NCBI GenBank assembly: GCA_021792255.1
Contig: JAJYUZ010000004.1
Span: forward strand, 64,001 to 128,000
Reading direction: 5' to 3'
Source of the DNA: Thermoplasmata archaeon
GTDB lineage: Archaea; Thermoplasmatota; Thermoplasmata; Thermoplasmatales; GCA-001856825
DNA length: 64,000 nucleotides
The position numbers were made by a program, and so were the translations under genes. Below, piece after piece: positions 1 to 64,000 of the stretch. The notes below the pieces were generated by a model that was given only the letters and a program-made list of their open reading frames with translations, was not told the DNA's origin and searched no databases. Numbering within the stretch: the first letter of the stretch is position 1; the number at the start of each line of letters is the position of its first letter.

Positions 1-40
1 TCAAACTAATGACAAAGAATTTGTACCTCTTTCTGAATGA

Positions 41-982
41 TTGATAGTGAGATTCTTAACAGTTTTGCCTGAATTTATTCCATCTTCTTCCGTGAGAGAA
101 ACTATCAACCAAATTTTGCCAGAGATGGAAATTGTCAACGGCTTGAACTTTGAAAAAAATGAAGCGGACGTTCTTGTGGCGACGACTTTCACGAGGCTGG
201 GAAAAGAAGAATTGAGGAAATTTCCAAACCTAAAATATCTACAAATTGCTAGTACAGGATACGACAACGTCGATCTATCATATCTGAAAGAGAAGGGTAT
301 AATGATTTGCAACGTTCCTGTGGCAAACAAACAAAGCGTTGCTGAACACGTCATAGCTTTTATGCTGATATTTTTGAAAGATATGCTCTTTCTGAACGCC
401 GAGCTGAAGGAGAGAAAAAGTTGGCCTATTCTTACTGGTTCGAGGGACCTCGAAGGAAAGATGGTGGGGATACTCGGAATGGGAATGATAGGTACTCAAC
501 TTGCGAGGAGACTCATTGCGTTCGGGCCTTCTCTTCTCTATTACGACCCGAGGAGGCTAAGTCTAGAAGATGAGGAAAAGTATGGCCTTAACTACGTTTC
601 ATTCGAAGACCTGCTATCAAACTCTGACATAATTTCAGTTCACATGCCGTTGACACCTGCTACTAGTGGCATGTTCAACGAAGATACATTCTCCAAGATG
701 AAAGACGGAGCGATATTTATTAACACTTCAAGAGGAGAAATTGTGGTCGAAAAGGCTTTAATAAGTGCAGTAAAAAAGAAAGGAATAAAGGCTGGAATAG
801 ACGTATATGTCAAAGAACCTCCCGATTTTGATTCCGAACTCTTCAAGCTTGATAATGTGATTTGCTCCCCTCATATCGCAGGCGTGACTGCAGAAAGCCA
901 GCAGAGATTTCTGACTGAAACGATTTCAAATGTACTCAGATATGCGCAGGGTATCGATCCGCTTTACAGGGTGGAACTTTGA
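41..982 (+). CDS. D-isomer-specific 2-hydroxyacid dehydrogenase (NAD-binding)
   Basis: GYDNVD, GILGMGMIG Rossmann motif, INTSRG, DVY..EP, PHIAG motifs. Confidence 0.9.
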   Translation: MIVRFLTVLPEFIPSSSVRETINQILPEMEIVNGLNFEKNEADVLVATTFTRLGKEELRKFPNLKYLQIASTGYDNVDLSYLKEKGIMICNVPVANKQSVAEHVIAFMLIFLKDMLFLNAELKERKSWPILTGSRDLEGKMVGILGMGMIGTQLARRLIAFGPSLLYYDPRRLSLEDEEKYGLNYVSFEDLLSNSDIISVHMPLTPATSGMFNEDTFSKMKDGAIFINTSRGEIVVEKALISAVKKKGIKAGIDVYVKEPPDFDSELFKLDNVICSPHIAGVTAESQQRFLTETISNVLRYAQGIDPLYRVEL

Positions 983-2520
983 AAGGTTACGAGACATTCG
1001 CAGATGTCATAAACAGACTTGACCTGCTACCGATATTTGGGAACCCAGGAACGACCGAGCTTAACTCGCTTAAGGCAGTGGATGACTATGTACTAACGCA
1101 GTTTGATGGTCTAGCCGTGGGAATGGCCGATGGTCTCTCTCAATTCTCTTTTCAGCCGCATTTGGTGAACCTGCACACTATACTCGGACTCGGTAACTCG
1201 ATGGCGTACATATACACAGCGAGGATGAACTATTCTCCGGTTATAATAACCGCAGGTCAGCAGGATTTAAGACACATGTCAATGGAGCCGCTGTTATCAG
1301 GTGATCTCCTTGGCTTTATAGGAAATAATGTGAAATTTAAGTACGAGCTAAAGAGTGCATCGGAGATTCCTTCCGTTCTAAGGAGGGCAAAAGTCGAAGC
1401 ACTGACTCCACCAATCGGTCCAGTTTTCGTTTCCATTCCCATGAACGTAATGGATGAGGACTCGTCGTACAGACCACCAGAACCAACCAAAAGAAGTTAC
1501 GAAACGTCGAATGAAGACGCAGTGAATGCGGTCTCGAACCTCCTCAATGAGTCAAGAAATCCTGCGTTGGTATTTGGATGGGAAATAGATCTGTTCGGCG
1601 CGTTCGCAGAAGCTGAGAAAGTCGCTGAAAAATTGGGTTGCCCAGTCTACGGTGAACCGCTCGCTCATCGTTCACCATTTAATTCCACAAGCAAGATGTT
1701 TGGAGGCAACCTGCTTCCTGGGACCACACTAATAAATCTCAAACTGCTCCAGAACGACCTGGTCGTCTTCATAGGAGGAGATGTGACACTTTATCCCTAT
1801 CTCCCTTCCCCACTTCTCGAAGGGAAGAAGGTAGTCTTCGTTGGACTCAACATCAATCCGAAATTCGGTGACTTCTACAGAGCTAACGTGAAGTCATTTC
1901 TTGGTGAACTGGTCGGTAAGATAAGCAAGAAAGGCAATTTCTCGAGGCCAAGTGATTTTCAGATATCCACTAGGATTGCGAACGAAAAGGAAAAGATGGG
2001 TGTCACTTTCGTGATGAGCAGGGTAAAGAAATTGTTCTCGGACTACGTAATAGTCGATGAGGCGATTTCCTCCTCCACTATACTAAGAGATGTACTGGGT
2101 TATTCACCCGGAAGGTACTTCTTTTCCAAGAGTGGTCAACTAGGTTGGGGTTCTCCAGCGGCATCTGGAATTTCAATGAAGACAGAGAAGGTACTAGCTA
2201 TAGTTGGAGAGGGTTCATTCATGTATTCTCTTCAAATCCTCTGGACAGTCCAAAAGTACAACCTTCCTGTCAAATTCCTGATACTGAGAAATGGAGGCTA
2301 TTCCATTCTGAAAAGCTATTCGCTGAGCTATACGCCGGGCATGGAAAAGAAGGACTATTTGAGTTTCGACTTGCCAACTGAGAAATTTGCAGAATCGTTC
2401 AAAATTGAATCTATGGTTGCGGGAAAGGAACTCGACGAGCTAAAATGGTTGAGAGAAGGGAACGATTCAAAGCTCCTAGTGGTGGACGTCGACAGGACGA
2501 TTCCTAAACTGTTCCTATGA
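979..2520 (+). CDS. Thiamine-pyrophosphate-dependent decarboxylase, benzoylformate decarboxylase-like
   Basis: FGNPGTTEL, GMADG, NLHT..GLGN, TAGQQ motifs; TPP motif GEGSFMY...NGGY; overlaps upstream stop. Confidence 0.8.
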   Translation: MKGYETFADVINRLDLLPIFGNPGTTELNSLKAVDDYVLTQFDGLAVGMADGLSQFSFQPHLVNLHTILGLGNSMAYIYTARMNYSPVIITAGQQDLRHMSMEPLLSGDLLGFIGNNVKFKYELKSASEIPSVLRRAKVEALTPPIGPVFVSIPMNVMDEDSSYRPPEPTKRSYETSNEDAVNAVSNLLNESRNPALVFGWEIDLFGAFAEAEKVAEKLGCPVYGEPLAHRSPFNSTSKMFGGNLLPGTTLINLKLLQNDLVVFIGGDVTLYPYLPSPLLEGKKVVFVGLNINPKFGDFYRANVKSFLGELVGKISKKGNFSRPSDFQISTRIANEKEKMGVTFVMSRVKKLFSDYVIVDEAISSSTILRDVLGYSPGRYFFSKSGQLGWGSPAASGISMKTEKVLAIVGEGSFMYSLQILWTVQKYNLPVKFLILRNGGYSILKSYSLSYTPGMEKKDYLSFDLPTEKFAESFKIESMVAGKELDELKWLREGNDSKLLVVDVDRTIPKLFL

Positions 2521-4260
2521 AGTCCAGTTTCTGATCTTCCTGTATTTAGTCATCAGGGAGTTCATCTCATCATCACTCGTTTCACTATCTTCCGGCTCGC
2601 CTTCTATCTTTCTTCTTACCATTTTCGGAAGGTAATCGTCTTCAGCCTTGAGCCCAAACTTCTCATTTAATCTCCTCTTCTCTTGAATAATATTACTTCC
2701 GATCCGCATCATTTCCTCGATCGTATAGTCAAATCCGGTGGAGAGATTCAGGGCTTCAACAACGTCATCTGGACTGATCTTTGCGTACGTACAAATGATA
2801 GCGGAGTTGTAAATTTGTCTATAGTTTTGAGCATTAGCCAAGGTTTGGACTCTCTCTTCTGTGTTTACGATCCATCTGTCTCCGCTCACTATTCCGATCT
2901 GACGATCATCAACTCCCATATCTACCTCAAATATTTCCGCTTGGAGGTGATCCGCCCCTCTCGAAGATGTTGCATAACCAATTCCCTGAAGCTTGAATGC
3001 CCTTGGGTCATGCATGGGTATCTCCATTTTCTTCACAGTGGCGATCTCATCCCTGGGAATTCCTCTTGAAAGTGCAAACCTTTCAAGACCTTTTTTGAGC
3101 GATTCCCCCGCACCTCTAGATTCCGCAATGTCCTCAATTAGTTGCCCGACTCTTTTGAATCCGTCGCCGAAATACCACTTTATCGATGAATCGGTTATCT
3201 TTCCTTCTTTTACAAAGTGATTTAGGGCTGAGATTATTACGCCGGCACTGATAGTATCCATTCCCTTATCGTTTAGCAGATCGTTCCATTCCAGTATGAG
3301 GTCGAAGTCCGTATTTCCAAGCAGGGGGCCGAAGCTTGCGACGGTTTCATATTCGGGACCATCTATCTTTCTGCTGTCTTTCGTTACAGTCCTCCCGCAT
3401 CCTATAACACAATTCGCACAGTGATAGCTCGTCACACTATACACGTCGTGAAATTTCATGGAACTCAAAGAATCATAATCAAAATTGTGATCGCTGAAAT
3501 AGTGGGCTGGGATGTCCCCCATTCCCTGGCCCATATCCATCCAGATCATACTCCCATTGCTCTTCAATCCCTGCGTAAGGGGAGATTCGATCAGATATTT
3601 GGACACTTTTCTAACAAGTTCAAAGTATTTCTTCCTGTCATGAATCGGGACCTGCAGATTTCCCTTTACTACAATCGCTTTAAGATTCTTCGAACCCATT
3701 ACAGCGCCTAATCCAGTCCTGCCAGCCGCTCTTCCTTCGTCATTCATTATTGACGAGAAAAGGACTCTGTTTTCACCAGCTCTACCGATTCCCATCACGC
3801 TATATTTTTTCTCTTTTGTGAGATCTTCTCTAAGAGCGTAGAAATCTTTTCCCCACAAATCCGGTCTCTTTTCAATTTTGACTAACTCGTCAATTTTGAT
3901 TACCTTTGGGGTGTCTGCTCTGCCTTTAATGATTAGACCATCGTAACCCGCCTTTTTGAGTTCATTCCCAAAAAACCCTCCCGAGTTAGCTTCAGCCAAA
4001 AATCCAGTTTGCGGACTCCTAGAGACTATCTCGTGTCGCCCGCTGTTTGGGAAAGGAGTGCCGGTGAGTGGACCAGTCGTCAAGATTAGTAGATTGTCAG
4101 GAGAGAATGGCTCCTGAGAACCGCCAATTTTATTATAAAGTCTTTGTCCGATACCGACTCCGCCCATCCAGTTTCTCCAATCCTCTTCTGACAGAGACTC
4201 GGTCCAGACATCATCTGAGGATAGGTTGACAAATAGAAACCTGTTCCAGTTTCCTTCCAT
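2515..4260 (-). CDS. Aldehyde:ferredoxin oxidoreductase family (W/Mo-pterin)
   Basis: SPQTG, GRAAGRTGLGAVMGSKNLKAI, CxxCxxxC, EYET, DxIS, HDPR motifs. Confidence 0.92.
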   Translation of the reverse strand: MEGNWNRFLFVNLSSDDVWTESLSEEDWRNWMGGVGIGQRLYNKIGGSQEPFSPDNLLILTTGPLTGTPFPNSGRHEIVSRSPQTGFLAEANSGGFFGNELKKAGYDGLIIKGRADTPKVIKIDELVKIEKRPDLWGKDFYALREDLTKEKKYSVMGIGRAGENRVLFSSIMNDEGRAAGRTGLGAVMGSKNLKAIVVKGNLQVPIHDRKKYFELVRKVSKYLIESPLTQGLKSNGSMIWMDMGQGMGDIPAHYFSDHNFDYDSLSSMKFHDVYSVTSYHCANCVIGCGRTVTKDSRKIDGPEYETVASFGPLLGNTDFDLILEWNDLLNDKGMDTISAGVIISALNHFVKEGKITDSSIKWYFGDGFKRVGQLIEDIAESRGAGESLKKGLERFALSRGIPRDEIATVKKMEIPMHDPRAFKLQGIGYATSSRGADHLQAEIFEVDMGVDDRQIGIVSGDRWIVNTEERVQTLANAQNYRQIYNSAIICTYAKISPDDVVEALNLSTGFDYTIEEMMRIGSNIIQEKRRLNEKFGLKAEDDYLPKMVRRKIEGEPEDSETSDDEMNSLMTKYRKIRNWTS

Positions 4261-4359
4261 TTTGGTACTATATGAAATGCAGAGATAATATATGTTTGTA
4301 GCTGAGTCGGTGTTTGAATTCCGGCTATCTAGCGGGTTTCAGATGAAGAATTCTATTGG

Positions 4360-4370
4360 AAATATATAAG
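4360..4370 (+). promoter_or_regulatory. Archaeal TATA box of MFS gene (probably a leaderless mRNA)
   Basis: aaatatataag about 25 nt upstream of the ATG at 4394; no SD motif. Confidence 0.5.
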
Positions 4371-4393
4371 TAACCCTCACAGCATACTAATCT

Positions 4394-5680
4394 ATGCAAC
4401 AGCAGCCAGAAAATCTGGCGCCAAGCAACAGAAGATGGCTTGTTCTTGTTGGGTACATGCTAATATCCATGTCGTCTCAGATCATCTGGCTAAATTTTGC
4501 CGGGATCGTTTCACCTCAAATGGAAAACATTTTCAATGTGGGTCTAGGACCAATCAGTCTCATGTCAGGTCTCTGGCCACTAGTGTTCATTCCTATTTCG
4601 ATTCCTACAGGCCTCATGGTCGACAGGTGGGGATTCAAGAAAGTCGTTTCCATAGGTGGAGGAATATTGGTAGTGTTTTCGTGGCTGAGGTTACTTAGCG
4701 GTGGGAGTTTTGAGCTGTTGTTCGTGTTTCAAAGCTTGGCTTCGGTGGGACAGCCATTCGTATATAATGGAATTTCTAAGCTCGCAGGAAACTGGTTCCC
4801 GGAGGGAGAACAAGCTCTTGCAAACGGAATTGCTACCATGGGTCAGATAATTGGTATGATCATTGCGCTTGTGCTTGTCCCCATAATGGTTCCTAGTGCC
4901 AGCTTTGCTCTCCTGCAAACCAACATGGTCGTGGTATCCCTCATCGTCACAATATCGGTTGTATTCTTCCTCGTCTTTTCAAAAGAAAATCCGGGCACTA
5001 TGGTTGTCAGTCCCGTGGTTCAGGAGAAGGTCAGTTTTCAGATTAGACATCTACTCAAGATGAAGAACATGATCCTTCTTATGATTCTCTTCTTGATCGG
5101 GGTAGGAATATTCAGTGGTCTGATACAGTGGGTGGAGGCAATTCTGTTTTCAAAAGGAATCTCTTCCCTTTACGGCGGCCTCATCGGAGCAGGAATGCTA
5201 ATTAGTGGTATCTTTGGGATGGTGATCATACCTCTACTCGCCGATAAGTATTCGAAACTGAAACAGGTGGTGATAGTGAATGCTTTACTGGTTGCAGTAC
5301 TTCTGTTCCTATTCAGTCTCAGGGTAAATCTACTGTACTACGCAATAATAGGAATCATTCTTGGATTCACTCTGCTCTCTCTGGCTCCGGTCGTCCTTCA
5401 GATATCTCTAGAGACTGCTGGAAAGGAACGAGCAGGGACTGCTGCGAGTGTCATCTGGCTGACATCTCAGGTGGGAGCGTTATTCTTCATCCTAATCATG
5501 CCTGCTCTCAACACCTTCCAGCTGAGCATGAACATCCTGGTCTCTGATCAGTGGTTCATAGCACTCGTATTCTCCGGAATCACGATGCTGGTGGCGGTGT
5601 TACTAGGTGCCATGTTAAATGACACCAGAAAAGGAAAGAGCATCAGACAAGGATCAGAGTCCCCGAAATCTAACTCTTAA
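4394..5680 (+). CDS. MFS transporter
   Basis: About 12 hydrophobic segments; motif A GLMVDRWGFK; WFPxxE motif. Confidence 0.9.
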   Translation: MQQQPENLAPSNRRWLVLVGYMLISMSSQIIWLNFAGIVSPQMENIFNVGLGPISLMSGLWPLVFIPISIPTGLMVDRWGFKKVVSIGGGILVVFSWLRLLSGGSFELLFVFQSLASVGQPFVYNGISKLAGNWFPEGEQALANGIATMGQIIGMIIALVLVPIMVPSASFALLQTNMVVVSLIVTISVVFFLVFSKENPGTMVVSPVVQEKVSFQIRHLLKMKNMILLMILFLIGVGIFSGLIQWVEAILFSKGISSLYGGLIGAGMLISGIFGMVIIPLLADKYSKLKQVVIVNALLVAVLLFLFSLRVNLLYYAIIGIILGFTLLSLAPVVLQISLETAGKERAGTAASVIWLTSQVGALFFILIMPALNTFQLSMNILVSDQWFIALVFSGITMLVAVLLGAMLNDTRKGKSIRQGSESPKSNS

Positions 5681-5697
5681 TTATCTCCTTGGAGGTC

Positions 5698-7242
5698 TCA
5701 AGTCGAGTTGCTTTGTCTCAAACTCTTTCTGTTGTTTCGGTAGTAGTCGATGAACTGATGGAATTCTCTTTCGTATAAAGAATTCTCTTCCATGTCTGGT
5801 AGATGATCCACAAAAGGCGCTCCCAGGTCAGAAAGATCGGAAAACTTCAATTTATCTAATCCCACAGCCGAGATCATAGCTGCGCCATTCACGGTCGAGA
5901 ATCTCTGATCACTGACCACCCTTATCTTTCTACCGAGCACGTTCGCAAATATCGTCGCCCTAAGGGAAGACAATGCACCTCCGCCGCTCATGTACAATTC
6001 TTCTATCCTCTTTCCAGTGAATTTTTCGACCGTGTTCAGGAGCCACTTAGAGTTAAGCGCAACTCCTTCCATTGTCGACCTAACGACGTCGGCCTTGTTG
6101 TTTTCCAAGGAAAGATTATAGAAACCTCCTCTGACATATGGATCTTCGATCGGGGCCCTTTCTCCGAACAACCAAGGAAGAAACATAAGGCCCCTAGAAC
6201 CAGGCTCTGACTTAGAGACCAGGTCATCGATGACGGAATACTTATCTTCCCCTGTAATGTTTAAGAGATCTGAGACGAAGTCCATGCTATTACACGCACT
6301 TTCTTGCTCTGCTGCAACGAAGTATTTACCAGTAATTCCGCTTGGAAGGGATGCAACATTATGGAATATGTCAGTTTTTTTGAAAGATACGTGAGAGGTT
6401 ATCCACGATGAGGTACCCAAATAGATGAGAGATTTGTAATCCTCAATGCACCCTGCTCCTATCAATGAACAGGCGACGTCTCCGCAACCCGAAACCACTT
6501 TCACACCTTTCACCCCGAGCTTGGATTCCACCTCTTCCTTCAACGATCCAACCAAATCAGTAGGCTTGATCACTTGAGGAAGTTTTTCCTTTAAAATCCC
6601 AGACATCCTCAGCAATCCGTCGTCGTAGGTCACGTTCCACGGATCTCTGTTGTCCGTCGACCAAAGCAGGGTCAGATTGTCCCAGGAGGCCTTGAAATTT
6701 CCGGTCAGTTTTGCAGCAATGTAATCTTTTGGTTCCAAGAACTTGTACGTCTTTTCATAGATGTCGGGGAGGTTGTGCTTTATGTATAATATATGGGCGA
6801 GAGAATCCTTTCCCGAATGGGCTGGTGCGCCTCCCGTTTTTCTCAACCATTTGATCAGCTTGTCGAGCCTGTATCCAGAAATCGAGGGAAAGCCAGATGT
6901 CAGTTTGCTGATTTCATCGCTACCTCGTGTATCCATCCAAATGATTGCATTGCTGATTGCATCACCGTTTCTGTCCACCGGGACTGTTCCGGACCACTGT
7001 CCCGTCAACCCAATTCCCTTTATCTCTAAGCCGTCAGATTCAGCGACTATTTCTTCCATTCCATCCATCACAGAATTATACCACTCTGCCGGGTTCTGCT
7101 CAGCCTCTCCTCCATTTCCTATTTTAAGGCCGTACTTTCTGGTTACTCTCCCCCTAGTCACCCTTTCCTCGTCGACGAGGGAGATCTTCACAGAAGATGT
7201 TCCGAGATCAATTCCTATAAAAGCATCTTTCATTTTCAACAC
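5698..7242 (-). CDS. FGGY-family carbohydrate kinase (xylulokinase-like)
   Basis: IGIDLGTSSVK, WMDTR, GTS, FLPWLFGERAP, EGVA, SGGGA motifs. Confidence 0.88.
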   Translation of the reverse strand: MLKMKDAFIGIDLGTSSVKISLVDEERVTRGRVTRKYGLKIGNGGEAEQNPAEWYNSVMDGMEEIVAESDGLEIKGIGLTGQWSGTVPVDRNGDAISNAIIWMDTRGSDEISKLTSGFPSISGYRLDKLIKWLRKTGGAPAHSGKDSLAHILYIKHNLPDIYEKTYKFLEPKDYIAAKLTGNFKASWDNLTLLWSTDNRDPWNVTYDDGLLRMSGILKEKLPQVIKPTDLVGSLKEEVESKLGVKGVKVVSGCGDVACSLIGAGCIEDYKSLIYLGTSSWITSHVSFKKTDIFHNVASLPSGITGKYFVAAEQESACNSMDFVSDLLNITGEDKYSVIDDLVSKSEPGSRGLMFLPWLFGERAPIEDPYVRGGFYNLSLENNKADVVRSTMEGVALNSKWLLNTVEKFTGKRIEELYMSGGGALSSLRATIFANVLGRKIRVVSDQRFSTVNGAAMISAVGLDKLKFSDLSDLGAPFVDHLPDMEENSLYEREFHQFIDYYRNNRKSLRQSNST

Positions 7243-7250
7243 TACCCTGT

Positions 7251-8645
7251 CTAATGGCTATAAAGCCATTCAACGACACTCTTCAAGAAGACGTCAGTAG
7301 ATTCCTTCGGCAACACAGAAGCCATCCCATAGATCGGTGCCATCGATGAGGCCTTGACGCTCCCTTTCTTCACCGAGTCCACTGCACCGCTAAGGTCTAT
7401 GACAAATTTCTCCTTAACATCTTCTAAGGTATGCCTGTGAGTAAGAGCAATATGGAATCCTGCAGGATTTGAGAGTCCGTTCAGCATCCATCCCCTCTTC
7501 GACATAGCCTCCCAGACCAGATAAGGGTCGAATTCCCCAGATGATATTGCTATTACCCAGAGCGGATTTCCAATGTACTTGAGTCCTGGAATCTTTTCAA
7601 TAGATTTCTTGATGTAGTCCCCTGCGTCAAGTATCTTCTTTGCTTCTTGAGTGTAACCATTCCTACCCATCAACAGCATGGCGGCCCAAGCAGCCACGAT
7701 AGGGTATCCCGGTCTGCTTCCCAAAAGAGTGGGGGTGAAATATATGCCTCCTTGCCAGGAAGCTGTAGCGTAGATCTGATTTTGGAAATAATCGCCATTC
7801 CTGTACAACACTACAGACGTTCCTTTCGGGGCGTAACCGTACTTATGAGTATCCATCGAAATCGAGGTCACACCGCTGACGGAGAAATCGAAGTCTGGAA
7901 AATCGTAACCAGCATCCCTCACAAACGGATCCATAAATCCTCCCAGACAGGCGTCGACGTGCATCCCTATCTTCTTATCTTCTGCGACTTCCGCCAGTTC
8001 CTCAATCGGATCGAATGTACCGAACGGGAAATTGGGCATAGATCCTACTATTGCGACAGTGTTTCCACTCATCAGTTCCTTTACCATGGCAACGTCTGCT
8101 CTATAATTCTCATCCAGTCCGACTATGACTGGCTTGATAGAGAAATACTCGCACGCTTTCAGAAAGGATGGATGAGCGGTTGATGGCAGAACTATCTCAG
8201 GTTCCGTTATTCCTCTCTTTTTCCTGAAGAAATCCCTGTAGGTCTTCATTGCAAGCAGTATGCTCTCCGTCCCGCCAGATGAAACGGCACCTCTCACACC
8301 ATCGTCACCGTGCATCAGCGATGACGACATGCTGACTATTTCTCTCTCGAATTTCGGAATACTGGGCCAAACATCTGGGTGTAGAGCATTTGTCTGTGAT
8401 ACAAGATGGTATAGTTTCTCGTAGAAAGAAAGTAACGGTTCATCACCATAATAAACTGCCCCTGAAACCTTTCCCTCTTTCCAGGATTGGCTTTCCTTCT
8501 TTGCAAAGCCTGATAAGGTATTTAGCAAGAAATCCTCCCCTAAGCCCTTATCCGGCATCCTGACAAAATTTGATTCGGGTGAGTCGTATGGTTTTAGATC
8601 TTTCTGCAATTCATTTAACACGGAACCAAAATCTATTCCGTTCAT
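7251..8645 (-). CDS. PLP-dependent group II enzyme, sphingosine-1-phosphate lyase-like
   Basis: GKVSGAVY, SGGTESILLA, HVDACLGGF, SISMDTHKYGYAPKG (PLP lysine), GSRPG, APIYG motifs. Confidence 0.85.
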   Translation of the reverse strand: MNGIDFGSVLNELQKDLKPYDSPESNFVRMPDKGLGEDFLLNTLSGFAKKESQSWKEGKVSGAVYYGDEPLLSFYEKLYHLVSQTNALHPDVWPSIPKFEREIVSMSSSLMHGDDGVRGAVSSGGTESILLAMKTYRDFFRKKRGITEPEIVLPSTAHPSFLKACEYFSIKPVIVGLDENYRADVAMVKELMSGNTVAIVGSMPNFPFGTFDPIEELAEVAEDKKIGMHVDACLGGFMDPFVRDAGYDFPDFDFSVSGVTSISMDTHKYGYAPKGTSVVLYRNGDYFQNQIYATASWQGGIYFTPTLLGSRPGYPIVAAWAAMLLMGRNGYTQEAKKILDAGDYIKKSIEKIPGLKYIGNPLWVIAISSGEFDPYLVWEAMSKRGWMLNGLSNPAGFHIALTHRHTLEDVKEKFVIDLSGAVDSVKKGSVKASSMAPIYGMASVLPKESTDVFLKSVVEWLYSH

Positions 8646-8774
8646 GATTTTATAATTGATTCTTCCGTATTTTAACCTTGTCTAATATGAAAATATCCTT
8701 CCCGAACACAGACAAATCTCTGATTTAGAGCGTACTGTAAACTATTATATACGAGAGAATACATATTTATTCAA

Positions 8775-10199
8775 ATGAAGAACAAAGTGCTATTTATTGC
8801 GCTCCTAATTTCTATCGTGATACTACTTCCTGCCGTAAGTGGCTCTATTTCCCAGCCGGGAGAAAGAACTCCAATAAAACACGTAATAAACATATATTTT
8901 GAAAATCATACCTTTGACAACTTCTTTGGAACTTACCCCAGAAATCCCTCTTCTTCTGGACAATCCATCATCGCTAACATTTCTAAACCTCTCAACCTTC
9001 TAAACAATTCGTCTCTATTGAACAGCTTGACACCAGTATCAGCGGGAACGTTCAGCACTCCCAATCCAGTCGAAGGTTATACTGCCTATCACTTGGATTG
9101 GAACCACGGTGCAATGAATGGTTTTACAACTGGAAGCGGTCCCTCATCTATGACATATTATACCTCGGCTCAATTGGGCCCAATTTGGGATCTGTCAGAA
9201 GAATATGGAATGGGCGATAGGTACTTCGCATCCACTATTTCTGAAAGCGCTCCAAACACTCTTTATTACCTTGCGGGATTCTCGCCGTTAATAAATGACT
9301 ATGGGCCTCCACCGTCGATTCCAATCAATGAAACTATTTTTGGTGAACTGAACCAGTATAATATCCCATGGGGCGTATACGTAAGCGGAAACTACAAGAG
9401 TTTCGATATGTCCAGCATGATACAGGGAATAGCGTCTTATTCCAGCGATATCAACAGCTGGAGTACTTTCTTACAGCAGCTGGGAAACGGAACACTTCCA
9501 TCAGTAAGTTACGTGTTTTCTCAAGGTGGGAACGGGTACGACACAGGTGCCCCAGGGAGTCTGCTAAAGGGTGAGTTGTGGCTCCTTGCATTGGTAAATG
9601 CAATTGAGGCTAGTCCGATCTGGGACAACACGGTCGTGTTCATAACTTGGGATGATCCGGGAGGATACTACGATCAGCTCTCTCCTCCAGTCGTGGCCGG
9701 ACAACAACTTGGTATGAGACTCCCATTTATCGTGGTTTCACCATTTGCGAAGGAAAACTACATTTCGAACACTGTCCTGACTCACTCATCTATTCTTGCG
9801 TTCATTGACTATAATTGGGGAATTCCGGCCTTGAACAGTTTTGTATCCGGGGTGAACATTCCGCTCGACTTCTTTGATTTCAACGTATCAAGGCCAGCCA
9901 TGACTTTTAATTTTGGAAACACCATCTCGGTCCCAACGAACCTTGATTTCAACCTTACTTCGAGTGATTCGTCATCAAACCTATCCGCCACATTTCCGCT
10001 GAGCCCTCAAATGCCATTCAGTTCTTTGCACTATGCAGCACACGGCGAGATCAATTACACTCTGTCTTCGACAGGGGCTGGTATCCTGGTAAAGAATGAC
10101 GTGACGCTGTCTCCCTTCTACGCTTCGCCATACTTGCTTCTGGTACTGATCCTAGCGTGCGTAGCAGTGGTTGAATATCTGCCAAGGAGGAAGGTGTAA
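8775..10199 (+). CDS. Secreted/membrane-anchored phosphoesterase (phospholipase C / acid phosphatase family)
   Basis: Signal peptide; PIKHVI, ENHTFDNFFG, TWDDPGGYYD, GMRLP.IVVSPFAK; C-terminal TM anchor. Confidence 0.85.
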   Translation: MKNKVLFIALLISIVILLPAVSGSISQPGERTPIKHVINIYFENHTFDNFFGTYPRNPSSSGQSIIANISKPLNLLNNSSLLNSLTPVSAGTFSTPNPVEGYTAYHLDWNHGAMNGFTTGSGPSSMTYYTSAQLGPIWDLSEEYGMGDRYFASTISESAPNTLYYLAGFSPLINDYGPPPSIPINETIFGELNQYNIPWGVYVSGNYKSFDMSSMIQGIASYSSDINSWSTFLQQLGNGTLPSVSYVFSQGGNGYDTGAPGSLLKGELWLLALVNAIEASPIWDNTVVFITWDDPGGYYDQLSPPVVAGQQLGMRLPFIVVSPFAKENYISNTVLTHSSILAFIDYNWGIPALNSFVSGVNIPLDFFDFNVSRPAMTFNFGNTISVPTNLDFNLTSSDSSSNLSATFPLSPQMPFSSLHYAAHGEINYTLSSTGAGILVKNDVTLSPFYASPYLLLVLILACVAVVEYLPRRKV

Positions 10200-10200
10200 A

Positions 10201-10770
10201 ATGACGACAGCAAGCGAAAAGAAAGGTGCAAAAACACTCTCGGGCATTATTCGGGGAGCTATTCCAGGCTCTTTGCTCACAACGGGCATTTTGCTTTCCT
10301 ATGGATACGTCAGCGGAATTATCTACAGTATAGGAGATACGAGACAACTGATACCAGTTTTTACCGGTATAATCATCGGTGCCATCGTTTTTTCTCTGAT
10401 CGGTTTTATCCTAAGACCAACACAAATAAACATTATTTCACTGACCATCTTTTCTTTGGTTCTCTTGATTGCAGCCTATGTAATCATATCTCTCAACTCG
10501 CTCGTCCTAAATAGCACCAATATGATGATTGTGGCATTTCTTATGGGTTCGCCAGCAATGGCAGTATCACAACTCGTAGGCGACAGTTCTGCTCACTATT
10601 CTTTCATAAAGAGGGTGATCTTCGGATCCGTTCAGGCTGTTCTCGTAATAGTGTTCATCTTTGTCTTTTCACTGGAGTATGAAATGCAAGGGCAGGTGAA
10701 TCTCTATTCCGGTCCGCTACTCTTCCTGGCTCTCTCACTCGCGTATCTAATAGTGTTAAAAACCGTGTGA
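10201..10770 (+). CDS. Hypothetical multi-pass membrane protein
   Basis: About 6 TM segments; ATG immediately after the phosphoesterase stop. Confidence 0.7.
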   Translation: MTTASEKKGAKTLSGIIRGAIPGSLLTTGILLSYGYVSGIIYSIGDTRQLIPVFTGIIIGAIVFSLIGFILRPTQINIISLTIFSLVLLIAAYVIISLNSLVLNSTNMMIVAFLMGSPAMAVSQLVGDSSAHYSFIKRVIFGSVQAVLVIVFIFVFSLEYEMQGQVNLYSGPLLFLALSLAYLIVLKTV

Positions 10771-10880
10771 AAAGATTTCTTGGTGCTTAAGTTGGAACAG
10801 TAAAGTCGATCTTGCTCAAATATTCCAAAAATACCACACGGGCTATCATATTGCTTTGAATAGTTAGAAGCAATCACTCG

Positions 10881-11399
10881 ATGAAAATGATCGAATCTCC
10901 CTGGGTAGTTTTTTTGGACTTGGACGGCACGCTCTGGGATCATCTAGACATTACAGCTGCTAGTCCACCTTTCACAAGAATTTCCGAATCAATAATTTCC
11001 GATTCTCTTGGAGTAAGAATCTCATTACTACCAGGAGCAGTCGATTTCATAAAGTGGGTACGTTCAAGTGGAGGAATTATCTCTACATGTAGCTGGAATG
11101 AATACGACAAAGCTATCGGTGCCCTTGAGGCATACGGCATAGTTCATTTGTTCGATTATCAGAAGGTTTCGACTAATCCAAAAAAATATCTCTTGATGGA
11201 GGAAGTGATAAGTAAGCTTGTCCAGAAAGGGGTCTCTGTCAGGATGGACAGACTCTTCTATTTAGACGATAGGGATATTCACATTAGTGACGTGAAGGTC
11301 AGATTTCCGGAACTGACTTTCTTTCTGATGTGGAAGAACGGGACGAACTACGAAAGCGTAAAGAGTACGATCCTGTCCAAGATCAAAGGAACGCAGTGA
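10881..11399 (+). CDS. Magnesium-dependent phosphatase-1 (HAD superfamily)
   Basis: DLDGTLWDH motif I, CSWN, YLDDR motif IV. Confidence 0.85.
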   Translation: MKMIESPWVVFLDLDGTLWDHLDITAASPPFTRISESIISDSLGVRISLLPGAVDFIKWVRSSGGIISTCSWNEYDKAIGALEAYGIVHLFDYQKVSTNPKKYLLMEEVISKLVQKGVSVRMDRLFYLDDRDIHISDVKVRFPELTFFLMWKNGTNYESVKSTILSKIKGTQ

Positions 11400-11511
11400 T
11401 TCTGAGCGGATTGGGCAAGATATCTGATTTTCGATCACGAGAACTCTCTAGATCAGGAACAAACATAAGAGTTACCCCAAAAATTTAATATTGCAAGTTA
11501 ATGAAAAAAAT

Positions 11512-11934
11512 ATGGCCGAGAAACTCCTTTTCCCCTCCGAAGAATGGATCAAGGATTACTGTTCAGTGTTGTCTCAGTCTCAAGAATATAACCGACTGGG
11601 ACAGGGGTGGAAAGACTCAGTCCAGTTCAAGATAACGGACTTTGCTGACAAGAACTTAGGATTAGATTACGAGTCGTTTGTCCTTGACCTAAGGGATGGT
11701 AGGTGTGAAAGATATCATCTCATCAGGGAGGATGTTGAGAGCGCACCGTTCGTTCTGTACTCGTCATACTCTGACTGGAAACGAATCCTAGAAGGAAAAG
11801 TAAATCCTACCCAAGCTATGCTGAGCGGCGTATTGAAGGTAAAGGGAGATATGGTAACTTTGCTAAAATATGCGGCAGCTGCGACTGAAATGGTAAAGGC
11901 AGCAGAAAAAATAGAAACCAGATTCGAAATCTAA
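11512..11934 (+). CDS. SCP2 sterol-binding domain protein
   Basis: FPSEEW N-terminus; W..I..G..NP..AM.SG.LKVKGD motif; ATG at 11512 preferred as start. Confidence 0.8.
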   Translation: MAEKLLFPSEEWIKDYCSVLSQSQEYNRLGQGWKDSVQFKITDFADKNLGLDYESFVLDLRDGRCERYHLIREDVESAPFVLYSSYSDWKRILEGKVNPTQAMLSGVLKVKGDMVTLLKYAAAATEMVKAAEKIETRFEI

Positions 11935-12163
11935 AATATTTTCCAATTCCTAGGGGTCATAGAAGTATGAACAGATATGAATCGACATTTCTTTTTCTGA
12001 TTAGTAACAGTAAGTTCCTGTATCTCTTTCTTCCTCTCCACACACCCCTTTTACTGTTGCACGGTGGCGTCAGAGTAGGAGTGGACATCAGTAGAAGGAA
12101 ATCATAAAAAGTAAATTGTTTTTCAGCGACGGAAAATCTCATTAACATACATCAGTTTGCTGT

Positions 12164-13162
12164 TTGATTAAGATGGCCAACAGGTCGGTAGTTATATTCG
12201 CATTCCTTGTTATTTTTATAATGTTGATATCATCTTCTTTCATTATTCCAAGCAGTGCCTACAACAGTGAGGCTCAGCACAGTAATAAGACTGCTATGGT
12301 TTGGATGGGATTGGAAATTACTGGGGAAAACATAACATCGGACCTTTTATCGATTAGCGCACACAAGGCGGAATTGACGGGGGTCTCCTATGAACACTAC
12401 ATCCTTAGCTCTCAAGGTGAACTTGAACCCATCTTGATGATTACTAACGTAACACACTCCATAAAGTCGCTAGGTCTTGAGACTTTTCCAATGATAATAA
12501 GCGCAAATCTGATTGATTTAGAATATCTTCTAAGCCATCCAACAAATTTCATTTCAAGCGCTGTGTCACAGGCAATTACGTTCGGATACACAGGTTATAA
12601 CATTGACTTTGAACCTTCGCAAGAGGCTAACAGCTCGGTCGCACTGCAGTATTCAATTTTTTTGGATACATTTGCCAACGCTCTCCATGAAAAGGGGTTT
12701 GAATTGACGGTCGATATCGCTTCTTGGAATTCCTTCTGGAATTTTGGTGAGTTGAATAACACTTCTGCAGACATACTCTACGATATGGATACCTACGCCT
12801 CTCCTTTATTCAATTTTGGTTACGCATTAGAGAATGCTGTGACACAAATTTCCCTTCACAAGCTCGGAGTTGGTTTAATCACTACGAACGTAAACAATGG
12901 ATCTAATCTTACGAGCGTCTCTGTCCATTCAAGATTTCAATCTCTTGAATCTGACAATGTTTCAAATGTCGCTGTATGGGATATGCCTCTAAACAGCTAT
13001 TGGTGGTCGTATCTTTCACAGTTTCTTGGTGTTAAACACAGCATCATTCCCTTCCCTCTTCTGTACCTTCTTTTTCTAGCGGTTCCCGCGATCATGGCGA
13101 TTGCAGTGTATCTTGGTGTCAAGTCAAATAAACGAAAACGGTTAAACCCTAAAAATATCTAG
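12164..13162 (+). CDS. Membrane-anchored GH18-like glycoside hydrolase
   Basis: Signal peptide; GYNIDFE catalytic motif (NxDxE variant); MDTY; C-terminal TM. Confidence 0.65.
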   Translation: MIKMANRSVVIFAFLVIFIMLISSSFIIPSSAYNSEAQHSNKTAMVWMGLEITGENITSDLLSISAHKAELTGVSYEHYILSSQGELEPILMITNVTHSIKSLGLETFPMIISANLIDLEYLLSHPTNFISSAVSQAITFGYTGYNIDFEPSQEANSSVALQYSIFLDTFANALHEKGFELTVDIASWNSFWNFGELNNTSADILYDMDTYASPLFNFGYALENAVTQISLHKLGVGLITTNVNNGSNLTSVSVHSRFQSLESDNVSNVAVWDMPLNSYWWSYLSQFLGVKHSIIPFPLLYLLFLAVPAIMAIAVYLGVKSNKRKRLNPKNI

Positions 13163-13506
13163 GCAGACTCTATCGAGCATAAAAGAGAAAATAAGAAATA
13201 ACGAGGTCTTAAAGTACGATTCGAAGAGTTTAAGGATTCTGAAAAGTCTTCACATTATGAAGTAACGGAATATGCTTGAAAGGTCAAAATTTCAGAGCTT
13301 TGGTTATATCTCCCTGAACTCGATGAGTGGAAAATGTCTTGTCTCCAGTGAGAGGTCGAGATGCACTTGCTTTCTGGGAGACAAAGGACATTACAGAGAA
13401 ACTTATTGCAATCGCTACAAGAAGAATTGCCATCGACAAGGGTTTTTTATTCAATCTTTCTTTACATCTCTGCCAATGTCCACAAATATTGTACCTGTCT
13501 CAGCCA

Positions 13507-14361
13507 TCAGACGACCCCCTCTGGCTGGACTACCTGGTACTTGACGTTATCAAGTATGAAGTAGCTGAATATCCAAAATGAATACATCAAAGCGATGCTC
13601 TGATGTGGTAATGAAGATGCAGCAAACTCACTACCTATTCCAACTCGAAGAATAGAAACATTAGATGATAAATAACTCCTATCTTCCAGATATGATAAGA
13701 ATGGCGTAAATGCTAATTTAAAGCTCATTGAATCAGATGTATTTATCAATGGAACAAACACATAACTGGGAAAGACACCAGATGCGCTATTGCCTATATA
13801 TAGATCCCAAGTCACCTTTTCAGTATCATTATTAATTTGTATGGGGATCACGACAGATACTCCACTAAATGTAGCATTCTGACCTGAATATACCTCTCCC
13901 GACAAATCATCAACCAACATAATTTCAACTTCATATTGGGGAGTGGAATTTTTCCCTAGAAACATATCATACGCTACATCATACCTGACCTGTTGACTTA
14001 CCTGTTTTATACTGAAAGAAACGAAAGAAGAGAAGTTCCCTTTATATATCTCATTCAATGACAAAGGTAAATTATATGTAAAATGAACCGAAGGATAGCC
14101 AAAAATCCCCACTCCATTCCCTGCGTTGTATAAATCAGTTGAAAGATGAATTGAAGAGTTGTTATAAAGATTCATTACCGTACCACCTCCTCCTTTGGTA
14201 AAATCCCACAAATTCGGGCTGACATATCCATAGCTCGAATTATAGTAAGGATGAGGATTTGACAGATTACCAACAAGAGTTGCAAACGGCCGTGTTCCAG
14301 AAGTCGAGTTCGTGACTGGGATTGTGTTATTATTTCCTGAAGGACTTCTTGGGAACTCCAT
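13507..14361 (-). CDS. GH12-like endoglucanase; true N-terminus probably extends to about 14424-14441
   Basis: SPNLW, GYPSV, DVAYDMFL, EVEIM, GIGSEF motifs; in-frame hydrophobic signal anchor upstream of the ATG; AT-rich. Confidence 0.6.
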   Translation of the reverse strand: MEFPRSPSGNNNTIPVTNSTSGTRPFATLVGNLSNPHPYYNSSYGYVSPNLWDFTKGGGGTVMNLYNNSSIHLSTDLYNAGNGVGIFGYPSVHFTYNLPLSLNEIYKGNFSSFVSFSIKQVSQQVRYDVAYDMFLGKNSTPQYEVEIMLVDDLSGEVYSGQNATFSGVSVVIPIQINNDTEKVTWDLYIGNSASGVFPSYVFVPLINTSDSMSFKLAFTPFLSYLEDRSYLSSNVSILRVGIGSEFAASSLPHQSIALMYSFWIFSYFILDNVKYQVVQPEGVV

Positions 14362-14552
14362 GTTGACGGCAAAAGCCGATGCTATGACGATTATCGAAAT
14401 TACGGTGACTGTGACCAGTGTTATAGCCTTTAATTTCTCACCCTGTGCAGATTAATGACTGCGGGATTTGATACTGTTTCGGTTTAAAACTTTAGTCGTT
14501 TTATGAACCTCCTTTCTATATAAGATAGGGTCTCATAACGACCTGAACTCGA

Positions 14553-14627
14553 TGGGACCGCCGAGATTTGAACTCGGGTCACCAACACCCCAAGCTGGTA
14601 GGATGGTCCAATCTACCCTACGGTCCC
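14553..14627 (-). tRNA. tRNA-Pro (GGG)
   Basis: Cloverleaf GGGACCG...CGGTCCC-A; anticodon arm CCAGC-TTGGGGT-GTTGG; GTTCAAATC T-loop. Confidence 0.95.
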
Positions 14628-14628
14628 T

Positions 14629-14850
14629 CTAATCAAATGGTAAGATTTCCTCGAGAAGCTCTGCGTTAGAAAGAATCATTCTCCTGCAACAATATCTGGT
14701 AACGTCCAGATCGTCCAGGATTTCAGATATCTCTTCTGCAGTGACTTCTCTGTTCTTCGTTTTTTTGATCTCGCCAACTCTGTCTGTAAAGCGGACATAA
14801 TCAGATCCAATGACCCTTCCACAGCTAAAACATCTGACGGGTATAATCAT
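14629..14850 (-). CDS. rpoN: RNA polymerase subunit N (Rpo10)
   Basis: MIIPVRCFSCG ... RYCCRRM. Confidence 0.97.
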   Translation of the reverse strand: MIIPVRCFSCGRVIGSDYVRFTDRVGEIKKTKNREVTAEEISEILDDLDVTRYCCRRMILSNAELLEEILPFD

Positions 14851-14854
14851 TTTT

Positions 14855-15250
14855 TCACCTGTACGACTTCTGTTTCTTCTTCCTAGCTCCTGTTCCTCCA
14901 GGTTTCTTCGGGAGCTTCTTTCTTACATCATTTACGAGCAGGGCCCTGTCGTATTCTTTGAATGTTTTTTCAAGATCCTGATCTTTGAAGAAGTCGATGA
15001 TTGCCCTCGAAATAGCGGTCCTAGCAGCTTCAGCTTGGCCTATTACACCTCCACCTTGAGTGTTGACGGAGATGTCTACTACCTTGACTTTATCGCCCGC
15101 TAGCATAACCGGTTCCATCATTTTCAGCTTAGCGAGTTCGGGTTGGTATATCTCGATAGGGGTCCCGTTTATCCTTATTCTTCCTTTGCCTTCTTTTATC
15201 GTCGCTCTCGCGACTGCAGTCTTCCTAGCACCACTAGTCTCAATTACCAT
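14855..15250 (-). CDS. rpsI: 30S ribosomal protein S9 (uS9)
   Basis: SGARKTAVARA, GGGVIGQ, KQKSYR C-terminus. Confidence 0.97.
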   Translation of the reverse strand: MVIETSGARKTAVARATIKEGKGRIRINGTPIEIYQPELAKLKMMEPVMLAGDKVKVVDISVNTQGGGVIGQAEAARTAISRAIIDFFKDQDLEKTFKEYDRALLVNDVRKKLPKKPGGTGARKKKQKSYR

Positions 15251-15671
15251 CTAAAATCACTTTTGATCCTAATTCTTTGCAAATCTCGTAAAGGGTCACG
15301 ACGTTTGCAACGTGTTTGTTTTGATACTGTTCAAGCTTTTCCAGTTCTTTCCCGCTGAAATCCTTGGGAACTCCGATGAAGACTCTTAACCTCTTGAGGG
15401 CTTCTATACCTTTGGTGTTCTTCATTGGAAGCATTCCTCTCACTGTCCTCCTAAAGATTCTGTCTGGCTCTTTTGGGAACCTAGGTCCCTTCCTGACAGA
15501 GCCAACATCCCTTTCCATCTTGTATCTTTCAATTGTGTACCTTCTTCTTCCAGAAACTACTGCCTTTTCCGCGTTCACAACTACAATCTCATCGTCCTTT
15601 GTCAGCAGTTCCTTTGCAAGGTATGAGGAGGCCCTTCCAAGTACCAAGTTGCTACCATCGATTATTCTAAT
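15240..15671 (-). CDS. rplM: 50S ribosomal protein L13 (uL13); probable ATT start
   Basis: (M)RIIDGSNLVLGRASS, VNAEKAV, RTVRGMLP; in-frame ATT 6 nt after GGTGA. Confidence 0.93.
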   Translation of the reverse strand: MRIIDGSNLVLGRASSYLAKELLTKDDEIVVVNAEKAVVSGRRRYTIERYKMERDVGSVRKGPRFPKEPDRIFRRTVRGMLPMKNTKGIEALKRLRVFIGVPKDFSGKELEKLEQYQNKHVANVVTLYEICKELGSKVILDGN

Positions 15672-15677
15672 TTCACA

Positions 15678-16034
15678 TCACCCTATTATTTTGACCTTGG
15701 TCCCTTTTGAGTTTTCACCCATTAGTTCCCTCAGCGTGATTGCCTTTCCGCCGGCATCTTCTATCTTTGACCTTGCGGATTTAGAGAAATAGAGGGCTGC
15801 GACTTTGACCGGTTCTTCTATTCTTCCCGAACCAAGAACAACGCCAGGAACGAGAACAACGTCGTCACTTGTAGCGAAGCGCGATATCTTTCCAATATTG
15901 ACTTCAACCAAATTGTCCTTCGATTTCCTGATTCTTTTCGCGATATCTCCCCAGAACCTTGAATCGTTCTCTAAAGCTGTCTTCTTCATATCCAACGCAA
16001 GTCTTTCCCTCTCATCCTTTTCATTTACACCCAT
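15678..16034 (-). CDS. rpl18e: 50S ribosomal protein L18e
   Basis: EVNIGKI, VPGVVLGSG, FSKSARSKI; operon context. Confidence 0.93.
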   Translation of the reverse strand: MGVNEKDERERLALDMKKTALENDSRFWGDIAKRIRKSKDNLVEVNIGKISRFATSDDVVLVPGVVLGSGRIEEPVKVAALYFSKSARSKIEDAGGKAITLRELMGENSKGTKVKIIG

Positions 16035-16081
16035 TTATCAAGCACCTGGGTCGGAAGGTATGAATTAACTATTAATAAATG

Positions 16082-16888
16082 TTATCTGGACTTTGTAAGC
16101 TCCAAGGCATTCTTTAGGATCTCAGCACTGGTAACTACTCCCACCCCTCCAGGCACTGGAGTGTAATCGACCAAACTGTTCTTCACGTCTGCTTCAAAGT
16201 CTCCCTTCACTTTCCCGTCCTTGACATTAATTCCTATGTCTACAACTATTTTCTTGCTCTTGATTGATGAAGACTTTAGATAACCGGCCCTTCCTACCGC
16301 CAAGAACACGATATCACTTTCGTCTATCAACTCGTCAACATTTTGAGTCTTGCTGTGTGCAACAGTCACAGTAGCATCCCTGTTGAGCAGCATTTGCGAT
16401 AGTGGCCTTCCCACGGTCACCGACCTATTTATCACCAGAGTCCTCTTTCCCTTGAAGTCAACGTTGTAGTAAGCTAGTATGTCTATGGCTCCCTTGGCAG
16501 TAGCTGGGGCAACTCCTTCCACTCCGAAGAACAATTCTCCCATGTTCTGGAAAGTGAGACAGTCCGCATCTTTGTCTGGATCAAGCACAGCAGATACCAT
16601 CTCGTTTGTTATTCCCTTCGGGAATGGCCTTCCAACGATTACGGCAGTGTACGTCGGATCTTCATTCAGACTCCTTATCGTGTCCAACAAATCCTCGCCC
16701 TTTATTACTAGAGACGTGAAGTCGATTCCCACTTTCTCTGCATTCTTCTTTATACTATTGAAATAAACAATCGATTCCAAGTCTTCATCGTAAGCAACAG
16801 ATGCCATCGTTATTTTTCCATACTCTGCAACTCCCTTCTTGACTCTTTCTAGAATTTCTTTGGATAAGGGTCTGCCGTCCAAAAGCAT
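16082..16888 (-). CDS. folD: Methylenetetrahydrofolate dehydrogenase/cyclohydrolase
   Basis: PDKDAD, PATA, RSVTVGRP, ATVTVAHSKT, DIGIN, TPVPGGVG motifs. Confidence 0.92.
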   Translation of the reverse strand: MLLDGRPLSKEILERVKKGVAEYGKITMASVAYDEDLESIVYFNSIKKNAEKVGIDFTSLVIKGEDLLDTIRSLNEDPTYTAVIVGRPFPKGITNEMVSAVLDPDKDADCLTFQNMGELFFGVEGVAPATAKGAIDILAYYNVDFKGKRTLVINRSVTVGRPLSQMLLNRDATVTVAHSKTQNVDELIDESDIVFLAVGRAGYLKSSSIKSKKIVVDIGINVKDGKVKGDFEADVKNSLVDYTPVPGGVGVVTSAEILKNALELTKSR

Positions 16889-16987
16889 GAGGGTTTATTC
16901 TATTTGAGGATTAAAGCTAATCCAGAAGAATTGAGTATGAAATTAATCAACAAAACACTTAATTAGGGATTTTCACTTGCCAAACGA

Positions 16988-18925
16988 ATGGACGAGTTAT
17001 CAGAATGGATAAAGTCTAAGGGTATTGACACTACCAATGACATCAAGATACCGGACAAATTAGTGGATCAGGTCATTGGTCAGGATCAAGGGGTCGAAGT
17101 CATTAAAAGAGCAGCAAAGCAGAAACGGCATGTCATTTTGATAGGAGAACCCGGAACGGGAAAATCAATGCTCGCCCAATCTATGACAGATTTTATCCCC
17201 AAGGAAGAGCTGGAAGATATTCTGGTTTTTCACAACCCAGAAGATGCGAATCGCCCCAAGATAATCACCGTCCCCGCTGGCAAGGGAAAGGAGATCACGA
17301 AGGACTACCAGAAGAGAGCAGATCAGGAAAAGACCGAAAAACAGAGAAGCGTGAGAATTTTAGTTATTTTTATCGTGATCATAGGACTGATTTTCGCGTT
17401 TATCAACTATCCAACGAGCCACAGCATCGACTCTACTCCAATATTTCTTGCAATAATGGCAGCCGCCTTTCTGTACATCGCCCTTAATATGGGGCCCATC
17501 GCAAGGGAAGACAAGACGATGGTTCCAAAATTGCTGGTGGGACACGACAGAGACGACAAGCCACCATTTATAGACTCGACGGGAGCTCAAGCAGGCGCGC
17601 TTCTCGGAGACGTTAGACACGACCCATTTCAATCTGGAGGGCTGGAAACTCCAGCGCATCTTAGAGTGGAGGCTGGAAATATCCACAAGGCGAACAAGGG
17701 AGTGCTATTCATAGACGAGATCAACACACTTAGGATGGAGAGCCAGCAGAGCCTTCTCACCGCAATGCAGGAAAAGAAATACACGATTGCCGGGCAGAGC
17801 GAAAGATCTGCGGGAGCACTTGTCCAGACAGAAATGGTTCCGTGCGATTTCATTTTAGTGGCGTCAGGAAATCTAGATGCCCTTCAAGGAATGCATCCAG
17901 CACTGAGGTCTAGAATCAGAGGATATGGCTACGAAGTGTATATGAATACAATGATGGACGACACGGAGGAAAACAGGGAAAAGGTAATGAGGTTCGTAGG
18001 ACAAGAGGTCACAAAGGACAAGAAGATCCCTGCGTTCGATTACACTGCAATAGCAGAAGTAATCAGGGAAGCCCAGAAGAGGGCTGGCAGGAAAGGTAAA
18101 ATCACCCTGAGGTTAAGGGAGATGGGCGGTCTGATAAGGATTGCAGGTGACCTTGCAGTCCAATCGGCTTCTTCGGTCGTCACAGGAGATCACGTTATAA
18201 AGGCTAAAATAAAAGCGAGGCCGCTAGAACAGCAGATCGCAGACAAACACATAGAGGCCAACAAGAACTACAAGACTTTCACCAATGAGGGCTACTCCAT
18301 AGGAATAGTCAATGGATTAGCCGTTTTCAGTGCGGGATCAGGAATGGCAGAATATTCCGGAATAGTCATGCCGGTAGCGGCTGAAGTTACCCCCGCTCAA
18401 GAAAAGGAGAGCGGGAAGGTAATAGCAACTGGTAAACTCGGTGAAATAGCAAAGGAAGCAGTTCAAAACGTCTCTGCCGTCATCAAGAAATATACGGGAC
18501 AGGATATAGCGAATCACGATGTGCATATCCAGTTCATTGGAAGCTATGAAGGGGTAGAAGGTGACTCCGCAAGCGTCACTATCGCTACTGCGGTAGTATC
18601 GGCGATGGAAGGTATTCCCGTGGACCAATCCTACGCAATGACGGGATCTCTGTCGATAAGAGGGCAGGTCCTTCCTGTAGGTGGTGTCACGGCAAAAGTC
18701 GAAGCAGCCATTGAAGCCGGCTTCAAGAATGTCATAGTCCCTGAGAGTAATAAGGGGGACATAGTTTTAGAAGAGACGCAGAGAGCCAAGATTCAGATCC
18801 ACGTTGTCAGGACAATCAGTGAGGTCCTGAACCTGGTGCTAGCATCTACAAAGTCAAAGACATCCCTTCTCTCCAAATTCGATTTTTCTGCCTCTACTGG
18901 CCAGGTGATGGTCAATCCCAGTTGA
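16988..18925 (+). CDS. lonB: Membrane-anchored ATP-dependent protease LonB
   Basis: Walker A GEPGTGKS, two TM insert, FIDE, GDSAS catalytic Ser, PVGGVTAK. Confidence 0.96.
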   Translation: MDELSEWIKSKGIDTTNDIKIPDKLVDQVIGQDQGVEVIKRAAKQKRHVILIGEPGTGKSMLAQSMTDFIPKEELEDILVFHNPEDANRPKIITVPAGKGKEITKDYQKRADQEKTEKQRSVRILVIFIVIIGLIFAFINYPTSHSIDSTPIFLAIMAAAFLYIALNMGPIAREDKTMVPKLLVGHDRDDKPPFIDSTGAQAGALLGDVRHDPFQSGGLETPAHLRVEAGNIHKANKGVLFIDEINTLRMESQQSLLTAMQEKKYTIAGQSERSAGALVQTEMVPCDFILVASGNLDALQGMHPALRSRIRGYGYEVYMNTMMDDTEENREKVMRFVGQEVTKDKKIPAFDYTAIAEVIREAQKRAGRKGKITLRLREMGGLIRIAGDLAVQSASSVVTGDHVIKAKIKARPLEQQIADKHIEANKNYKTFTNEGYSIGIVNGLAVFSAGSGMAEYSGIVMPVAAEVTPAQEKESGKVIATGKLGEIAKEAVQNVSAVIKKYTGQDIANHDVHIQFIGSYEGVEGDSASVTIATAVVSAMEGIPVDQSYAMTGSLSIRGQVLPVGGVTAKVEAAIEAGFKNVIVPESNKGDIVLEETQRAKIQIHVVRTISEVLNLVLASTKSKTSLLSKFDFSASTGQVMVNPS

Positions 18926-19319
18926 CCTAACCTATTATTTTTTAGATCATTTTGATGAAAGAGAACTGGACCGATTCGTCGACTGTTCGCTGATCAGAGA
19001 AGATAGGATACTGGGAAACGTTCATCTCGAAGTCGCGGTAAAATATGCGAAAGAGAATTTTGAGGGTGGAAGGATGATAAGTAAGTCCCTGTGGAATGAA
19101 ATTCTACTATACCTTTCTCTTCAAAGGCAAATATCGAAGGCTTTTGGAATGGTAGGTGTCAAAAATTATTCTGGAATCGTAGTCAAGGTCGAGCGATCCA
19201 AAACTTCAAAGTCTTTACCACGAATAGACGCGTCAACTTCCAAGAAGAAGTACTGGAACGTCAGTTCGGTAGAAGAATTGTTAGAACTTATGGCAATATT
19301 TCATCTAGAGAACCACTGA
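18915..19319 (+). CDS. cgi121: KEOPS complex subunit Cgi121; probable ATC start
   Basis: ILGNVHLEVAVKYA...EILLYLSLQRQISKA pattern; frame open from 18909 with no ATG/GTG/TTG until 19074; GGTGA 6 nt before ATC. Confidence 0.7.
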   Translation: MPVDLTYYFLDHFDERELDRFVDCSLIREDRILGNVHLEVAVKYAKENFEGGRMISKSLWNEILLYLSLQRQISKAFGMVGVKNYSGIVVKVERSKTSKSLPRIDASTSKKKYWNVSSVEELLELMAIFHLENH

Positions 19320-19611
19320 TCCGCAAAGGAACCATTGGACGGAAACATTTAGTCCTCAACTCCGACCACCACAAACTTTGTAGTACGCCTCTCTTTCTAT
19401 CGCCATTATTCCTCTAGATTTCACTATGATCTCGTTCTTGGAGAGATCGATTTCCTAATCTAAAATTCCTTACTTCTATGAGCGATTCTTGGTCAAATGA
19501 ATTCCGTTATAATTCACGGTTTGCGGCATCGATTTTGGAATGATCCTCGAAGACGACTCCACATGTTTTTATAGCTTTTCAACATACCTTTCCCACTACG
19601 TAGGAATCTAA

Positions 19612-22600
19612 ATGATAATAAGAGGTAATAATGAGTACAATCTGGAACAATATCTGGATCCGTTGGTCCTGGAATGGTTCACATCCAAGTACAACAACGC
19701 AACAACGGCTCAGAGAATTGGGATTCCTCTTATTCATCAAAGAAAGAACGTCCTGATTTCTTCTCCGACTGGAACAGGAAAGACTCTTTCTGGCTTTTTG
19801 GTAATCATAAATGAGTTGTTCCTTCTCGCCAAACAGAACAAACTTGAAGACAAGATATATTGTGCATATGTCTCGCCATTGAAGGCACTTGCAAACGATA
19901 TTCACAGGAACCTTGAAGTCCCGCTGGAGGAAATCAGGGAACTGGCAGAGGTCAAGGGAATTCACATTCCAAAGATCAGAGTGGGAGTAAGGTCTGGAGA
20001 CACTAGCCAATATGTCAGGCAAAAGATGAATAAAACGCCGCCGCACATCTTCATCACGACTCCAGAGTCACTGGCCCTCGCTCTCTTCTCACCAAAATTC
20101 AAAGAGAAATTCAGAGGGGTGGAATTCCTCATTGTCGACGAGATCCACGATCTTGCCTCAAATAAGAGAGGAGAACTACTCAGCCTGATCATCGAATTTC
20201 TTCAGCACGGCAGGGGTACAATCACCAGAATAGGTTTATCCGCAACGACTGAACCCATCGATGAATTAGCAAAATTCCTGGTCGGAAACGTCGACAACGT
20301 GGATGTGCACATTGTCGAAGCAGAATCGAACAAGAACCTCGATATGAAAGTGATATGCCCGGTCTCTGACCTGTTTTCGGCTCCCCAGGAACAGATAAAT
20401 GAGAGGACCTATGACATAATCGAGTCGATGGTCAAAGAACACACCACGACTCTCGTGTTCACAAACACAAGAAGTGGTGCGGAAAGGGTGTCATCAAAGC
20501 TCATAGAGAGAGGTATTATGGACCTCGAAGCACACCATTCGAGTCTGTCCAAGGAGTCGAGATTCAACGTCGAGGAGAGATTGAAGAAGGGAGAACTCAA
20601 GTGCGCGGTTTCTTCCACTTCTCTTGAGCTTGGTATAGACATCGGGAGCATAGATTTGGTAGTCCAGGTCGGCTCCCCAAAGGGCATCGCAAAGGGGCTT
20701 CAGAGAGTTGGCAGATCGGGGCACTCCGTCTTCGCCACAGCGAAAGGACGTATCATTCCAATGGACATCGACGACCTTGTCGAATCACTCGTCCTAGTGA
20801 AAGCTGCTAAGGCTAAGAGGCTAGATCGATTGACGATACCCAGGAACTCTCTCGACGTCCTGAGCCAGTTCATAGCAGGAATCTCACTGGAAAAGAAGTG
20901 GAGAGATGAGGAAGCTCTCCAGCTCGTGAGGAAGACATACTGCTACAAAGATCTCAAAGAAGAGGATTTCTTGAACGTCCTCAACTATCTCTCGGGAGGC
21001 TTCGAGGAAGGGAACGTTTACTCCAAAATCTGGTGGGACAGGAAGGAACACACCTTTGGAAGGAAAAAGAGCACCAGACTGATATATTTCACGAACGCCG
21101 GCACCATCCCAGAAGAAGCAGACTACGATGCATACTCAGTAGACAACAGGCACCTCGGTGCACTGTCGGAAAAGTTCGTCGAAAAACTGCATAGGGGAGA
21201 CATATTCGTTCTTGGTGCAAGGACGTACGAGTTCCTAAGAATGAGAGGGAACAAGGTGTTCATCAAGGATGCATCTGGTAGAAAACCGACAGTCCCATCC
21301 TGGGTAGGAGAAATGCTTCCTAGGACGTTTGACTTATCAATAGAGATCGGAAAATTCCGGAAGGCACTGGAAGAGAGAATGAAAAATGGGATTGCAGAAG
21401 ACTTCCTCAAAAATGAGTACGCAGCCGACGAGAACAGTGTGAGAAGCGTCATTTCCTACATCACCAACCAGATGGATTATGGAGTGCCTACAAACGACAG
21501 TCTTCTGATAGAGGGCTACATAGACAAGGCGGGCCAATTCTCGATCATATTCCACTTCGCTTTCGGCAGAAGGGTCAACGATGCACTAAGTAGAATTATA
21601 GCATTCAACATCTCAAAGAACTTCTCAGTCAACTCAAGAATATCCCTGACCGACGATGGTTTCATGCTCACTTTCAACAGGCGAGTGGAAGTAGCCAAGA
21701 TTAATGAATTGCTACCAACGATAACGATTGGAGGATCGCTCAGAAGTGCGGTCAAATCGACCGAACTTTTCAAGCAGAGATTTAGACACTGCGCCACTCG
21801 CTCATTTATGGTACTAAGAAGATACAGAGGCAGAGAAGTATCGGTTGCGCGACAACAGCTCAGGAGCGAGAGAGTTCTCGACATACTTTTCTCTATGGAG
21901 AATTTCCCGATAATCGAAGAAACGTTCAGGGAGATTGAGGGGATCGTTATGGACCTTGATAATTCGGGGAAAATAATGACTTCCATCAGAAATGGGGAGA
22001 TAAAGATATTCTCAAGGGACTACACGAGATATCCGAGTCCATTTGGTTTCGGAATCATATCGACCGGGATCACTGACGTAGTTCTCATGGAGGACAAGAG
22101 TGCAATCATCAGGGAACTGCAGGAAGCACTTCTTGCCAAGATGGGCTTGGAGAGCAGTTCAGAAGTAGACATAGAATCACTAATGAATTATCAGGAATCA
22201 AAACAGCTCTTGGACTCGGACGGAGGACTACTTGGTTTCCTCGGCAATGCAGGGTTTGCCGATCTCTACTCGACGGTGTCGTTCTCGCCTCTTAAGAAGG
22301 TTGACGACCCTGAAGAATACTACAGCAAGCTTTCCGAACACCTATCCACTGGAGAAATAGTTCCGGTGTTCACCGGAAAGACGGTGTATACACTGAAAGA
22401 GAACGTTCCCTACCTGGCATCAGTGTTCATACAGGAGAGCGACAGCAAAATCAATTTCAAGGACGGCGAGAGCACAAACGCGATTGCGAAGAACAACAAC
22501 CTGGATCCAGAGTCGACTCTGTTAATTCTCAGAAAGATGGAAAGGGCGTACAAAGCATTCATCCTGAGACACGGAACGAGGGTAAAATGGTACAACAGAA

Positions 22601-24708
22601 CGGTCGAGAAAGCGAATCGAGGGGAATCGGCAGAAAAAGTAGTCCAGTGGCTACTCTGGCAGAATGGTCCCCTGACGTTCAATGAGATTGTCGATAGAAC
22701 GGGGCAGATGAACGAGCTTGAGGAAGCAATAGAGAACCTTACTGCTAAGAAGATAATAGTATCTGGTAGATTTTTCCCGAAGAGGGACAGACAGTACATA
22801 CTCTCCGATGACCTCAAGAAGCTGAGATCTAGTGACGAAGTCGAAATCGGAAGAATAAGGTTGAACAGAGCTCTCGAGAAAAAAGGAGACAGCTATTTCG
22901 ACAAATACCTAGTCGCAAGCAACGTGAATTCCCTCCTTGTCAGGGGATACGCCGATCAAGAAATAAATTCAAAGCGGATAGTTTACGGTCACTTTGCGGG
23001 TTCAATCAGGGGGTACTTCGATGAAAGGTATCTTCCACAATTTATCTCCCTGAACAGGGTAGAGGAGCTGAGCAAGGACGAAAAGGAGACAATCGATCTA
23101 GTTAAAAAAGGAAAGTATGGGATGGAAGACATAGAGGAGAAGACACTGGAGAAATTGGTCAAAGAGAACTATATAGTCTCAAAAGACGGAAGATCGATAG
23201 CTGTAAACGTGGGGCCAGCGGAACCAAAAGAGGTGCTGGAAAAATTTGTCGACACGTACGGACCCATAAGCATCGAGGAAATGGTGCAGACATTTGGAGT
23301 AACTGTCAGGAAATATATTGGAAAACTTGACGTCAAAAAGATGGTGAGCGGGCACTCCACGTACCTCTACTCCAATCTGGCTTTCACCAAGCAGAAGGGG
23401 GTCATAAGCAGAAAGGACCCTCTGTTTTTAATAAACAAGGAAAGGATAGAAGCGGAGACTGGAGAGGGAATGACTTACTTCCTTCTGGAAGATGGAGCCA
23501 TCAAACTGGGGATCGAAACCGCCACGGAGAATGGTATACTTGAGATATTCGAAATTACCGGAGATTATGCCAGCAATTTCGATCAGGTGATGGAAGTAGT
23601 GAACGAGATTTCAAACCGTGAAAAGTTTGATTCTCTCGTGATAAGAAAGATTAGCTTTCCGATTCCAGACAAAGAGAGGATGGATAAAATAGGTTACTCG
23701 ATGATAAGGAATTTCATGGTCAAAGGAACCACAGTTGAAGACTTTTCTCTTGAAGAGGAACAAATGATCCACTACCTTGTCAAGAAGCATCACCTATCAA
23801 ACGGATATAAGCACCCTGATCCAGTGATCGCACTCGGCTCAATCCTGGGATACAAGGGCAACTTTGAACTGATGATGAAGTGCGAAAGGAGCATTGATCT
23901 GGACAAACTGGTGATGAGCAATTTGGCAGTACAGGGGTACCTGATCGATGGTTCGCAGGGGTATCTGAGTAAAGAGAATGTTTCCCTTCTGGCTTCTGTG
24001 AAATACAATTCCCTCAGCGATAATGCAAAGAAGCTCTACGAGATAGTAAAGAAGATGCCGGCGCTCTCGAGAGAGGCGATAGTGGAGCATTCTTGCTTTA
24101 CCATCAACCAGACGCTGAATTATATCAACGAAATGATGAAAAAAAGCATCATTTACAAAGACAATAAGGGAAGATATCGTCTTACCCTCCTACAAAACAA
24201 CAGTGAAGATGCAATGGACAGAGTCACGAGAGAGCTTGGTATTTTCAACGGCAGAATTCTTTCCTCCATACTGGGGCACTCGATAAACGGGAGCTTCATC
24301 TCGGGCTATCTTTCGAGGGGTATGGAGCAAAGCAAATTCCAAAGAATTCTCCCCCTGAAGTCGAGGGACGAGATAATGTACTGCTGGAAAAACGAGACGT
24401 TCTCACCGCCCACGGGGAGTGAGGACGTGGTACTCTTACCAAGAACGCTTGCAATGGAACACGTCTCCTTGATACTTGGATGGAAACCGCAAGGGAAAAT
24501 GGTGCTCCTGAGGGATGGTTACGACCCGATATTCTTCAAGGGAAAGAGATCAGGAAACAAGCTTTCGATAACCACGGAACTGAGGGATGAGACCAAGAAG
24601 AGGATATCGAAGTATTTACAGGCAATTAACATTAAACTCGAGAAACCCGAGAACGACGAAGTCACAGAAAAATGGTACGAACAGATGATTCCGAAGAAAT
24701 ACAAGTGA
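19612..24708 (+). CDS. lhr: Lhr-family ATP-dependent helicase, long form with C-terminal extension
   Basis: SPTGTGKT, SPLKAL.ND, TTPESL, DEIH, SAT, HHSSLS, LELGIDIG, QRVGRSGH, GTIP, FGRRVNDALS. Confidence 0.93.
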   Translation: MIIRGNNEYNLEQYLDPLVLEWFTSKYNNATTAQRIGIPLIHQRKNVLISSPTGTGKTLSGFLVIINELFLLAKQNKLEDKIYCAYVSPLKALANDIHRNLEVPLEEIRELAEVKGIHIPKIRVGVRSGDTSQYVRQKMNKTPPHIFITTPESLALALFSPKFKEKFRGVEFLIVDEIHDLASNKRGELLSLIIEFLQHGRGTITRIGLSATTEPIDELAKFLVGNVDNVDVHIVEAESNKNLDMKVICPVSDLFSAPQEQINERTYDIIESMVKEHTTTLVFTNTRSGAERVSSKLIERGIMDLEAHHSSLSKESRFNVEERLKKGELKCAVSSTSLELGIDIGSIDLVVQVGSPKGIAKGLQRVGRSGHSVFATAKGRIIPMDIDDLVESLVLVKAAKAKRLDRLTIPRNSLDVLSQFIAGISLEKKWRDEEALQLVRKTYCYKDLKEEDFLNVLNYLSGGFEEGNVYSKIWWDRKEHTFGRKKSTRLIYFTNAGTIPEEADYDAYSVDNRHLGALSEKFVEKLHRGDIFVLGARTYEFLRMRGNKVFIKDASGRKPTVPSWVGEMLPRTFDLSIEIGKFRKALEERMKNGIAEDFLKNEYAADENSVRSVISYITNQMDYGVPTNDSLLIEGYIDKAGQFSIIFHFAFGRRVNDALSRIIAFNISKNFSVNSRISLTDDGFMLTFNRRVEVAKINELLPTITIGGSLRSAVKSTELFKQRFRHCATRSFMVLRRYRGREVSVARQQLRSERVLDILFSMENFPIIEETFREIEGIVMDLDNSGKIMTSIRNGEIKIFSRDYTRYPSPFGFGIISTGITDVVLMEDKSAIIRELQEALLAKMGLESSSEVDIESLMNYQESKQLLDSDGGLLGFLGNAGFADLYSTVSFSPLKKVDDPEEYYSKLSEHLSTGEIVPVFTGKTVYTLKENVPYLASVFIQESDSKINFKDGESTNAIAKNNNLDPESTLLILRKMERAYKAFILRHGTRVKWYNRTVEKANRGESAEKVVQWLLWQNGPLTFNEIVDRTGQMNELEEAIENLTAKKIIVSGRFFPKRDRQYILSDDLKKLRSSDEVEIGRIRLNRALEKKGDSYFDKYLVASNVNSLLVRGYADQEINSKRIVYGHFAGSIRGYFDERYLPQFISLNRVEELSKDEKETIDLVKKGKYGMEDIEEKTLEKLVKENYIVSKDGRSIAVNVGPAEPKEVLEKFVDTYGPISIEEMVQTFGVTVRKYIGKLDVKKMVSGHSTYLYSNLAFTKQKGVISRKDPLFLINKERIEAETGEGMTYFLLEDGAIKLGIETATENGILEIFEITGDYASNFDQVMEVVNEISNREKFDSLVIRKISFPIPDKERMDKIGYSMIRNFMVKGTTVEDFSLEEEQMIHYLVKKHHLSNGYKHPDPVIALGSILGYKGNFELMMKCERSIDLDKLVMSNLAVQGYLIDGSQGYLSKENVSLLASVKYNSLSDNAKKLYEIVKKMPALSREAIVEHSCFTINQTLNYINEMMKKSIIYKDNKGRYRLTLLQNNSEDAMDRVTRELGIFNGRILSSILGHSINGSFISGYLSRGMEQSKFQRILPLKSRDEIMYCWKNETFSPPTGSEDVVLLPRTLAMEHVSLILGWKPQGKMVLLRDGYDPIFFKGKRSGNKLSITTELRDETKKRISKYLQAINIKLEKPENDEVTEKWYEQMIPKKYK

Positions 24709-24773
24709 CCTGCTTTGTCGTTTTTCGAAAAATCTGTCGTTTTATTTCCAATTTAACGACAAAGTCCGGGCGA

Positions 24774-24869
24774 TCAGAGAACCAGCTGTTTCTCCGATGC
24801 TTCCTTCTTTTGCCTCTTGATGAACTCTTCCAGTCTCTCTCTTGTATCGTCGTCAAAACCGACGATCAT
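24774..24869 (-). CDS. Small charged ORF (31 aa, MIVGFDDDTRERLEEFIKRQKKEASEKQLVL)
   Basis: Starts by ATGA overlap with the upstream small ORF; helical, charged composition. Confidence 0.35.
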   Translation of the reverse strand: MIVGFDDDTRERLEEFIKRQKKEASEKQLVL

Positions 24870-24970
24870 TCCCGTAAGCGCAGCCGCTCCTCCTTAAGTT
24901 TATAGTATTCCTTCCAGAGCTCATCGATAATCTCCTGATCCTTTGGTGTTTCTGCAAGGAGTTCAAACAT
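24866..24970 (-). CDS. Small charged ORF (34 aa, MFELLAETPKDQEIIDELWKEYYKLKEERLRLRE)
   Basis: Clean ORF with amphipathic helix pattern; coupled to the next ORF. Confidence 0.35.
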   Translation of the reverse strand: MFELLAETPKDQEIIDELWKEYYKLKEERLRLRE

Positions 24971-25107
24971 CTTGCAGATATTATGAACAGCTTATATTCA
25001 TGATTTACTGTGATCAAACCCAATAATGCATCATAATCAGGCACACTTCACTGACCTGTAAATCAGAATAAAAGGTGTTAAGTATGGATTTGGCATTTAG
25101 CTGTAGT

Positions 25108-25578
25108 ATGCCCGTAATCTCAATAATAATGGGCAGCAAGAATGACTGGGAGCATATGAAAGAATGTGTAACCGTCTTAGAAGAATTCAATCTGGATTAT
25201 GAAAAAAGAGTGGTATCTGCTCATAGAACTCCTGATTTCATGAAAGAATTCGCTGAAAATGCCGCTAAACGTGGTGTTAAGATAATAATCGCGGGGGCAG
25301 GTGGTGCGGCCCATCTACCCGGCATGACAGCTTCATTCACGACCCTCCCGGTTATTGGTGTCCCCATTGCGTCAAAGAATCTGAACGGTCTTGATTCACT
25401 TTTATCTATTGTTCAGATGCCATTTGGAATACCGGTTGCCACAGTGGCAATTGGGGGTGTAAAGAATGCTGTCCTTCTGGCTGTAAGAATACTATCCCTA
25501 GAGAATGATGACCTTAGACTTAAATTGGAAAAGTTTATGGGCGATATGAAAAATGACGTTCTCTCGGCTACCATCTGA
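25108..25578 (+). CDS. purE: N5-carboxyaminoimidazole ribonucleotide mutase
   Basis: [35 protein letters not shown]. Confidence 0.96.
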
Positions 25579-26638
25579 CCATACTATAGGAATAATTGGA
25601 AGTGGCCAGCTTGGATTGATGATCGTTCTGGAATCTGCTAGACTTGGTGTCAAATTCAATGTATTAGGTAACAAAAGAGATTATGTTTGCAAATTTGCCA
25701 AGTGTTTCGACAACTCTGAGGACACGAAATTCCTAGACGACTCTACCCTCGTCACGTTTGAGTTCGAGCAAGGAAACGAAGAAGCAATGATTAAGGCCTC
25801 AGATGAAGGGAAATTGGTACCGGAGTACAAAAACGTTTGGATGAAAATAGAGAGAGACAGGGAAAAGCAATTTTTGTTTGAAAACGGCTTCCCAGTAGCA
25901 AGGTTTGTTATCGCTCAGAATGGTAAAGAAGCCCTTAAGATTATCAGAGATGAATTCAACTGGAGCGCTGTCATAAAAAAAGTAAGAGGAGGATATAATG
26001 GTAAAGGCCAATATTATATCAGAAATATGAATTATGACCCACAAATTGAGAAAATCAATGAGAAAGTAGTTGTTGAGGAATTCATAGAATTCGATCACGA
26101 ATCCTCTATTATTGTTACGAGAAGTAATAGTGAATTTGTTTCATATCCAGTGTCTCACAACGTCAATAAGGAAGGTATACTTCTTTACAACTATGGCCCC
26201 ATTAGAAGTTATGGAGAAAAGGAGATCGCAAGAAAACTGGCTGATAAATTAAATTACAGGGGTACTATGGGTATAGAATTTTTTGTGAATAACGGAAAGG
26301 CAATCATCAATGAATTTTCTCCGCGGGTACATAACTCTGGTCATTATACAACGAATTCGTCATTCACTTCTCAATTTGAGAATCACATCCGGGGAATTTC
26401 AAATTCCCCACTAGGCGCTACGAATACGTTGAATTATTTCGGGATGATTAACTTGCTAGGTGTTCCATCTATTGATCCATTGGTAGAAAACTATGGAAAT
26501 ATATTCTGGTATAACAAAGAAAATACCGCACCCAGGCGCAAAGTAGGGCACATAAATATTTCCGGGGAATCTATTGATGAGGTAATTAATAAAATTGAAA
26601 TAATTCAAAAAATGATCTTTACACAACGCACTAGTTGA
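25553..26638 (+). CDS. purK: N5-CAIR synthetase (ATP-grasp)
   Basis: [46 protein letters not shown]. Confidence 0.95.
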
Positions 26639-26809
26639 CCTCTAAGCCTGCCGATCTTACACAATAGATTCAGATTGAGAGCATATTTTACTATGTCTGG
26701 TGACACAAAAGCTTAGGTTCTATCTTATGAATAATCATAAGCATGGATACACATGTTTCTGATACGGGGTTTGAATAAATACAATAGTCAAGAAAAGGGG
26801 ACTGACCTA

Positions 26810-26906
26810 TTACGTATATTCCAAAATCTTTTAGCGGCTTGTTTATTGCTTTCTTCATCGTTTCCAAATCGCTCGTGCTACCCATCACGACTGAAACTTT
26901 TTTCAT
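26810..26906 (-). pseudogene. purE: 5' remnant of a second purE
   Basis: MKKVSVVMGSTSDLETMKKA...LKDFGI matches the PurE N-terminus; similarity is lost before SAHRTP. Confidence 0.75.
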
Positions 26907-27010
26907 TGTGTTCGTTCGGTTAAGCGCTATGTGAATAAATGGCTAATGTGACCGTCACCTTTAGAATAAAAAGACAAAAAATATGAATACGTTATTTCGA
27001 TTTTCACAGG

Positions 27011-27307
27011 ATGGTAACGAAAGAAGAGGTGCTCGAGGTACTGAAGACAGTCAGCGATCCGGAGATAGGCGTGGATATAGTAAATCTGGGTCTGATTTAC
27101 AATCTAGACATCGATAACGATAAAGTCAACCTCAAAATGACTATGACTGCGCCAAGCTGCCCGGTCACAGACTGGATTCTGGTAGAAGCGCAGAAAAGAG
27201 TAGAGGAAATTCCCGGGGTAAAGGAATGCAATATTGAACTCGTCTGGGAACCTCAGTGGAACTTGGACATGATCTCCGACGAAGCACGAAAGATGTTGAA
27301 TATGTAG
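27011..27307 (+). CDS. Metal-sulfur cluster assembly factor (DUF59/SufT/PaaD-like)
   Basis: V.DPE...DIVNLGLIY, MTMTAPSCP, VWEPQW. Confidence 0.92.
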   Translation: MVTKEEVLEVLKTVSDPEIGVDIVNLGLIYNLDIDNDKVNLKMTMTAPSCPVTDWILVEAQKRVEEIPGVKECNIELVWEPQWNLDMISDEARKMLNM

Positions 27308-27483
27308 TAAAACGGAAAGCAAAATTGCCTTCAATCCCCTCATTCTATTGAACAGAGCTTCAAGGGGAGACGGTTCTCTCTTGATTATGCCCAACCTGAA
27401 ATCGGTACGTCTTAACCAGAACTGTTCATTGGTAGAAAAAGGAGATGCCTTCCACTGACGACATCTTCCTTTTTGGCCTTCTC

Positions 27484-28749
27484 TTAATTTCGTCCGAACT
27501 CTTTTGTAACTACCTTTATGTCCGCTGGTCTCTTGGCGATGTGACCCAGTTTTATACCATAAATCTCTCTGATACCATTCGTATAAGCTGTGTCAAGAAG
27601 TCTCTGGGAAACTATACCGCCCGTTACTATCCTAGAGTATTTCTTGTCGACTGTGTTGAATTTCTCTATGACTTCATTCAGTGGTAATTTGCCGATCAGT
27701 TCCCATGCATCATCATAGAAACGGACTTCTTTGCCTTGTGAAGCCTCTTCCAAAATTTTCATATAGGCCTTCACGCCCTGGGCCTTCTGTCCGTTTTCAC
27801 CAGCTGGTGCTGGTGCGTTCTGACGTGCTTCGGCATTCGCTACTACCAGGGCTGGCTCTTCCTCCCTCTTGCGAGGGGCAGATTCGCTTTTCAAATTTAG
27901 CGTCTTGAGTTCCTCTTGCATCCCGTGTGATGCTAGATATTGATCAAGGGGAGACTTGTCTCTGAGAGCTTTTACGACCTGTTTGTACGTAAGTTCCTCG
28001 ACTTCGAAACCGCTTGGAGCTCTTGCCACGAAGTCAAGATCAGCCACCTGCAGGAGTTCCTTAAGGATTAAGTCTCCTCCCCTGTCGCCATCTAAGAAAG
28101 CCGTCGAAGTCTTCTGTTTTGTAAGTTCAGTAATAGTCTTGGAAATGTTCGTTCCCTCTACCGCTATGGTGTTTTTAATCCCAAATTTCAGTAGATTAAG
28201 AACGTCGTTTCTTCCTTCTACTACGATTATCGATTCGCTCGAGTTGAGGTTTGGACCACCTGGCAACTTATCAGAACCATATGCAGCTATTTCGGCGTTT
28301 TCTACCTTGCTTCTGACGGTCTGAACCAAGTCCTCTCCCAGATTCTTGTTGTTTAACAACATTTTTTCAAGGATTTCCTTGGCTCTCTCTATGACCTTTT
28401 CCCTCTTCGCTACCCTGACATCTTCTACACTGAGAACATCAACCTTTGCCTTGCAGGGACCAATTCTATCTATCGTCTCAAGGCTGGCAGCAACAATGCT
28501 TGTCTCGACCTGATCGACTCCAGATGGAATGTATACGGTTCCTTCGGATTTACCGTTCTTGGATTCTATGTCTACTTCTATTCTTCCTATTTTTCCCGAT
28601 TTTTGCAGATCTCGTAAGTCTAGTTCGTCACCAAGCAGACCCTCCGTCTGGCCAAAAATAGCTCCCACCACATCGGGCTTTTCTACTATCCCGTCGGTGA
28701 CTATCTTTACCTTCATGAGATACTTGGTGATATTTGGATCTATATTCAC
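27484..28749 (-). CDS. dnaG: Archaeal DnaG (exosome-associated, TOPRIM)
   Basis: VEKPDVVGAIFGQTEGLLG, VVEGRNDV, DGDRGG. Confidence 0.96.
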   Translation of the reverse strand: MNIDPNITKYLMKVKIVTDGIVEKPDVVGAIFGQTEGLLGDELDLRDLQKSGKIGRIEVDIESKNGKSEGTVYIPSGVDQVETSIVAASLETIDRIGPCKAKVDVLSVEDVRVAKREKVIERAKEILEKMLLNNKNLGEDLVQTVRSKVENAEIAAYGSDKLPGGPNLNSSESIIVVEGRNDVLNLLKFGIKNTIAVEGTNISKTITELTKQKTSTAFLDGDRGGDLILKELLQVADLDFVARAPSGFEVEELTYKQVVKALRDKSPLDQYLASHGMQEELKTLNLKSESAPRKREEEPALVVANAEARQNAPAPAGENGQKAQGVKAYMKILEEASQGKEVRFYDDAWELIGKLPLNEVIEKFNTVDKKYSRIVTGGIVSQRLLDTAYTNGIREIYGIKLGHIAKRPADIKVVTKEFGRN

Positions 28750-28918
28750 TTTTTATCACCTCTATGTTACTGTGAAAGTAATATTTTGAAACCCTCACGT
28801 CTGGATTAATAAAGAGTGAAATATAATGTTATCGTTATCAAAACCATTAATTTTCCGAGCTAAGAAAGATTAAATAAAGCAAGAGCATAGTCCAGTAAGT
28901 TTTGAAAGGGTGCTAATT

Positions 28919-29542
28919 ATGGAAGAACTTAAAACTGGTACTACGACATTGGCGATGATAGTAAAGGGCGGAATAGTAATTGCCGCGGACAGAAGGGTCA
29001 CAGCTGGTTACATGGTTGCCCACAAGGTCGGGAAGAAGGTCTATAAGATAGATGATTACATTGGTATGACCACAGCAGGACTTGTAGGTGATCTGCAGAC
29101 TTTAGTTCGATATCTAAAAGCCGAAGCAGAACTGTACAAGTTCAAGAAAGGAACGAGAATAACCGTTTCTGGGCTATCGACCCTGCTCGCAAACATGCTA
29201 AATCAGACGAAATTTGCTCCATTCTATGTGCAGGTGATAGTAGCTGGCTACGATACGAATCCTCACGTATTTTCGATAGACGAGGCCGGTGGATCGGTCG
29301 AAGACAAGTACGTAAGCACCGGTTCAGGTTCGCCATTCGTCTATGGAGTCCTGGAGGACGGTTATAAGGAAAATCTAAGCAAGGATGAAGGAATAGACCT
29401 TGCAATAAGGGCAATCTCAACTTCTTTGCAGAGAGACGCTGCTACCGGGAATGGCATAGACATTGTTACTATAACTCCTGAAGAGGGATACAAGGAGTTA
29501 TCCGAAGAGGATGTTCAAAAGAGAATAAAGAAGCTTAAATAG
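28919..29542 (+). CDS. psmB: Proteasome beta subunit
   Basis: Propeptide KTG|TTT, AADRR, GSGSP, QRDAATG. Confidence 0.96.
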   Translation: MEELKTGTTTLAMIVKGGIVIAADRRVTAGYMVAHKVGKKVYKIDDYIGMTTAGLVGDLQTLVRYLKAEAELYKFKKGTRITVSGLSTLLANMLNQTKFAPFYVQVIVAGYDTNPHVFSIDEAGGSVEDKYVSTGSGSPFVYGVLEDGYKENLSKDEGIDLAIRAISTSLQRDAATGNGIDIVTITPEEGYKELSEEDVQKRIKKLK

Positions 29543-29584
29543 TTATAATTTTTATTATTTTTGATTTTAAAGAAGGAATTTTTA

Positions 29585-31507
29585 ATGAGATATGAAGAAG
29601 TCATTTCTATTACGAAAGACAACCTCGAAACAATCTTTCCAGGACTAGGGTACACCAGCCTGGACATGGAGGGGGCGAATGTGGTCCTCTACTCCAAGGA
29701 GAGCTATAAATTTCTGGAAGACCCCGAGAAGATCAAGAAACTCGCACAGTCCATTAGGAAAAGAATAATCATCAGACCGGATGCCTCCTCCCTCATTGGA
29801 GAGAAAGAGGCAGAGGAAAAGATAAGGAAAATAATGCCCAGCGATGTAGCAATCTCAGACATATTTTTCGAGCACGATTCCGGTGAGGTAATCGTAGAGG
29901 TGGATGACCCGGAACGGATACAGGCATACGATTCGCAAATAATAGGTACAATAAGGAAAGAAGTAAAGTGGGCTCCAAGGATAATGAGAACCCCGCCGAT
30001 AAAGAGTGCAACGATCAAGATGGTAAGAGAATTCTTGAAGGCGGAGTCAGAGGAGAGGAGAAAATTCTTGAGGAATCTGGCCAAGAGGATATCGAGGGAT
30101 CCAATTCCCGGAGAGAATTACGTCCGTCTCGCTTGCCTCGGTGCGTGGAGGGAGGTCGGAAGATCATCTTCCCTTTTGATGACCAAGAATTCCAAGGTAA
30201 TGATAGATTGCGGCCTGGACCCGGCAGCGATCGACACCGACGATCCGGCTAGTGGTGCTCCCTACCTGAGCGCCCCAGAAATATGGCCCCTTAACTCTGT
30301 GGATGGAGTAGTTCTTACGCACTCGCACATGGACCACGGAGGATTCCTGCCCTACCTTTTCAGTATAGGATACGACGGTCCGGTCTACCTGACCGCACCT
30401 GCCAGAGACCTGTTACTGCTGTTGCTGATGGACTACGTCAAGCTGGGGATGTCAGAGAACAGGAAGGTTCCCTACAAGATGGAGGACGTCAGGAGCTTGA
30501 TAAGGCACACGGTCACTCTCAACTACAACGAGACCACGGATCTCTCTCCTGATGTCAGGGTGACACTGAGGAATGCAGGACACATTCTAGGTTCGTCGGT
30601 CGTTCATTTTCACGTCGGAGAGGGATTTCATAACCTCCTGATGTCTGGCGACATAAAGTACATGAATTCGTGGCTTTTCAATGCTGCAGACACTAGACTT
30701 CCAAGGGTGGAAACATTCGTCACAGAAAGCACTTATGGTGGAAGAAATGATTTCCAACCGACCCGTCAGGAGGCAGGAGAAAGACTGGCTCAAATTGTGA
30801 GACTGGCCGCGGAGAGAAAGGGGAAGGTTTTGGTACCCGTTTTCGCAGTTGGAAGAAGTCAGGAAGTTATGCTGGTATTGGAGGAAAAATACAGACTTGG
30901 AGAGATTCCAAAAGTACCCGTATACTTGGACGGAATGATTTACGAGGCTACGAGCATACACACAGCATATCCAGAGTTCCTAAACTCTAACCTCAGGGAT
31001 CTGATAACGAGGAAGAAGGAAAATCCATTTCTATCGGACATATTTGTGAGGGTGGATGCGCCGGATACCAGAGAAGAAATCGTCAGTGACGTTGGCCCCC
31101 TGGTCGTGCTTGCGACGTCAGGTATGATGAATGGAGGACCGGTCATCGAATATTTTTCCAACTGGGCGGACGATGAAAGGAACTTCTTGGTGTTTGTAGG
31201 TTATCAGGCTGAAGGCACACTTGGTAGAAAGATACTTTCAGGGTCCAAACAACTCAACGTGAGAAAAAATGACGGAATCAAGGAACTCAAGGTAGGAATG
31301 ACTGTGGAGAGTGTCGATGGATTTTCTGGACATTCTGACAGAAGGCAGTTAATGAAATACATCGAAGCACTCGAGTTCAAACCCAAGAGAATTCTCGTGA
31401 ACCATGGGGATTCTAACAAGGCAGCCGAGCTATCCAGGGCCTTATCGATTAAGTTCGGTGTGGAAAGCTATGCACCCTATGATTTGGAGACAGTCAGACT
31501 CAGGTAA
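29585..31507 (+). CDS. beta-CASP ribonuclease aCPSF1 / transcription termination factor FttA
   Basis: N-terminal KH region, EVGRS, HSHMDH, AGHILGS, FAVGRSQE, GFSGHSD; follows psmB as usual. Confidence 0.95.
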   Translation: MRYEEVISITKDNLETIFPGLGYTSLDMEGANVVLYSKESYKFLEDPEKIKKLAQSIRKRIIIRPDASSLIGEKEAEEKIRKIMPSDVAISDIFFEHDSGEVIVEVDDPERIQAYDSQIIGTIRKEVKWAPRIMRTPPIKSATIKMVREFLKAESEERRKFLRNLAKRISRDPIPGENYVRLACLGAWREVGRSSSLLMTKNSKVMIDCGLDPAAIDTDDPASGAPYLSAPEIWPLNSVDGVVLTHSHMDHGGFLPYLFSIGYDGPVYLTAPARDLLLLLLMDYVKLGMSENRKVPYKMEDVRSLIRHTVTLNYNETTDLSPDVRVTLRNAGHILGSSVVHFHVGEGFHNLLMSGDIKYMNSWLFNAADTRLPRVETFVTESTYGGRNDFQPTRQEAGERLAQIVRLAAERKGKVLVPVFAVGRSQEVMLVLEEKYRLGEIPKVPVYLDGMIYEATSIHTAYPEFLNSNLRDLITRKKENPFLSDIFVRVDAPDTREEIVSDVGPLVVLATSGMMNGGPVIEYFSNWADDERNFLVFVGYQAEGTLGRKILSGSKQLNVRKNDGIKELKVGMTVESVDGFSGHSDRRQLMKYIEALEFKPKRILVNHGDSNKAAELSRALSIKFGVESYAPYDLETVRLR

Positions 31508-31562
31508 CAATTAAAGTAATTTTTAATAATACTTCTTTATACGGTTAAGGAAGGATGTAGTA

Positions 31563-32009
31563 ATGGTCAATTTCAAGGATATACCACCTGAAATGTTGAT
31601 AATGGAAGTATCAAGCAGGCTGTCAAAGGAAATACCAGAGCCTAAATGGGTCAAAGAAGTGAAGACCGGTCAGCACAAGGAAAGAGGGCCTAGCGACGCT
31701 AACTGGTACTATATTAGAGCGGCTTCATTGCTCAGAAAAGTAGCAGTCAACTCGCCCATTGGAATCGAGAAACTGGCTTCTGAATATGGAGGAAAGGTTG
31801 ATAGGGGCTCGAAGGCGCATCACGCAGGTAAAGGATCTAGGAAGGTACTCAGGACCGCTCTTCAAGACCTCGAAAAGCTTGGATACGTACTCAAGGGCAA
31901 AAAGGGTAGGTCAATTTCGTCTGCCGGGACAAAGCTGCTTAACTCTGCAGCACTAGGCGTGTCTGGCAAGTTGAAAGAGAAGATTCCCGCTATTGAGAAA
32001 TATATTTGA
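31563..32009 (+). CDS. rps19e: 30S ribosomal protein S19e
   Basis: PKWVKEVKTG.HKE, WYYIRAASLLRK. Confidence 0.96.
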   Translation: MVNFKDIPPEMLIMEVSSRLSKEIPEPKWVKEVKTGQHKERGPSDANWYYIRAASLLRKVAVNSPIGIEKLASEYGGKVDRGSKAHHAGKGSRKVLRTALQDLEKLGYVLKGKKGRSISSAGTKLLNSAALGVSGKLKEKIPAIEKYI

Positions 32010-32023
32010 AGGGTGAGATACGG

Positions 32024-32365
32024 ATGACCGACGACAGAGAGCTTGAAGAAATCAAAAGGAAACGGCTCATGGACCTCCAAAATCAAGTTGCAGCTGGTCA
32101 GGATATGCAAGAGAGGGAAGAATTCCAACGCAAAGCTGCGGAGAAGGAGAGGCACGATGCCGTTAAGAGGTTCGTGACACCAGAGGCATACGAAAGGCTC
32201 TCGAATGTCAGGCTCGTTCGACCCGACATGGTCGAGAACGTCGAAAATCAAATAATAATGCTTGCCCAGTCTGGTCGCCTCAACAGGTTGATCACTGATG
32301 CAGAAGTAAAATCCCTCTTGGCAAGGTTATCAGAAAAGAGAGAGACAAAAATAGAAAGGAGATGA
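32024..32365 (+). CDS. PDCD5-family DNA-binding protein
   Basis: ELEEIKRKRL, TPEA.ERL.NVRLVRP, VENQII.LAQSG; GGTGA RBS. Confidence 0.92.
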   Translation: MTDDRELEEIKRKRLMDLQNQVAAGQDMQEREEFQRKAAEKERHDAVKRFVTPEAYERLSNVRLVRPDMVENVENQIIMLAQSGRLNRLITDAEVKSLLARLSEKRETKIERR

Positions 32366-32371
32366 ACTAAT

Positions 32372-32527
32372 TTGGCTAGAAACAAGCACGTGGCGACAAA
32401 AAAGAGACTGATGGCAAAGGTAAACGAGAATTCCAGGGTCCCAGCCTGGGTAATGATGAAGACCGACAGGAGAGTTACCACCAATCCGAAGAGGAGGACG
32501 TGGAGAAGGAATAAATTAAAGGAGTGA
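32372..32527 (+). CDS. rpl39e: 50S ribosomal protein L39e (absent from the ORF track)
   Basis: TTG start; [51 protein letters not shown]. Confidence 0.95.
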
Positions 32528-32532
32528 GATAA

Positions 32533-32802
32533 TTGCCTGAAAAAGAGATTGAAATGACGATATCGCTTAGGGAAATTGTATACGTTTCGAGGAAGAGAAG
32601 GAGCTCTGCCGCCGTCTCCCTTTTGAGGAAGAAAGTGGCCCGCTTTGCGAAGGTCCCTTCTGAGAAGGTCTGGATCGATGATTCAGTCAACAAATTCATT
32701 TGGAAGAGAGGCATAGAAAAGCCACCGAGGAAACTCCGCGTCAAAATACTGAAACTGGAAGAGGACAATTCCGCTGAGGTACTTCTTCCAGACCAGGCAT
32801 GA
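32533..32802 (+). CDS. rpl31e: 50S ribosomal protein L31e
   Basis: TISLR, VNKFIWKRGIEKPPRKLRV. Confidence 0.93.
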   Translation: MPEKEIEMTISLREIVYVSRKRRSSAAVSLLRKKVARFAKVPSEKVWIDDSVNKFIWKRGIEKPPRKLRVKILKLEEDNSAEVLLPDQA

Positions 32803-33455
32803 TCCAAGTATCGAGAATATTCAATTCTCCATTCCTGGGAGTGTATCTCAGGACTTGGGAGGAATATACCCTCGTTCCGAGAAACACAGATCGTGATATA
32901 AAGAGTCTAGTCTCAACATACCTGAAGACTGAACCGCTGGAGATGACTATAGGCAGCTCGAAATTACTCGGTTCTCTTTCCGTGATGAACTCTAACGGGA
33001 TGATTTTCAGCAACATAATCTCCGAGGACGAACTCGGAGTCATACCCCGTGACGTCAACGTCGCAGTACTCAGAGACAACCTAAATGCAGTGGGAAACAA
33101 CATCCTGGCCAACGACAGAGCAGCCCTCATTCACGAAGAGTTCACAGATGAATCCGTGAAGACAATAGGGGACGTTCTGGGCGTGGAGATATTCAAAGGG
33201 AAATTTAAGGAAGTGAGGACGGTCGGTTCGAGTGGCCTTATAACATCTTCGGGACTCGTAATTCCCCCGAACATGACAGATGAGGAAATAGAAGAACTCG
33301 GCAAGATATTCGGAGTCAAAGGACGGGTGGGGACGGCAAACTTCGGGAGCCTCTATGTCGGAGCTTCCGTAGTGTCCAACAGCAAGGGTGCGTTGATAGG
33401 AGAGGACAGCACCACAATCGAGATTTCTAACATCGAAGAAGCACTCAATTTATGA
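32799..33455 (+). CDS. eif6: Translation initiation factor 6 (aIF6)
   Basis: LLGSL..MNSNG, AVGNNILAND, GTANFGS, NSKGAL. Confidence 0.95.
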   Translation: MIQVSRIFNSPFLGVYLRTWEEYTLVPRNTDRDIKSLVSTYLKTEPLEMTIGSSKLLGSLSVMNSNGMIFSNIISEDELGVIPRDVNVAVLRDNLNAVGNNILANDRAALIHEEFTDESVKTIGDVLGVEIFKGKFKEVRTVGSSGLITSSGLVIPPNMTDEEIEELGKIFGVKGRVGTANFGSLYVGASVVSNSKGALIGEDSTTIEISNIEEALNL

Positions 33456-33988
33456 AGATAGAGAGGTGCCAAGGGGTCTACGAACCAGAGGACGACTCTT
33501 ATCTCCTCATGGAGATAGAGGAAGTCAGGGGAAAGATCATAGAAATAGGGTGTGGGACGGGAATTGTCGGTTTGAGTTATGCGGAAGCGGGGGCGAATGT
33601 CACACTCGTGGACACTTCAGAAAAGGCCGTAAAGTGCGCGAGTCGGAATGCTACGATAAATAGGATCTCGGCAAACGTAGTCAGAACCGATATGTTCGGA
33701 GGAATAAAGGGAAAATTTGATTACTGTCTCTTCAACCCCCCTTACCTTCCGAGCGAACCTCCAGATGACCCATCCTGGACGGGGGGGATAAGGGGAGACG
33801 AAATCACGATAGAATTTCTGCAGAATTTCAAGAATTTTTCGAAATGTGCTTTTTATATAGAGTCCTCATTATCTCCAATAACGAAGCGAATGTTTAAGGG
33901 ACTGGCTTTTCAGGTCGTGAAGAAAATAGAGTATGAGATTGAAGTGTTGAGTCTAATGAAGGTCAGTGTGAATGCCCTCCATAGATGA
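33452..33988 (+). CDS. HemK2/MTQ2-like methyltransferase
   Basis: VYEPEDDSYLL, EIGCGTG, FNPPY. Confidence 0.9.
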   Translation: MKIERCQGVYEPEDDSYLLMEIEEVRGKIIEIGCGTGIVGLSYAEAGANVTLVDTSEKAVKCASRNATINRISANVVRTDMFGGIKGKFDYCLFNPPYLPSEPPDDPSWTGGIRGDEITIEFLQNFKNFSKCAFYIESSLSPITKRMFKGLAFQVVKKIEYEIEVLSLMKVSVNALHR

Positions 33989-35063
33989 AGAGATCAAAGA
34001 ACTGGAAGGAGAGATCAAGAAGACCCAGTACAACAAGGCCACAGAACATCACATTGGACGACTAAAGGCAAAGATTGCAAGGCTAGAGAAAGTTAAGGAA
34101 GAAAGGTCGAAGAAGGGGGGAGGAACAGGCTTTTTCATCAAGAAGGGGATTTATCCGAGCATAGGGCTACTAGGGCCTCCATCAGTTGGCAAGAGCAGCA
34201 TTTTGAACGCCATTACGAATGCCGAAAGCAGGGTCGGAGCCTTTGATTTTACTACTCTGTCCATAGTTCCCGGGATAATGGAATACAAGAACATGAAGTT
34301 CAGAGTTCTCGATCTTCCAGGGGTCATAGAGGGGGCGCACGAGGGGAAGGGAAGAGGGAGAGAGGTCATATCCGTTCTCCGCAACGTGGACCTGATCCTA
34401 ATTGTTATGGACCCATTCAAGTACGATCCATCCTACATCCTCAAAGAGTTGCAGAGAGAAGGGATTAGAATCAACCAGAAACCTCCAAAGATGTCCATAC
34501 TGAAGAAGGACAGAGGAGGGCTCAACATAACAAAGGTGGGAAAGTCCGAGTTCGACTCCGAACTATTAGAATCCATAAGCAGGGAATTTGGAATAATCAA
34601 TGCCGACATAATTCTGAGGCAGTCGATGACGCCAGACGTCTTCATAGATGGTCTGCTCGGAAACAGGGTGTACCTACCAGCAATTTTCATAATAAACAAA
34701 TCAGACGTCGGCGAATTTTCCAGGGCTTACGAATTTTTGAAATCACTGGATCTAGACCCAGTTCCCATCTCGGTAGTCAAGAAAAAGAACATCGAACTGT
34801 TGAAAGAGAAGATGGCAGGAAAGATCAGGATGATAAGGGTCCATCTCATCCCATCGAATGCACCTTCGGACAAGGAACCCATGGTCGTCAGGGAAGGCAG
34901 CACAGTCGAGGACGTGTGCAAGGCAGTTCATACGGAATTCGTTGAAAAGTTCAAATTTGCCACAATAACTGGCAAATCCGTGAGGTTTCCAAATCAGAGG
35001 GTGGGGTTGGAACACAGAGTCCAGGATGGAGACAATCTCACTGTGTTCCTGAGAAAGGGGTAA
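33972..35063 (+). CDS. DRG/OBG-family GTPase with TGS domain
   Basis: TQYNKATEHH, GPPSVGKS, FTT, DLPG, GKGRG, NKSD. Confidence 0.95.
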   Translation: MPSIDEEIKELEGEIKKTQYNKATEHHIGRLKAKIARLEKVKEERSKKGGGTGFFIKKGIYPSIGLLGPPSVGKSSILNAITNAESRVGAFDFTTLSIVPGIMEYKNMKFRVLDLPGVIEGAHEGKGRGREVISVLRNVDLILIVMDPFKYDPSYILKELQREGIRINQKPPKMSILKKDRGGLNITKVGKSEFDSELLESISREFGIINADIILRQSMTPDVFIDGLLGNRVYLPAIFIINKSDVGEFSRAYEFLKSLDLDPVPISVVKKKNIELLKEKMAGKIRMIRVHLIPSNAPSDKEPMVVREGSTVEDVCKAVHTEFVEKFKFATITGKSVRFPNQRVGLEHRVQDGDNLTVFLRKG

Positions 35064-35153
35064 AGTACCTATAAAAGAGCCATTGAGTAAGGTCTGACCA
35101 ATATTTTTATATCGATTCACTATGCAGAGAGAAGCCTAACAGGTAGTGAAAAT

Positions 35154-35426
35154 TTGGCAGACAGAGTACTAGCATTCGTGGACCTATTCGTAGATTCTCA
35201 GATCATGGACGAGGTGGTTTCATCATTAAAGGAAATAAAAAACGCAGTCCAGATATACGAAGTGACCGGTGAATTTGATATTATAGTTCTGGTGAACGTT
35301 TCTAGCATAGAAGAATTCAGGGATATGCTCAAGAACAGAATAATGAAGATAAATGGTATAAAGAGTACGGTCACATCAATAGTACTTAAGTCTCACAGGA
35401 ACCATACTCTTGAAGTCCCTGAGTAA
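35154..35426 (+). CDS. Lrp/AsnC ligand-binding (RAM) domain protein
   Basis: VTGEFDII, I.KI.GIKSTVT; lacks an HTH. Confidence 0.85.
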   Translation: MADRVLAFVDLFVDSQIMDEVVSSLKEIKNAVQIYEVTGEFDIIVLVNVSSIEEFRDMLKNRIMKINGIKSTVTSIVLKSHRNHTLEVPE

Positions 35427-35526
35427 TCTTATATTGTAAACTTTTAAAGGAGGAATGCGTTAAGATTGTTATGGCTGTCTCTGCACAAGAGAGAGCACTA
35501 GGGAGGTTCAGCCGATAGGTGAAACC

Positions 35527-37203
35527 ATGCTCACTCTGGAAGACCTGTTCGTAGTCGTACTTGTATGGGGAATAGTCATAATCTGTGCATGGTTCCTATC
35601 AAAGTACCTGTTCTTCGTGTTTATGGGTGCTAGGAATAGGCTAGACCGGCTCTTTCTTCCCATCGAGAATCTTATTTACTGGCTTGGCGGAGTGGATAGT
35701 TCCAGGAAGATGGGCTGGAAGGAGTACTTTAAGGCTTTGTTCTATCTGAACGCGGCACAAGCAATCATTGCATTCTTCATACTGATGTTTCAGCAAAGTC
35801 TACCTCTGAATCCGATGCACTATCCTGGCATGTCGTGGTCCCTGGCCCTGAACACTGTTCTTTCATTTTCTTCCAACACAAATCTGCAGCACTACAATGG
35901 CGAGACGACTCTTTCTTACCTTAGCCAGATGTCCGCCATCCAGTTCCTTCAATTCACATCGGCTGCGACGGGACTTGCAGCGGGGGTCGCGGTAATAAGA
36001 GGTTTCGCAGGTAAGGCTAAGACCATCGGCAATTTCTATTACGATTACGTCAGATCGCTGACCAGAGTTTTGCTGCCTCTAGCCTTCATTGCAGCGATCG
36101 TCCTCATCGCACTGGGAGTTCCACAGTCGATCGGTGGTTATTCTTCCGTTCCAACTCTACAAAGGGGTGCCTACGAAATTCTCTACAATGGACCAATAGC
36201 ATCCTTGGTTTCAATAATGCAACTTGGAACGAACGGTGGAGGTTACTTTGGAGCCAACTCTGCCTATCCTCTACAGAATCCCACTCAGCTAAGCAACCTG
36301 TTTGAGATTGGTCTGATGATGTTCATTCCCACCGCTATTCTGTTCTTGTTCGGACGGACGGTCGGGGACAATCGGGAGGGAAGAACTCTCTTTCTTTCTG
36401 CCTATGCAATCTATGGCATAGATCTCGTCATCGCGTTCCTATCTACGACAAACATCGCACAGGGAATAGAAGTGAGATTCGGAGGAGTGACTTCTGCTTT
36501 CTGGACCGTTACCACGACCGCTTTCACTACTGGTTCACTAAATGCATCGCTTGGCGCATTCAACCCGATCGTGATTCTTACTGCATTTTTTGGCATGCTG
36601 ATACAGGGTGCTCCCGGAGGAATTGGAATAGGGGCGATGTACCTCATCATGTACGTGATAGTCACGATCTTCCTGGTTGGACTTATGGCGGGAAGGACGC
36701 CAGAATATCTAGGCATCAAGATCGAAGGAAGAGACGTAAAACTAGCAATAGCCGCGTTCCTCACTCACCCAATAATCATATTGATACCAACCGTGTTGGC
36801 ATTTGCGATTGGTGCTGAAAAAGCGGTGGGGGTCACTTCAAATTCAACCGGATTTACCACCATATTTTATGAATTCACTTCTGCGGCAGCGAACAACGGG
36901 TCAGATTTCTTGGGCGCTGCAGGGAACACGGTTTTTTTCAATGTAGCGACTGGGATAGTCATGTGGTTGGGGAGATATTTACCGATTCTCTTCTTGTTGG
37001 CAATAGCTGACAGCGTGGCGGTCAGGAAGAGAAGTCCTAGTCAGGGACTCAAGACGGGGAATATTAGCTTCGTTGTGATATTAGTAGTCAGTATTTTCAT
37101 CCTGACGGTCCTGACTTTCTTTCCATTCTTGGTCCTAGGTCCCGTTCTGCAGTTCCTTCAGGGATTCAACACGAGCGTGGGGGGTGTGATCTTTGGGTTC
37201 TAA
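35527..37203 (+). CDS. kdpA: K+-transporting ATPase subunit A
   Basis: NTNLQHY, LGTNGGGYFGANSA, GRTPEYLG, SAAANNGS. Confidence 0.97.
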   Translation: MLTLEDLFVVVLVWGIVIICAWFLSKYLFFVFMGARNRLDRLFLPIENLIYWLGGVDSSRKMGWKEYFKALFYLNAAQAIIAFFILMFQQSLPLNPMHYPGMSWSLALNTVLSFSSNTNLQHYNGETTLSYLSQMSAIQFLQFTSAATGLAAGVAVIRGFAGKAKTIGNFYYDYVRSLTRVLLPLAFIAAIVLIALGVPQSIGGYSSVPTLQRGAYEILYNGPIASLVSIMQLGTNGGGYFGANSAYPLQNPTQLSNLFEIGLMMFIPTAILFLFGRTVGDNREGRTLFLSAYAIYGIDLVIAFLSTTNIAQGIEVRFGGVTSAFWTVTTTAFTTGSLNASLGAFNPIVILTAFFGMLIQGAPGGIGIGAMYLIMYVIVTIFLVGLMAGRTPEYLGIKIEGRDVKLAIAAFLTHPIIILIPTVLAFAIGAEKAVGVTSNSTGFTTIFYEFTSAAANNGSDFLGAAGNTVFFNVATGIVMWLGRYLPILFLLAIADSVAVRKRSPSQGLKTGNISFVVILVVSIFILTVLTFFPFLVLGPVLQFLQGFNTSVGGVIFGF

Positions 37204-39319
37204 TACTTCGGATACTGAAGAGAACAGACTAAACTGGCCGTCAATTATCTTGGACTCAATAAAGAGGCTCAATCCATGGCTCCTCAAGGACAACCTCGTG
37301 ATGTTCGTCACCGAGCTTACCTTCTTCATAGTCTTTATCATGGCCGTTGATCCCACCCTAATCCCTAAGGTCTCTTCGGCATCAGAAAATGGATTCTACG
37401 CTATTGTTGCACTGATACTCATAATAACCGTTTGGTTCAGCACCCTTTCAGATTCGATCGCTGAAGCGCAGATACGCAATACTGCATCAAGTCTAAGGAA
37501 AATGAAGGAGCAAATGACCGCAAAACGATTGAAATCCTCGAACAGGAATAATTTTGAAGTGGTGCCTTCGGACCAGCTCCGGAGGGGAGACTTGGTTCTA
37601 ATTGACCACGGAGAAAAGGTCCCGATAGACTCCGAGGTCATCGAGGGAATAGCAATGGTGGACGAGTCCCTGCTGACTGGTGAGTCTGCTAACGTAAGAA
37701 AATCGGTTGGTACAACTCTCCTTGGTGGCTCTGTCGTCACGACGGACTCACTGGTGGCAAGGGTTTCTTCAAATCCCGATGAGACGTACGTGAGCAAACT
37801 TATAAATCTAGTGGAGTCGTCTTCAAGACCAAAGACGCCCAATGAAATTGCGTTATCCGTCCTTATAGCCGGATTTACAGCTATCTTTTCGATCATAATA
37901 ATTGCCCTGCTCTTCCTCGGCATTACTCTTGATCTCGGGATAGATCTTGCTGTCCTCATTGCGTTGTACGTGTGTCTACTTCCGACCACGATAGGTGCAC
38001 TTCTCCCTGCAATTGGTATTTCTGGAATAAACAGAATGTCCGTCAAGAGGATAATCGCAAAATCCGGAAAAGCCATAGAAGCTTCCGGTGACACCGATGC
38101 TCTTCTTTTGGACAAGACGGGAACGATCACAAAGGGAATGAGGAAAGCGGTTCGATTTATTCCTTCTGGCAAGCACACCGAGAGGGAGGTCGGCGAAGCC
38201 GCCCTTCTTTCGTCGTGGGATGATGATACTCCAGAGGGAAAGAGCATAGTGGAACTCTCGTACAACCTTGGATTCATTCCTCATTCGTTCAGCACTCTCG
38301 ATAGGTCAGAGTTTGAAGAATTCAGTGCTGCTACCAGGAGGAGCAGCATAAAGATGAGTGACACACGCGAGTTCTTGCTGCCAAAGGGAGGAAGGGGAAT
38401 TCTCCAGAGAAAGAGACTTCGGAGAAAATTTGAACCGGGACTTCAACAGCCGGATCTTGAAATAGTCAAGGGCGCCCCCGACGCAATCATCGAATACGTC
38501 AAGAATAAACCACCCGACTTTGATTCAATCTTGACAAAAATCTCTGAGGATGGAGCAACCATAATGGGGGTTGCTGAAGCGGGGGATGTCCTGGGTTTCA
38601 TAAAACTGAAGGATGAAGTCAAGCCGGGTGTGAAAGAGAAGATCAGAGCACTAAGGGATATGGATATTGAAGTCGTCATGGTGACAGGAGATCAGCCTCA
38701 GACAGCTGGTATTATTTCAAAAGACGTGGGGATAGACGACTTTATCGCTAAAGCGAGGCCAGAGACAAAGTATGAACTCGTCAAGGAAGAGCAAAAAGCA
38801 GGCAAGATCGTATCGATGATTGGCGATGGCACAAACGATGCCCCAGCACTCTCGGTTGCAGACGTAGGGCTGGCAATGGCATCCGGTACGGAACCCGCTA
38901 AAGAAGCTGCAAACATGGTAGACCTGGAATCAAATCCATCCAAGATCATAGACGTCGTCATGTTGGGTAAGCAAATCCTGATGACTAGGGGAACCGTCAC
39001 GACGTTCAGCATTGCAAACGATATCGCGAAATATTTTGTGATCGTACCGATCATGTTTGGTGCGCTCCCGGAACTTGGTGCGCTTAATCTGATGCATCTC
39101 TCTCCTCACGTTGCTGTGCTTTCAGCGCTCGTGTACAACGCAATAATAATTCCGGCCCTGATCCCGCTCGCCCTAAGGGGAACCGTATTTAAGCCATCCA
39201 GTACGATGAAGATATTCCTAAAGAACGTAATGATATATGGCCTTGGAGGCATCATTCTTCCATTCATAGCTATCAAGTTCTTTGCAATCCTAATCACGGT
39301 TCTTGGGGGGGTAGCATGA
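37193..39319 (+). CDS. kdpB: K+-transporting ATPase subunit B (P-type)
   Basis: TGES, CLLPTTIG, DKTGTIT, TGD, GDGTNDAPAL, TTFSIANDIAKYF. Confidence 0.97.
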   Translation: MGSNTSDTEENRLNWPSIILDSIKRLNPWLLKDNLVMFVTELTFFIVFIMAVDPTLIPKVSSASENGFYAIVALILIITVWFSTLSDSIAEAQIRNTASSLRKMKEQMTAKRLKSSNRNNFEVVPSDQLRRGDLVLIDHGEKVPIDSEVIEGIAMVDESLLTGESANVRKSVGTTLLGGSVVTTDSLVARVSSNPDETYVSKLINLVESSSRPKTPNEIALSVLIAGFTAIFSIIIIALLFLGITLDLGIDLAVLIALYVCLLPTTIGALLPAIGISGINRMSVKRIIAKSGKAIEASGDTDALLLDKTGTITKGMRKAVRFIPSGKHTEREVGEAALLSSWDDDTPEGKSIVELSYNLGFIPHSFSTLDRSEFEEFSAATRRSSIKMSDTREFLLPKGGRGILQRKRLRRKFEPGLQQPDLEIVKGAPDAIIEYVKNKPPDFDSILTKISEDGATIMGVAEAGDVLGFIKLKDEVKPGVKEKIRALRDMDIEVVMVTGDQPQTAGIISKDVGIDDFIAKARPETKYELVKEEQKAGKIVSMIGDGTNDAPALSVADVGLAMASGTEPAKEAANMVDLESNPSKIIDVVMLGKQILMTRGTVTTFSIANDIAKYFVIVPIMFGALPELGALNLMHLSPHVAVLSALVYNAIIIPALIPLALRGTVFKPSSTMKIFLKNVMIYGLGGIILPFIAIKFFAILITVLGGVA

Positions 39320-39759
39320 CGAGACTGAAGAGCGTTTCAGGAGCGGTCAGAATGACTGTCATTTCGCTCATTATCTGCGGAATGATATTTCCGCTGGTCA
39401 TGACAGGAATAGGACAGGTGGCTATGCCCTGGCAATCTAATGGTTCTCAAGTCTATTTTGATGGAAAGTCAATCGGTTCGGAACTGATCTCGCAGAATTT
39501 CAGCGAACCGGTATTTTTCCACCCACGGAACGACTCGGCTTCCGGAGTGGATCCAGACATAACTATGGCAGATGCTATGAGTCAGGTGCCGAGAATCCAC
39601 AACGCTACTGGCATACCCGAAGCCTTCTTGAACGCCACCCTAATAAAGTACACGCAACGCACACTATTCTTCTTCGGTACTCCTTACATCAACGTGCTGG
39701 ATGTCAATCTGTACCTGGTAGAAGAGTTTCCTGCAGTCTACAGCCAATATATCCAGTGA
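39316..39759 (+). CDS. kdpC: K+-transporting ATPase subunit C
   Basis: QSNGS, GSELISQNF, FHPR, SASGVDPDI, INVL..N. Confidence 0.93.
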   Translation: MTRLKSVSGAVRMTVISLIICGMIFPLVMTGIGQVAMPWQSNGSQVYFDGKSIGSELISQNFSEPVFFHPRNDSASGVDPDITMADAMSQVPRIHNATGIPEAFLNATLIKYTQRTLFFFGTPYINVLDVNLYLVEEFPAVYSQYIQ

Positions 39760-39862
39760 TGCTTTCAGTCGAATGCTCTTCTTGAAATGTGTACTGAAAA
39801 GGAATCTTTTTTTTTTAAAGCACGAAGAGATATTTTCACGTTAGAATTTTCACAAATTAGAA

Positions 39863-40285
39863 ATGATGTTATACCGGTTCCTAATGGTAGCGAGAAGAAT
39901 GGATTTTAAAGTTGGGCAGAAATCTACCTACAGCAGGACATTTACCGAAGAGGATGTGAAACTATTCGGAGAGCTTTCCGGAGACAAGGGGATACACCAC
40001 ATGAAACCGGATAGATTGGGAAGAATAATGGTACAGGGTCTCTTGACGGCCACAATCCCCACGAAAATGGGCGGTGACATGAACTACATCGCAAGGGATA
40101 TGTTGGTGCATTTCGTCAAACCCGTGTATGTGGGCGATAAGGTGAAATGCGATGCGGAGCTCGTGAAGGTCGAAGAAGATACCGGATTCTTGAGATTGAA
40201 GATCACGATGAATTGCTTCAATGATACGGGTGTTGAAGTTCTGACAGGAGAGACCAACGGCGTAATAAAGAAGGCAATGATTTAA
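39863..40285 (+). CDS. MaoC/hotdog-fold protein
   Basis: RTFTEEDV..F..LSGD, VQGLL, F.KPVYVGD. Confidence 0.85.
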   Translation: MMLYRFLMVARRMDFKVGQKSTYSRTFTEEDVKLFGELSGDKGIHHMKPDRLGRIMVQGLLTATIPTKMGGDMNYIARDMLVHFVKPVYVGDKVKCDAELVKVEEDTGFLRLKITMNCFNDTGVEVLTGETNGVIKKAMI

Positions 40286-40307
40286 TCCAGTCATAGCTTC
40301 AGATACC

Positions 40308-42314
40308 ATGGACACTGAGGAGATCAGGAAGAGAATCGACAGAATTGGTGAAGACGAGAAACCCGAGAGCCTGAAATTCTCCGTCAAGTATATGGACTCA
40401 TCCGTTGATCCCAACTCTAATTTTTACAAGTTCTGCAATGGAAAGTGGATCGATACGCATCCCATACCTGACGACAAGATTCAGTGGAGTGCTTTTATGG
40501 AACTCTCTGAAAGAAATAGATATGTACTGGGAAAGATCGTTGAAGATTGCGCATTCTACGATAATCCAGATGATCCAATTAAGGCTCAGGTTGGAGCATT
40601 TTATCTCTCTGCCATGGACACGCTGACAATCGAACGACTGAAGTTTGAACCAATCAGAGAATTCGTCGAGCTCATTGAAAAGATAAAGGATAGTGGAGAG
40701 ATAATTCTAACGATATCCAAACTACATGGAAAGGGAATTTCCGCAATGTTCTCCTATTCCTCAGATTCTGACGAAAAGGACAGCTCCACATATGCCTACT
40801 ACCTGAAACAGGGTGGTCTGTCTTTGCCCAACAGGGATTACTATTTTCTCGAACCGTTCGAAGATATCAGGAAAGATTTCAAAAGGCACGTAGCTAACAT
40901 CTTCGTCCTTTATGGCTATTCGGAGGAAGATGCGAAAAAGTCCTCAGACATTGTCTTTGACACTGAAGTGGCACTGGCGAAAGCTAGCAGGACTCCTGTA
41001 GAACTCAGGGATCCGGAGAAGAACTATAATAGATTTGAGTTACGTGAACTGGAGCAAAGTTTTCCAAACGTTAATATCAAGAGATACCTATCAGAGGTAC
41101 AACTGCCGCCAGTGAAGCATGTGGTGGTAAGACAACCTGAGTTTTTCGAAAACCTTGAGAAAATGCTTGACCAAATACCGCTTTCATCGTGGAAGGTGTA
41201 TCTCATCTGGAAGATTCTGAATTTCGCATCGCCCTATCTTCACGAGGAAGTGGCAAACGAGCACTTTTACTTCTTTGAAAGAAAACTCTTCGGTCGCAAG
41301 AAGCAAGAAAAAAGATGGAAACGAGTTGTGAATTTGATCGATGGTGAAATCGGTGAGGCACTCGGGAAGTTGTACGTCGATCAGGAGTTCGGAGAGGAAT
41401 CCAAGAGAAGGATGGAAGTGTTAATCAACGACCTCAAGAACGTTTTTGCAGATAAGCTGGACAAGTCGGATTGGATGTCAGATAAAACCAAAAAAATGGC
41501 ACTGGAGAAGTTTAGCAAGTTCCGTTCAAAGATCGGATACCCTACCAAGTTCATAGACTACTCTTCAATCAGGATTTCGCCAGACGATCTCTTTGGAAAC
41601 ATTTTGAGATCGGAAGAATTTGAGTTTGAAAGGGAAATAAGGCGGATCAATTCACCGGTAGACAAGGAACTATGGCAGATGACGCCTCCAACAGTCAACG
41701 CATATTTTTCACCGACAGAGAACGAGATCGTGTTCCCGGCCGGGATACTCCAGCCACCATTCTTTGACCCGAACATGGATGACGCAGTAAACTATGGTGC
41801 CACCGGAGGGGTAATAGCACACGAGATCACTCACGGATTCGACGACGAGGGAAGAAAATACGATCTCAACGGAAACCTAAATGACTGGTGGTCACCTGAA
41901 GACATCAAAGAATTCAGTGAGAGGGCAAAATCAGTAGCGAACCTCTACGGATCGCTTGAGGCACTCCCAGGGTTGCACGTCAACGGCGAGTTGACGCTCG
42001 GAGAAAACATCGCGGATCTCGGTGGAGTCAGCATAGCATTCGAAGCGCTGGAAAAAAGGCTCAATAGAGACCCGTCTCTCAGAAAAAACATAGATGGCTT
42101 AACTCCAGAGCAAAGATTTTACATCGCGTGGTCACAGAGCTGGAGGGCTAACGTGAGAGAAGAAGCAATAAAGTGGCAGGTATCTAACGATCCGCATTCT
42201 CCTGATAATCTCAGAGGAGAGGTACCGGCAAGAGTTCACTACGCTTTTGCCAGTCATTTCAAAGGTCCAGATGGAACCAAGAAGAAACAGGACACCATAA
42301 TTTCAATCTGGTGA
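40308..42314 (+). CDS. M13 (neprilysin/PepO) metallopeptidase
   Basis: VNAYF, FPAGILQPPFF, HEITH zinc motif, GENIAD, DPHSP. Confidence 0.95.
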   Translation: MDTEEIRKRIDRIGEDEKPESLKFSVKYMDSSVDPNSNFYKFCNGKWIDTHPIPDDKIQWSAFMELSERNRYVLGKIVEDCAFYDNPDDPIKAQVGAFYLSAMDTLTIERLKFEPIREFVELIEKIKDSGEIILTISKLHGKGISAMFSYSSDSDEKDSSTYAYYLKQGGLSLPNRDYYFLEPFEDIRKDFKRHVANIFVLYGYSEEDAKKSSDIVFDTEVALAKASRTPVELRDPEKNYNRFELRELEQSFPNVNIKRYLSEVQLPPVKHVVVRQPEFFENLEKMLDQIPLSSWKVYLIWKILNFASPYLHEEVANEHFYFFERKLFGRKKQEKRWKRVVNLIDGEIGEALGKLYVDQEFGEESKRRMEVLINDLKNVFADKLDKSDWMSDKTKKMALEKFSKFRSKIGYPTKFIDYSSIRISPDDLFGNILRSEEFEFEREIRRINSPVDKELWQMTPPTVNAYFSPTENEIVFPAGILQPPFFDPNMDDAVNYGATGGVIAHEITHGFDDEGRKYDLNGNLNDWWSPEDIKEFSERAKSVANLYGSLEALPGLHVNGELTLGENIADLGGVSIAFEALEKRLNRDPSLRKNIDGLTPEQRFYIAWSQSWRANVREEAIKWQVSNDPHSPDNLRGEVPARVHYAFASHFKGPDGTKKKQDTIISIW

Positions 42315-42765
42315 TCCGAATATGAGAGGAAATTCTTGAGTGCTTGGGAATGCGAGCGGAGAGTTTGTGAAGGAAGCAACCAGGAAACTTCTGGACTCTG
42401 TCTGTTGATTCTGATTTAGGATATGAGGCAAGGGCATTCCTTATTTGGATATAGGACAAGAAGTAAATTCTATCCGTTATTACATCGGAATCAACTCTGC
42501 TGGTAAAGCTTGTCTCTCACTGCAGCAATTGTATCTGGTATCACCTTGTTGAAATAGATGTCGTATTCATACGCCATGATTATTGGGCCAACAAGCCACT
42601 TCAGACTGTGATGTCTTTCTTTTGAAGTAAGATCATCAGGTCTCATCTCACATAATGATTCGGAGTTCTAGTGAGGAAACAGAACTTCTCTCGTTTGTCC
42701 TGTCTTTCTTTAACAATACTTTGAATGTTTTACGGCCATGAATCGTGGAAAATCTACTTATAAAG

Positions 42766-42780
42766 ATTGTATATATTTAT
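42766..42780 (+). promoter_or_regulatory. Probable TATA box for the leader/beta-helix gene transcript
   Basis: tgtatatatttat preceded by purine-rich aaaga; about 130 nt upstream of the CDS. Confidence 0.5.
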
Positions 42781-42849
42781 CAGTAGGCTTTTGTGCTTGG
42801 AAATCAGGTGCCGAATTGAGCCCAGGATCTGAGACGGGCTTACGTCGTA

Positions 42850-42908
42850 CCCGCCCGATGAGGTGTGCTGGTTACATTCCGAAATCCCTAGGGATAGCGG
42901 GAAACCGC
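42850..42908 (+). ncRNA. Candidate type I hammerhead ribozyme (U4C core variant)
   Basis: Stem I CCCGC/GCGGG; core CCGAUGA; stem II GG-UGU/ACA-CC; GAAA; stem III AUCC-CUAG-GGAU; cleavage triplet AUA; loop II complementary to the 3' flank. Confidence 0.7.
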
Positions 42909-42909
42909 A

Positions 42910-43944
42910 GTGAATGCTATGGGAATGATGAATACCAGCAAAGTCATGATGATTGCAGTCGTGCTTGTCACCACCTCTTTTGTAATATTATCCGTGCCGG
43001 TCTATGCGCAGGGGGGCACGAATGGGGGGAACTCAGATGCATATGTATGCGCCCATTATTTTTCCCCAGCTCAGGTGTACGACCTGAGCACGTCTACCTG
43101 CACAATTTCTGGTCCAGTAGTGCTTTCTATCGATTCGCCAAGGACCGTTAATTTTCACACAAACATTGTTGTGACCAACGGGGGATCTCTTACAATTCCA
43201 CAAGGTGACTCCTTTTCAATATTAGGGAGCTTCACGATCGGCGGCAATGGACAGCTTCTCTCTGGGGGCAAGTTCGATAACATTGGCTCCACTACAGTGC
43301 AATCAAGCGTGCAGGAAAGCACTGGATATGCTGTTAATTCCATTTTGAACGGAGATGGAGGAGTATTCATTAATCACGGTACTTTGTCTTTAAGTAATTC
43401 ACACGACACTTTCGGTTTTGAGAATTACGGCAGATTTGTAAATCACGGTACAGTTACTATCGACAACACAGACACCCTTGCCTCCACCTATGGTCTAAGT
43501 TTTGGTTTCGTCAATTATGCTGGAACCTTCACGAACTACGGAACGATAACAATCTCAAACACAGGGTTTACCGTTGGCCTGGTGAACGGGCACAAAGCTC
43601 TCCTTAATAACTACGGCACAATCGATATAAGCTCTGGTCTTAATAGCCATGCTGGTCTCTGGAACCAAAACGTCTTCAACAATTATGGGACTGTAACTAT
43701 TACAGGCTGCGGAGGCTATGAGATCTATGAGAATGGGCCTGCTGGTGTAACCATAAACAACTACGGCACAATCATAATAAGCAATAAGGCGAGTTCATCG
43801 CAGATTGACACCGGCATCTATATCCATGCGGGAGATTTCTATAACTACGGATCAATCTACATCTGGGATGCTACCGCTGAAGCTTACGCAGGAACCATTA
43901 CAGAAGTAAACGGAGGCAGTATATCCTATTCTTCTCCACCATAA
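42910..43944 (+). CDS. Secreted beta-helix/adhesin-like protein
   Basis: Signal peptide; many (F/L/I)xN(Y/H)GT(I/V) repeats; rich in G, N, T, S. Confidence 0.7.
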   Translation: MNAMGMMNTSKVMMIAVVLVTTSFVILSVPVYAQGGTNGGNSDAYVCAHYFSPAQVYDLSTSTCTISGPVVLSIDSPRTVNFHTNIVVTNGGSLTIPQGDSFSILGSFTIGGNGQLLSGGKFDNIGSTTVQSSVQESTGYAVNSILNGDGGVFINHGTLSLSNSHDTFGFENYGRFVNHGTVTIDNTDTLASTYGLSFGFVNYAGTFTNYGTITISNTGFTVGLVNGHKALLNNYGTIDISSGLNSHAGLWNQNVFNNYGTVTITGCGGYEIYENGPAGVTINNYGTIIISNKASSSQIDTGIYIHAGDFYNYGSIYIWDATAEAYAGTITEVNGGSISYSSPP

Positions 43945-43975
43945 GTGGAAAAGAAACGCTGTTACCTAATTTGCG

Positions 43976-43991
43976 ATGCGAGCGCCGGGAT
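43976..43991. repeat. att site copy (16-bp direct repeat ATGCGAGCGCCGGGAT of the tRNA-Gly 3' end)
   Basis: Identical to 46138-46153. Confidence 0.9.
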
Positions 43992-44027
43992 ATACGCCTT
44001 TTTGTGTAAATCCCAGGAGGCTCTTGC

Positions 44028-44174
44028 ATGAAGGAAAAATTGCCCTATGCAAGGGTCGCAAGGGAATTAGGGATATCCAAGGATGCAGCTAAGAGACTTT
44101 ACCAGGCTAACAAAGGGGAGTTCCCGTTCGACGAACCCCTAAATTCCGTTGAACTTTTGGGGGTGTGTGAGTGA
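44028..44174 (+). CDS. Small HTH protein (48 aa), excisionase/regulator-like; absent from the ORF track
   Basis: GGAGG RBS; MKEKLPYARVARELGISKDAAKRLYQANKGEFPFDEPLNSVELLGVCE. Confidence 0.7.
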   Translation: MKEKLPYARVARELGISKDAAKRLYQANKGEFPFDEPLNSVELLGVCE

Positions 44175-44223
44175 TGGGCGGATTCAATGAAGAAATTAAT
44201 ACCTGTATCGAAATCTCATCAAT

Positions 44224-44460
44224 GTGGACCAACAGACTAAGAGCAAACCCTCGAGATGGAACTTCCTTACAGTAATCATTTTCGAGCTTGTGTCAGTGGA
44301 CCTCACTATTTATGAAATTTTCGAGAACTTGAAGATATACCCTTCAAATGAGTTCAACGCAACAATTGTAATGATTCTCTCAGTGGTCGTCTTCTTCTTT
44401 CTCTGGTTGATAGGCAGGGAGGCGTTCGAGGTGTTGCTCAAGTTGAGAGAGCAAACGTAG
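44224..44460 (+). CDS. Small two-TM hypothetical protein
   Basis: Two hydrophobic segments; inside the element. Confidence 0.5.
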   Translation: MDQQTKSKPSRWNFLTVIIFELVSVDLTIYEIFENLKIYPSNEFNATIVMILSVVVFFFLWLIGREAFEVLLKLREQT

Positions 44461-44723
44461 TTCATCGAGCTAATTTCGTTTCCATCCCAAGAATCTCTTC
44501 TGAAGATATCTCAACAATCAGAAAAATTGTGACTAAATTTAGGACTTGGTTCTGAAGTTAGAAAAATTCAGGCTTTTCGATATTTCGTATGATCTCTTCT
44601 GTAAGGCCCTCGATCGAGAGATCTCCTGCAGCTGCCCAAAATATCGAGAAAATAGGGCAAAAGAGGTCATTCTGGGGACACTATGACAGGAATATTGGTC
44701 TCTCAGCTCTTCCATCAACTAGT

Positions 44724-44752
44724 ATTCCGAAAACTGATACGTTATTCGGAAT
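44724..44752. repeat. Inverted repeat/hairpin ATTCCGAA-AAC...GTT-A-TTCGGAAT
   Basis: 8-bp perfect inverted repeat plus 3 inner pairs, between convergent ORFs. Confidence 0.5.
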
Positions 44753-44798
44753 CCTCTAGAGAATTTTGAGAGAAATATGTTCAGTTCATTTTTGTATT

Positions 44799-45161
44799 CT
44801 ATTTCATGACGCCTTTGAGTCTTACTGAGTAGATTATCGCAACAATTGCAGATGCTGCTATCAGCGTTATCCAAAGAGCAAGAAGGAAATGTTCCGCACC
44901 GGTGAACCAGTTAGACCAGAATGGCGGGTCGCTTACCACACCGTTCTTGAATTGATTGTAGATAATCCACCAATAGCTGTAGAAGAATCTTTTTACCACA
45001 AGACTTATCCCTGGTGAATATTCGAACACAGTTATTGGGGAAAAGAATCTGAAGAAATATACTCCGAAGGACAAACCAGAAATGTAGAAAATGATAACCG
45101 CTTCAAGTACTACGAAGATCGAGGTCATCTTCACTATTTTACTCTTTCTTTTGTCCATCAT
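44799..45161 (-). CDS. Hypothetical membrane protein
   Basis: N- and C-terminal TM segments; AT-rich TATA-like tract upstream. Confidence 0.6.
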   Translation of the reverse strand: MMDKRKSKIVKMTSIFVVLEAVIIFYISGLSFGVYFFRFFSPITVFEYSPGISLVVKRFFYSYWWIIYNQFKNGVVSDPPFWSNWFTGAEHFLLALWITLIAASAIVAIIYSVRLKGVMK

Positions 45162-45239
45162 TTATTAATCAAGAATGTATATTAATACCTTCTAATAGAC
45201 CTGAATGTGTGAGAGGTTCGTAGACGCGGAGTCATAAGC

Positions 45240-46157
45240 ATGCAGGAGTTCCGGATATGGGCAGTTGGCTCTGGAAGATTTGCATTTTCTACAGTAGAGA
45301 GACAGGTCCGGAAGCTGCGTTTCATGTCAAGGCACTTCGACTTACTGGACCCATCCATGACAGACCTCTACAAATACATCAACGAAGAGTTGAGGAGGGG
45401 CAAGAAAAGAAAATCCCTCAACAACGAGATGAAGGACCTGAAGGCCTGGTGCGAGTTCAACAAGATCGTTATGGATTTCCCCAAGTTCAAGAGGGAACCG
45501 TCGCCGGAGCCGTGGATCCCTACCGACGACGATATCGACAGAGTCCTTGCCTATTGCGACAGGATGAAGGTGAGGTCGATAGGCATCAGGAACAAGGCCT
45601 TCTTCTCCGTCCTGATCTACGGAGGTCTGAGGATCGGCGAGATGCAGAAGCTCAACGTCGAGGATATCAGGGACATCGGCCTCTACGTGAGGAGCGAGAA
45701 ACTTGAGAAGGACAGGACCATAGGCCTTCCTGACGATGTCATTTCGCTATTGAAACTGTATATCAGGGACCACAGGACCGATAGTGACCCCAAGGTCCTG
45801 TTCACCACTCCGAAGGGAAGGATGACTTATCAATATATGAGAAACGTCGTTTACAAGGCCGGACACTCCCTCGGTATCCCGCAACTGCACCCTCATTCGT
45901 TCAGGCATTATTGCGCAACTTCTCTCTTGCGGGGCTATAGGGGCCTTCCTGGAATAGATGTAAGAGAGGTGCAAATCCACTTGGGGCATGCCCGCTTGGA
46001 GACGACTGCTATATATACCCACATATCACAGGCGAGCGTGGCAGGAAAGGTGAACGGCGTATACAACGCCAGGTTTCGGAAAGAGGTCGATGAAATCATG
46101 ACAGGGTCAAAAAGAATCGAATCCGACCATGCACTTCATGCGAGCGCCGGGATTTGA
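45240..46157 (+). CDS. Tyrosine recombinase/integrase
   Basis: Catalytic set R (GLRIGE), K, HSFRH, LGH, Y (TAIYTH) intact; stop codon lies in the antisense tRNA. Confidence 0.95.
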   Translation: MQEFRIWAVGSGRFAFSTVERQVRKLRFMSRHFDLLDPSMTDLYKYINEELRRGKKRKSLNNEMKDLKAWCEFNKIVMDFPKFKREPSPEPWIPTDDDIDRVLAYCDRMKVRSIGIRNKAFFSVLIYGGLRIGEMQKLNVEDIRDIGLYVRSEKLEKDRTIGLPDDVISLLKLYIRDHRTDSDPKVLFTTPKGRMTYQYMRNVVYKAGHSLGIPQLHPHSFRHYCATSLLRGYRGLPGIDVREVQIHLGHARLETTAIYTHISQASVAGKVNGVYNARFRKEVDEIMTGSKRIESDHALHASAGI

Positions 46158-46211
46158 ACCCGAGGCATGAGCTTGGCAAGCTCACGTGTTACCAGGCTAC
46201 ACCACGCTCGC
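46139..46211 (-). tRNA. tRNA-Gly (GCC)
   Basis: GCGAGCG...CGCTCGC-A; anticodon arm TGAGC-TTGCCAA-GCTCA. Confidence 0.96.
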
Positions 46212-46340
46212 TAAGCACCCTATGACTACCATGATAAAAAACTAACCTATCTACACGAAATAATGGCTGTGCGGTTAGCTGTCAACATAGAACTCCTCAA
46301 ACTAAACACATTCTTTATACCGACCGCAGGATACAGTTCC

Positions 46341-46415
46341 GGGCCCGTGGGGTAGTTTGGATCATCCTTTTGGCCTTCGGAGCCGACGACCCGGGTTCAA
46401 ATCCCGGCGGGCCCG
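46341..46415 (+). tRNA. tRNA-Arg (TCG)
   Basis: GGGCCCG...CGGGCCC-G; anticodon arm TTGGC-CTTCGGA-GCCGA; TTTATA box about 25 nt upstream. Confidence 0.96.
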
Positions 46416-47085
46416 TCCATTATTGGAGAGATATAGAACATCACTTTTTGCCCTTTCAAAAATCCCCTTACTTTTATCACATCCTTTTAAAACAAGGCAA
46501 TTTCACGTTCCGTAGAATACTATTTCACTTCTTCAAAGTTCAGTCGCTATATTTTGAGACTGGCTCGTTGAGAACCTTAACCGCCTGCCTTTTCGAATTC
46601 AAGGTGTGTTTCCATTCATATGGTTAATCGGGCTCCGTCCAGGATTCTTTTGCAACAAACTACATCTATTTCTTTTCTGGCTGTTACGAATGAGGGTGCT
46701 TCCAGAGGACTTCGCCGCTCTCTCTGACGCAGCATTGCACTGTCTCTTCATAGCCCTGTCCCCTGGTCGGGAAGATGCCAATCTTGAAACACCAGATCCC
46801 ATCCTCGTTCCTCGATTCGTAGACCTCTACACTTTCGATTCCGAAGAGAGATCTCATTTTGTTTCTCATAACCGACTCAGACCATTTTGAACTAGATGGT
46901 ATCTCTTCCATTTTCCTTGTTTTAATGTAATTTGATTCTTAACATTTTCTCAAGACTGAATGTACTACCTGCAAAGCACTGAAGCATATCACTGGATTGC
47001 CCCTTTCGAGTCTACGGTGCGGCAATAACTAGGGTATATTTCTAAGTCTACGTATGCACATGACCACAGAGAATGCTCTGTCCCT

Positions 47086-47703
47086 TCATGAACGAAGGAA
47101 TCCATCCAGTTCATTGAAGAATTCTTCTCTGTTGTCCAGGTAGAGTGCATGACCAGCCTTCCTCACAGGACGGAGCGTTGATCTCTTTATGGATCTGTTG
47201 TACCTCAGGAACGATTCCAAAGGAATGACGTTATCGTTTTCTCCGTACATTATCAATACTGGTTTCCTTATAAGGGACGTTTCCTGCGACAGGTCTTCGC
47301 TCCACACCGGTCCGACGAGTACGAGTTTGTTCACGGATTCCGGATGCCTTGATGCGTAGGAGACGGCGAACGGTCCCGAGAACGATGCACCCAGGAGTGA
47401 GAACTTCTTGAGCCCTGTACTCCTTGAGAACTCTTCTATGAATGTGGCTGCGTTGGAATACTTCCTGGTTGGAGGATAGAATTCACCGTTCTCATCGCTC
47501 TCACCCCAGCCGGGATAGTCTACTGCGACGTAATCGAGACCCATCTCATTTATCCTACCTGGTGCACCTATAGACGACCAAGTTTCAGCTTTGAATGACT
47601 TTCCGTGCAGAAGCAGCAGAGCGTCCCTTGATCCCGCAATCCTGCTCTCTACGTAATGGACTCTCTTTCCGTTCACAATCACGAATCTGCTTGCCGGTTC
47701 CAC
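47086..47703 (-). CDS. Alpha/beta hydrolase (ABHD14-like)
   Basis: LLHG, DYPGWG, GASFSG nucleophile elbow, GEND, AGH; GTG at 47703 after GGGAG preferred as start. Confidence 0.85.
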   Translation of the reverse strand: MEPASRFVIVNGKRVHYVESRIAGSRDALLLLHGKSFKAETWSSIGAPGRINEMGLDYVAVDYPGWGESDENGEFYPPTRKYSNAATFIEEFSRSTGLKKFSLLGASFSGPFAVSYASRHPESVNKLVLVGPVWSEDLSQETSLIRKPVLIMYGENDNVIPLESFLRYNRSIKRSTLRPVRKAGHALYLDNREEFFNELDGFLRS

Positions 47704-47918
47704 GATCTCCCATGGAGCATAGGTTATTACGCTTGCCGTCTGCGCGAGAAGAGGAAAGATATATTGCCAAGGTTCAAGAAGCAATGACCATTGCCACCTC
47801 CGGCAGATCTGGAGACGAGATCCTAACTTCGCCCATCTCGTCATTCCGGTGACAACCAGTTCAGGAGCCTTCCATGATACCCTGAAGGAATACCGATCCA
47901 CGTCTGCCTTAAGGATGC

Positions 47919-48225
47919 TTAGACTTCTTCCCTGAGGAACTCAGCAATCCTATAAGATAAGACCGCCCTGTTGACTCGGGTAACCTCCAGGCTCATGAAG
48001 TCGTCCCTCGTCTTCACCTGCTGGAGGATGGCGTTCCTTCCCTTCTTGTGGAGTGACAGAATCATCATCTTGTCCAGTTCGAGTACCTCCTTGACTGCTT
48101 CGATGAAAGACTTACTCTCCTACTCCATTCTGCCCACCTCGTCTATAATAACGACATCTGCGTTCTCCTTCAACCACTCCATCGCAGGTATTGCGATCTG
48201 GTCAAACGCCCTGAGGTCAGACGAA
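47919..48225 (-). pseudogene. C-terminal half of a THEP1-type NTPase with an in-frame TAG
   Basis: DLRAFDQIAIPAM..ADVVIIDEVGRME*ESKSFIEAVKEVL...LH; Walker A half missing. Confidence 0.75.
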
Positions 48226-48344
48226 TTCACTGAGACAGAAAAGAGAGGAGTTCCAGAAGAAGACCTTGTAAGAAAGTTTAGATGGAATTTTAAGAGAGGA
48301 GTTTGATCTGCTATGATGAGCTCCCCTGTCGATTTTAAGAAAGA

Positions 48345-48590
48345 TGGCTATAAAAGAGATTTGTCTGTGTACAACACCCCCTTGTCAGGAGGATACACAT
48401 CATATTCGACACATTTTTCCCGGGCTCCTGGAATGACGGTCTGGAAATGGAGAAAGTGGAGAAGGTAAGACACCCATTCGAGTGCCCTCAGGAATTCTTG
48501 GTCTTTCTCTCAAGAGTGAGATCGCTTTAGAACGTTCCTTTCAGGGAACTGGAAGGATACGTCAGGAAGATCTAACAGCTTACAGGCAAG
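48345..48590 (+). mobile_element. IS5-family transposase N-terminal remnant
   Basis: KRDLSVYNTPLVRR..FD...SW...KVRHPFECP.EF..FL...*NVPFRELEGYVRK with stops. Confidence 0.7.
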
Positions 48591-48592
48591 TA

Positions 48593-49009
48593 TCAACTAC
48601 CCTTCGCAACTCTAAGGGTGACTCCGTCGTCCATAACCTCTGTGACAGTTATGGCCTCGTTATCTGAGGTATCAGAATCGCACACGAAACTCCAGTCCTC
48701 GTTCATCACCGTGACGCTCCCGGGATTTCCTGAAGGGACTCCCTTTGTAATTCTCCCCTTCTGTCCAACAAGCGTTTCTGCGTGGAAATATTTCTTGTGA
48801 ATCCTTTCGACCCTGGTCAATCTGAATCCTACAAGAAGGATTAAAGTCAGCACATAGAAAACGATTGAGAGTGGTAATAGGAAGACGTTGCTTTCCCCCG
48901 ATGCCAGATACTCTATAAGCAGGAATGTCGAAAAAATCAAAAGTATGCCCAATATGATTAGGGTCCTATAACCGTACTTGATCAAGATGGAAGAAACTTC
49001 CTTTGGCAT
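48593..49009 (-). CDS. NfeD-like (OB-fold) membrane protein
   Basis: Two TMs, then LVGQKG..., G.V.V..EDWS, V....GVTLRV. Confidence 0.85.
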   Translation of the reverse strand: MPKEVSSILIKYGYRTLIILGILLIFSTFLLIEYLASGESNVFLLPLSIVFYVLTLILLVGFRLTRVERIHKKYFHAETLVGQKGRITKGVPSGNPGSVTVMNEDWSFVCDSDTSDNEAITVTEVMDDGVTLRVAKGS

Positions 49010-49053
49010 CTTTCATATCACTCCTTTTATTTGATTGACCCAGACTGTTAGGT

Positions 49054-49371
49054 TCATAGAGTTTCTGCGAGCAGCCTTGAAGTCTCTGTTAAGTCAGGAG
49101 GGAATGCGTCCTTTGCAGGCAGACTTGAGCTTATAGTCATCATCTTTTCTAGGTAGTGCAAGGCAATCCTCTTCTTATGGGTTTTCTCTAAAATACCGGG
49201 TGCAGTTATTGGATCTATTGCATACCCGGGAGCCCTTGGGATTGTTGATAGTGCATTCCATTTTGCTACCATTATGGTTGCCTGTTCCTTACCATCAACT
49301 ACCGGTACTATGCTCCTCCTCGATTTCTCCTCGCTCGCTTGCACAGTTATAGTCCCAGGCACATTATCCAA
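49054..49371 (-). pseudogene. Degenerate C-terminal part of an SPFH/stomatin protein
   Basis: Q..E..RR.I...DG..QA.I.VA and ALHYLE...S...K...P pattern; upstream of NfeD, the classical partner gene. Confidence 0.5.
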
Positions 49372-49548
49372 CCGGAGAATGCCTTTCTTTCTACCTTCAT
49401 AGCCTCAAACTCAACTATGTGTCGGCTTTGTCAAGAGGACGGAGTCAGTGACCACCTAAAACTCTGAAGAATGTGCGAGCACGATTTCATTTCGGTGAAT
49501 AGTCGTGGCGTAGATGTTAAATCTTCGATTTATCATTTCATCTGTTCC

Positions 49549-49785
49549 TTACCCAGACCCATTCTTCTTTTTGCCATTACGTGTTAACAACCTATTCTTT
49601 ACTGTCTCTTCGACGTGTTTCAGTTCAGACTCTATTGATTTCAGTGGGCCTTCTTTTTTGGGTTTGTTCTTCCGATTCATTTCATGCTGGAGAGATTTCT
49701 CGATAGCCTCTTTTCTCACTCTCTTGGTGTACTTGATTTCCCTTCTTTTCTCTTCCTTCTTCAACTCCCTCTTCCAGTCACCCAA
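49549..49785 (-). CDS. Small Lys/Arg/Glu-rich protein
   Basis: GGAGGT RBS and TTG start; very charged, helical. Confidence 0.55.
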   Translation of the reverse strand: MGDWKRELKKEEKRREIKYTKRVRKEAIEKSLQHEMNRKNKPKKEGPLKSIESELKHVEETVKNRLLTRNGKKKNGSG

Positions 49786-49922
49786 AGCGATACCTCCTTT
49801 TCAAAATGGAATTCAGTGAATAAAATGAACCCCTGTCCTTGAGGATGGGATTCAAATTTACGTGGGTAGACGGGTTGCTTTTCATCACTCTTTCAATTGA
49901 AAATCTCTAATAAACGTTTCTG

Positions 49923-50323
49923 GTGATAGATTATCGTACACCTGAAGGTTTGACAGAAAGACCTTTTTCGGGCTCACGGGCAGAGGTAAGGACGGTACAA
50001 TCGCAATGGCAATCTTATAATAGAGAGTATTCACACTGCTCTTTCTTGCCAGCTGACTTAATGCACATTTTATCAAATGGTTCACATTTTCTTTCTATAA
50101 CACAATTAGAAAACCACAAGAAAGCTAATTGGTGAGGGCAGTCTTGGCATATTATGGAAGAGCACGAGTTGGATGTTTCTGAAATATTCACGCCAAGGCT
50201 GACATATAAAACCATTTTTGACTTCTCAATAAGAATATGATAGGTCCATCTCATTTCATGAAGGAATTTAATGGAATTTATTTGAACGAAAAGGGCAGAA
50301 GGGTCTTTGTTGAGGATTCCTAA
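49923..50323 (+). pseudogene. cas1: Degenerate cas1 (type I-B-like)
   Basis: Frameshifted ELDVSEIF.P....TIF / LNKNMI..SHF.KEFNGIYLNEKGRRVFVE matches the Cas1 C-terminus. Confidence 0.7.
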
Positions 50324-50489
50324 TAAGAATTTCTCCAATATCGCGCAGTGTAATGGATGACCATTTCTGAGCAAGACTGAAATTAGCTTGTTCTTCTGGA
50401 CATAGCGTTTGATTAAGAACAACCGATCGGCTTCTGGGAAATTTGTATATAGATATTTAGCTCTTTAGCAAATTGAGAGGGAAAGAGAA

Positions 50490-51077
50490 ATGAAAAGAAT
50501 GACAAAGGCGATAGTTGCTATAGTAATCTTAATTGCCCTTGTATATCTGGTTGGAATTCCTGAAATCCCCTACTTCGATAACTATCAAATCCGACTTTCT
50601 GCCGGTCTCGATCCACACTCTTTTGAATCGGGGTCAAATGTTTCACTCAGCGTGACGATGACAAACCTCTGGTTCACAACCTACCTTCTTAAAGAGAACT
50701 TCTGGGTTAGAGGAATCAACCTTATGGGTGGTCCTTGTTCCTACACTCCCTTGGGGTTCCTCGTATACCAAGGCAACCTCACCCAGTCAACTTTAATGTC
50801 TGCAACACCGCTCAACGTGTCAAATCCTAGCGTGATAGTGCTTTTTAACTGCCCGATGATTCGTGCCTCTCCACTGAACGCGTTCTATAGATTCAATGGA
50901 TTCTCCTCCATTTCATACTCCACCTCTTTCGGTGGATATTGGACACCCCTACCTCCTTATACGGGAAACCAGTCTAGCCAGACTTATGTCTTTAACGAAT
51001 TCGGTCCGGGAGTATACACTGTTCTGGTCAAGGATGCTTGGGGAGCAAACGTGCTTCTTCACTTCATCGTAAATTGA
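50490..51077 (+). CDS. Hypothetical secreted/membrane-anchored protein
   Basis: N-terminal TM; C-terminal PGVYTVLVKDAWG..F.V beta-sandwich motif. Confidence 0.7.
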   Translation: MKRMTKAIVAIVILIALVYLVGIPEIPYFDNYQIRLSAGLDPHSFESGSNVSLSVTMTNLWFTTYLLKENFWVRGINLMGGPCSYTPLGFLVYQGNLTQSTLMSATPLNVSNPSVIVLFNCPMIRASPLNAFYRFNGFSSISYSTSFGGYWTPLPPYTGNQSSQTYVFNEFGPGVYTVLVKDAWGANVLLHFIVN

Positions 51078-51741
51078 TTTCCGCTGATTCATGACAATCT
51101 CTAAAAGACTCATTTCAAACCAGAAAAAACATTGTAGTCAAGGGGGTAGTTCGTGCACTATCATGAAGATCCCGCTTTCTGAACTCGAGCCGATCCTTTT
51201 TGCGTGGCCCAAAGGTACACTTATCAAGATTGAAAATTTTACCGCCTTTTGGATTTTGAAGAGTTAATGTGGTAAATAAGTCATTACTCGCCCTGCTAAT
51301 GTATCTCATTTTAAGTCTCACAACGACACTCATTAACCTCTTCTTTAGGATAGCAGGAGAGCCTATTGATATCGATAAAATTAAATCATCATTGTAACCT
51401 TTCTGACGAATAGAACGAGTGTAGAAGAAAACGAAATATTATGAACTTCCCGTCTTCTTCTACGTAAGTTCCTCCTTTTTAAAACAGAAACTCCTCTGAA
51501 GTATTCTGACGGTTAAAACCAGACAGCGAACGAATTTTTGTTTATGAATGGGATTTCGAGCTAACTGAGTTATTTTAAAAAAAATGGATATGAGACCATT
51601 GGACAGGACCTGTTCCCGAAGAATAACTCCTCTTTGATTTTCTCAGAATAGGGGGTCTCAAGAAGGATTGAAGTCATGGGAATTGACCTGTTTGTTCTCC
51701 ACGTGTAGAATGGATGTGGTTCAAATCTCGTAAACCTGGTT

Positions 51742-52275
51742 CTATTTATTTTTTCTAAATTTCTTTCTATACGAAGTATAGGATTCGGATACAATCTTCA
51801 GAGCCTCCTTCCTTCCATTGAAACCTATGAACTTCATGAATTTTCCGCTTTCTAGTTCTTTATAGTGTTCAAAGAAGTGTCTCAGAACATTCTTTTCATA
51901 CTCTGGGATGTCCCGGATATCCTTTATTGATTCAGAGTTTGGATCTACCTCGTTTACCGGAACAGCTATGATCTTATCGTCAATTCCGTGCTCGTCTTCC
52001 ATTTCGGCAAGTCCCACTGCTCTGCACTTGACTACTATCCCTGGCTGGATTGCTGCAGATGAAATCAAAAGAACGTCCAATGGATCATTGTCCTTTGCCC
52101 ACGTCTGAAGTATCAAGCCGTAGTTGGTGGGATATTTCATCGGAGTAAATAGTACCCTGTCAAGAATTATGGTCTCTAGTTCACTGCTATACTCGTACTT
52201 GCAATCGCTTCCCATAGAGATCTCGACTAGGACGTAGAACGTATCGGGGAAATCCTTTGTCTGGCCAATTTTCAT
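51742..52275 (-). CDS. ppa: Inorganic pyrophosphatase (family I)
   Basis: VEI, KYEY, LDRVL, YPTNYG, DNDPLDVL, DDKIIAVP, HFFEHYKELE. Confidence 0.95.
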   Translation of the reverse strand: MKIGQTKDFPDTFYVLVEISMGSDCKYEYSSELETIILDRVLFTPMKYPTNYGLILQTWAKDNDPLDVLLISSAAIQPGIVVKCRAVGLAEMEDEHGIDDKIIAVPVNEVDPNSESIKDIRDIPEYEKNVLRHFFEHYKELESGKFMKFIGFNGRKEALKIVSESYTSYRKKFRKNK

Positions 52276-52383
52276 GATTTTGAATAGGCAACTCGAAAAT
52301 ATAGCAATTTTGGCGGAATTGAATTTGAATAGTCTTGATCCTTATCGGAGAAGCATAAATCGTAGTCGCTTATTTGGTGTTGA

Positions 52384-53103
52384 ATGAAAAAAGTGCAGAA
52401 AGGGATCAACGGTCTCTCTCGCGGAAAAGGAGATCCCTCTAGAGACGGATCGATATCTGACCTAAAGGTGGGAGGCCTATCGGAGGTCAAGGAGTGGGGT
52501 TGGAATGCAGAAAATCTCGCTGATAACCTTATTGCAATAGATTATGAGACTATAGAAGGACTCAGGTCAGAAGACGAAGGAACCATAGAAACCTGGAAAG
52601 ATATACGGTTCAGCTATTCACAGACCTGGGGGATCATATACTCGAAGCCCAAAGAAATAGAGGGATACTGGAGTTATGTGCCTCTATTTCCAGAATATTT
52701 CGATAGGCTAATGAGTGGAATAATTCTTGAAGGTGACATCACGAAGGAGATGATACCACCGATCCACGAAAAAGGCCGATTTGACATCTATCTGACCACA
52801 CTGGCACTCAAAGAGAAACACAGAGGTAACGGAGTAGTACGCCTCTTGTACGATTCATTTATCAGGGCCGTCGAAGAGCTTGCGAAGAGTGGAGTATATT
52901 TCGACAGGATAGGGGCAAACGCTTACACCCTCGCAGGCTTAGCCGTCTGTACTAGAGTTTTTGGAATGAAATATCTGAGGGACAGCCCTAGCAGTGGAAA
53001 GATCATGGGTGGAAAGTTCTATCCTTTTGTCCCAAATGGAATCGCATCAAAGAGCAAGGATCTTGAATCGATTTACGACAAGGAGTTCAGAAATAGAAGA
53101 TGA
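52384..53103 (+). CDS. Hypothetical protein, GNAT-like fold
   Basis: IYLTTLALKEKHRGNG acetyl-CoA-binding-like motif; ANAYT..G. Confidence 0.55.
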   Translation: MKKVQKGINGLSRGKGDPSRDGSISDLKVGGLSEVKEWGWNAENLADNLIAIDYETIEGLRSEDEGTIETWKDIRFSYSQTWGIIYSKPKEIEGYWSYVPLFPEYFDRLMSGIILEGDITKEMIPPIHEKGRFDIYLTTLALKEKHRGNGVVRLLYDSFIRAVEELAKSGVYFDRIGANAYTLAGLAVCTRVFGMKYLRDSPSSGKIMGGKFYPFVPNGIASKSKDLESIYDKEFRNRR

Positions 53104-53194
53104 TGATCGAGAAGCAGTTGAGATAAATTATACCGTCCAGAGATACACACCGTAAAGATAGTATTATAATTATAAGCCGACTAATGCCTTACTC

Positions 53195-54220
53195 ATGCTG
53201 AAATCACTCTGTTCTAGTTGTGGAAAGGAAAGAGTCAGCTTTACGAACAGTCCTAATTGTGATTGTGGAGGGATCTTGGTACCCAGAATTGACTTCAGGT
53301 ATCGTGATGGTAGCTACCTTGTCAATTTTCCCTACCTTGACAGAGTAATCGATCTGGGAGAAACGGAAACGCCACTTGCAGAAATTGGTCGAGTAAAATT
53401 CAAGCTTGATTATTTTCAACCGACTTTCTCTTACAAAGACAGAGGAAGCAAGACATTGATTTCGAGCCTGAGCTCCAACCTCCCAAGAGGTTCCGAGATC
53501 AACGAAGATTCATCTGGGAATGCGGGCGCTTCGATTAGTGCTTATGGAGGTGCTGCGGGCTTCAAAGTGAACATATTTGCCCCAAAAGACACCAAGCCCG
53601 GAAAGGTCAACCAAATAAGGGCATACGGAGCAGACATTCATCTTGTGACGGGCTCCAGGAAGGATGTGGCAGAAGCCGCGTCCAATCATTCTGGTTACTA
53701 CGCAAGTCATGTGTTGAATCCAGAATTCAGAGATGGTATGAGACAACTGAGTTATGAAATTTTCAGGCAACTCAGCCACAAAATTCCAACAAGAGTCTTT
53801 GTCCCGGTTTCTGCAGGAACACTATTGCTCGGTCTCGTGTCGGGATTCGAACACCTTGTCGAATCGGGTGAAGCCTCAGGAGTACCAGAGATCGTTGCTG
53901 TGCAAACGGAGGCGGTATGTCCTGTCTGTGCCGCAACAGACAATTTCGTGTATGATAAAGGCAATGGTAAGACCTCGGTAGCAGATGCTCTCGTCTCAAG
54001 AGAACCGGCACTCTTGCAGTTGATGGTGACAGAGCTGAAGAAATACGGGAAGTGTATCACGGTCACTGAGGATGAGATAATATCAGCCCGGTCAGCACTG
54101 GCGATGAAGGGTCTTTACGTTGAATACAGTTCCGCCACGGTATGGGCAGCCTACGAGAAAGGTCGTTACGATGGAGAGAACGTTTTGGTACTGACAGGGA
54201 ACGGTCTGAAGACTCCGTGA
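53195..54220 (+). CDS. Threonine synthase-like PLP enzyme (fold II)
   Basis: N-terminal CxxC, LGETETP, PTFSYKDRG, DSSGNAG, PVSAG, LTGNGLK. Confidence 0.88.
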   Translation: MLKSLCSSCGKERVSFTNSPNCDCGGILVPRIDFRYRDGSYLVNFPYLDRVIDLGETETPLAEIGRVKFKLDYFQPTFSYKDRGSKTLISSLSSNLPRGSEINEDSSGNAGASISAYGGAAGFKVNIFAPKDTKPGKVNQIRAYGADIHLVTGSRKDVAEAASNHSGYYASHVLNPEFRDGMRQLSYEIFRQLSHKIPTRVFVPVSAGTLLLGLVSGFEHLVESGEASGVPEIVAVQTEAVCPVCAATDNFVYDKGNGKTSVADALVSREPALLQLMVTELKKYGKCITVTEDEIISARSALAMKGLYVEYSSATVWAAYEKGRYDGENVLVLTGNGLKTP

Positions 54221-54287
54221 GTTATCGACATTCATGCAGAGATCCCTGAAGAACGATTGAAAGCCAGACGGAATTCTGTTTTAAAGT

Positions 54288-55166
54288 TCACTTTTTTATG
54301 CCAGTCACTGCCAGTCCGGCCAAAATGACACTACCACCTATTATGGTGGTCAAACTGATTGGTTCAGAGATCAACACCGATGCAAAAATGACGGTCACGA
54401 ATGGAGTAATGTACAGGGTCGTTCCCGCGGTGATGGGTCTTACCTTCTTGAGACCATCAAACCACAGATAGTAACCGACAAATGTTGCCAGTATCCCTAT
54501 GAATAGAAGCGAGACGATTAGGTAGACATTTCTGATAAAAAAGAGTGCAAAGATTCCTGAATTTACGAACGGAAGAAGCATGACCAATCCCACGATCGAA
54601 ACGTAGCCCGTAACATTGAGTGGATTGTGCTTCACTAACAGGTCCTTTCCAACGACGGTGAAAATCGCCCAGGACAAAGCACTCAAGAGGACCAGAACTG
54701 CAGAGAACAGCTCTGACCGTACGAGACTTGTCGGTCTAAGGAGGATCACCATTCCTATTGTAGATACGAGAAGGCCCGTTACGACCATCCAGGACAGATT
54801 GTCCTTCTTGAGGGATATACCCAGAACGACTATGAATATCGGTTCAAAAGAGACTATGAAGCTGGCATCACCCGCCGATAATCCATTCTCTCCCAAAATA
54901 AACAACAGCTGATAGAGAAGCACTCCAGTCAAGGCTAGAATTACTATCTTCACCATTTCTCCCACATTGTATCTCTCTCGAGTAAGAAACAACACGGGAA
55001 CGAACATCACTGCCGCTATCAAAAATCTCGAGAACGCGATCTGTTGAGGATCGAGGAACGAAAGAGAGTACTTCATGAGAACATAAGTTATCCCCCATAT
55101 GATCGAAGTCACGACAAGTTCGATATAACCTATCGCCGCCTGTTTTCGTACCATTTTCGATCCCAT
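54288..55166 (-). CDS. DMT/EamA family transporter
   Basis: IWG, two EamA repeats, about 10 TMs. Confidence 0.9.
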   Translation of the reverse strand: MGSKMVRKQAAIGYIELVVTSIIWGITYVLMKYSLSFLDPQQIAFSRFLIAAVMFVPVLFLTRERYNVGEMVKIVILALTGVLLYQLLFILGENGLSAGDASFIVSFEPIFIVVLGISLKKDNLSWMVVTGLLVSTIGMVILLRPTSLVRSELFSAVLVLLSALSWAIFTVVGKDLLVKHNPLNVTGYVSIVGLVMLLPFVNSGIFALFFIRNVYLIVSLLFIGILATFVGYYLWFDGLKKVRPITAGTTLYITPFVTVIFASVLISEPISLTTIIGGSVILAGLAVTGIKK

Positions 55167-55214
55167 ATTACGTACTGCAATAAAAAAATAAATAGGGCCT
55201 GTCGATTGGGTTTA

Positions 55215-55862
55215 ATGTTCTACTTGGACCCAGGAATATTTCTAGCCGCGATGGGAATAACCCTCCTTGAAATATCCGAAGCCTCTGCAGTCGGATTGGC
55301 CATTTCCGCAGAGGGAGGGAATAAAGCATTCCTTTACGTTGCTCTTGGAGTCCTTATTGTGCTGATTATTACTTTTGCAGTCGGTCAGCAGATTGCAAGG
55401 CTGCCAATCCTGTACGTAAGACTTGTGGCTGCAGTATTGCTCCTATACTTTGGGTTGCGACTCGCAAGAAGCGCAAGGAGAGCAGTAGTGAGATCAAGAA
55501 GTTCCGTATCACAAAAAGAAGAGAGTATTGAGAAGGGAATTTTCTACACAGCCTTCTCCGTGGGTCTTGTGGAGTCATTTGAAGCTGCGATTGTACTCGT
55601 TGCCCTCATACCTATGAACTTCGACTCGACCCTTTATGGCTTGGTACTCGGATTGCTGATAGTAGTCGTAGGAACCGTAGTCTTGAAGTCACAGGTCAGG
55701 AAGATAAAGCAGGTCAATATGAAGGTAGTGGTCTCGGCCCTTCTCTTGGCATTTTCTGCGTTCTGGTTTGGTGAAGCTGCGACGAATCTGTCCGATCTCT
55801 GGTTGGTTCCTCTATTCATCGTATTCGGAGTGGCTATCTACATCTTTGCTCATAGAAGATAA
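55215..55862 (+). CDS. Membrane protein, LysE-superfamily/GDT1-like with two ExxE motifs
   Basis: LLEISEA and LVESFEA repeats; about 6-7 TMs; ATG at 55215 preferred as start. Confidence 0.65.
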   Translation: MFYLDPGIFLAAMGITLLEISEASAVGLAISAEGGNKAFLYVALGVLIVLIITFAVGQQIARLPILYVRLVAAVLLLYFGLRLARSARRAVVRSRSSVSQKEESIEKGIFYTAFSVGLVESFEAAIVLVALIPMNFDSTLYGLVLGLLIVVVGTVVLKSQVRKIKQVNMKVVVSALLLAFSAFWFGEAATNLSDLWLVPLFIVFGVAIYIFAHRR

Positions 55863-56041
55863 CAAATGTAAGCCACGAAAACTATCGGCCAGTTTGGAAA
55901 AACATGGTGAAAGGAGTCTAATCGCCGAATCCACTTTACTATTCTAGGTGTGCTAAACCAGTTTTTCACACCTTTCGGTACTACCAGGTAGAGCAAAATA
56001 ATCACAAAATAAATATATAGTCAAATTTAAGTGCACTTAAA

Positions 56042-57400
56042 ATGAATAGAAGACTGTTGTCGATATTGACATTTTCGGTGATTGTAGCACTGACTGTATC
56101 TGTCTTCATGTCAGCGCAATCGGCCTACGGAGCATCAGGGACTTCAACGATAGAGGTGCCTTCTCTGGTGCTTAACATCACTGCAGGAAGCAGCATCTCA
56201 ACAAACTACACGGTCAAGCTGACCTCGGGAACTACGTGGGGGACAAACATTGCATATAAATCCTCTTCGGGAATATCCGCTTCGTTCAGCGTAGCGACGG
56301 GAGATCCAACATACAGCGGAGTAATGACTGTCAAGGTTTCATCATCAGTAGCGACCGGCTCATACACGCTATCATTGTATGCAACCGGAGACGATCCGTC
56401 TAGTAACACTAACCTTACGGTCAACGTGGCTGCTCCCGCAGTAGCAAAAGGAACCTCGACCATAGAGCTATCTTCCTCGAGTCTGGACGTGACTGCAGGA
56501 ACGAGCGCAACCACTGACTATGTCGTGAGTTTATCATCAGGAACTGCAGGGCAGACGAGCATTTCGTACGAATCACACAGCGGCATATCGGCCACCTTCA
56601 GCGTCCCTTCTGGAGTTCCGAATTTCAATGGCACGATGACTGTTTCAGTTGCTTCATCCGTAGCAGCTGGATCATACACCCTCTCGCTTAATGCCACTGG
56701 TTCTGACCCAGCGGGTCAAACCAATCTTACGGTCAAAGTGGCTGCACCAGCGGTCACAAAGGAAGTCATATTGCACTCTGAAAAGACCATCCAGGTCGAT
56801 GCCAAATCAAGCAATTCTTACTCGGTTAGCGTAACCTCTCCCGGATCCTACAACCTCACCGTACTGATAGCTCCAGGCACCTACGCAAAGATTAACAACA
56901 CGATGGAATCAGTTTACAACTTCACACTTGCGACGTTTAACGAGAACTCCAGTTTCCCTTCTCCATCATCCAATTTCACGGTCCAATTCTTTTTCGTATT
57001 TGAGGTAAACCATCTGGTGACGGGGCATATAATGTTCGTCAACTCAAGTGGAGACGCTGTACCGGTAATGACAGAGATTAACTCTCCTTCAAACTGGACC
57101 AGCTATACCTTCTTGGGAGGAGGGCTAATAAACAACGGAAGTGCTTACAATTATGCAAACGGAACCTATGCATTCGCGAATACCTGGACTTTCAACAGCA
57201 CATCGAAGGAACTTGTAAATGACCAGTTCGTTAGCCCGGTTCCATGGGTATTCCTAGAGCAGGCCGGGCACAAGCTTACTCCATCGACCAACTATGGCTC
57301 ATCTACCACTATTTACCTGGTAATTTCAGTGATAGTCGTTGTAGCAATAATCGGAGTGGTCCTCGGCACGCGATTCAGCAAGAACAAGGATAAGAAGTGA
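56042..57400 (+). CDS. Cell-surface glycoprotein with two tandem Ig-like repeats
   Basis: Signal peptide; two 104-aa repeats (GTSTIE...VAAPAV); many NxS/T sites; C-terminal TM and basic tail. Confidence 0.8.
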   Translation: MNRRLLSILTFSVIVALTVSVFMSAQSAYGASGTSTIEVPSLVLNITAGSSISTNYTVKLTSGTTWGTNIAYKSSSGISASFSVATGDPTYSGVMTVKVSSSVATGSYTLSLYATGDDPSSNTNLTVNVAAPAVAKGTSTIELSSSSLDVTAGTSATTDYVVSLSSGTAGQTSISYESHSGISATFSVPSGVPNFNGTMTVSVASSVAAGSYTLSLNATGSDPAGQTNLTVKVAAPAVTKEVILHSEKTIQVDAKSSNSYSVSVTSPGSYNLTVLIAPGTYAKINNTMESVYNFTLATFNENSSFPSPSSNFTVQFFFVFEVNHLVTGHIMFVNSSGDAVPVMTEINSPSNWTSYTFLGGGLINNGSAYNYANGTYAFANTWTFNSTSKELVNDQFVSPVPWVFLEQAGHKLTPSTNYGSSTTIYLVISVIVVVAIIGVVLGTRFSKNKDKK

Positions 57401-57426
57401 CTTGTGTACCGGAATTAATTTCTAAT

Positions 57427-57472
57427 GATTTTTTTTATTACTTTTTCATTTTACTCATTTATTCTCTTTTTG
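57427..57472 (+). terminator. Oligo-T archaeal terminator tract
   Basis: Several T-runs right after the surface-protein gene. Confidence 0.5.
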
Positions 57473-57777
57473 CTGAATTGATTCAATAAATCACCTAGAG
57501 ATGTCAGAAACATCTCATCCGTATTCCGTAAGGAACATAACGTTCGGCTGATTTTCGAAGATTACTTGAGGACATTCCTACCAAGGTCTATAGGTCAAAT
57601 GGTGTGATTTTGATTTTGTTACTTGCCAACAGCTGTCCGCTTCACAAAATACATAATAGACTTAGCGGTAGTCACTACGGAAAATCCGATTGCTTTTTTA
57701 AAAGATCTGTCCTGTGGACGAGAAGTTTTAGAAGAAATCAGCGAAATTTAATGTCGGTACATTAATCCGATATCCAA

Positions 57778-57850
57778 TGGGCTCGGCCGGATTTGAACCG
57801 GCGGCCTTCGCTGTGTGAGAGCGATGTCATAACCACTAGACCACGAGCCC
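57778..57850 (-). tRNA. tRNA-Val (CAC)
   Basis: GGGCTCG...CGAGCCC-A; anticodon arm TCGCT-CTCACAC-AGCGA. Confidence 0.96.
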
Positions 57851-57914
57851 CGAGGTTAATTTTCTTGACGGTTATTACTTTTGCTTCTATTAATAAGATG
57901 TCTCATCTAACGTC

Positions 57915-58365
57915 ACACTGTGACTTTATCCTCTTTAACCCGAGTCTACTGAACATATGGTTCGATGAGATTTTGAAGTGATATATCACCATTTTGATCC
58001 TGTTGACACATCCTAATTCCTCTTCACGACAACTCAGATATATCCACAATCCAATATGTCCTTTAGGGTTGCGAATGTTCTCTCAATTTCCATTCTCGTG
58101 AATGTCTCTAAGATTCATTCTTTCTTATTTCTATTCCGTCATTCCTTTCATTTGAGAGCCTTTCCTCGACTATTCTTCTTCTCTTTTTGGGTCTATGACA
58201 AGGAAGGATTTTGTGCTCTTGAATTCATAATCATTTATGTCAGAGGAATCGTAAGTTGCATCAATCATAACGTGTTCATGTTCACCAAGTGAGTCCATGA
58301 GAGGGAAGGCCATGTTTTGGTCGAATGGTGATGCAGCCTTAACCACATACTCATCTGTTGAAATT
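57915..58365 (-). mobile_element. DDE transposase (IS5/IS4-like) C-terminal remnant
   Basis: A..FD..A, IDATYDS (DxxY), R.EIERTF motif, with stops and frameshifts. Confidence 0.7.
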
Positions 58366-58411
58366 TAATCCGTCTCACAAGTGGTGATAGTCTTTTATCA
58401 ACCTTGCGATC

Positions 58412-59416
58412 ATGATGAGATTGAACGACTATTCTCTGACAAACTACACCTTCGATCTACCAAAGGATCTTATAAGGCAGGTGCCCCCAGAAGATAGGAC
58501 AAGCTGCAGACTGATGATTATTGACAATAAGAAAATCCATCACTCCAATTTCCAAGAAATACCGAAGATTTTGAAAAAAGGTGATGTCATTGTTCTGAAC
58601 AAGACCAGGGTAAGGAAGTCACTCGTTTTTGGAAGAAAAATCACGGGTGGAAAACTCGAGATCAATTTCCTGAAGAAGCAACAGAACGGATTTTCAGCTC
58701 TGATTAAGGGAAGGATCAAAGACGGAGACACTTTTGAAATTGGAAACAAGGTAGTCAAGGTTGGTTCTGATGCAGAAGGATTTAGAACTATTGAAGGAGA
58801 AGTTGACTGGAATTTTATCGAGAAAATAGGCCACCTCCCCCTTCCGCCCTATATCAAAGAGAGAAAAGACTATCAGTATTACCAGAATGAAATAGGTATC
58901 CAAACGGGCTCCATCGCAGCCCCTACAGCCAGTCTTCACTTCAGCAAAGAGATGCTGGATTCGTTGACAAAAAAAGGGGTAAAAGTTAATTATGTTCTTC
59001 TCGAGGTGGGATATGGAACCTATAAAGAGATCAAAGACGAAAACATCAGAAACCACATAGTAGATGAAGAGAATATCGAAGTCTCCAGAGACGTCGTGGC
59101 GGACATTGAAAGCGCAAGAGGGAATGTCCTCGCTGTAGGAACTACGGTAATGAGGGCCTTGGAAACGTCTTCTTATCCGGGCAGAATGAATCCCTACAAA
59201 GGACTCACTAGAATTTTCATATATCCGGGATGGAAATTCAACTCACCCGTGACACATCTCGTCACAAATTTTCACATTCCGAGAAGTTCGCTCCTTTCCC
59301 TAGTCTATGCATTCGGTGGAGAAGAGAGAATCAAAGAGGCGTACAGAGAAGCGATAGAAGAACGGTACTACTTTTACAGCCTCGGGGATGCAATGATGAT
59401 GGATAAATCCCCCTAA
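58412..59416 (+). CDS. queA: S-adenosylmethionine:tRNA ribosyltransferase-isomerase (QueA family)
   Basis: YTFDLP, N.TRV, PLPPYI, GSIAAPTASLHF, AVGTT, TNFHIPRSSLL, FYSLGDAM. Confidence 0.9.
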   Translation: MMRLNDYSLTNYTFDLPKDLIRQVPPEDRTSCRLMIIDNKKIHHSNFQEIPKILKKGDVIVLNKTRVRKSLVFGRKITGGKLEINFLKKQQNGFSALIKGRIKDGDTFEIGNKVVKVGSDAEGFRTIEGEVDWNFIEKIGHLPLPPYIKERKDYQYYQNEIGIQTGSIAAPTASLHFSKEMLDSLTKKGVKVNYVLLEVGYGTYKEIKDENIRNHIVDEENIEVSRDVVADIESARGNVLAVGTTVMRALETSSYPGRMNPYKGLTRIFIYPGWKFNSPVTHLVTNFHIPRSSLLSLVYAFGGEERIKEAYREAIEERYYFYSLGDAMMMDKSP

Positions 59417-59778
59417 TTCTTTGCGTTTCCTTTCTGGTAGAGCTTGTTTATTTCTTCGGTTATGGTCTTTAACTTTGAGTTCAGTTGATTAACTTGTTCC
59501 TTTATGGTCTTCAATCGCATCTCAGCGATCTCCACATCCTCTTCTATTTCCTTCTTAAAGGAGTCCACGTCCTTGACCCTTACTAAGATGGATCCTACTC
59601 CCCTGTAAATCTCATCGTCTGAGTTTGATTTGTTGAGATAATCAAGAGTTTTCTTGTCTTCTCTGGACTTGACTTCATATTGATACTGCTGAGCAAGGAG
59701 AGTTTCGAGTTGCTTTTGAACCGTTTCTGCCTGTTTCATCTGGTCCTGTACATACGGCCCTAGGTTTAAATCGACCAT
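59413..59778 (-). CDS. pfdB: Prefoldin beta subunit
   Basis: Coiled coil - IYRGVGSILV hairpin - coiled coil. Confidence 0.85.
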   Translation of the reverse strand: MVDLNLGPYVQDQMKQAETVQKQLETLLAQQYQYEVKSREDKKTLDYLNKSNSDDEIYRGVGSILVRVKDVDSFKKEIEEDVEIAEMRLKTIKEQVNQLNSKLKTITEEINKLYQKGNAKN

Positions 59779-59895
59779 CTTTTCTTAAATGTATAATGGA
59801 TAATAAACTATTTCTGACCTATAAGCATAATTCGTTTGATTTTGAATACAGAATAGAAAATGCTAATATTCCTAATTCTGTATAATGAACTCATC

Positions 59896-61749
59896 ATGTA
59901 TGGAGTTAATGGAAAGGTCCTCTGGGTCAATCTTAGTGACCGGACATTCAAAGAGGAAGAGATTGCCGAGGACGTATACAGAAAGTACCTTACGGGTTAT
60001 GGATTGGGAGTTTATATTCTGAACAGAGAGATGTCAGGGAAGGAAGATCCGCTGGGCCCGGATAATATTCTAGGAGTAATGACGGGGATCTTTAATAGTC
60101 ACGGCGTTCCCTTAGGTGGACGACTGGAAATCGTAGCCAAGTCACCGGCAACAGGTACATGGGGCGATTCAAACTGTGGAGGAAAATTTGGACCCGAGCT
60201 TAAGAACGCTGGATTTGATGCGGTCTTCTTTAGGGGGATATCAAGTGATCCCGTCTATCTGAAGATAGTAGACGGAAAATATTCGCTAGAAAGTGCCCAG
60301 GAAATCTGGGGCAAAGACGCATACGAGACTGAGGATTATCTCAGGAAAATTGAGCCAAAGGGGCAGGCTCTTGTGATTGGTGTTCCTGCGGAGAAAAAGC
60401 TGCTGATATCGTCAATCATGAATGATTACGGGAGGGCAGCAGGGAGATCAGGATTGGGCGCGGTAATGGGTTCGAAGAGGGTGAAGGGTGTTCTTGTCAG
60501 GGGATCTAGGAAGGCATATCCCTACGACAGAGAAATGTTGACACAGACGAACAAGGAAATTCAGATCCTGTTCAACAAAAATATTGAATTAGCAAGACCT
60601 TGGCAACTCTTCGGTACTACTTCGATAACGGAGCCGGGCCATCTGAATGGAGACACTCCGATCAAGAACTGGGCCGGAGTTGGGCTGACAGACTTCGGAG
60701 AAGACAACGCAAAGAAAATCAGCGGCGAAGAGATCGCGAAGGATAAAATTAGGTCGTACGGTTGCGCTCAGTGCACCCTAGCGTGCGGCGGCCACGTCAA
60801 AAGAAACACCAAGTACGGTCCCCTTGAAGGGCACAGGTTGGAGTATGAAGGAACGGGATCGTTTGGTGGTCTTAACCTCAACTCTGACTTGGATGCGATG
60901 TCTATGGCGTTTGAGCTGTGTAATAGGGCGGGGTTGGATATAATCTCAGCTGGAGCGGTCATCGCCTTCACTAACGAATGCTCTGAAAAGGGGATCCTGA
61001 CAGAGAAAGACACTGGATTCCGCATTGGTTTCGGTGATCCAGATGCTATGATAGAGATGGTCAAACGGTTAGCAACAGGAGAAGGAATCTGGGCCGTTCT
61101 AGGAATGGGTGCCGAAATGGCTTCTAAGAAAATCGGGAAAGGGAGCGAGAAGTTTGCTATGCACGTTCACGGACAGGATCTCCCGATGCACGATCCAAAG
61201 CTAATGCCAAGTCTTGCGACCACCTATTTGGCCGATCCTACTCCCGGAAGACATACTGCAGGCGGGATTGGGTTTGACGAAGGTGGATCTCTGACCCTGC
61301 CATTTGAATACCCAGATTCGGGGACGAAGATAGATAGATACACTATTGAAGGAAAAGGGAGAATACAGTCTCTGTCCGTGTACGGAATGCAGGTCATGAA
61401 TGCAACAGGAATGTGTCAGTTTTCTACGGCAGTATGGCCCAACGCTTACCCCTACGTCAGACTCTTTAAGGCGATAATGGGTTGGGACATGACCCCTGAC
61501 GAATTGATGCAGGTGGGAAAGAGAATACAGGTTGCAAGACACCTTTTCAACTATAAGGCAGGGGTAAACGTAAGGGGAATCAGTCCGCAGGGAAGGATGA
61601 TCGGAAATCCCCCACTGGAAGATGGACCAACAGGCGGTATCACAATAGACTATGACACTTTGGTCAAGGAGTACCTAGAAGAGATCGGCATAGGAAGAGA
61701 CGGAAGACCTACGGATCAAGTTCTGGAGAATCTTGGGATCGAAGGATGA
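59896..61749 (+). CDS. Aldehyde:ferredoxin oxidoreductase family (second copy)
   Basis: KSPATG, GRAAGRSGLGAVMGSK, CAQCTLAC, EYE, GLDIIS, HDP. Confidence 0.92.
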   Translation: MYGVNGKVLWVNLSDRTFKEEEIAEDVYRKYLTGYGLGVYILNREMSGKEDPLGPDNILGVMTGIFNSHGVPLGGRLEIVAKSPATGTWGDSNCGGKFGPELKNAGFDAVFFRGISSDPVYLKIVDGKYSLESAQEIWGKDAYETEDYLRKIEPKGQALVIGVPAEKKLLISSIMNDYGRAAGRSGLGAVMGSKRVKGVLVRGSRKAYPYDREMLTQTNKEIQILFNKNIELARPWQLFGTTSITEPGHLNGDTPIKNWAGVGLTDFGEDNAKKISGEEIAKDKIRSYGCAQCTLACGGHVKRNTKYGPLEGHRLEYEGTGSFGGLNLNSDLDAMSMAFELCNRAGLDIISAGAVIAFTNECSEKGILTEKDTGFRIGFGDPDAMIEMVKRLATGEGIWAVLGMGAEMASKKIGKGSEKFAMHVHGQDLPMHDPKLMPSLATTYLADPTPGRHTAGGIGFDEGGSLTLPFEYPDSGTKIDRYTIEGKGRIQSLSVYGMQVMNATGMCQFSTAVWPNAYPYVRLFKAIMGWDMTPDELMQVGKRIQVARHLFNYKAGVNVRGISPQGRMIGNPPLEDGPTGGITIDYDTLVKEYLEEIGIGRDGRPTDQVLENLGIEG

Positions 61750-61814
61750 TGGAGTGAGATAGCCAAACAAAGTTGTCTGAACGCTACTCCGAAGATATCT
61801 TTCTGGTTCTGTTC

Positions 61815-62600
61815 TCACAGGAACAGTTCCTTCTGGTGTTTCACCTTGTGGTAATTGAAGATGGGTCCATCTTCGCACGAGTAGAATTCTCCGACATTGC
61901 AATGACCGCAGACTCCAATTCCGCATTCCATTCGCCTCTCTAATGACAGAAATATGTTCTCTTCCCTGTAGCCAAGGTTCAGAGCCTCTTTCACCACGTT
62001 CTTCATCATGAGAGGGGGACCCACTATGAATACCCCGGCGCTCTTGCTGACCTCGGCATCTTTCATTATTGAGGTCACTAGTCCAACTCTTCCGGTCCAG
62101 TTCTCGTCTCCACTGTCGACAGTCAAATGAACGTTAACCTTCTTCATCCAGCGCTCGATTTCAGTTTTGTAGATGATGTCTTCTGGTGTTTTTGCACCGT
62201 AAAGTACCTCCAGTTTTCTGCCTTTTCCAGAGTCGTTAATCTCTTCAATCAGGCTCCTGACCGGCGGTATTCCAATACCTCCCGTTACAGCCAAGATTTC
62301 TTCATATTCCTTCCAGGGCCATTTTGTTCCATATGGCCCCCTCACTCCCATTGTATCAATTTTGTTCATGTGTGAGGTTACGGATCCCACATTCCTTATG
62401 GTGAACAACGTGTTTCTGCCAAACCCAGATGCGACAGAGATCGGTGCCTCCCCTACACCCGGTACAGAAACCATGAAGAATTGGCCAGACCTGCCATCAC
62501 CCCTCGAATTTATCTCTATGGTATGAACTCCCGGTGCTTCATCGGTCCTTCTAACTATCCGCATATAGGAGGGTAGATACTCATTCTTCAGAATAGTCGT
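61815..62600 (-). CDS. FAD/NAD(P)-binding 2Fe-2S subunit (HydG/AsrB-like); start probably upstream of ATG 62564
   Basis: GQF, GVGEAPIS, RGPYG, GGIGIPP, GPPLMM, MECGIGVCGHC; in-frame NEYLP motif upstream of the ATG. Confidence 0.88.
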   Translation of the reverse strand, partial: TTILKNEYLPSYMRIVRRTDEAPGVHTIEINSRGDGRSGQFFMVSVPGVGEAPISVASGFGRNTLFTIRNVGSVTSHMNKIDTMGVRGPYGTKWPWKEYEEILAVTGGIGIPPVRSLIEEINDSGKGRKLEVLYGAKTPEDIIYKTEIERWMKKVNVHLTVDSGDENWTGRVGLVTSIMKDAEVSKSAGVFIVGPPLMMKNVVKEALNLGYREENIFLSLERRMECGIGVCGHCNVGEFYSCEDGPIFNYHKVKHQKELFL

Positions 62601-63498
62601 CAGTAATCACCTCCTTAATGTCTATGTCAACGGGACAGTCCTCGACACATCTGTTGCATCCGGTACACAGGTAGGCGTCTTGGGATTTCTTAAAGTAGAC
62701 AAATTTGTGATAGAATCTCTGCCTGAGTCTTTCATTCAGTTCTTTTCTGACATTTCCAGCCGATGACGAGGTGAATCCCGAGAGGATACACGAATCCCAC
62801 TCCCTCCTTCGTTCATCGTGGTCATCGTACAGGTCAAAACAGTAGCAAGTTGGACAGGAAAAATTGCACGCCCCGCAAGAAATGCATCTAGAAGCAAATT
62901 TCTTCCAAAGCGGAGTTTCCCACTTCATTCTGTTCTCTATTCCGTCAACTGGTAGCAGGCTCATTTCCGAATTGAAACGCTCTCTAAACTCTGCAAAAAC
63001 GGAATCATCCTCTTTTTTGAAGGAATCGAAATACTTCTTGTAACGTTCCGAGACCATTACGTGGTACCGTTCTCCCAGTTTCAGTATTTGCAGGTCGTAA
63101 TCTTCGAGAACGGGCCCCCCAAACGAAGAACAGAAACCCCCGTCACACGGTTCGTTGCAGACAAAATTGACAAAGAAAGTCTTCTTCCTTTTCTCCGTGT
63201 AAAATGGGTCTTTGCCCAGAACCTGTTTATCCATAAGGTAAAACCCTTTGAGGTCACAGCTCTTGATTCCGAAGATCGCTTTTTTTTCCTGTTCTTGAAG
63301 CAAGAGAACATTCTCGTTTCTGGTGAAGAGGAATTCTTTTGGTGCATATCTCGATCTTCTTTCCGATATCTGGTTGAAGTCTTCAACGCGATCAAATACG
63401 ATTTCTCCTTCTTTTTCTACCGTTCCATAGGTTTCGAAGTCCTTTGAAATTTTAAGGAATACATTTCTCATCTCCTCGCCAGTCAAGAGATAGTTCAA
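62581..63498 (-). CDS. 4Fe-4S dicluster protein (HydB/AsrA-like)
   Basis: GIKSCD, CISCGAC...CPTCYCF, WDSC, CTGCNRC...CP. Confidence 0.88.
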   Translation of the reverse strand: MNYLLTGEEMRNVFLKISKDFETYGTVEKEGEIVFDRVEDFNQISERRSRYAPKEFLFTRNENVLLLQEQEKKAIFGIKSCDLKGFYLMDKQVLGKDPFYTEKRKKTFFVNFVCNEPCDGGFCSSFGGPVLEDYDLQILKLGERYHVMVSERYKKYFDSFKKEDDSVFAEFRERFNSEMSLLPVDGIENRMKWETPLWKKFASRCISCGACNFSCPTCYCFDLYDDHDERRREWDSCILSGFTSSSAGNVRKELNERLRQRFYHKFVYFKKSQDAYLCTGCNRCVEDCPVDIDIKEVITDDYSEE

Positions 63499-64000
63499 AC
63501 GACCAACCTCACTGCAACGACCTTGTACTCTGGCATTTTTGAAAGCGGGTCGAGACTCTTTCCAACCAGTCGATTCACTCTCGACTCGTCGAAATGAAAG
63601 GGAACGAAAATTATTCCAGACGGAATCTTGTCCGTCAGAATAGCTTTGGTTTCTATGGAACCATGTCTCGACTCGATTGTTATGTTCTGAGAATTTCGTA
63701 TTCCGAGTTTTTTTGCATCATCTACGTTTATTTCTGCGTAAGATGAAGGAGACTCCCTCTGTAAGATATCAGTTTTCCTAGTCATTGTTCCGGAGTGCCA
63801 GTGGTAGTAGTTTCTACCGGTGGTCATTATGAAATTGTATTTTGCGTCGACCATTTCAGCCGGCGGTCCGTAGGCAATTGGTACCAATTTTGCCCTACCT
63901 ATAGGAAATGTACTTCCGTGCAGAACCTCTGTTCCTTCTGGATTGGCCGAGTCGATTGGCCATTGTTTCCCATTCGGATAGATATTCTCATAGGTAGCGC
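63495..64000 (-). CDS. Formate dehydrogenase alpha-like molybdopterin oxidoreductase, C-terminal part (runs off the window)
   Basis: QWP, TTGR..YHWHSGTMTR, SRHG, FVPFHF, LDPLSKMPEYK. Confidence 0.85.
   Translation of the reverse strand, partial: ATYENIYPNGKQWPIDSANPEGTEVLHGSTFPIGRAKLVPIAYGPPAEMVDAKYNFIMTTGRNYYHWHSGTMTRKTDILQRESPSSYAEINVDDAKKLGIRNSQNITIESRHGSIETKAILTDKIPSGIIFVPFHFDESRVNRLVGKSLDPLSKMPEYKVVAVRLVV

What the first reader, a model, noticed from the sequence alone, without database searches (positions are those of the whole stretch)
42817..42930. Hammerhead ribozyme in the 5' leader of a secreted beta-helix gene
Seen: stem I CCCGC(42850-54)/GCGGG(42897-901); core C-C-G-A-U-G-A (canonical CUGANGA with U4C; C3-G8 kept); stem II closed by G-C with a 2-nt bulge; GAAA; stem III from the perfect palindrome ATCCCTAGGGAT; cleavage triplet AUA, so predicted cut after 42896. 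Loop II GCUGGUU can pair with AACCGC (42903-08), a pseudoknot type known in natural hammerheads. A competing GCGG-GAAA-CCGC hairpin would disrupt both stem I and the pseudoknot, and another hairpin lies at 42817-42842. The cut would fall about 13-30 nt before the candidate start codons and downstream of a TATA box. Hammerheads are rarely reported in archaea. Inference: self-cleavage or a structural switch processes this mRNA. The U4C change and the bulge could instead mean decay.
Basis: partly seen in the sequence, partly recalled or inferred. Interest (0 to 1): 0.9.

Follow-up and report, generated by a model that had tools for sequence, protein, structure and literature searches.

The report
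Hammerhead look-alike in a conserved leader
A stretch in front of an archaeal secreted-protein gene can be drawn as a hammerhead self-cutting RNA, but it breaks one essential core position and fails the standard models, so it is most likely a look-alike, although it sits in an unusually well conserved leader that deserves a simple cleavage test.

Summary
The motif exists exactly as described at 42850-42901 (+). Three things argue against a hammerhead. The core has C instead of the near-invariant U4. No Rfam hammerhead model matches, even at E<=10 on 181 nt. The hammerhead fold is a tiny fraction of the predicted ensemble once the leader is longer than the 52-mer. Matches at least this good arise by chance 0.145 times per genome of this size, or 0.013 with a Watson-Crick-only stem I. 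The leader is single-copy, and neither it nor its gene was found in 167 other genomes of the order.

One result favours it. A natural variant contig in two metagenome runs differs at only 5 of 98 leader positions, against 32 of 153 in the adjacent coding part. All 5 fall where a hammerhead tolerates change. Two of them (42865, 42877) form a compensatory pair in the stem II register predicted before the variant was seen. However, the flanks outside the motif are even better conserved.

Verdict: chance look-alike inside a conserved, probably structured leader of a gene on a tRNA-Gly island, about 0.6. Genuine C4-variant hammerhead, about 0.2.

The parts
42850..42854 (+). Stem I, 5' strand (CCCGC)
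   Evidence: Pairs with 42897-901. Unchanged in the variant contig.
42855..42861 (+). Core-like heptamer CCGAUGA (CUGANGA with U4->C)
   Evidence: Unchanged in the variant.
42862..42880 (+). Stem II hairpin. Best register has 2 pairs, a 1x1 mismatch, 3 pairs and a 7-nt loop
   Evidence: -1.2 kcal/mol. In the variant 42865 G>C and 42877 U>G turn G.U into C-G; 42878 U>C lies in the mismatch.
42881..42884 (+). GAAA (G12 A13 A14 A15.1)
   Evidence: Unchanged in the variant.
42884..42895 (+). Stem III hairpin from the palindrome ATCCCTAGGGAT (4 pairs, loop CUAG)
   Evidence: -2.6 kcal/mol. Ensemble probability 0.79-0.97 in the longer leader contexts, 0.61 in the isolated 52-mer. The only change is 42890 A>U in the loop. 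The palindrome is unique in the genome.
42896..42896 (+). Predicted cleavage-site nucleotide H17 (A); a cut would fall between 42896 and 42897
   Evidence: Position in the drawn motif only. No cleavage data exist.
42897..42901 (+). Stem I, 3' strand (GCGGG)
   Evidence: Unchanged in the variant.
42903..42907 (+). Possible pseudoknot partner of loop II (AACC + G pairing with 42869-73)
   Evidence: The chance of >=4 Watson-Crick pairs between a 7-nt loop and a 12-nt tail is 0.116. The nested MFE uses the same pairing in an extended hairpin.
42897..42908 (+). Competing GCGG-GAAA-CCGC hairpin; it starts exactly at the predicted 3' cleavage product
   Evidence: Ensemble probability 0.002-0.37 depending on transcript ends. 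The variant's 42902 A>G keeps a GNRA loop.
42817..42842 (+). Upstream 7-pair hairpin
   Evidence: probability 0.55-0.82. By my reading of the variant's 30-nt loose end, the changes in the 5' arm are one-sided: G.U->A-U, C-G->U.G, and one end pair is lost.
42824..42921 (+). Conserved leader block: 5 differences in 98 nt against the variant contig
   Evidence: P(<=5 of 98) is 1.0e-5 at the 21% divergence of the flanking coding part.
42758..42779 (+). AT-rich TATA-like runs; likely promoter, giving a leader of roughly 115-140 nt
   Evidence: Genome-wide, TATA-like motifs peak 25-30 nt before start codons, and none lies there for this gene. The transcription start itself is inferred.
42919..43944 (+). 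Gene for a secreted repeat protein (signal peptide, then short-strand all-beta repeats). ATG 42919 and 42928 are kept in the variant; 42925 is not
   Evidence: AlphaFold2 model pLDDT 73.7, all-beta after an N-terminal helix. Only weak, non-significant matches to parallel beta-helix proteins. No Pfam or PHROG family in the local copies.
42351..42366 (+). Degenerate copy (12 of 16, first 9 exact) of the tRNA-Gly 3'-end repeat; left edge of the inserted island
   Evidence: read by eye. In the closest relative, tRNA-Gly sits 38 nt after the M13 peptidase stop.
43976..43991 (+). Exact 16-nt direct repeat of the tRNA-Gly 3' end (att-like)
45240..46157 (+). Tyrosine integrase of the right-hand island segment
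   Evidence: Pfam PF00589 at 3.2e-29. PHROG integrase at 2.9e-35.
46139..46211 (-). tRNA-Gly(GCC), the integration target; its 3' end carries the second exact repeat at 46138-53

Best explanation
The 52-nt motif is a real near-match to a type I hammerhead, but it is most likely not a working ribozyme. It lies inside a block of about 100 nt in the 5' leader (42824-42921). That block is under strong constraint and is GC-rich, with several mutually exclusive short helices: the hairpin at 42817-42, the hairpin at 42862-80, the palindrome hairpin at 42884-95, and the GNRA hairpin at 42897-908.

The most likely function is a non-catalytic structured leader that sets the translation or stability of the mRNA for a secreted beta-repeat protein. 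The gene is cargo of an island inserted at tRNA-Gly. On this reading the hammerhead-like junction sequences are coincidence.

Shown: the motif; the absence of any covariance-model match; the chance rate; the island structure; and conservation of the block in one relative, with one compensatory pair. Inferred: that the block is transcribed as a leader from the TATA-like region, that it acts as RNA, and what it regulates.
For: Covariance models:
- Rfam at gathering thresholds on the whole window finds only 4 tRNAs.
- At E<=10 on 181 nt there are 5 weak matches and none is a hammerhead. Anything above about 10 bits would have been listed, and the hammerhead cut-offs are 34-48.5 bits.
- Within the genome, Hammerhead_1 scores two other sites at 15.9 and 15.0 bits and does not list this one, with 150 of 266 candidates scored.

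Core: U4 is C. In comprehensive mutagenesis, all single mutants in the CUGA turn had low activity except the C3/G8 swap (PMC9901934, passages). Perreault et al. say U4C considerably decreases activity in vitro (PMC3088659, Discussion passage).

Chance: 0.145 matches per genome, 0.013 with a Watson-Crick stem I. The genome also holds 2 one-mismatch type III look-alikes and no canonical-core match in any topology.

Folding:
- The hammerhead fold is -10.4 against an MFE of -14.3 kcal/mol for the bare 52-mer.
- Its ensemble fraction is 2e-2 for the 52-mer and 3e-3 to 1e-8 in leader-length transcripts. An extended hairpin on the palindrome takes 0.36-0.89.
- The + strand fold of 42810-42935 has z=-1.19; 27 of 200 shuffles fold as well.

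Clade: 0 of 150 sampled genomes of the order reach the cut-off for Hammerhead_1 or Hammerhead_II.

Conservation is not specific to the motif. The 26 nt before it (42824-49) and the 13 nt after the pseudoknot partner (42909-21) have 0 changes, while the motif plus partner has 5.
Against: In the variant contig, all 5 leader changes fall at positions a hammerhead tolerates. For 4 independent events, P=0.011 over the 59-nt motif plus partner, or 0.024 if only the variable middle is considered. The core, GAAA, both strands of stem I, both arms of stem III and the pseudoknot bases are untouched.

42865 G>C with 42877 U>G is compensatory in the stem II register that one search gave before the variant was seen. 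The thermodynamically favoured extended hairpin instead loses a pair through a double change (U77-A02 becomes GxG).

U4C is one of the few core variants with a natural, viable precedent, a viroid (PMC3088659). The context is an integrase-linked island, and prokaryotic hammerheads are often near integrases and prophages (PMC3088659 section 6; PMC6155905).

I cannot name the non-catalytic function. No known RNA family matches the block.
Confidence: 0.6

Rival explanations
1. It is a genuine, conserved type I hammerhead with a C4 core variant. A 4-5-bp pseudoknot between loop II and the 3' tail of stem I stabilises it. It cuts the leader after 42896, slowly or only co-transcriptionally. The 3' product then begins with a 5'-OH at G42897 and refolds at once into the GCGG-GAAA-CCGC hairpin. 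That would block re-ligation and could protect the mRNA's 5' end.
For: All elements are in the right order with the right spacing. G10.1-C11.1, A15.1-U16.1, H17=A and C3/G8 are kept. The chance rate is 0.0015 per genome once a Watson-Crick stem I and the pseudoknot are required.

The variant contig keeps the core, stem I, stem III and the pseudoknot, and it compensates in stem II. About 40% of natural hammerheads are predicted to use a stem I / stem II pseudoknot, stem II can be very weak, and a U4C variant is viable in a viroid (PMC3088659). The site lies in a tRNA-linked integrase island.
Against: No covariance-model match. U4C gives low activity in the assays read. The fold is 3e-3 to 1e-8 of the nearest-neighbour ensemble in leader-length transcripts; that model does not count the pseudoknot.

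There is only one comparator sequence, and the flanks outside the motif are more conserved than the motif. No hammerhead above cut-off was found in 150 genomes of the order, and no second ribozyme flanks the gene.

From recall: hammerhead rates fall with falling pH. The holders are mine-drainage, tailings and sediment samples, so the cytoplasm may be acidic. That last step is inference.
Confidence: 0.2
2. The conservation has nothing to do with RNA. Either the block is conserved as DNA, for example an operator built on the 12-bp palindrome or another promoter-proximal site, or it is a short recombination mosaic between co-occurring island variants. The hammerhead-like drawing and the single compensatory pair are then both coincidence.
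For: A perfect 12-bp palindrome lies 24 nt before ATG 42919, and both half-sites are kept in the variant; only a central base changes. The two forms co-occur in runs X6 and X9, and the gene sits on a mobile island. The RNA fold is not more stable than shuffles (z=-1.19).
Against: The palindrome is unique in the genome, and the relaxed form ATCCCNNGGGAT has only 2 sites, so no regulon is visible. The conserved block is far longer than one operator. The 5 internal differences argue against a very recent exchange. G.U->C-G is compensatory only on the + strand RNA.
Confidence: 0.15

Closest known systems
Type I hammerhead ribozyme (Rfam Hammerhead_1, RF00163)
   Same: The order of elements: stem I open, the CUGANGA-like strand, a closed stem II with G-C next to the core, GAAA, a closed short stem III with an A-U first pair, and a non-G cleavage nucleotide.
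   Different: C at position 4. It scores below the listing threshold of about 10 bits, against a 34-bit cut-off. Stem II is 19 nt long with an internal mismatch and worth -1.2 kcal/mol. The fold is not the predicted minimum.
Prokaryotic hammerheads in prophages and integrated elements, often with a stem I / stem II pseudoknot (Perreault et al. 2011, PMC3088659)
   Same: The site lies on a tRNA-linked integrase island upstream of a poorly conserved gene. A 4-5-bp loop II / tail pairing is possible.
   Different: Those examples match the consensus core almost without exception, and several often flank one gene. Here there is one copy with a core deviation and no partner ribozyme. The integrase belongs to the neighbouring island segment, on the other side of an att-like repeat.
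Natural U4C hammerhead variant of a viroid (cited as ref. 30 in PMC3088659; I read only that Discussion passage)
   Same: The same core substitution, reported as weak in vitro yet sufficient in vivo.
   Different: That was a variant within a replicating viroid population whose hammerhead is otherwise canonical and proven. Here nothing is proven, and C4 is the only state seen in the two forms.
Ordinary structured 5' leaders and 5'-proximal stabiliser hairpins of prokaryotic mRNAs (a general class, recalled)
   Same: A conserved, GC-rich, hairpin-forming block between the promoter region and the start codon, with alternative pairings.
   Different: No known family matches. The regulatory logic is unknown. 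Most first genes in this genome look leaderless, so a long conserved leader is itself unusual here.

Membership tests
Hammerhead ribozyme | Three helices around a junction in the order I - core - II - GAAA - III - H - I | tested here: met
   It can be drawn with 5, 5 (+1 mismatch) and 4 pairs. It is a drawing, not the predicted fold.
Hammerhead ribozyme | Conserved core strand C3 U4 G5 A6 N7 G8 A9 | tested here: not met
   The sequence is CCGAUGA, so U4 is C. Both natural forms carry C.
Hammerhead ribozyme | G12 A13 A14, an A15.1-U16.1 pair, H17 not G, and a G10.1-C11.1 pair | tested here: met
   GAAA 42881-84, A42884-U42895, A42896, G42862-C42880.
Hammerhead ribozyme | Score at or above the curated cut-off of an Rfam hammerhead covariance model | tested here: not met
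   No hammerhead family was listed at gathering thresholds or at E<=10 on 181 nt. The genome-wide searches with RF00163, RF02276 and RF00008 do not list the site. HH9 and HH10 were covered only.
Hammerhead ribozyme | Tertiary contact holding stems I and II parallel (loop-loop contact or pseudoknot) | tested here: inconclusive
   4 Watson-Crick pairs plus 1 G.U are possible between 42869-73 and 42903-07 and are unchanged in the variant. The chance of such pairing is 0.116. The geometry was not modelled.
Hammerhead ribozyme | Conservation of the core with covariation in the stems among relatives | tested here: inconclusive
   There is one comparator only. The core and stems I and III are unchanged, so they say nothing about pairing. 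Stem II has one compensatory pair. No other relative was found.
Hammerhead ribozyme | Site-specific self-cleavage giving 2',3'-cyclic phosphate and 5'-OH ends | not testable with these tools
   No RNA run was listed for this DNA. No biochemical data exist.
Archaeal C/D box sRNA (considered because of weak Rfam hits) | Boxes C, D', C' and D in order, with guides of about 12 nt | tested here: not met
   The best hits score 7.5-12.1 bits against cut-offs of 35-45. Most rest on the ATGATGA of the Met codons at 42925-31, and the sR55 hit rests on the GAUGA of the core itself. No CUGA lies at the right spacing (by eye).

The most novel reading that the evidence does not exclude
An archaeon from mine-drainage habitats carries, on a tRNA-Gly island, a conserved hammerhead whose core has C instead of U at position 4. 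A loop II / 3'-tail pseudoknot holds it together. It trims about 100 nt off the leader of a secreted-protein mRNA. The message is left starting, with a 5'-OH, exactly at a GNRA hairpin. If the cytoplasm is acidic, a protonated C4 could supply the N3-H contact that U4 normally makes. That would be a habitat-specific solution to an otherwise crippling core change. The last point is speculation.
Probability: 0.2. Interest if true: 0.7.

Novelty: not a real feature. Interest (0 to 1): 0.3.

Why it matters
If the ribozyme reading were true, it would add a hammerhead to a clade in which I found none: 0 of 150 genomes for each of two models. It would also be a natural, conserved C4 core outside viroids, and a concrete case of a hammerhead processing a cellular mRNA leader in archaea. 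All of this is testable with one transcription and cleavage experiment.

As it stands, the useful results are negative and methodological. A one-mismatch hammerhead drawing with weak stems is expected about once per 7 genomes of this size, so such drawings should not be trusted without a model hit or covariation.

"Not a real feature" refers to the ribozyme only. The conserved 98-nt leader block is real and unexplained.

Tried and rejected
RNA evidence: no RNA holder was listed for 42300-44000, so expression and RNA ends could not be examined.

More relatives of the leader or gene:
- Protein scan of genome contigs: 49 pattern hits, none a relative.
- Protein scan of metagenome contigs with P0002: 114 pattern hits, none a relative.
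- A 20-nt window stretch in metagenome contigs gave 2 loci, both unrelated GC-rich sequence sharing only the 20-mer, lying within long open reading frames. The same stretch gave 0 in genome contigs.
- Viral contigs by protein and by a 23-nt pattern: 0.
- Plasmid and phage collections by blastn: no match.
- The 168 genomes of the order by protein: only G000.
- The same genomes by leader DNA: only 15-33-nt chance matches, best E=0.004.
- 401 genomes of the class: only distant hits at <=35% identity, and nothing from Rfam upstream of the best one.
- A covariance model built from the candidate's own hammerhead drawing (R1): 87.7 bits on itself and <=20.1 bits elsewhere in 149 other genomes. Those three hits lack C3 and other core bases.

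Rejected readings:
- A 26-nt 88% match on contig C7 lies inside a 441-codon ORF, so it is chance.
- C/D box sRNA (see membership test).
- An upstream extension of the gene: an in-frame TAG at 42895-97 stops it.
- The overlapping 137-codon frame 42738-43151 starts before the TATA-like region, and the variant's changes show no codon-position pattern in it. I checked this by hand and considered it unlikely, not disproved.
- A K-turn reading of GAUGA...GAAA: considered by eye only and not pursued.
- A regulon for the palindrome: it is unique in the genome.

Other limits:
- The bacterial-type promoter and terminator scan is not applicable to an archaeon.
- Earlier findings of the scan were not open.
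- The supplements of PMC3088659 (Dataset S1, Figures S6-S7 on active and inactive core variants) could not be seen. They may bear on how often U4C-like variants occur.
- I did not build the variant's sequence for folding or for pair counting. All statements about it are read position by position.
Full report
**What is in the sequence.**
- Stem I: CCCGC 42850-54 with GCGGG 42897-901.
- Core strand: CCGAUGA 42855-61.
- Stem II: a 19-nt hairpin at 42862-80, closed by G-C.
- GAAA: 42881-84.
- Stem III: the 12-nt palindrome at 42884-95, read as a 4-pair hairpin whose first pair is A-U.
- A42896 as the nucleotide before the predicted cut.

The GCGG-GAAA-CCGC hairpin (42897-908) and the hairpin at 42817-42 are also there. 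There are two corrections. First, the best stem II register is not a 2-nt bulge. It is two pairs, a U x U mismatch, then G.U, U-A and G-C with a 7-nt loop, worth only -1.2 kcal/mol. Second, the proposed pseudoknot is 4 Watson-Crick pairs plus one G.U (42869-73 with 42903-07).

**Model tests.** Rfam 15 at gathering thresholds finds only four tRNAs in the 64-kb window. A permissive search of 42780-42960 (E<=10, all 4227 families) lists five weak matches, to one miRNA family and four C/D box sRNA families, at 7.5-13.7 bits. None is a hammerhead family. Since a 10.2-bit match was listed, the candidate scores below roughly 10 bits against every hammerhead model. The cut-offs are 34, 37 and 48.5 bits for the three models I also ran on the whole genome.

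In those genome-wide runs Hammerhead_1 gives two sub-threshold hits elsewhere, at 15.9 and 15.0 bits on contig C3, and not this site. Only 150 of 266 first-look candidates were scored. Hammerhead_II and Hammerhead_3 give nothing.

**Chance.** I wrote a descriptor that accepts anything at least as good as the candidate. It requires <=1 mismatch in the six specified core bases, a G-C-closed stem II hairpin of <=-1.2 kcal/mol, GAAA, an A-U-closed stem III of <=-2.6 kcal/mol, a non-G at position 17, and >=5 contiguous pairs in stem I.
- In the real 1.587-Mb genome the candidate is the only hit, and no site has a canonical core even with looser stems.
- In 200 genomes simulated from an order-2 Markov model there were 29 hits, or 0.145 per genome.
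- Without the stem I requirement the simulations give 12.6 hits per genome, against 12 in the real genome. So there is no enrichment of hammerhead-like cores.
- Requiring five Watson-Crick pairs gives 0.013 per genome. Adding a >=4-pair loop/tail complement (probability 0.116) gives 0.0015.
- The type II and type III permutations add 0 canonical and 2 one-mismatch look-alikes in this genome.

For one genome the candidate is uncommon. For a scan of many thousands of genome-equivalents, look-alikes of this quality are expected in numbers. That last statement is my inference from these rates.

**Folding.** The hammerhead secondary structure is -10.4 kcal/mol, against an MFE of -14.3 for the bare 52-mer. 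Its ensemble fraction is 2e-2 there. With realistic 5' and 3' extensions it is between 3e-3 and 1e-8.

Stem III is robust, at 0.79-0.97 in the longer leader contexts (0.61 in the isolated 52-mer). Stem II and stem I are not. Once 42906 is transcribed, an extended hairpin centred on the palindrome dominates at 0.36-0.89. It uses the 'pseudoknot' bases as an ordinary outer helix. The nearest-neighbour model cannot credit the hammerhead with its pseudoknot or tertiary contacts, so these fractions overstate the deficit somewhat. The leader as a whole is not more stable than shuffles: z=-1.19, and 27 of 200 shuffles fold as well. The - strand has z=0.04.

**Context.** The genome is archaeal. aCPSF1 scores 835 bits and archaeal LonB 867 bits, both over their cut-offs, within the window. 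The DNA is held by mine-drainage, mine-tailings and sediment metagenome runs from three studies.

The downstream gene (ATG 42919 or 42928 to 43944) encodes a protein with an N-terminal signal-peptide-like helix followed by short-strand all-beta repeats. The AlphaFold2 model has pLDDT 73.7 and pTM 0.77. It has no Pfam or PHROG family in the local copies. Its structural matches are all to parallel beta-helix proteins but are non-significant: 0 matches at E<=0.001, best 0.021. So 'secreted beta-helix' is plausible but not proven.

The gene lies on an insertion.
- In the closest relative that has the neighbouring M13 peptidase (76% identical), tRNA-Gly(GCC) follows that gene after 38 nt.
- Here 3.8 kb intervene. 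They are bounded by an exact 16-nt repeat of the tRNA's 3' end at 43976-91 and 46138-53.
- A degenerate third copy (12 of 16, first 9 exact) lies at 42351-66, 36 nt after the peptidase stop (read by eye).
- The right segment carries a tyrosine integrase. The left segment carries the beta-repeat gene and its leader.

Among 1031 ORFs of >=200 codons, TATA-like motifs peak 25-30 nt before the start (95 and 48 in the two bins, against 6-33 elsewhere). SD-like motifs peak at -12. This gene has no TATA-like motif at that distance. The nearest AT-rich runs are at 42758-79. A leader of about 115-140 nt containing the motif is therefore likely, but it is inferred.

**Relatives.** The leader is single-copy in its genome. 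The protein was not found in the other 167 genomes of the order. In 401 genomes of the class there are only hits of <=35% identity, with no Rfam match upstream of the best one.

The big protein database holds one close relative, P0002 (80% identical), and one distant one at 32%. Its DNA could not be fetched. The protein and 20-mer scans of the metagenome, genome and viral collections, and blastn against plasmids and phages, returned nothing related. Leader DNA against the 168 genomes gave only 15-33-nt chance matches. A covariance model built from the candidate's own drawing gave nothing credible in 149 other genomes.

No hammerhead above cut-off was found in 150 sampled genomes of the order with Hammerhead_1 or Hammerhead_II. 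For the type II search the tool warned that nothing rang anywhere, including the controls.

**The one natural comparator.** Laying the contigs of four DNA runs on 42500-43100 showed, in X6 and X9 (same study), a second 1717-nt contig. It aligns to 42824-43074 with 37 differences. Its amino-acid changes match P0002 (by hand).

Only 5 of the differences lie in the 98 leader positions 42824-42921: 42865 G>C, 42877 U>G, 42878 U>C, 42890 A>U and 42902 A>G. The other 32 lie in the 153 coding positions that follow. In codons 42928-43041 I count by hand 9 synonymous and 6 non-synonymous codon changes, which is roughly 0.33 differences per synonymous site. P(<=5 of 98) is 1.0e-5 at 21% divergence and 2e-11 at 33%. 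Upstream of 42824 the contig's 30-nt loose end is still homologous, but it differs at 7 of 30 positions. So a conserved block of about 100 nt exists.

All five changes fall where a hammerhead tolerates change: inner stem II, loop III, and the linker after stem I. For four independent events P=0.011, or 0.024 if only the variable middle 42865-42902 is considered. 42865 and 42877 convert G.U into C-G in exactly the stem II register that one search had produced before the variant was seen. The thermodynamically favoured extended hairpin fares worse. Its U77-A02 pair becomes G x G by a double change, although U78.G01 improves to C-G.

Against a hammerhead-specific reading, the 26 nt before the motif and the 13 nt after the pseudoknot partner have no changes at all. 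The motif is therefore the least conserved part of the block, and something other than a 52-nt ribozyme must be under selection as well. There is only one independent comparator, because X6 and X9 show the same contig.

**Literature read.** Perreault et al. 2011 (PMC3088659; I read the abstract, section 8 and passages of sections 6, 7 and 11) report the following:
- At least three archaeal hammerheads.
- Many bacterial ones near integrases and prophages.
- Pseudoknots in about 40% of cases.
- Very weak stems II in some.
- Rare core variants.
- A warning that consensus-like sequences arise by chance in large databases.

Roberts et al. [quoted passage not shown] The 2017 review PMC6155905 (passages) notes the persistent link of prokaryotic hammerheads with phage-derived DNA. 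A search for 'hammerhead ribozyme' with 'Thermoplasma' gave 3 papers, none about a hammerhead in such organisms judging by title and abstract. I did not establish the organism's taxon by name.

**Weighing.** Before the comparator, a one-mismatch drawing with a weak stem II, no model hit and an unfavourable fold would be dismissed. Chance look-alikes (0.013-0.145 per genome) far outnumber any plausible rate of core-variant hammerheads in a clade where none was found.

The comparator raises the odds considerably. The block is clearly constrained, and the substitution pattern is compatible with the hammerhead drawing and supports its stem II. But the pattern supports hairpins II and III rather than catalysis. 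The conservation extends beyond the motif. U4C is a damaging change in the assays read.

From recall, hammerhead chemistry slows at low pH. That would matter if this organism keeps an acidic cytoplasm, which I infer only from its habitat.

My estimates:
- About 0.6: a look-alike inside a conserved, probably structured, non-catalytic leader.
- About 0.2: a genuine C4 hammerhead.
- About 0.15: a DNA-level element or a recombination mosaic.
- The remainder: unassigned.

A single cleavage assay would settle the main question.

Noticed in passing
window 42351-46153: A tandem insertion at tRNA-Gly(GCC). An exact 16-nt repeat of the tRNA 3' end lies at 43976-91 and 46138-53, and a degenerate copy (12/16) at 42351-66. 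The right segment (about 2.2 kb) carries a tyrosine integrase whose 3' end overlaps the tRNA, plus two small ORFs without family matches (44224-44460 +, 44799-45161 -). In the closest relative the tRNA directly follows the M13 peptidase gene.
   Followed up: yes
window 42824-43074 (runs X6, X9): The variant contig (1717 nt) has 4.9x and 4.3x the depth of the contig matching the window (243.5 vs 49.7; 26.1 vs 6.11). The near-constant ratio in two samples of one study could mean a more abundant sister strain or a multi-copy replicon carrying a paralogous island. This is not resolved.
   Followed up: no
window 42901-42916 (run X3): In X3 the assembly breaks inside the conserved block: one contig ends at 42916 and another starts at 42901. 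This hints at alternative sequence contexts sharing this short stretch in that sample.
   Followed up: no
window 42921-42960: Weak Rfam matches to archaeal C/D box sRNA families (7.5-12.1 bits, cut-offs 40-45) come from AUGAUGA strings, which are the consecutive Met codons of the signal peptide. These are chance.
   Followed up: partly
G000 contig C3:254488-254565 (-) and C3:113827-113872 (+) (L005, L006): Two sub-threshold Hammerhead_1 matches (15.9 and 15.0 bits, cut-off 34) score better than the candidate. They are presumably chance and were not inspected.
   Followed up: no
window 14552-14567: A 3-mismatch match to the 16-nt att repeat coincides with the 3' end of another tRNA gene (14553-14627, - strand). 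This is ordinary tRNA acceptor/T-arm similarity.
   Followed up: partly
window 19612-24708: A very long ORF (1698 codons, + strand) was seen in the ORF list. It was not examined.
   Followed up: no
whole genome: Start-codon-anchored profiles show both a TATA-like peak at -25 to -30, meaning many leaderless first genes, and an SD-like peak at -12. A leader longer than 100 nt, as inferred for this gene, is atypical for the genome.
   Followed up: partly

Follow-up and report, generated by a model that had tools for sequence, protein, structure and literature searches.

An integrated element at a tRNA-Gly gene

The 64,000-nucleotide stretch of DNA analysed here (the window) carries at positions 43976-46153 an integrated, stripped-down integrative element of an acid-mine archaeon of the Thermoplasmatales, which is plasmid- or provirus-like and has a length of ~2.2 kb. 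The element is bounded by a 16-nt direct repeat, ATGCGAGCGCCGGGAT, the two copies of which, at 43976-43991 (attL core, a copy of the tRNA-Gly 3' end) and 46138-46153 (attR core), are 100% identical. ARAGORN places the integration target, a tRNA-Gly(gcc) gene that is reconstituted intact, at 46139-46211 on the minus strand, so that the right repeat consists of the tRNA 3' end plus one base. An earlier note on this DNA had described 16-bp repeats, the right one at the tRNA-Gly 3' end and inside the integrase ORF, and both the coordinates and the identity are borne out. Only the shortness of the repeat speaks for a chance match with no element at the locus. When up to two mismatches are allowed, however, the repeat occurs at just two sites in the window, while 100 shuffles of the window give an expectation of 0.00; moreover, it is the exact tRNA 3' end and abuts the integrase gene, and homologous elements share this layout. 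We have rejected the chance-match reading on the basis of the shuffles, and give it next to no probability.

The left core is followed by a P' arm (43992-44027, plus strand) that supplies a 12-residue integrase tail, YAFLCKSQEALA, in the circular form as well as the GGAGG ribosome-binding site of a small gene; this assignment is based on the in-silico junction and on 85% DNA identity to a contiguous metagenomic relative (L047, below). The small gene itself (44028-44174, plus strand) encodes a 48-aa, three-helix and weakly HTH-like protein, as judged from profile HMM matches, alignment A3 and an AF2 model. Two cargo ORFs of 78 aa (44224-44460, plus strand) and 120 aa (44799-45161, minus strand) resemble membrane proteins by hydropathy, the former being hydrophobic and the latter probably a membrane protein, and neither has a Pfam or PHROG match. 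A divergent, A+T-rich intergenic region with TATA-like stretches (45162-45239, plus strand) is presumably the promoter of the tyrosine integrase gene, which occupies 45240-46157 on the plus strand and encodes a protein of 305 aa when the element is integrated.

Pfam and PHROG searches revealed no replication gene in the 2.2-kb element, in agreement with the earlier view of a minimal or deleted element. Related elements carry an MCM helicase and a resolvase (L052), a DNA methylase (L060) or a DpdA-like gene (L059), and the integration module is kept across the family while the cargo is variable. Because the MCM helicase, methylase and other cargo of the relatives are absent here, the copy in the window represents a minimal or deleted form, and, having no replication gene, it would be either a deletion derivative or reliant on other elements.

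The integrase

The integrase matches Pfam Phage_integrase (PF00589) over residues 95-264 with a score of 102.3 bits (cut-off 27.1, E 3.2e-29) and the PHROG integrase families with an E-value of 2.9e-35; besides PF00589, the Pfam matches listed at E-values up to 0.1 comprise only one to S1_2, which is below threshold. Residues R131, K154, H219, R222, H250 and Y259 are invariant when 12 homologues are aligned, and we take them to be the catalytic R-K-H-R-H/W-Y positions of a tyrosine recombinase. In the integrated form the protein ends ...HASAGI*, and the att core and the antisense tRNA provide its last six codons and stop, the TGA lying inside the latter. Since the 305-aa ORF retains every catalytic residue, the claim that all of them survive integration, unlike the case of SSV-type splitting, is upheld. 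An integrase paralogue on contig C7 of the same genome is accompanied by neither a small gene nor an attL repeat of at least 14 nt.

The attP junction and the integrase tail

Joining the ends of the element in silico extends the integrase by 12 residues to 317 aa, so that it ends ...HASAGIYAFLCKSQEALA* and its TGA overlaps the ATG of the 48-aa ORF (ATGA), with GGAGG located 7 nt upstream of the ATG. The 317-aa circular form and the TGA/ATG overlap proposed previously are therefore reproducible. That this junction corresponds to a real attP gains support from a 1653-bp metagenome contig (L047), in which an integrase gene with 78% DNA identity, the core, and a homologue of window positions 43976-44029 (85% identity) form one contiguous stretch; an 81%-identical integrase is present elsewhere in the attP configuration.

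The exchange of the integrase tail is probably without consequence for the enzyme, the tail being a passenger, because the tails are unconserved and the preceding region of the integrase (residues 278-305) has pLDDT values below 50. Tails of the attP form have no common sequence beyond the part imposed by the ribosome-binding site and differ in every lineage, and those of integrated forms comprise between 0 and ~25 extra residues, set only by which tRNA is read backwards. The C-terminal segment of a tyrosine recombinase subunit is known to act on its neighbours in trans, and the reading frame continues through att in nearly every family member, as might be expected if the 317-aa circular and 305-aa integrated forms differed in activity, specificity or stability. 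A precedent for such a functional switch is phage Mx8, in which attP lies inside int and the new 3' end acquired on integration alters the behaviour of the enzyme, according to the excerpted text of PMC6070905. The variability of both kinds of tail, the predicted disorder of the 28 preceding residues and the small size of the change, which amounts to only 12 residues here, nevertheless make a tail-based switch very improbable, and the importance that the earlier note attached to the tail swap is unlikely to lie in the peptide.

Integrase ends and junctions across the family

A search with the single protein sequence gave no close integrase relatives in metagenome contigs or viral contigs; relatives were then found by an alignment query, and a search of genome contigs with the closer alignment A2 yielded 8 loci. 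The homologue set, defined by at least 35% identity, comprises 50 integrases, of which 4 are cut by a contig end and 46 have a 3' end. In 33 of these 46, the ORF terminates in or at an antisense tRNA, which was recognised with ARAGORN or Rfam, from a T-loop motif, or because the tail is identical to that of such a locus; another 11 continue directly into a small-gene homologue, and the remaining 2 are unclear. The integrase stop lies no more than 16 nt from the small-gene start in 15 of 17 non-redundant contiguous junctions. An exact ATGA overlap is seen in 8 of the 17 (L035, L040, L142, L048, L051, L052, L059, L060) and a 7-nt overlap in two (L151, L155), with offsets of -13 (L130), -15 (L025), -16 (L126), +2 (L163) and +14 (L049) elsewhere; the two outliers, at +37 (L159) and -70 (L148), are not coupled. 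The att position and the coupling to the small gene, which the earlier note had proposed to check in homologous integrases, are thus conserved.

Other complete integrated elements have the same layout. One such element of 8.6 kb lies at a tRNA-Met gene (L072) and another of ~10 kb, in Thermogymnomonas acidicola JCM 13583, at a tRNA-Pro gene (L132), both with 16-bp repeats and with the 36-38 nt spacing between core and small-gene start that is also found in the window. The ATGA is present when the junction of the T. acidicola element is reconstructed, although its integrase and small gene have to be read with frameshifts at homopolymer runs. Cuniculiplasma sp. SKW4 contains a full-length integrase homologue at a tRNA-Met gene and a separate match to the small gene. 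In a tree of 33 integrases, the attP and tRNA forms are interleaved, with six near-sister pairs. Moreover, bases 1-974 of the attP-type locus L048 are 100% identical to contig G006:C21, which represents the attR side, and bases 948-1610 are 99.7% identical to G006:C6, which represents the attL side. Judged by these matches, a family member of the L048 type is represented as attL, attR and attP.

Terminal overlap, as a sign of circularity, was found in none of the 15 contigs tested. Tandem integration is another source of attP-like junctions, and the loci L126 and L129 are separated by ~35 kb within a single chromosomal contig of 556 kb; an attP-like junction in a contig is therefore no proof of an episome.

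The small gene and its product

A profile search detects the small gene in 35 of 168 genomes of the order, compared with 2 of 168 when a single sequence is used. It is located 40-70 nt downstream of a core resembling a tRNA 3' end in nearly all of the 30 loci examined, and almost never away from an att core in these loci. The 35 clusters of the protein family are all annotated as "hypothetical protein" or unnamed.

The AF2 model of the small protein is a three-helix structure with a pLDDT of 84.8. The best Pfam match, HTH_23 (E 0.009, 16.2 bits versus a cut-off of 24.6), is below threshold and is seen in 1 of 12 family members; none of the 12 members matches a Pfam family at threshold, and there is no match in PHROG. 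A Foldseek search returned no fold at an E-value of 0.001 or better, the weak matches including a mycobacteriophage Xis (E ~6) as well as HTH domains, and the neighbours of the protein in the Atlas are HTH-like at 0.76-0.82, which provides a lead only. Hence, of the previously proposed 48-aa HTH gene, the gene, its ATGA and its GGAGG ribosome-binding site stand, but the HTH label is weak. The small protein may act as a recombination accessory or directionality factor, or may regulate the module.

A module severed by integration

Our preferred explanation, to which we assign a probability of roughly 0.7, is that a family of Thermoplasmatales elements shares a module in which the integrase gene is followed by the att core and then by the small gene, and that integration cuts this pair. 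The att core, a copy of the tRNA 3' end, sits within the last codons of the integrase gene, and in the attP form the integrase frame crosses the core and a short, unconserved tail to stop on, or a few bases from, the start of a gene encoding 45-57 aa. This gene has its own GGAGG-type ribosome-binding site, and the two genes are predicted to form a translationally coupled pair. Integration at the tRNA gene severs the pair, leaving an integrase that keeps all catalytic residues and ends in the antisense tRNA, and placing the small gene at the opposite end of the element, next to attL on its inner side. The tail would then exist because the frame must stay open to the start of the partner gene, and the conserved feature, as far as the compared loci indicate, is the predicted operon spanning attP rather than the tail. 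If synthesis of the small protein is tied to that of the integrase only in the circular state, each recombination event would reset the ratio of integrase to small protein.

The overlap of stop and start might instead reflect ordinary tight gene packing, with the integrase gene and its neighbour merely flanking attP and no regulation dependent on the state of the element. ATGA is found at the start codon of 539 of 1230 ORFs of at least 150 aa in this genome (44%), so that the ATGA pattern in attL-type loci is weak evidence when taken alone; the small gene could be translated independently given its own Shine-Dalgarno-like site; and two of the junctions are uncoupled. This interpretation is nevertheless unlikely, given that the pairing persists across at least 6 att specificities and varied cargo, that the small gene keeps so closely to the att core, and that 7-nt ATGN-stop overlaps are present at 7 of 24 loci compared to 4.4% in the control. 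We therefore retain the severed module as the best explanation, and reading its integration-dependent uncoupling as a regulatory switch is plausible from the arrangement of the genes. A more specific version is that att is embedded in a coupled pair of integrase and directionality factor whose ratio is set by topology, both proteins being made together from the circle and integrase alone from the integrated element, which would give a self-resetting or bistable control of direction needing no separate regulatory circuit. This version is tentative, and we think it rather doubtful.

State of the copy in the window

The stretch is present in 11 sequencing runs from 3 studies. Contigs of these three studies contain the element in its integrated form only, with 0 differences, and comparison of 4 runs revealed neither a junction of the circle or of the empty site nor a skip or back joint in contigs, which drop rare variants. 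The attP junction that the earlier note had proposed to look for in reads of this element was thus not recovered from contigs, where rare junctions drop out. An empty site in relatives was likewise not shown: among 18 genomes of the genus, 3 contain the hydrolase gene of the right flank, with an alignment confined to this gene, and synteny of the flank is thus not conserved.

It is conceivable, perhaps even a serious contender, although we incline against it, that the architecture is real and that the copy in the window is an immobile remnant, deleted and fixed in the chromosome, in which the integrase and small genes have not yet decayed. Its length of only 2.2 kb, without a replication or transfer gene, is consistent with this possibility, as are the identical integrated form in all three studies with no excision joint, the larger size of relatives (8.6 to ~35 kb, with MCM and other genes), and the decayed copies that are common in the family, which include integrase fragments beside tRNAs and the frameshifted or interrupted loci L072, L132 and L155. 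On the other hand, the cores are identical at 16 of 16 positions, the integrase is full-length with all catalytic residues, the small gene is preserved together with its ribosome-binding site and the ATGA register, and the 81%-identical integrase occurs elsewhere in the attP configuration.

Comparison with known integration systems

The arrangement is intermediate between the SSV-type and pNOB8-type classes of archaeal integrases and recalls the IntP/IntX pair of phage Mx8. SSV-type ("suicidal", type I) systems are described in the excerpts of PMC8371274 as archaeal, targeting tRNA genes, and having attP within the integrase ORF in a compact int-att module. The element in the window is also archaeal, targets a tRNA gene and has its att core inside the integrase ORF, but SSV-type integration divides the gene into two inactive pieces, one N-terminal and one C-terminal, whereas the protein remains whole here, the site lying in a dispensable 3' end. 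[quoted passage not shown] Membership of the SSV type was rejected given the lack of PF16795 and the catalytic residues that are intact after integration. In pNOB8-type ("classical", type II) systems, integration leaves the integrase gene whole and next to the restored tRNA gene (excerpts of PMC3293823 and PMC8371274), as it does here. The attP site of this type is, however, described in those excerpts as separate from the integrase gene, in contrast to a core within the ORF, and the integrase and tRNA genes in PMC3293823 share a strand, unlike the convergent and overlapping pair in the window.

Mx8 IntP/IntX, which the earlier note did not mention, is a closer precedent than integration-dependent immunity. 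The C-terminal piece exchanged in Mx8 is reportedly much larger, with altered behaviour of the enzyme. In this Myxococcus phage, attP is inside the integrase coding sequence, and the gene acquires a different 3' end on integration, which does not inactivate the enzyme (excerpted text of PMC6070905); the Islander paper (PMC4383910) likewise lists Mx8 and SSV integrases as extending across attP. Mx8 differs in being bacterial, and the excerpts of PMC6070905 describe no coupled downstream gene across attP. Integration replaces the integrase 3' end in a similar manner here (305 vs 317 aa), and both forms are seen among the sequences of relatives.

In the retroregulation of phage lambda, an int-distal control element, sib, lies beyond attP, and integration removes it from the int transcript; sib is, however, an RNA processing site rather than a coupled protein-coding gene. 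Retroregulation by sib is mentioned in PMC2951348. The pleolipovirus SNJ2 has an integrase with small, overlapping and co-transcribed Orf2 and Orf3, one of them DNA-binding; Int suffices for excision, and integration is promoted by the accessories, according to the excerpts of PMC5861418. An archaeal integrase with a small overlapping partner gene is common to both by that description, although in SNJ2 the accessories are described as upstream of int and linked to it after integration, with att downstream of int, whereas the partner is downstream and across att in the present family. Mycobacteriophage BPs has attP inside its repressor gene, and integration yields a shortened, stable repressor (excerpts of PMC4557955). 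The resemblance to integration-dependent immunity suggested by the earlier note holds for the topology, in that an attP inside a gene allows integration to change the gene product, but it is topological only because the BPs attP sits in the repressor gene; the gene concerned here is that of the integrase, and the small gene, which begins 36 nt past the core, is complete and has the same sequence in either state.

Significance

We found no account of an operon of this kind (integrase, att, small gene) for Thermoplasmatales in the main texts of the literature searched. Archaeal integrases are now divided into two kinds, namely those whose own gene is destroyed on integration and those whose gene is clear of att. 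The Thermoplasmatales family falls in between, its att site lying inside the gene but in a dispensable tail, where it comes between the integrase gene and its conserved, overlapping partner. Were the partner a directionality factor, the element would sense and remember its integration by gene topology alone, and the coupled pair would represent an archaeal integration module of a third class, in addition to the suicidal and classical ones. Exchange of the integrase 3' end together with the core would then allow the target tRNA to change rapidly, as loci L052, L053 and L054 suggest. At ~1.2 kb the module is compact, and it is found with many tRNA specificities; it might also yield, as a by-product, a tool for site-specific integration in acidophilic archaea.

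Structure of the integrated element

Integration of the 2.2-kb element at the tRNA-Gly gene separates an integrase and a small gene that overlap translationally when the element ends are joined. The element is bounded by an exact 16-nt direct repeat (43976-43991 and 46138-46153), the core, whose right copy is the 3' end of tRNA-Gly(gcc) on the minus strand (46139-46211); allowing up to two mismatches, there is no third copy in the window, and chance would be expected to supply none. The integrase ORF (45240..46157, 305 aa) matches Pfam Phage_integrase (E 3.2e-29) as well as PHROG integrase families, and in the integrated form it terminates as ...HASAGI*, the stop codon falling within the antisense tRNA; integration leaves it catalytically complete. 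When the ends are joined in silico, the frame continues to ...HASAGIYAFLCKSQEALA*, the TGA of which overlaps the ATG of a 48-aa ORF (44028..44174, plus strand), the small gene, with GGAGG at 7 nt upstream of its start. Repeats, tRNA 3' end, integrase and ATGA overlap are all as the earlier note described them. Two hydrophobic ORFs of 78 and 120 aa make up the other cargo and have no family match in Pfam or PHROG; no replication gene is found in the element, and the window's copy is a minimal or deleted family member. The G+C content is 51-52% in the integrase half, 38-42% in the remainder of the element, and about 44-46% in the flanks. A short inverted repeat, formed by GGGAT in the core and ATCCC directly before the ribosome-binding site (43985-43991 and 44011-44015), could be a protein-binding site; by eye, several relatives carry a similar GAATC/AAATCC motif 10-12 nt upstream of the ribosome-binding site.

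Integrase 3' ends across the family

Searches of the genus and order, of metagenomes (the best 80 of 224 relatives) and of named genomes gave 50 integrase homologues with at least 35% identity, four of which are cut off by a contig end. An antisense tRNA forms the integrase end (in or at it) in 33 of the 46 homologues with the 3' end present, part of this class being assigned by a custom T-loop motif or because the tail exactly matches that of a locus where a tRNA was called; a small-gene homologue directly follows the integrase in 11, and the 3' end is ambiguous in two (L061 and L069). The targets are tRNAs for Pro, Met, Lys, Ile, Arg and Gly, together with an intron-bearing tRNA, judged to be so from its 141-nt length, that is the target of one integrase lineage (L070 8890-9030, L033 1146-1286 and L071 1607-1747) and was found by Rfam and missed by ARAGORN. 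In two more distant loci (L029 and L030, about 30% identity), the integrase stops before reaching the tRNA.

Three metagenome contigs (L052, L053 and L054) carry integrase genes that are 97-99% identical over the first 900 nt and differ only at the 3' end, the first having an attP-like end whose core resembles tRNA-Ile, another being inserted at tRNA-Ile and the third at tRNA-Pro, a pattern that suggests target switching via exchange of the att-bearing 3' end. The window's own genome has a second family integrase (G000:C7:260847-261812, 43% identity), which runs about 50 nt into an antisense tRNA-Pro(tgg); neither an attL repeat of at least 14 nt nor a small gene was found at this locus, which has host translation-factor genes within 10 kb upstream and is probably a decayed element. 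Many integrase fragments in the relatives' genomes G006-G023 retain the C-terminal part only (residues about 175-300), several of them adjoining tRNA genes, and are likely to be remains of elements that inserted at these tRNAs before.

Joined and integrated states in relatives

The attP reconstruction is supported by relatives. L047 is a 1653-bp metagenome contig with 78% identity to window 45246-46153 followed by an unbroken 85% match to 43976-44029; its integrase tail, ...HASAGIYAFMDKSQGAFA, equals the predicted circular tail at 8 of 12 residues, and the contig terminates at the ATG of the small gene. In L048, bases 1-974 are 100% identical to the integrase/attR side on one contig of a relative's genome (G006:C21) and bases 948-1610 are 99.7% identical to the attL/small-gene side on a second (G006:C6), so that all three junctions, attR, attL and attP, are observed for a single family member. 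When 33 integrase bodies are placed in a tree, built on the first 275 residues only with tails excluded, attP-type and tRNA-type copies are near-sisters, interleaved at six places.

Two complete integrated elements have the window's layout, with 16-bp repeats and 36-38 nt from core to small gene start: L072 (8.6 kb, tRNA-Met), the integrase of which has an internal stop, and L132 from T. acidicola (about 10 kb, tRNA-Pro), which shows homopolymer frameshifts. An integrase ending in an attP-like junction followed by a small gene (L126) and one ending in tRNA-Pro (L129) are separated by about 35 kb on a single 556-kb contig (JAJZZX010000001.1) and form a tandem array of two elements; given this pair, an attP-like junction is no proof of an episome. 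None of the 15 contigs tested is circular.

Coupling of the integrase and the small gene

The earlier note had also proposed that the integrase is coupled to the small gene across att, and relatives support this: in their junctions the integrase stop lies near the small gene start. Among 17 non-redundant contiguous junctions, eight have the exact ATGA overlap (L035, L040, L142, L048, L051, L052, L059 and L060). Two more overlap by 7 nt (L151 and L155), others have offsets of -13 (L130), -15 (L025), -16 (L126), +2 (L163) and +14 (L049), and the outliers stand at +37 (L159) and -70 (L148). A GGAGG-like site precedes nearly all small-gene starts. ATGA by itself is not rare, occurring in 539 of 1230 control ORFs of this genome; enrichment is seen for ATGN-stop overlaps, with 7 of 24 loci versus 54 of 1230 control ORFs. 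The scripted ATGA count of 13 is an upper bound, as one of these loci (L158) lacks a ribosome-binding site and ATGs bearing the pattern were preferred by the script.

A profile search for the small gene was positive in 35 of the 168 genomes of the order. In a survey seeded from the small gene, an integrase 3' end is closely upstream in 10 of 30 loci; the other 20 have none, including four with less than 260 nt upstream that are not judgeable. Nearly all 30 have, 40-70 nt upstream, a G+C-rich stretch that looks like the 3' end of an antisense tRNA, which is what either attP or attL should show. On a 4623-bp contig (L025, G006:C71), a 5'-truncated tRNA-Gly-type integrase (86% amino acid identity, residues 211-305), a core and a homologue of the small gene form one unbroken stretch that adjoins a SnoaL-like host gene, the orthologue of a gene beside the tRNA-Pro integrase on G000:C7; this locus is an attP-type junction fossilised within or beside another element.

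Conserved and variable parts

Cargo is variable: L052 carries an MCM helicase and a resolvase, L060 a DNA methylase and L059 a DpdA-like gene. L072 has a group II intron, represented by a reverse transcriptase/maturase in two ORFs, and an IS with a DDE transposase (1987-3287 and 6474-7895). The attP-form tails differ in each lineage except for the last few codons, which are alike because the ribosome-binding site dictates them, and integrated-form tails are determined only by which tRNA is read backwards. Since the tails are variable, and residues 265-273 and 278-305 of the integrase AF2 model have pLDDT <50, the peptide is most simply a passenger, and the exchange of tails is unlikely to be what matters. 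What is conserved is a reading frame kept open through att, together with the overlap of stop and start codons.

The small protein has 45-57 aa in this family, with M1 and P37 invariant and a conserved C-terminus, ...LLEVLE. An AF2 model computed with 12 sequences has three helices (mean pLDDT 84.8). Foldseek gives no match at E ≤0.001 in PDB or BFVD; most of its weak rows are helix-turn-helix (HTH) domains, and a few are excisionases. No member reaches threshold in Pfam. Atlas neighbours, a lead only, are HTH-like at 0.76-0.82. An HTH identity is plausible. The family forms 35 clusters among 5.8 billion proteins, most nameless and the rest all called 'hypothetical protein'. Across changes of cargo and target the gene remains associated with integrase and att, which suggests that it acts in recombination or in the control of recombination and not in replication.

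Proposed mechanism and known systems

In the circular state, ribosomes ending the integrase would reinitiate on the small gene, so that both proteins are made together. Once integrated, the integrase would be expressed alone from the A+T-rich region 45162-45239, and the small gene would rely on transcription coming in from host DNA; on the same strand it is preceded by a 344-aa ORF (42910..43944). Promoters acting across the circular junction are known from Tn916 and ICEclc.

A review distinguishes suicidal archaeal tyrosine recombinases, with att within a gene that is split, from classical ones whose gene stays intact (PMC8371274), and the pNOB8 type is described with attP apart from the integrase gene (PMC3293823). 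The present family shares one defining feature with each of the suicidal and classical types and lacks another. Closest in kind is bacterial Mx8, where attP lies within int and integration creates a new 3' end (PMC6070905, PMC4383910). The nearest archaeal functional precedent is SNJ2, for which PMC5861418 reports that Int alone excises and that two small co-transcribed proteins favour integration. Lambda sib (PMC2951348) and BPs-type immunity (PMC4557955) are topological analogies, not memberships. No account of an integrase-att-small gene arrangement in Thermoplasmatales was found in the literature searched. The reverse function, an excision factor preventing an element that has just left the chromosome from re-entering it, would fit the topology as well as SNJ2-like promotion of integration. 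The recombination-driven switch of the earlier note is a reasonable hypothesis, and we put the probability that the module is a true directionality switch at roughly 0.3.

Host and population

The window corresponds to G000:C11:64001-128000 of a 1.59-Mb genome, and the named relatives in which integrase homologues occur belong to the Thermoplasmatales (Cuniculiplasma sp. SKW4, Thermogymnomonas acidicola JCM 13583 and several MAGs). DNA contigs of three studies place the stretch in mine-drainage, sediment and mine-tailings metagenomes. Over 43400-46800 these contigs bridge host flank to element and integrase to tRNA without differences, and none has a joint skipping the element or closing a circle, rare forms being beyond what contigs can show. 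Relatives yielded no empty tRNA-Gly site, as they do not share synteny with the window here. One contig (run X5) matches the window from 44165 on and differs upstream, where, read by eye, the coding sequence of a different small-protein variant ends (...GEALLKG then CE*); a related element seems, from this match, to share DNA downstream of 44165 with the window's element.
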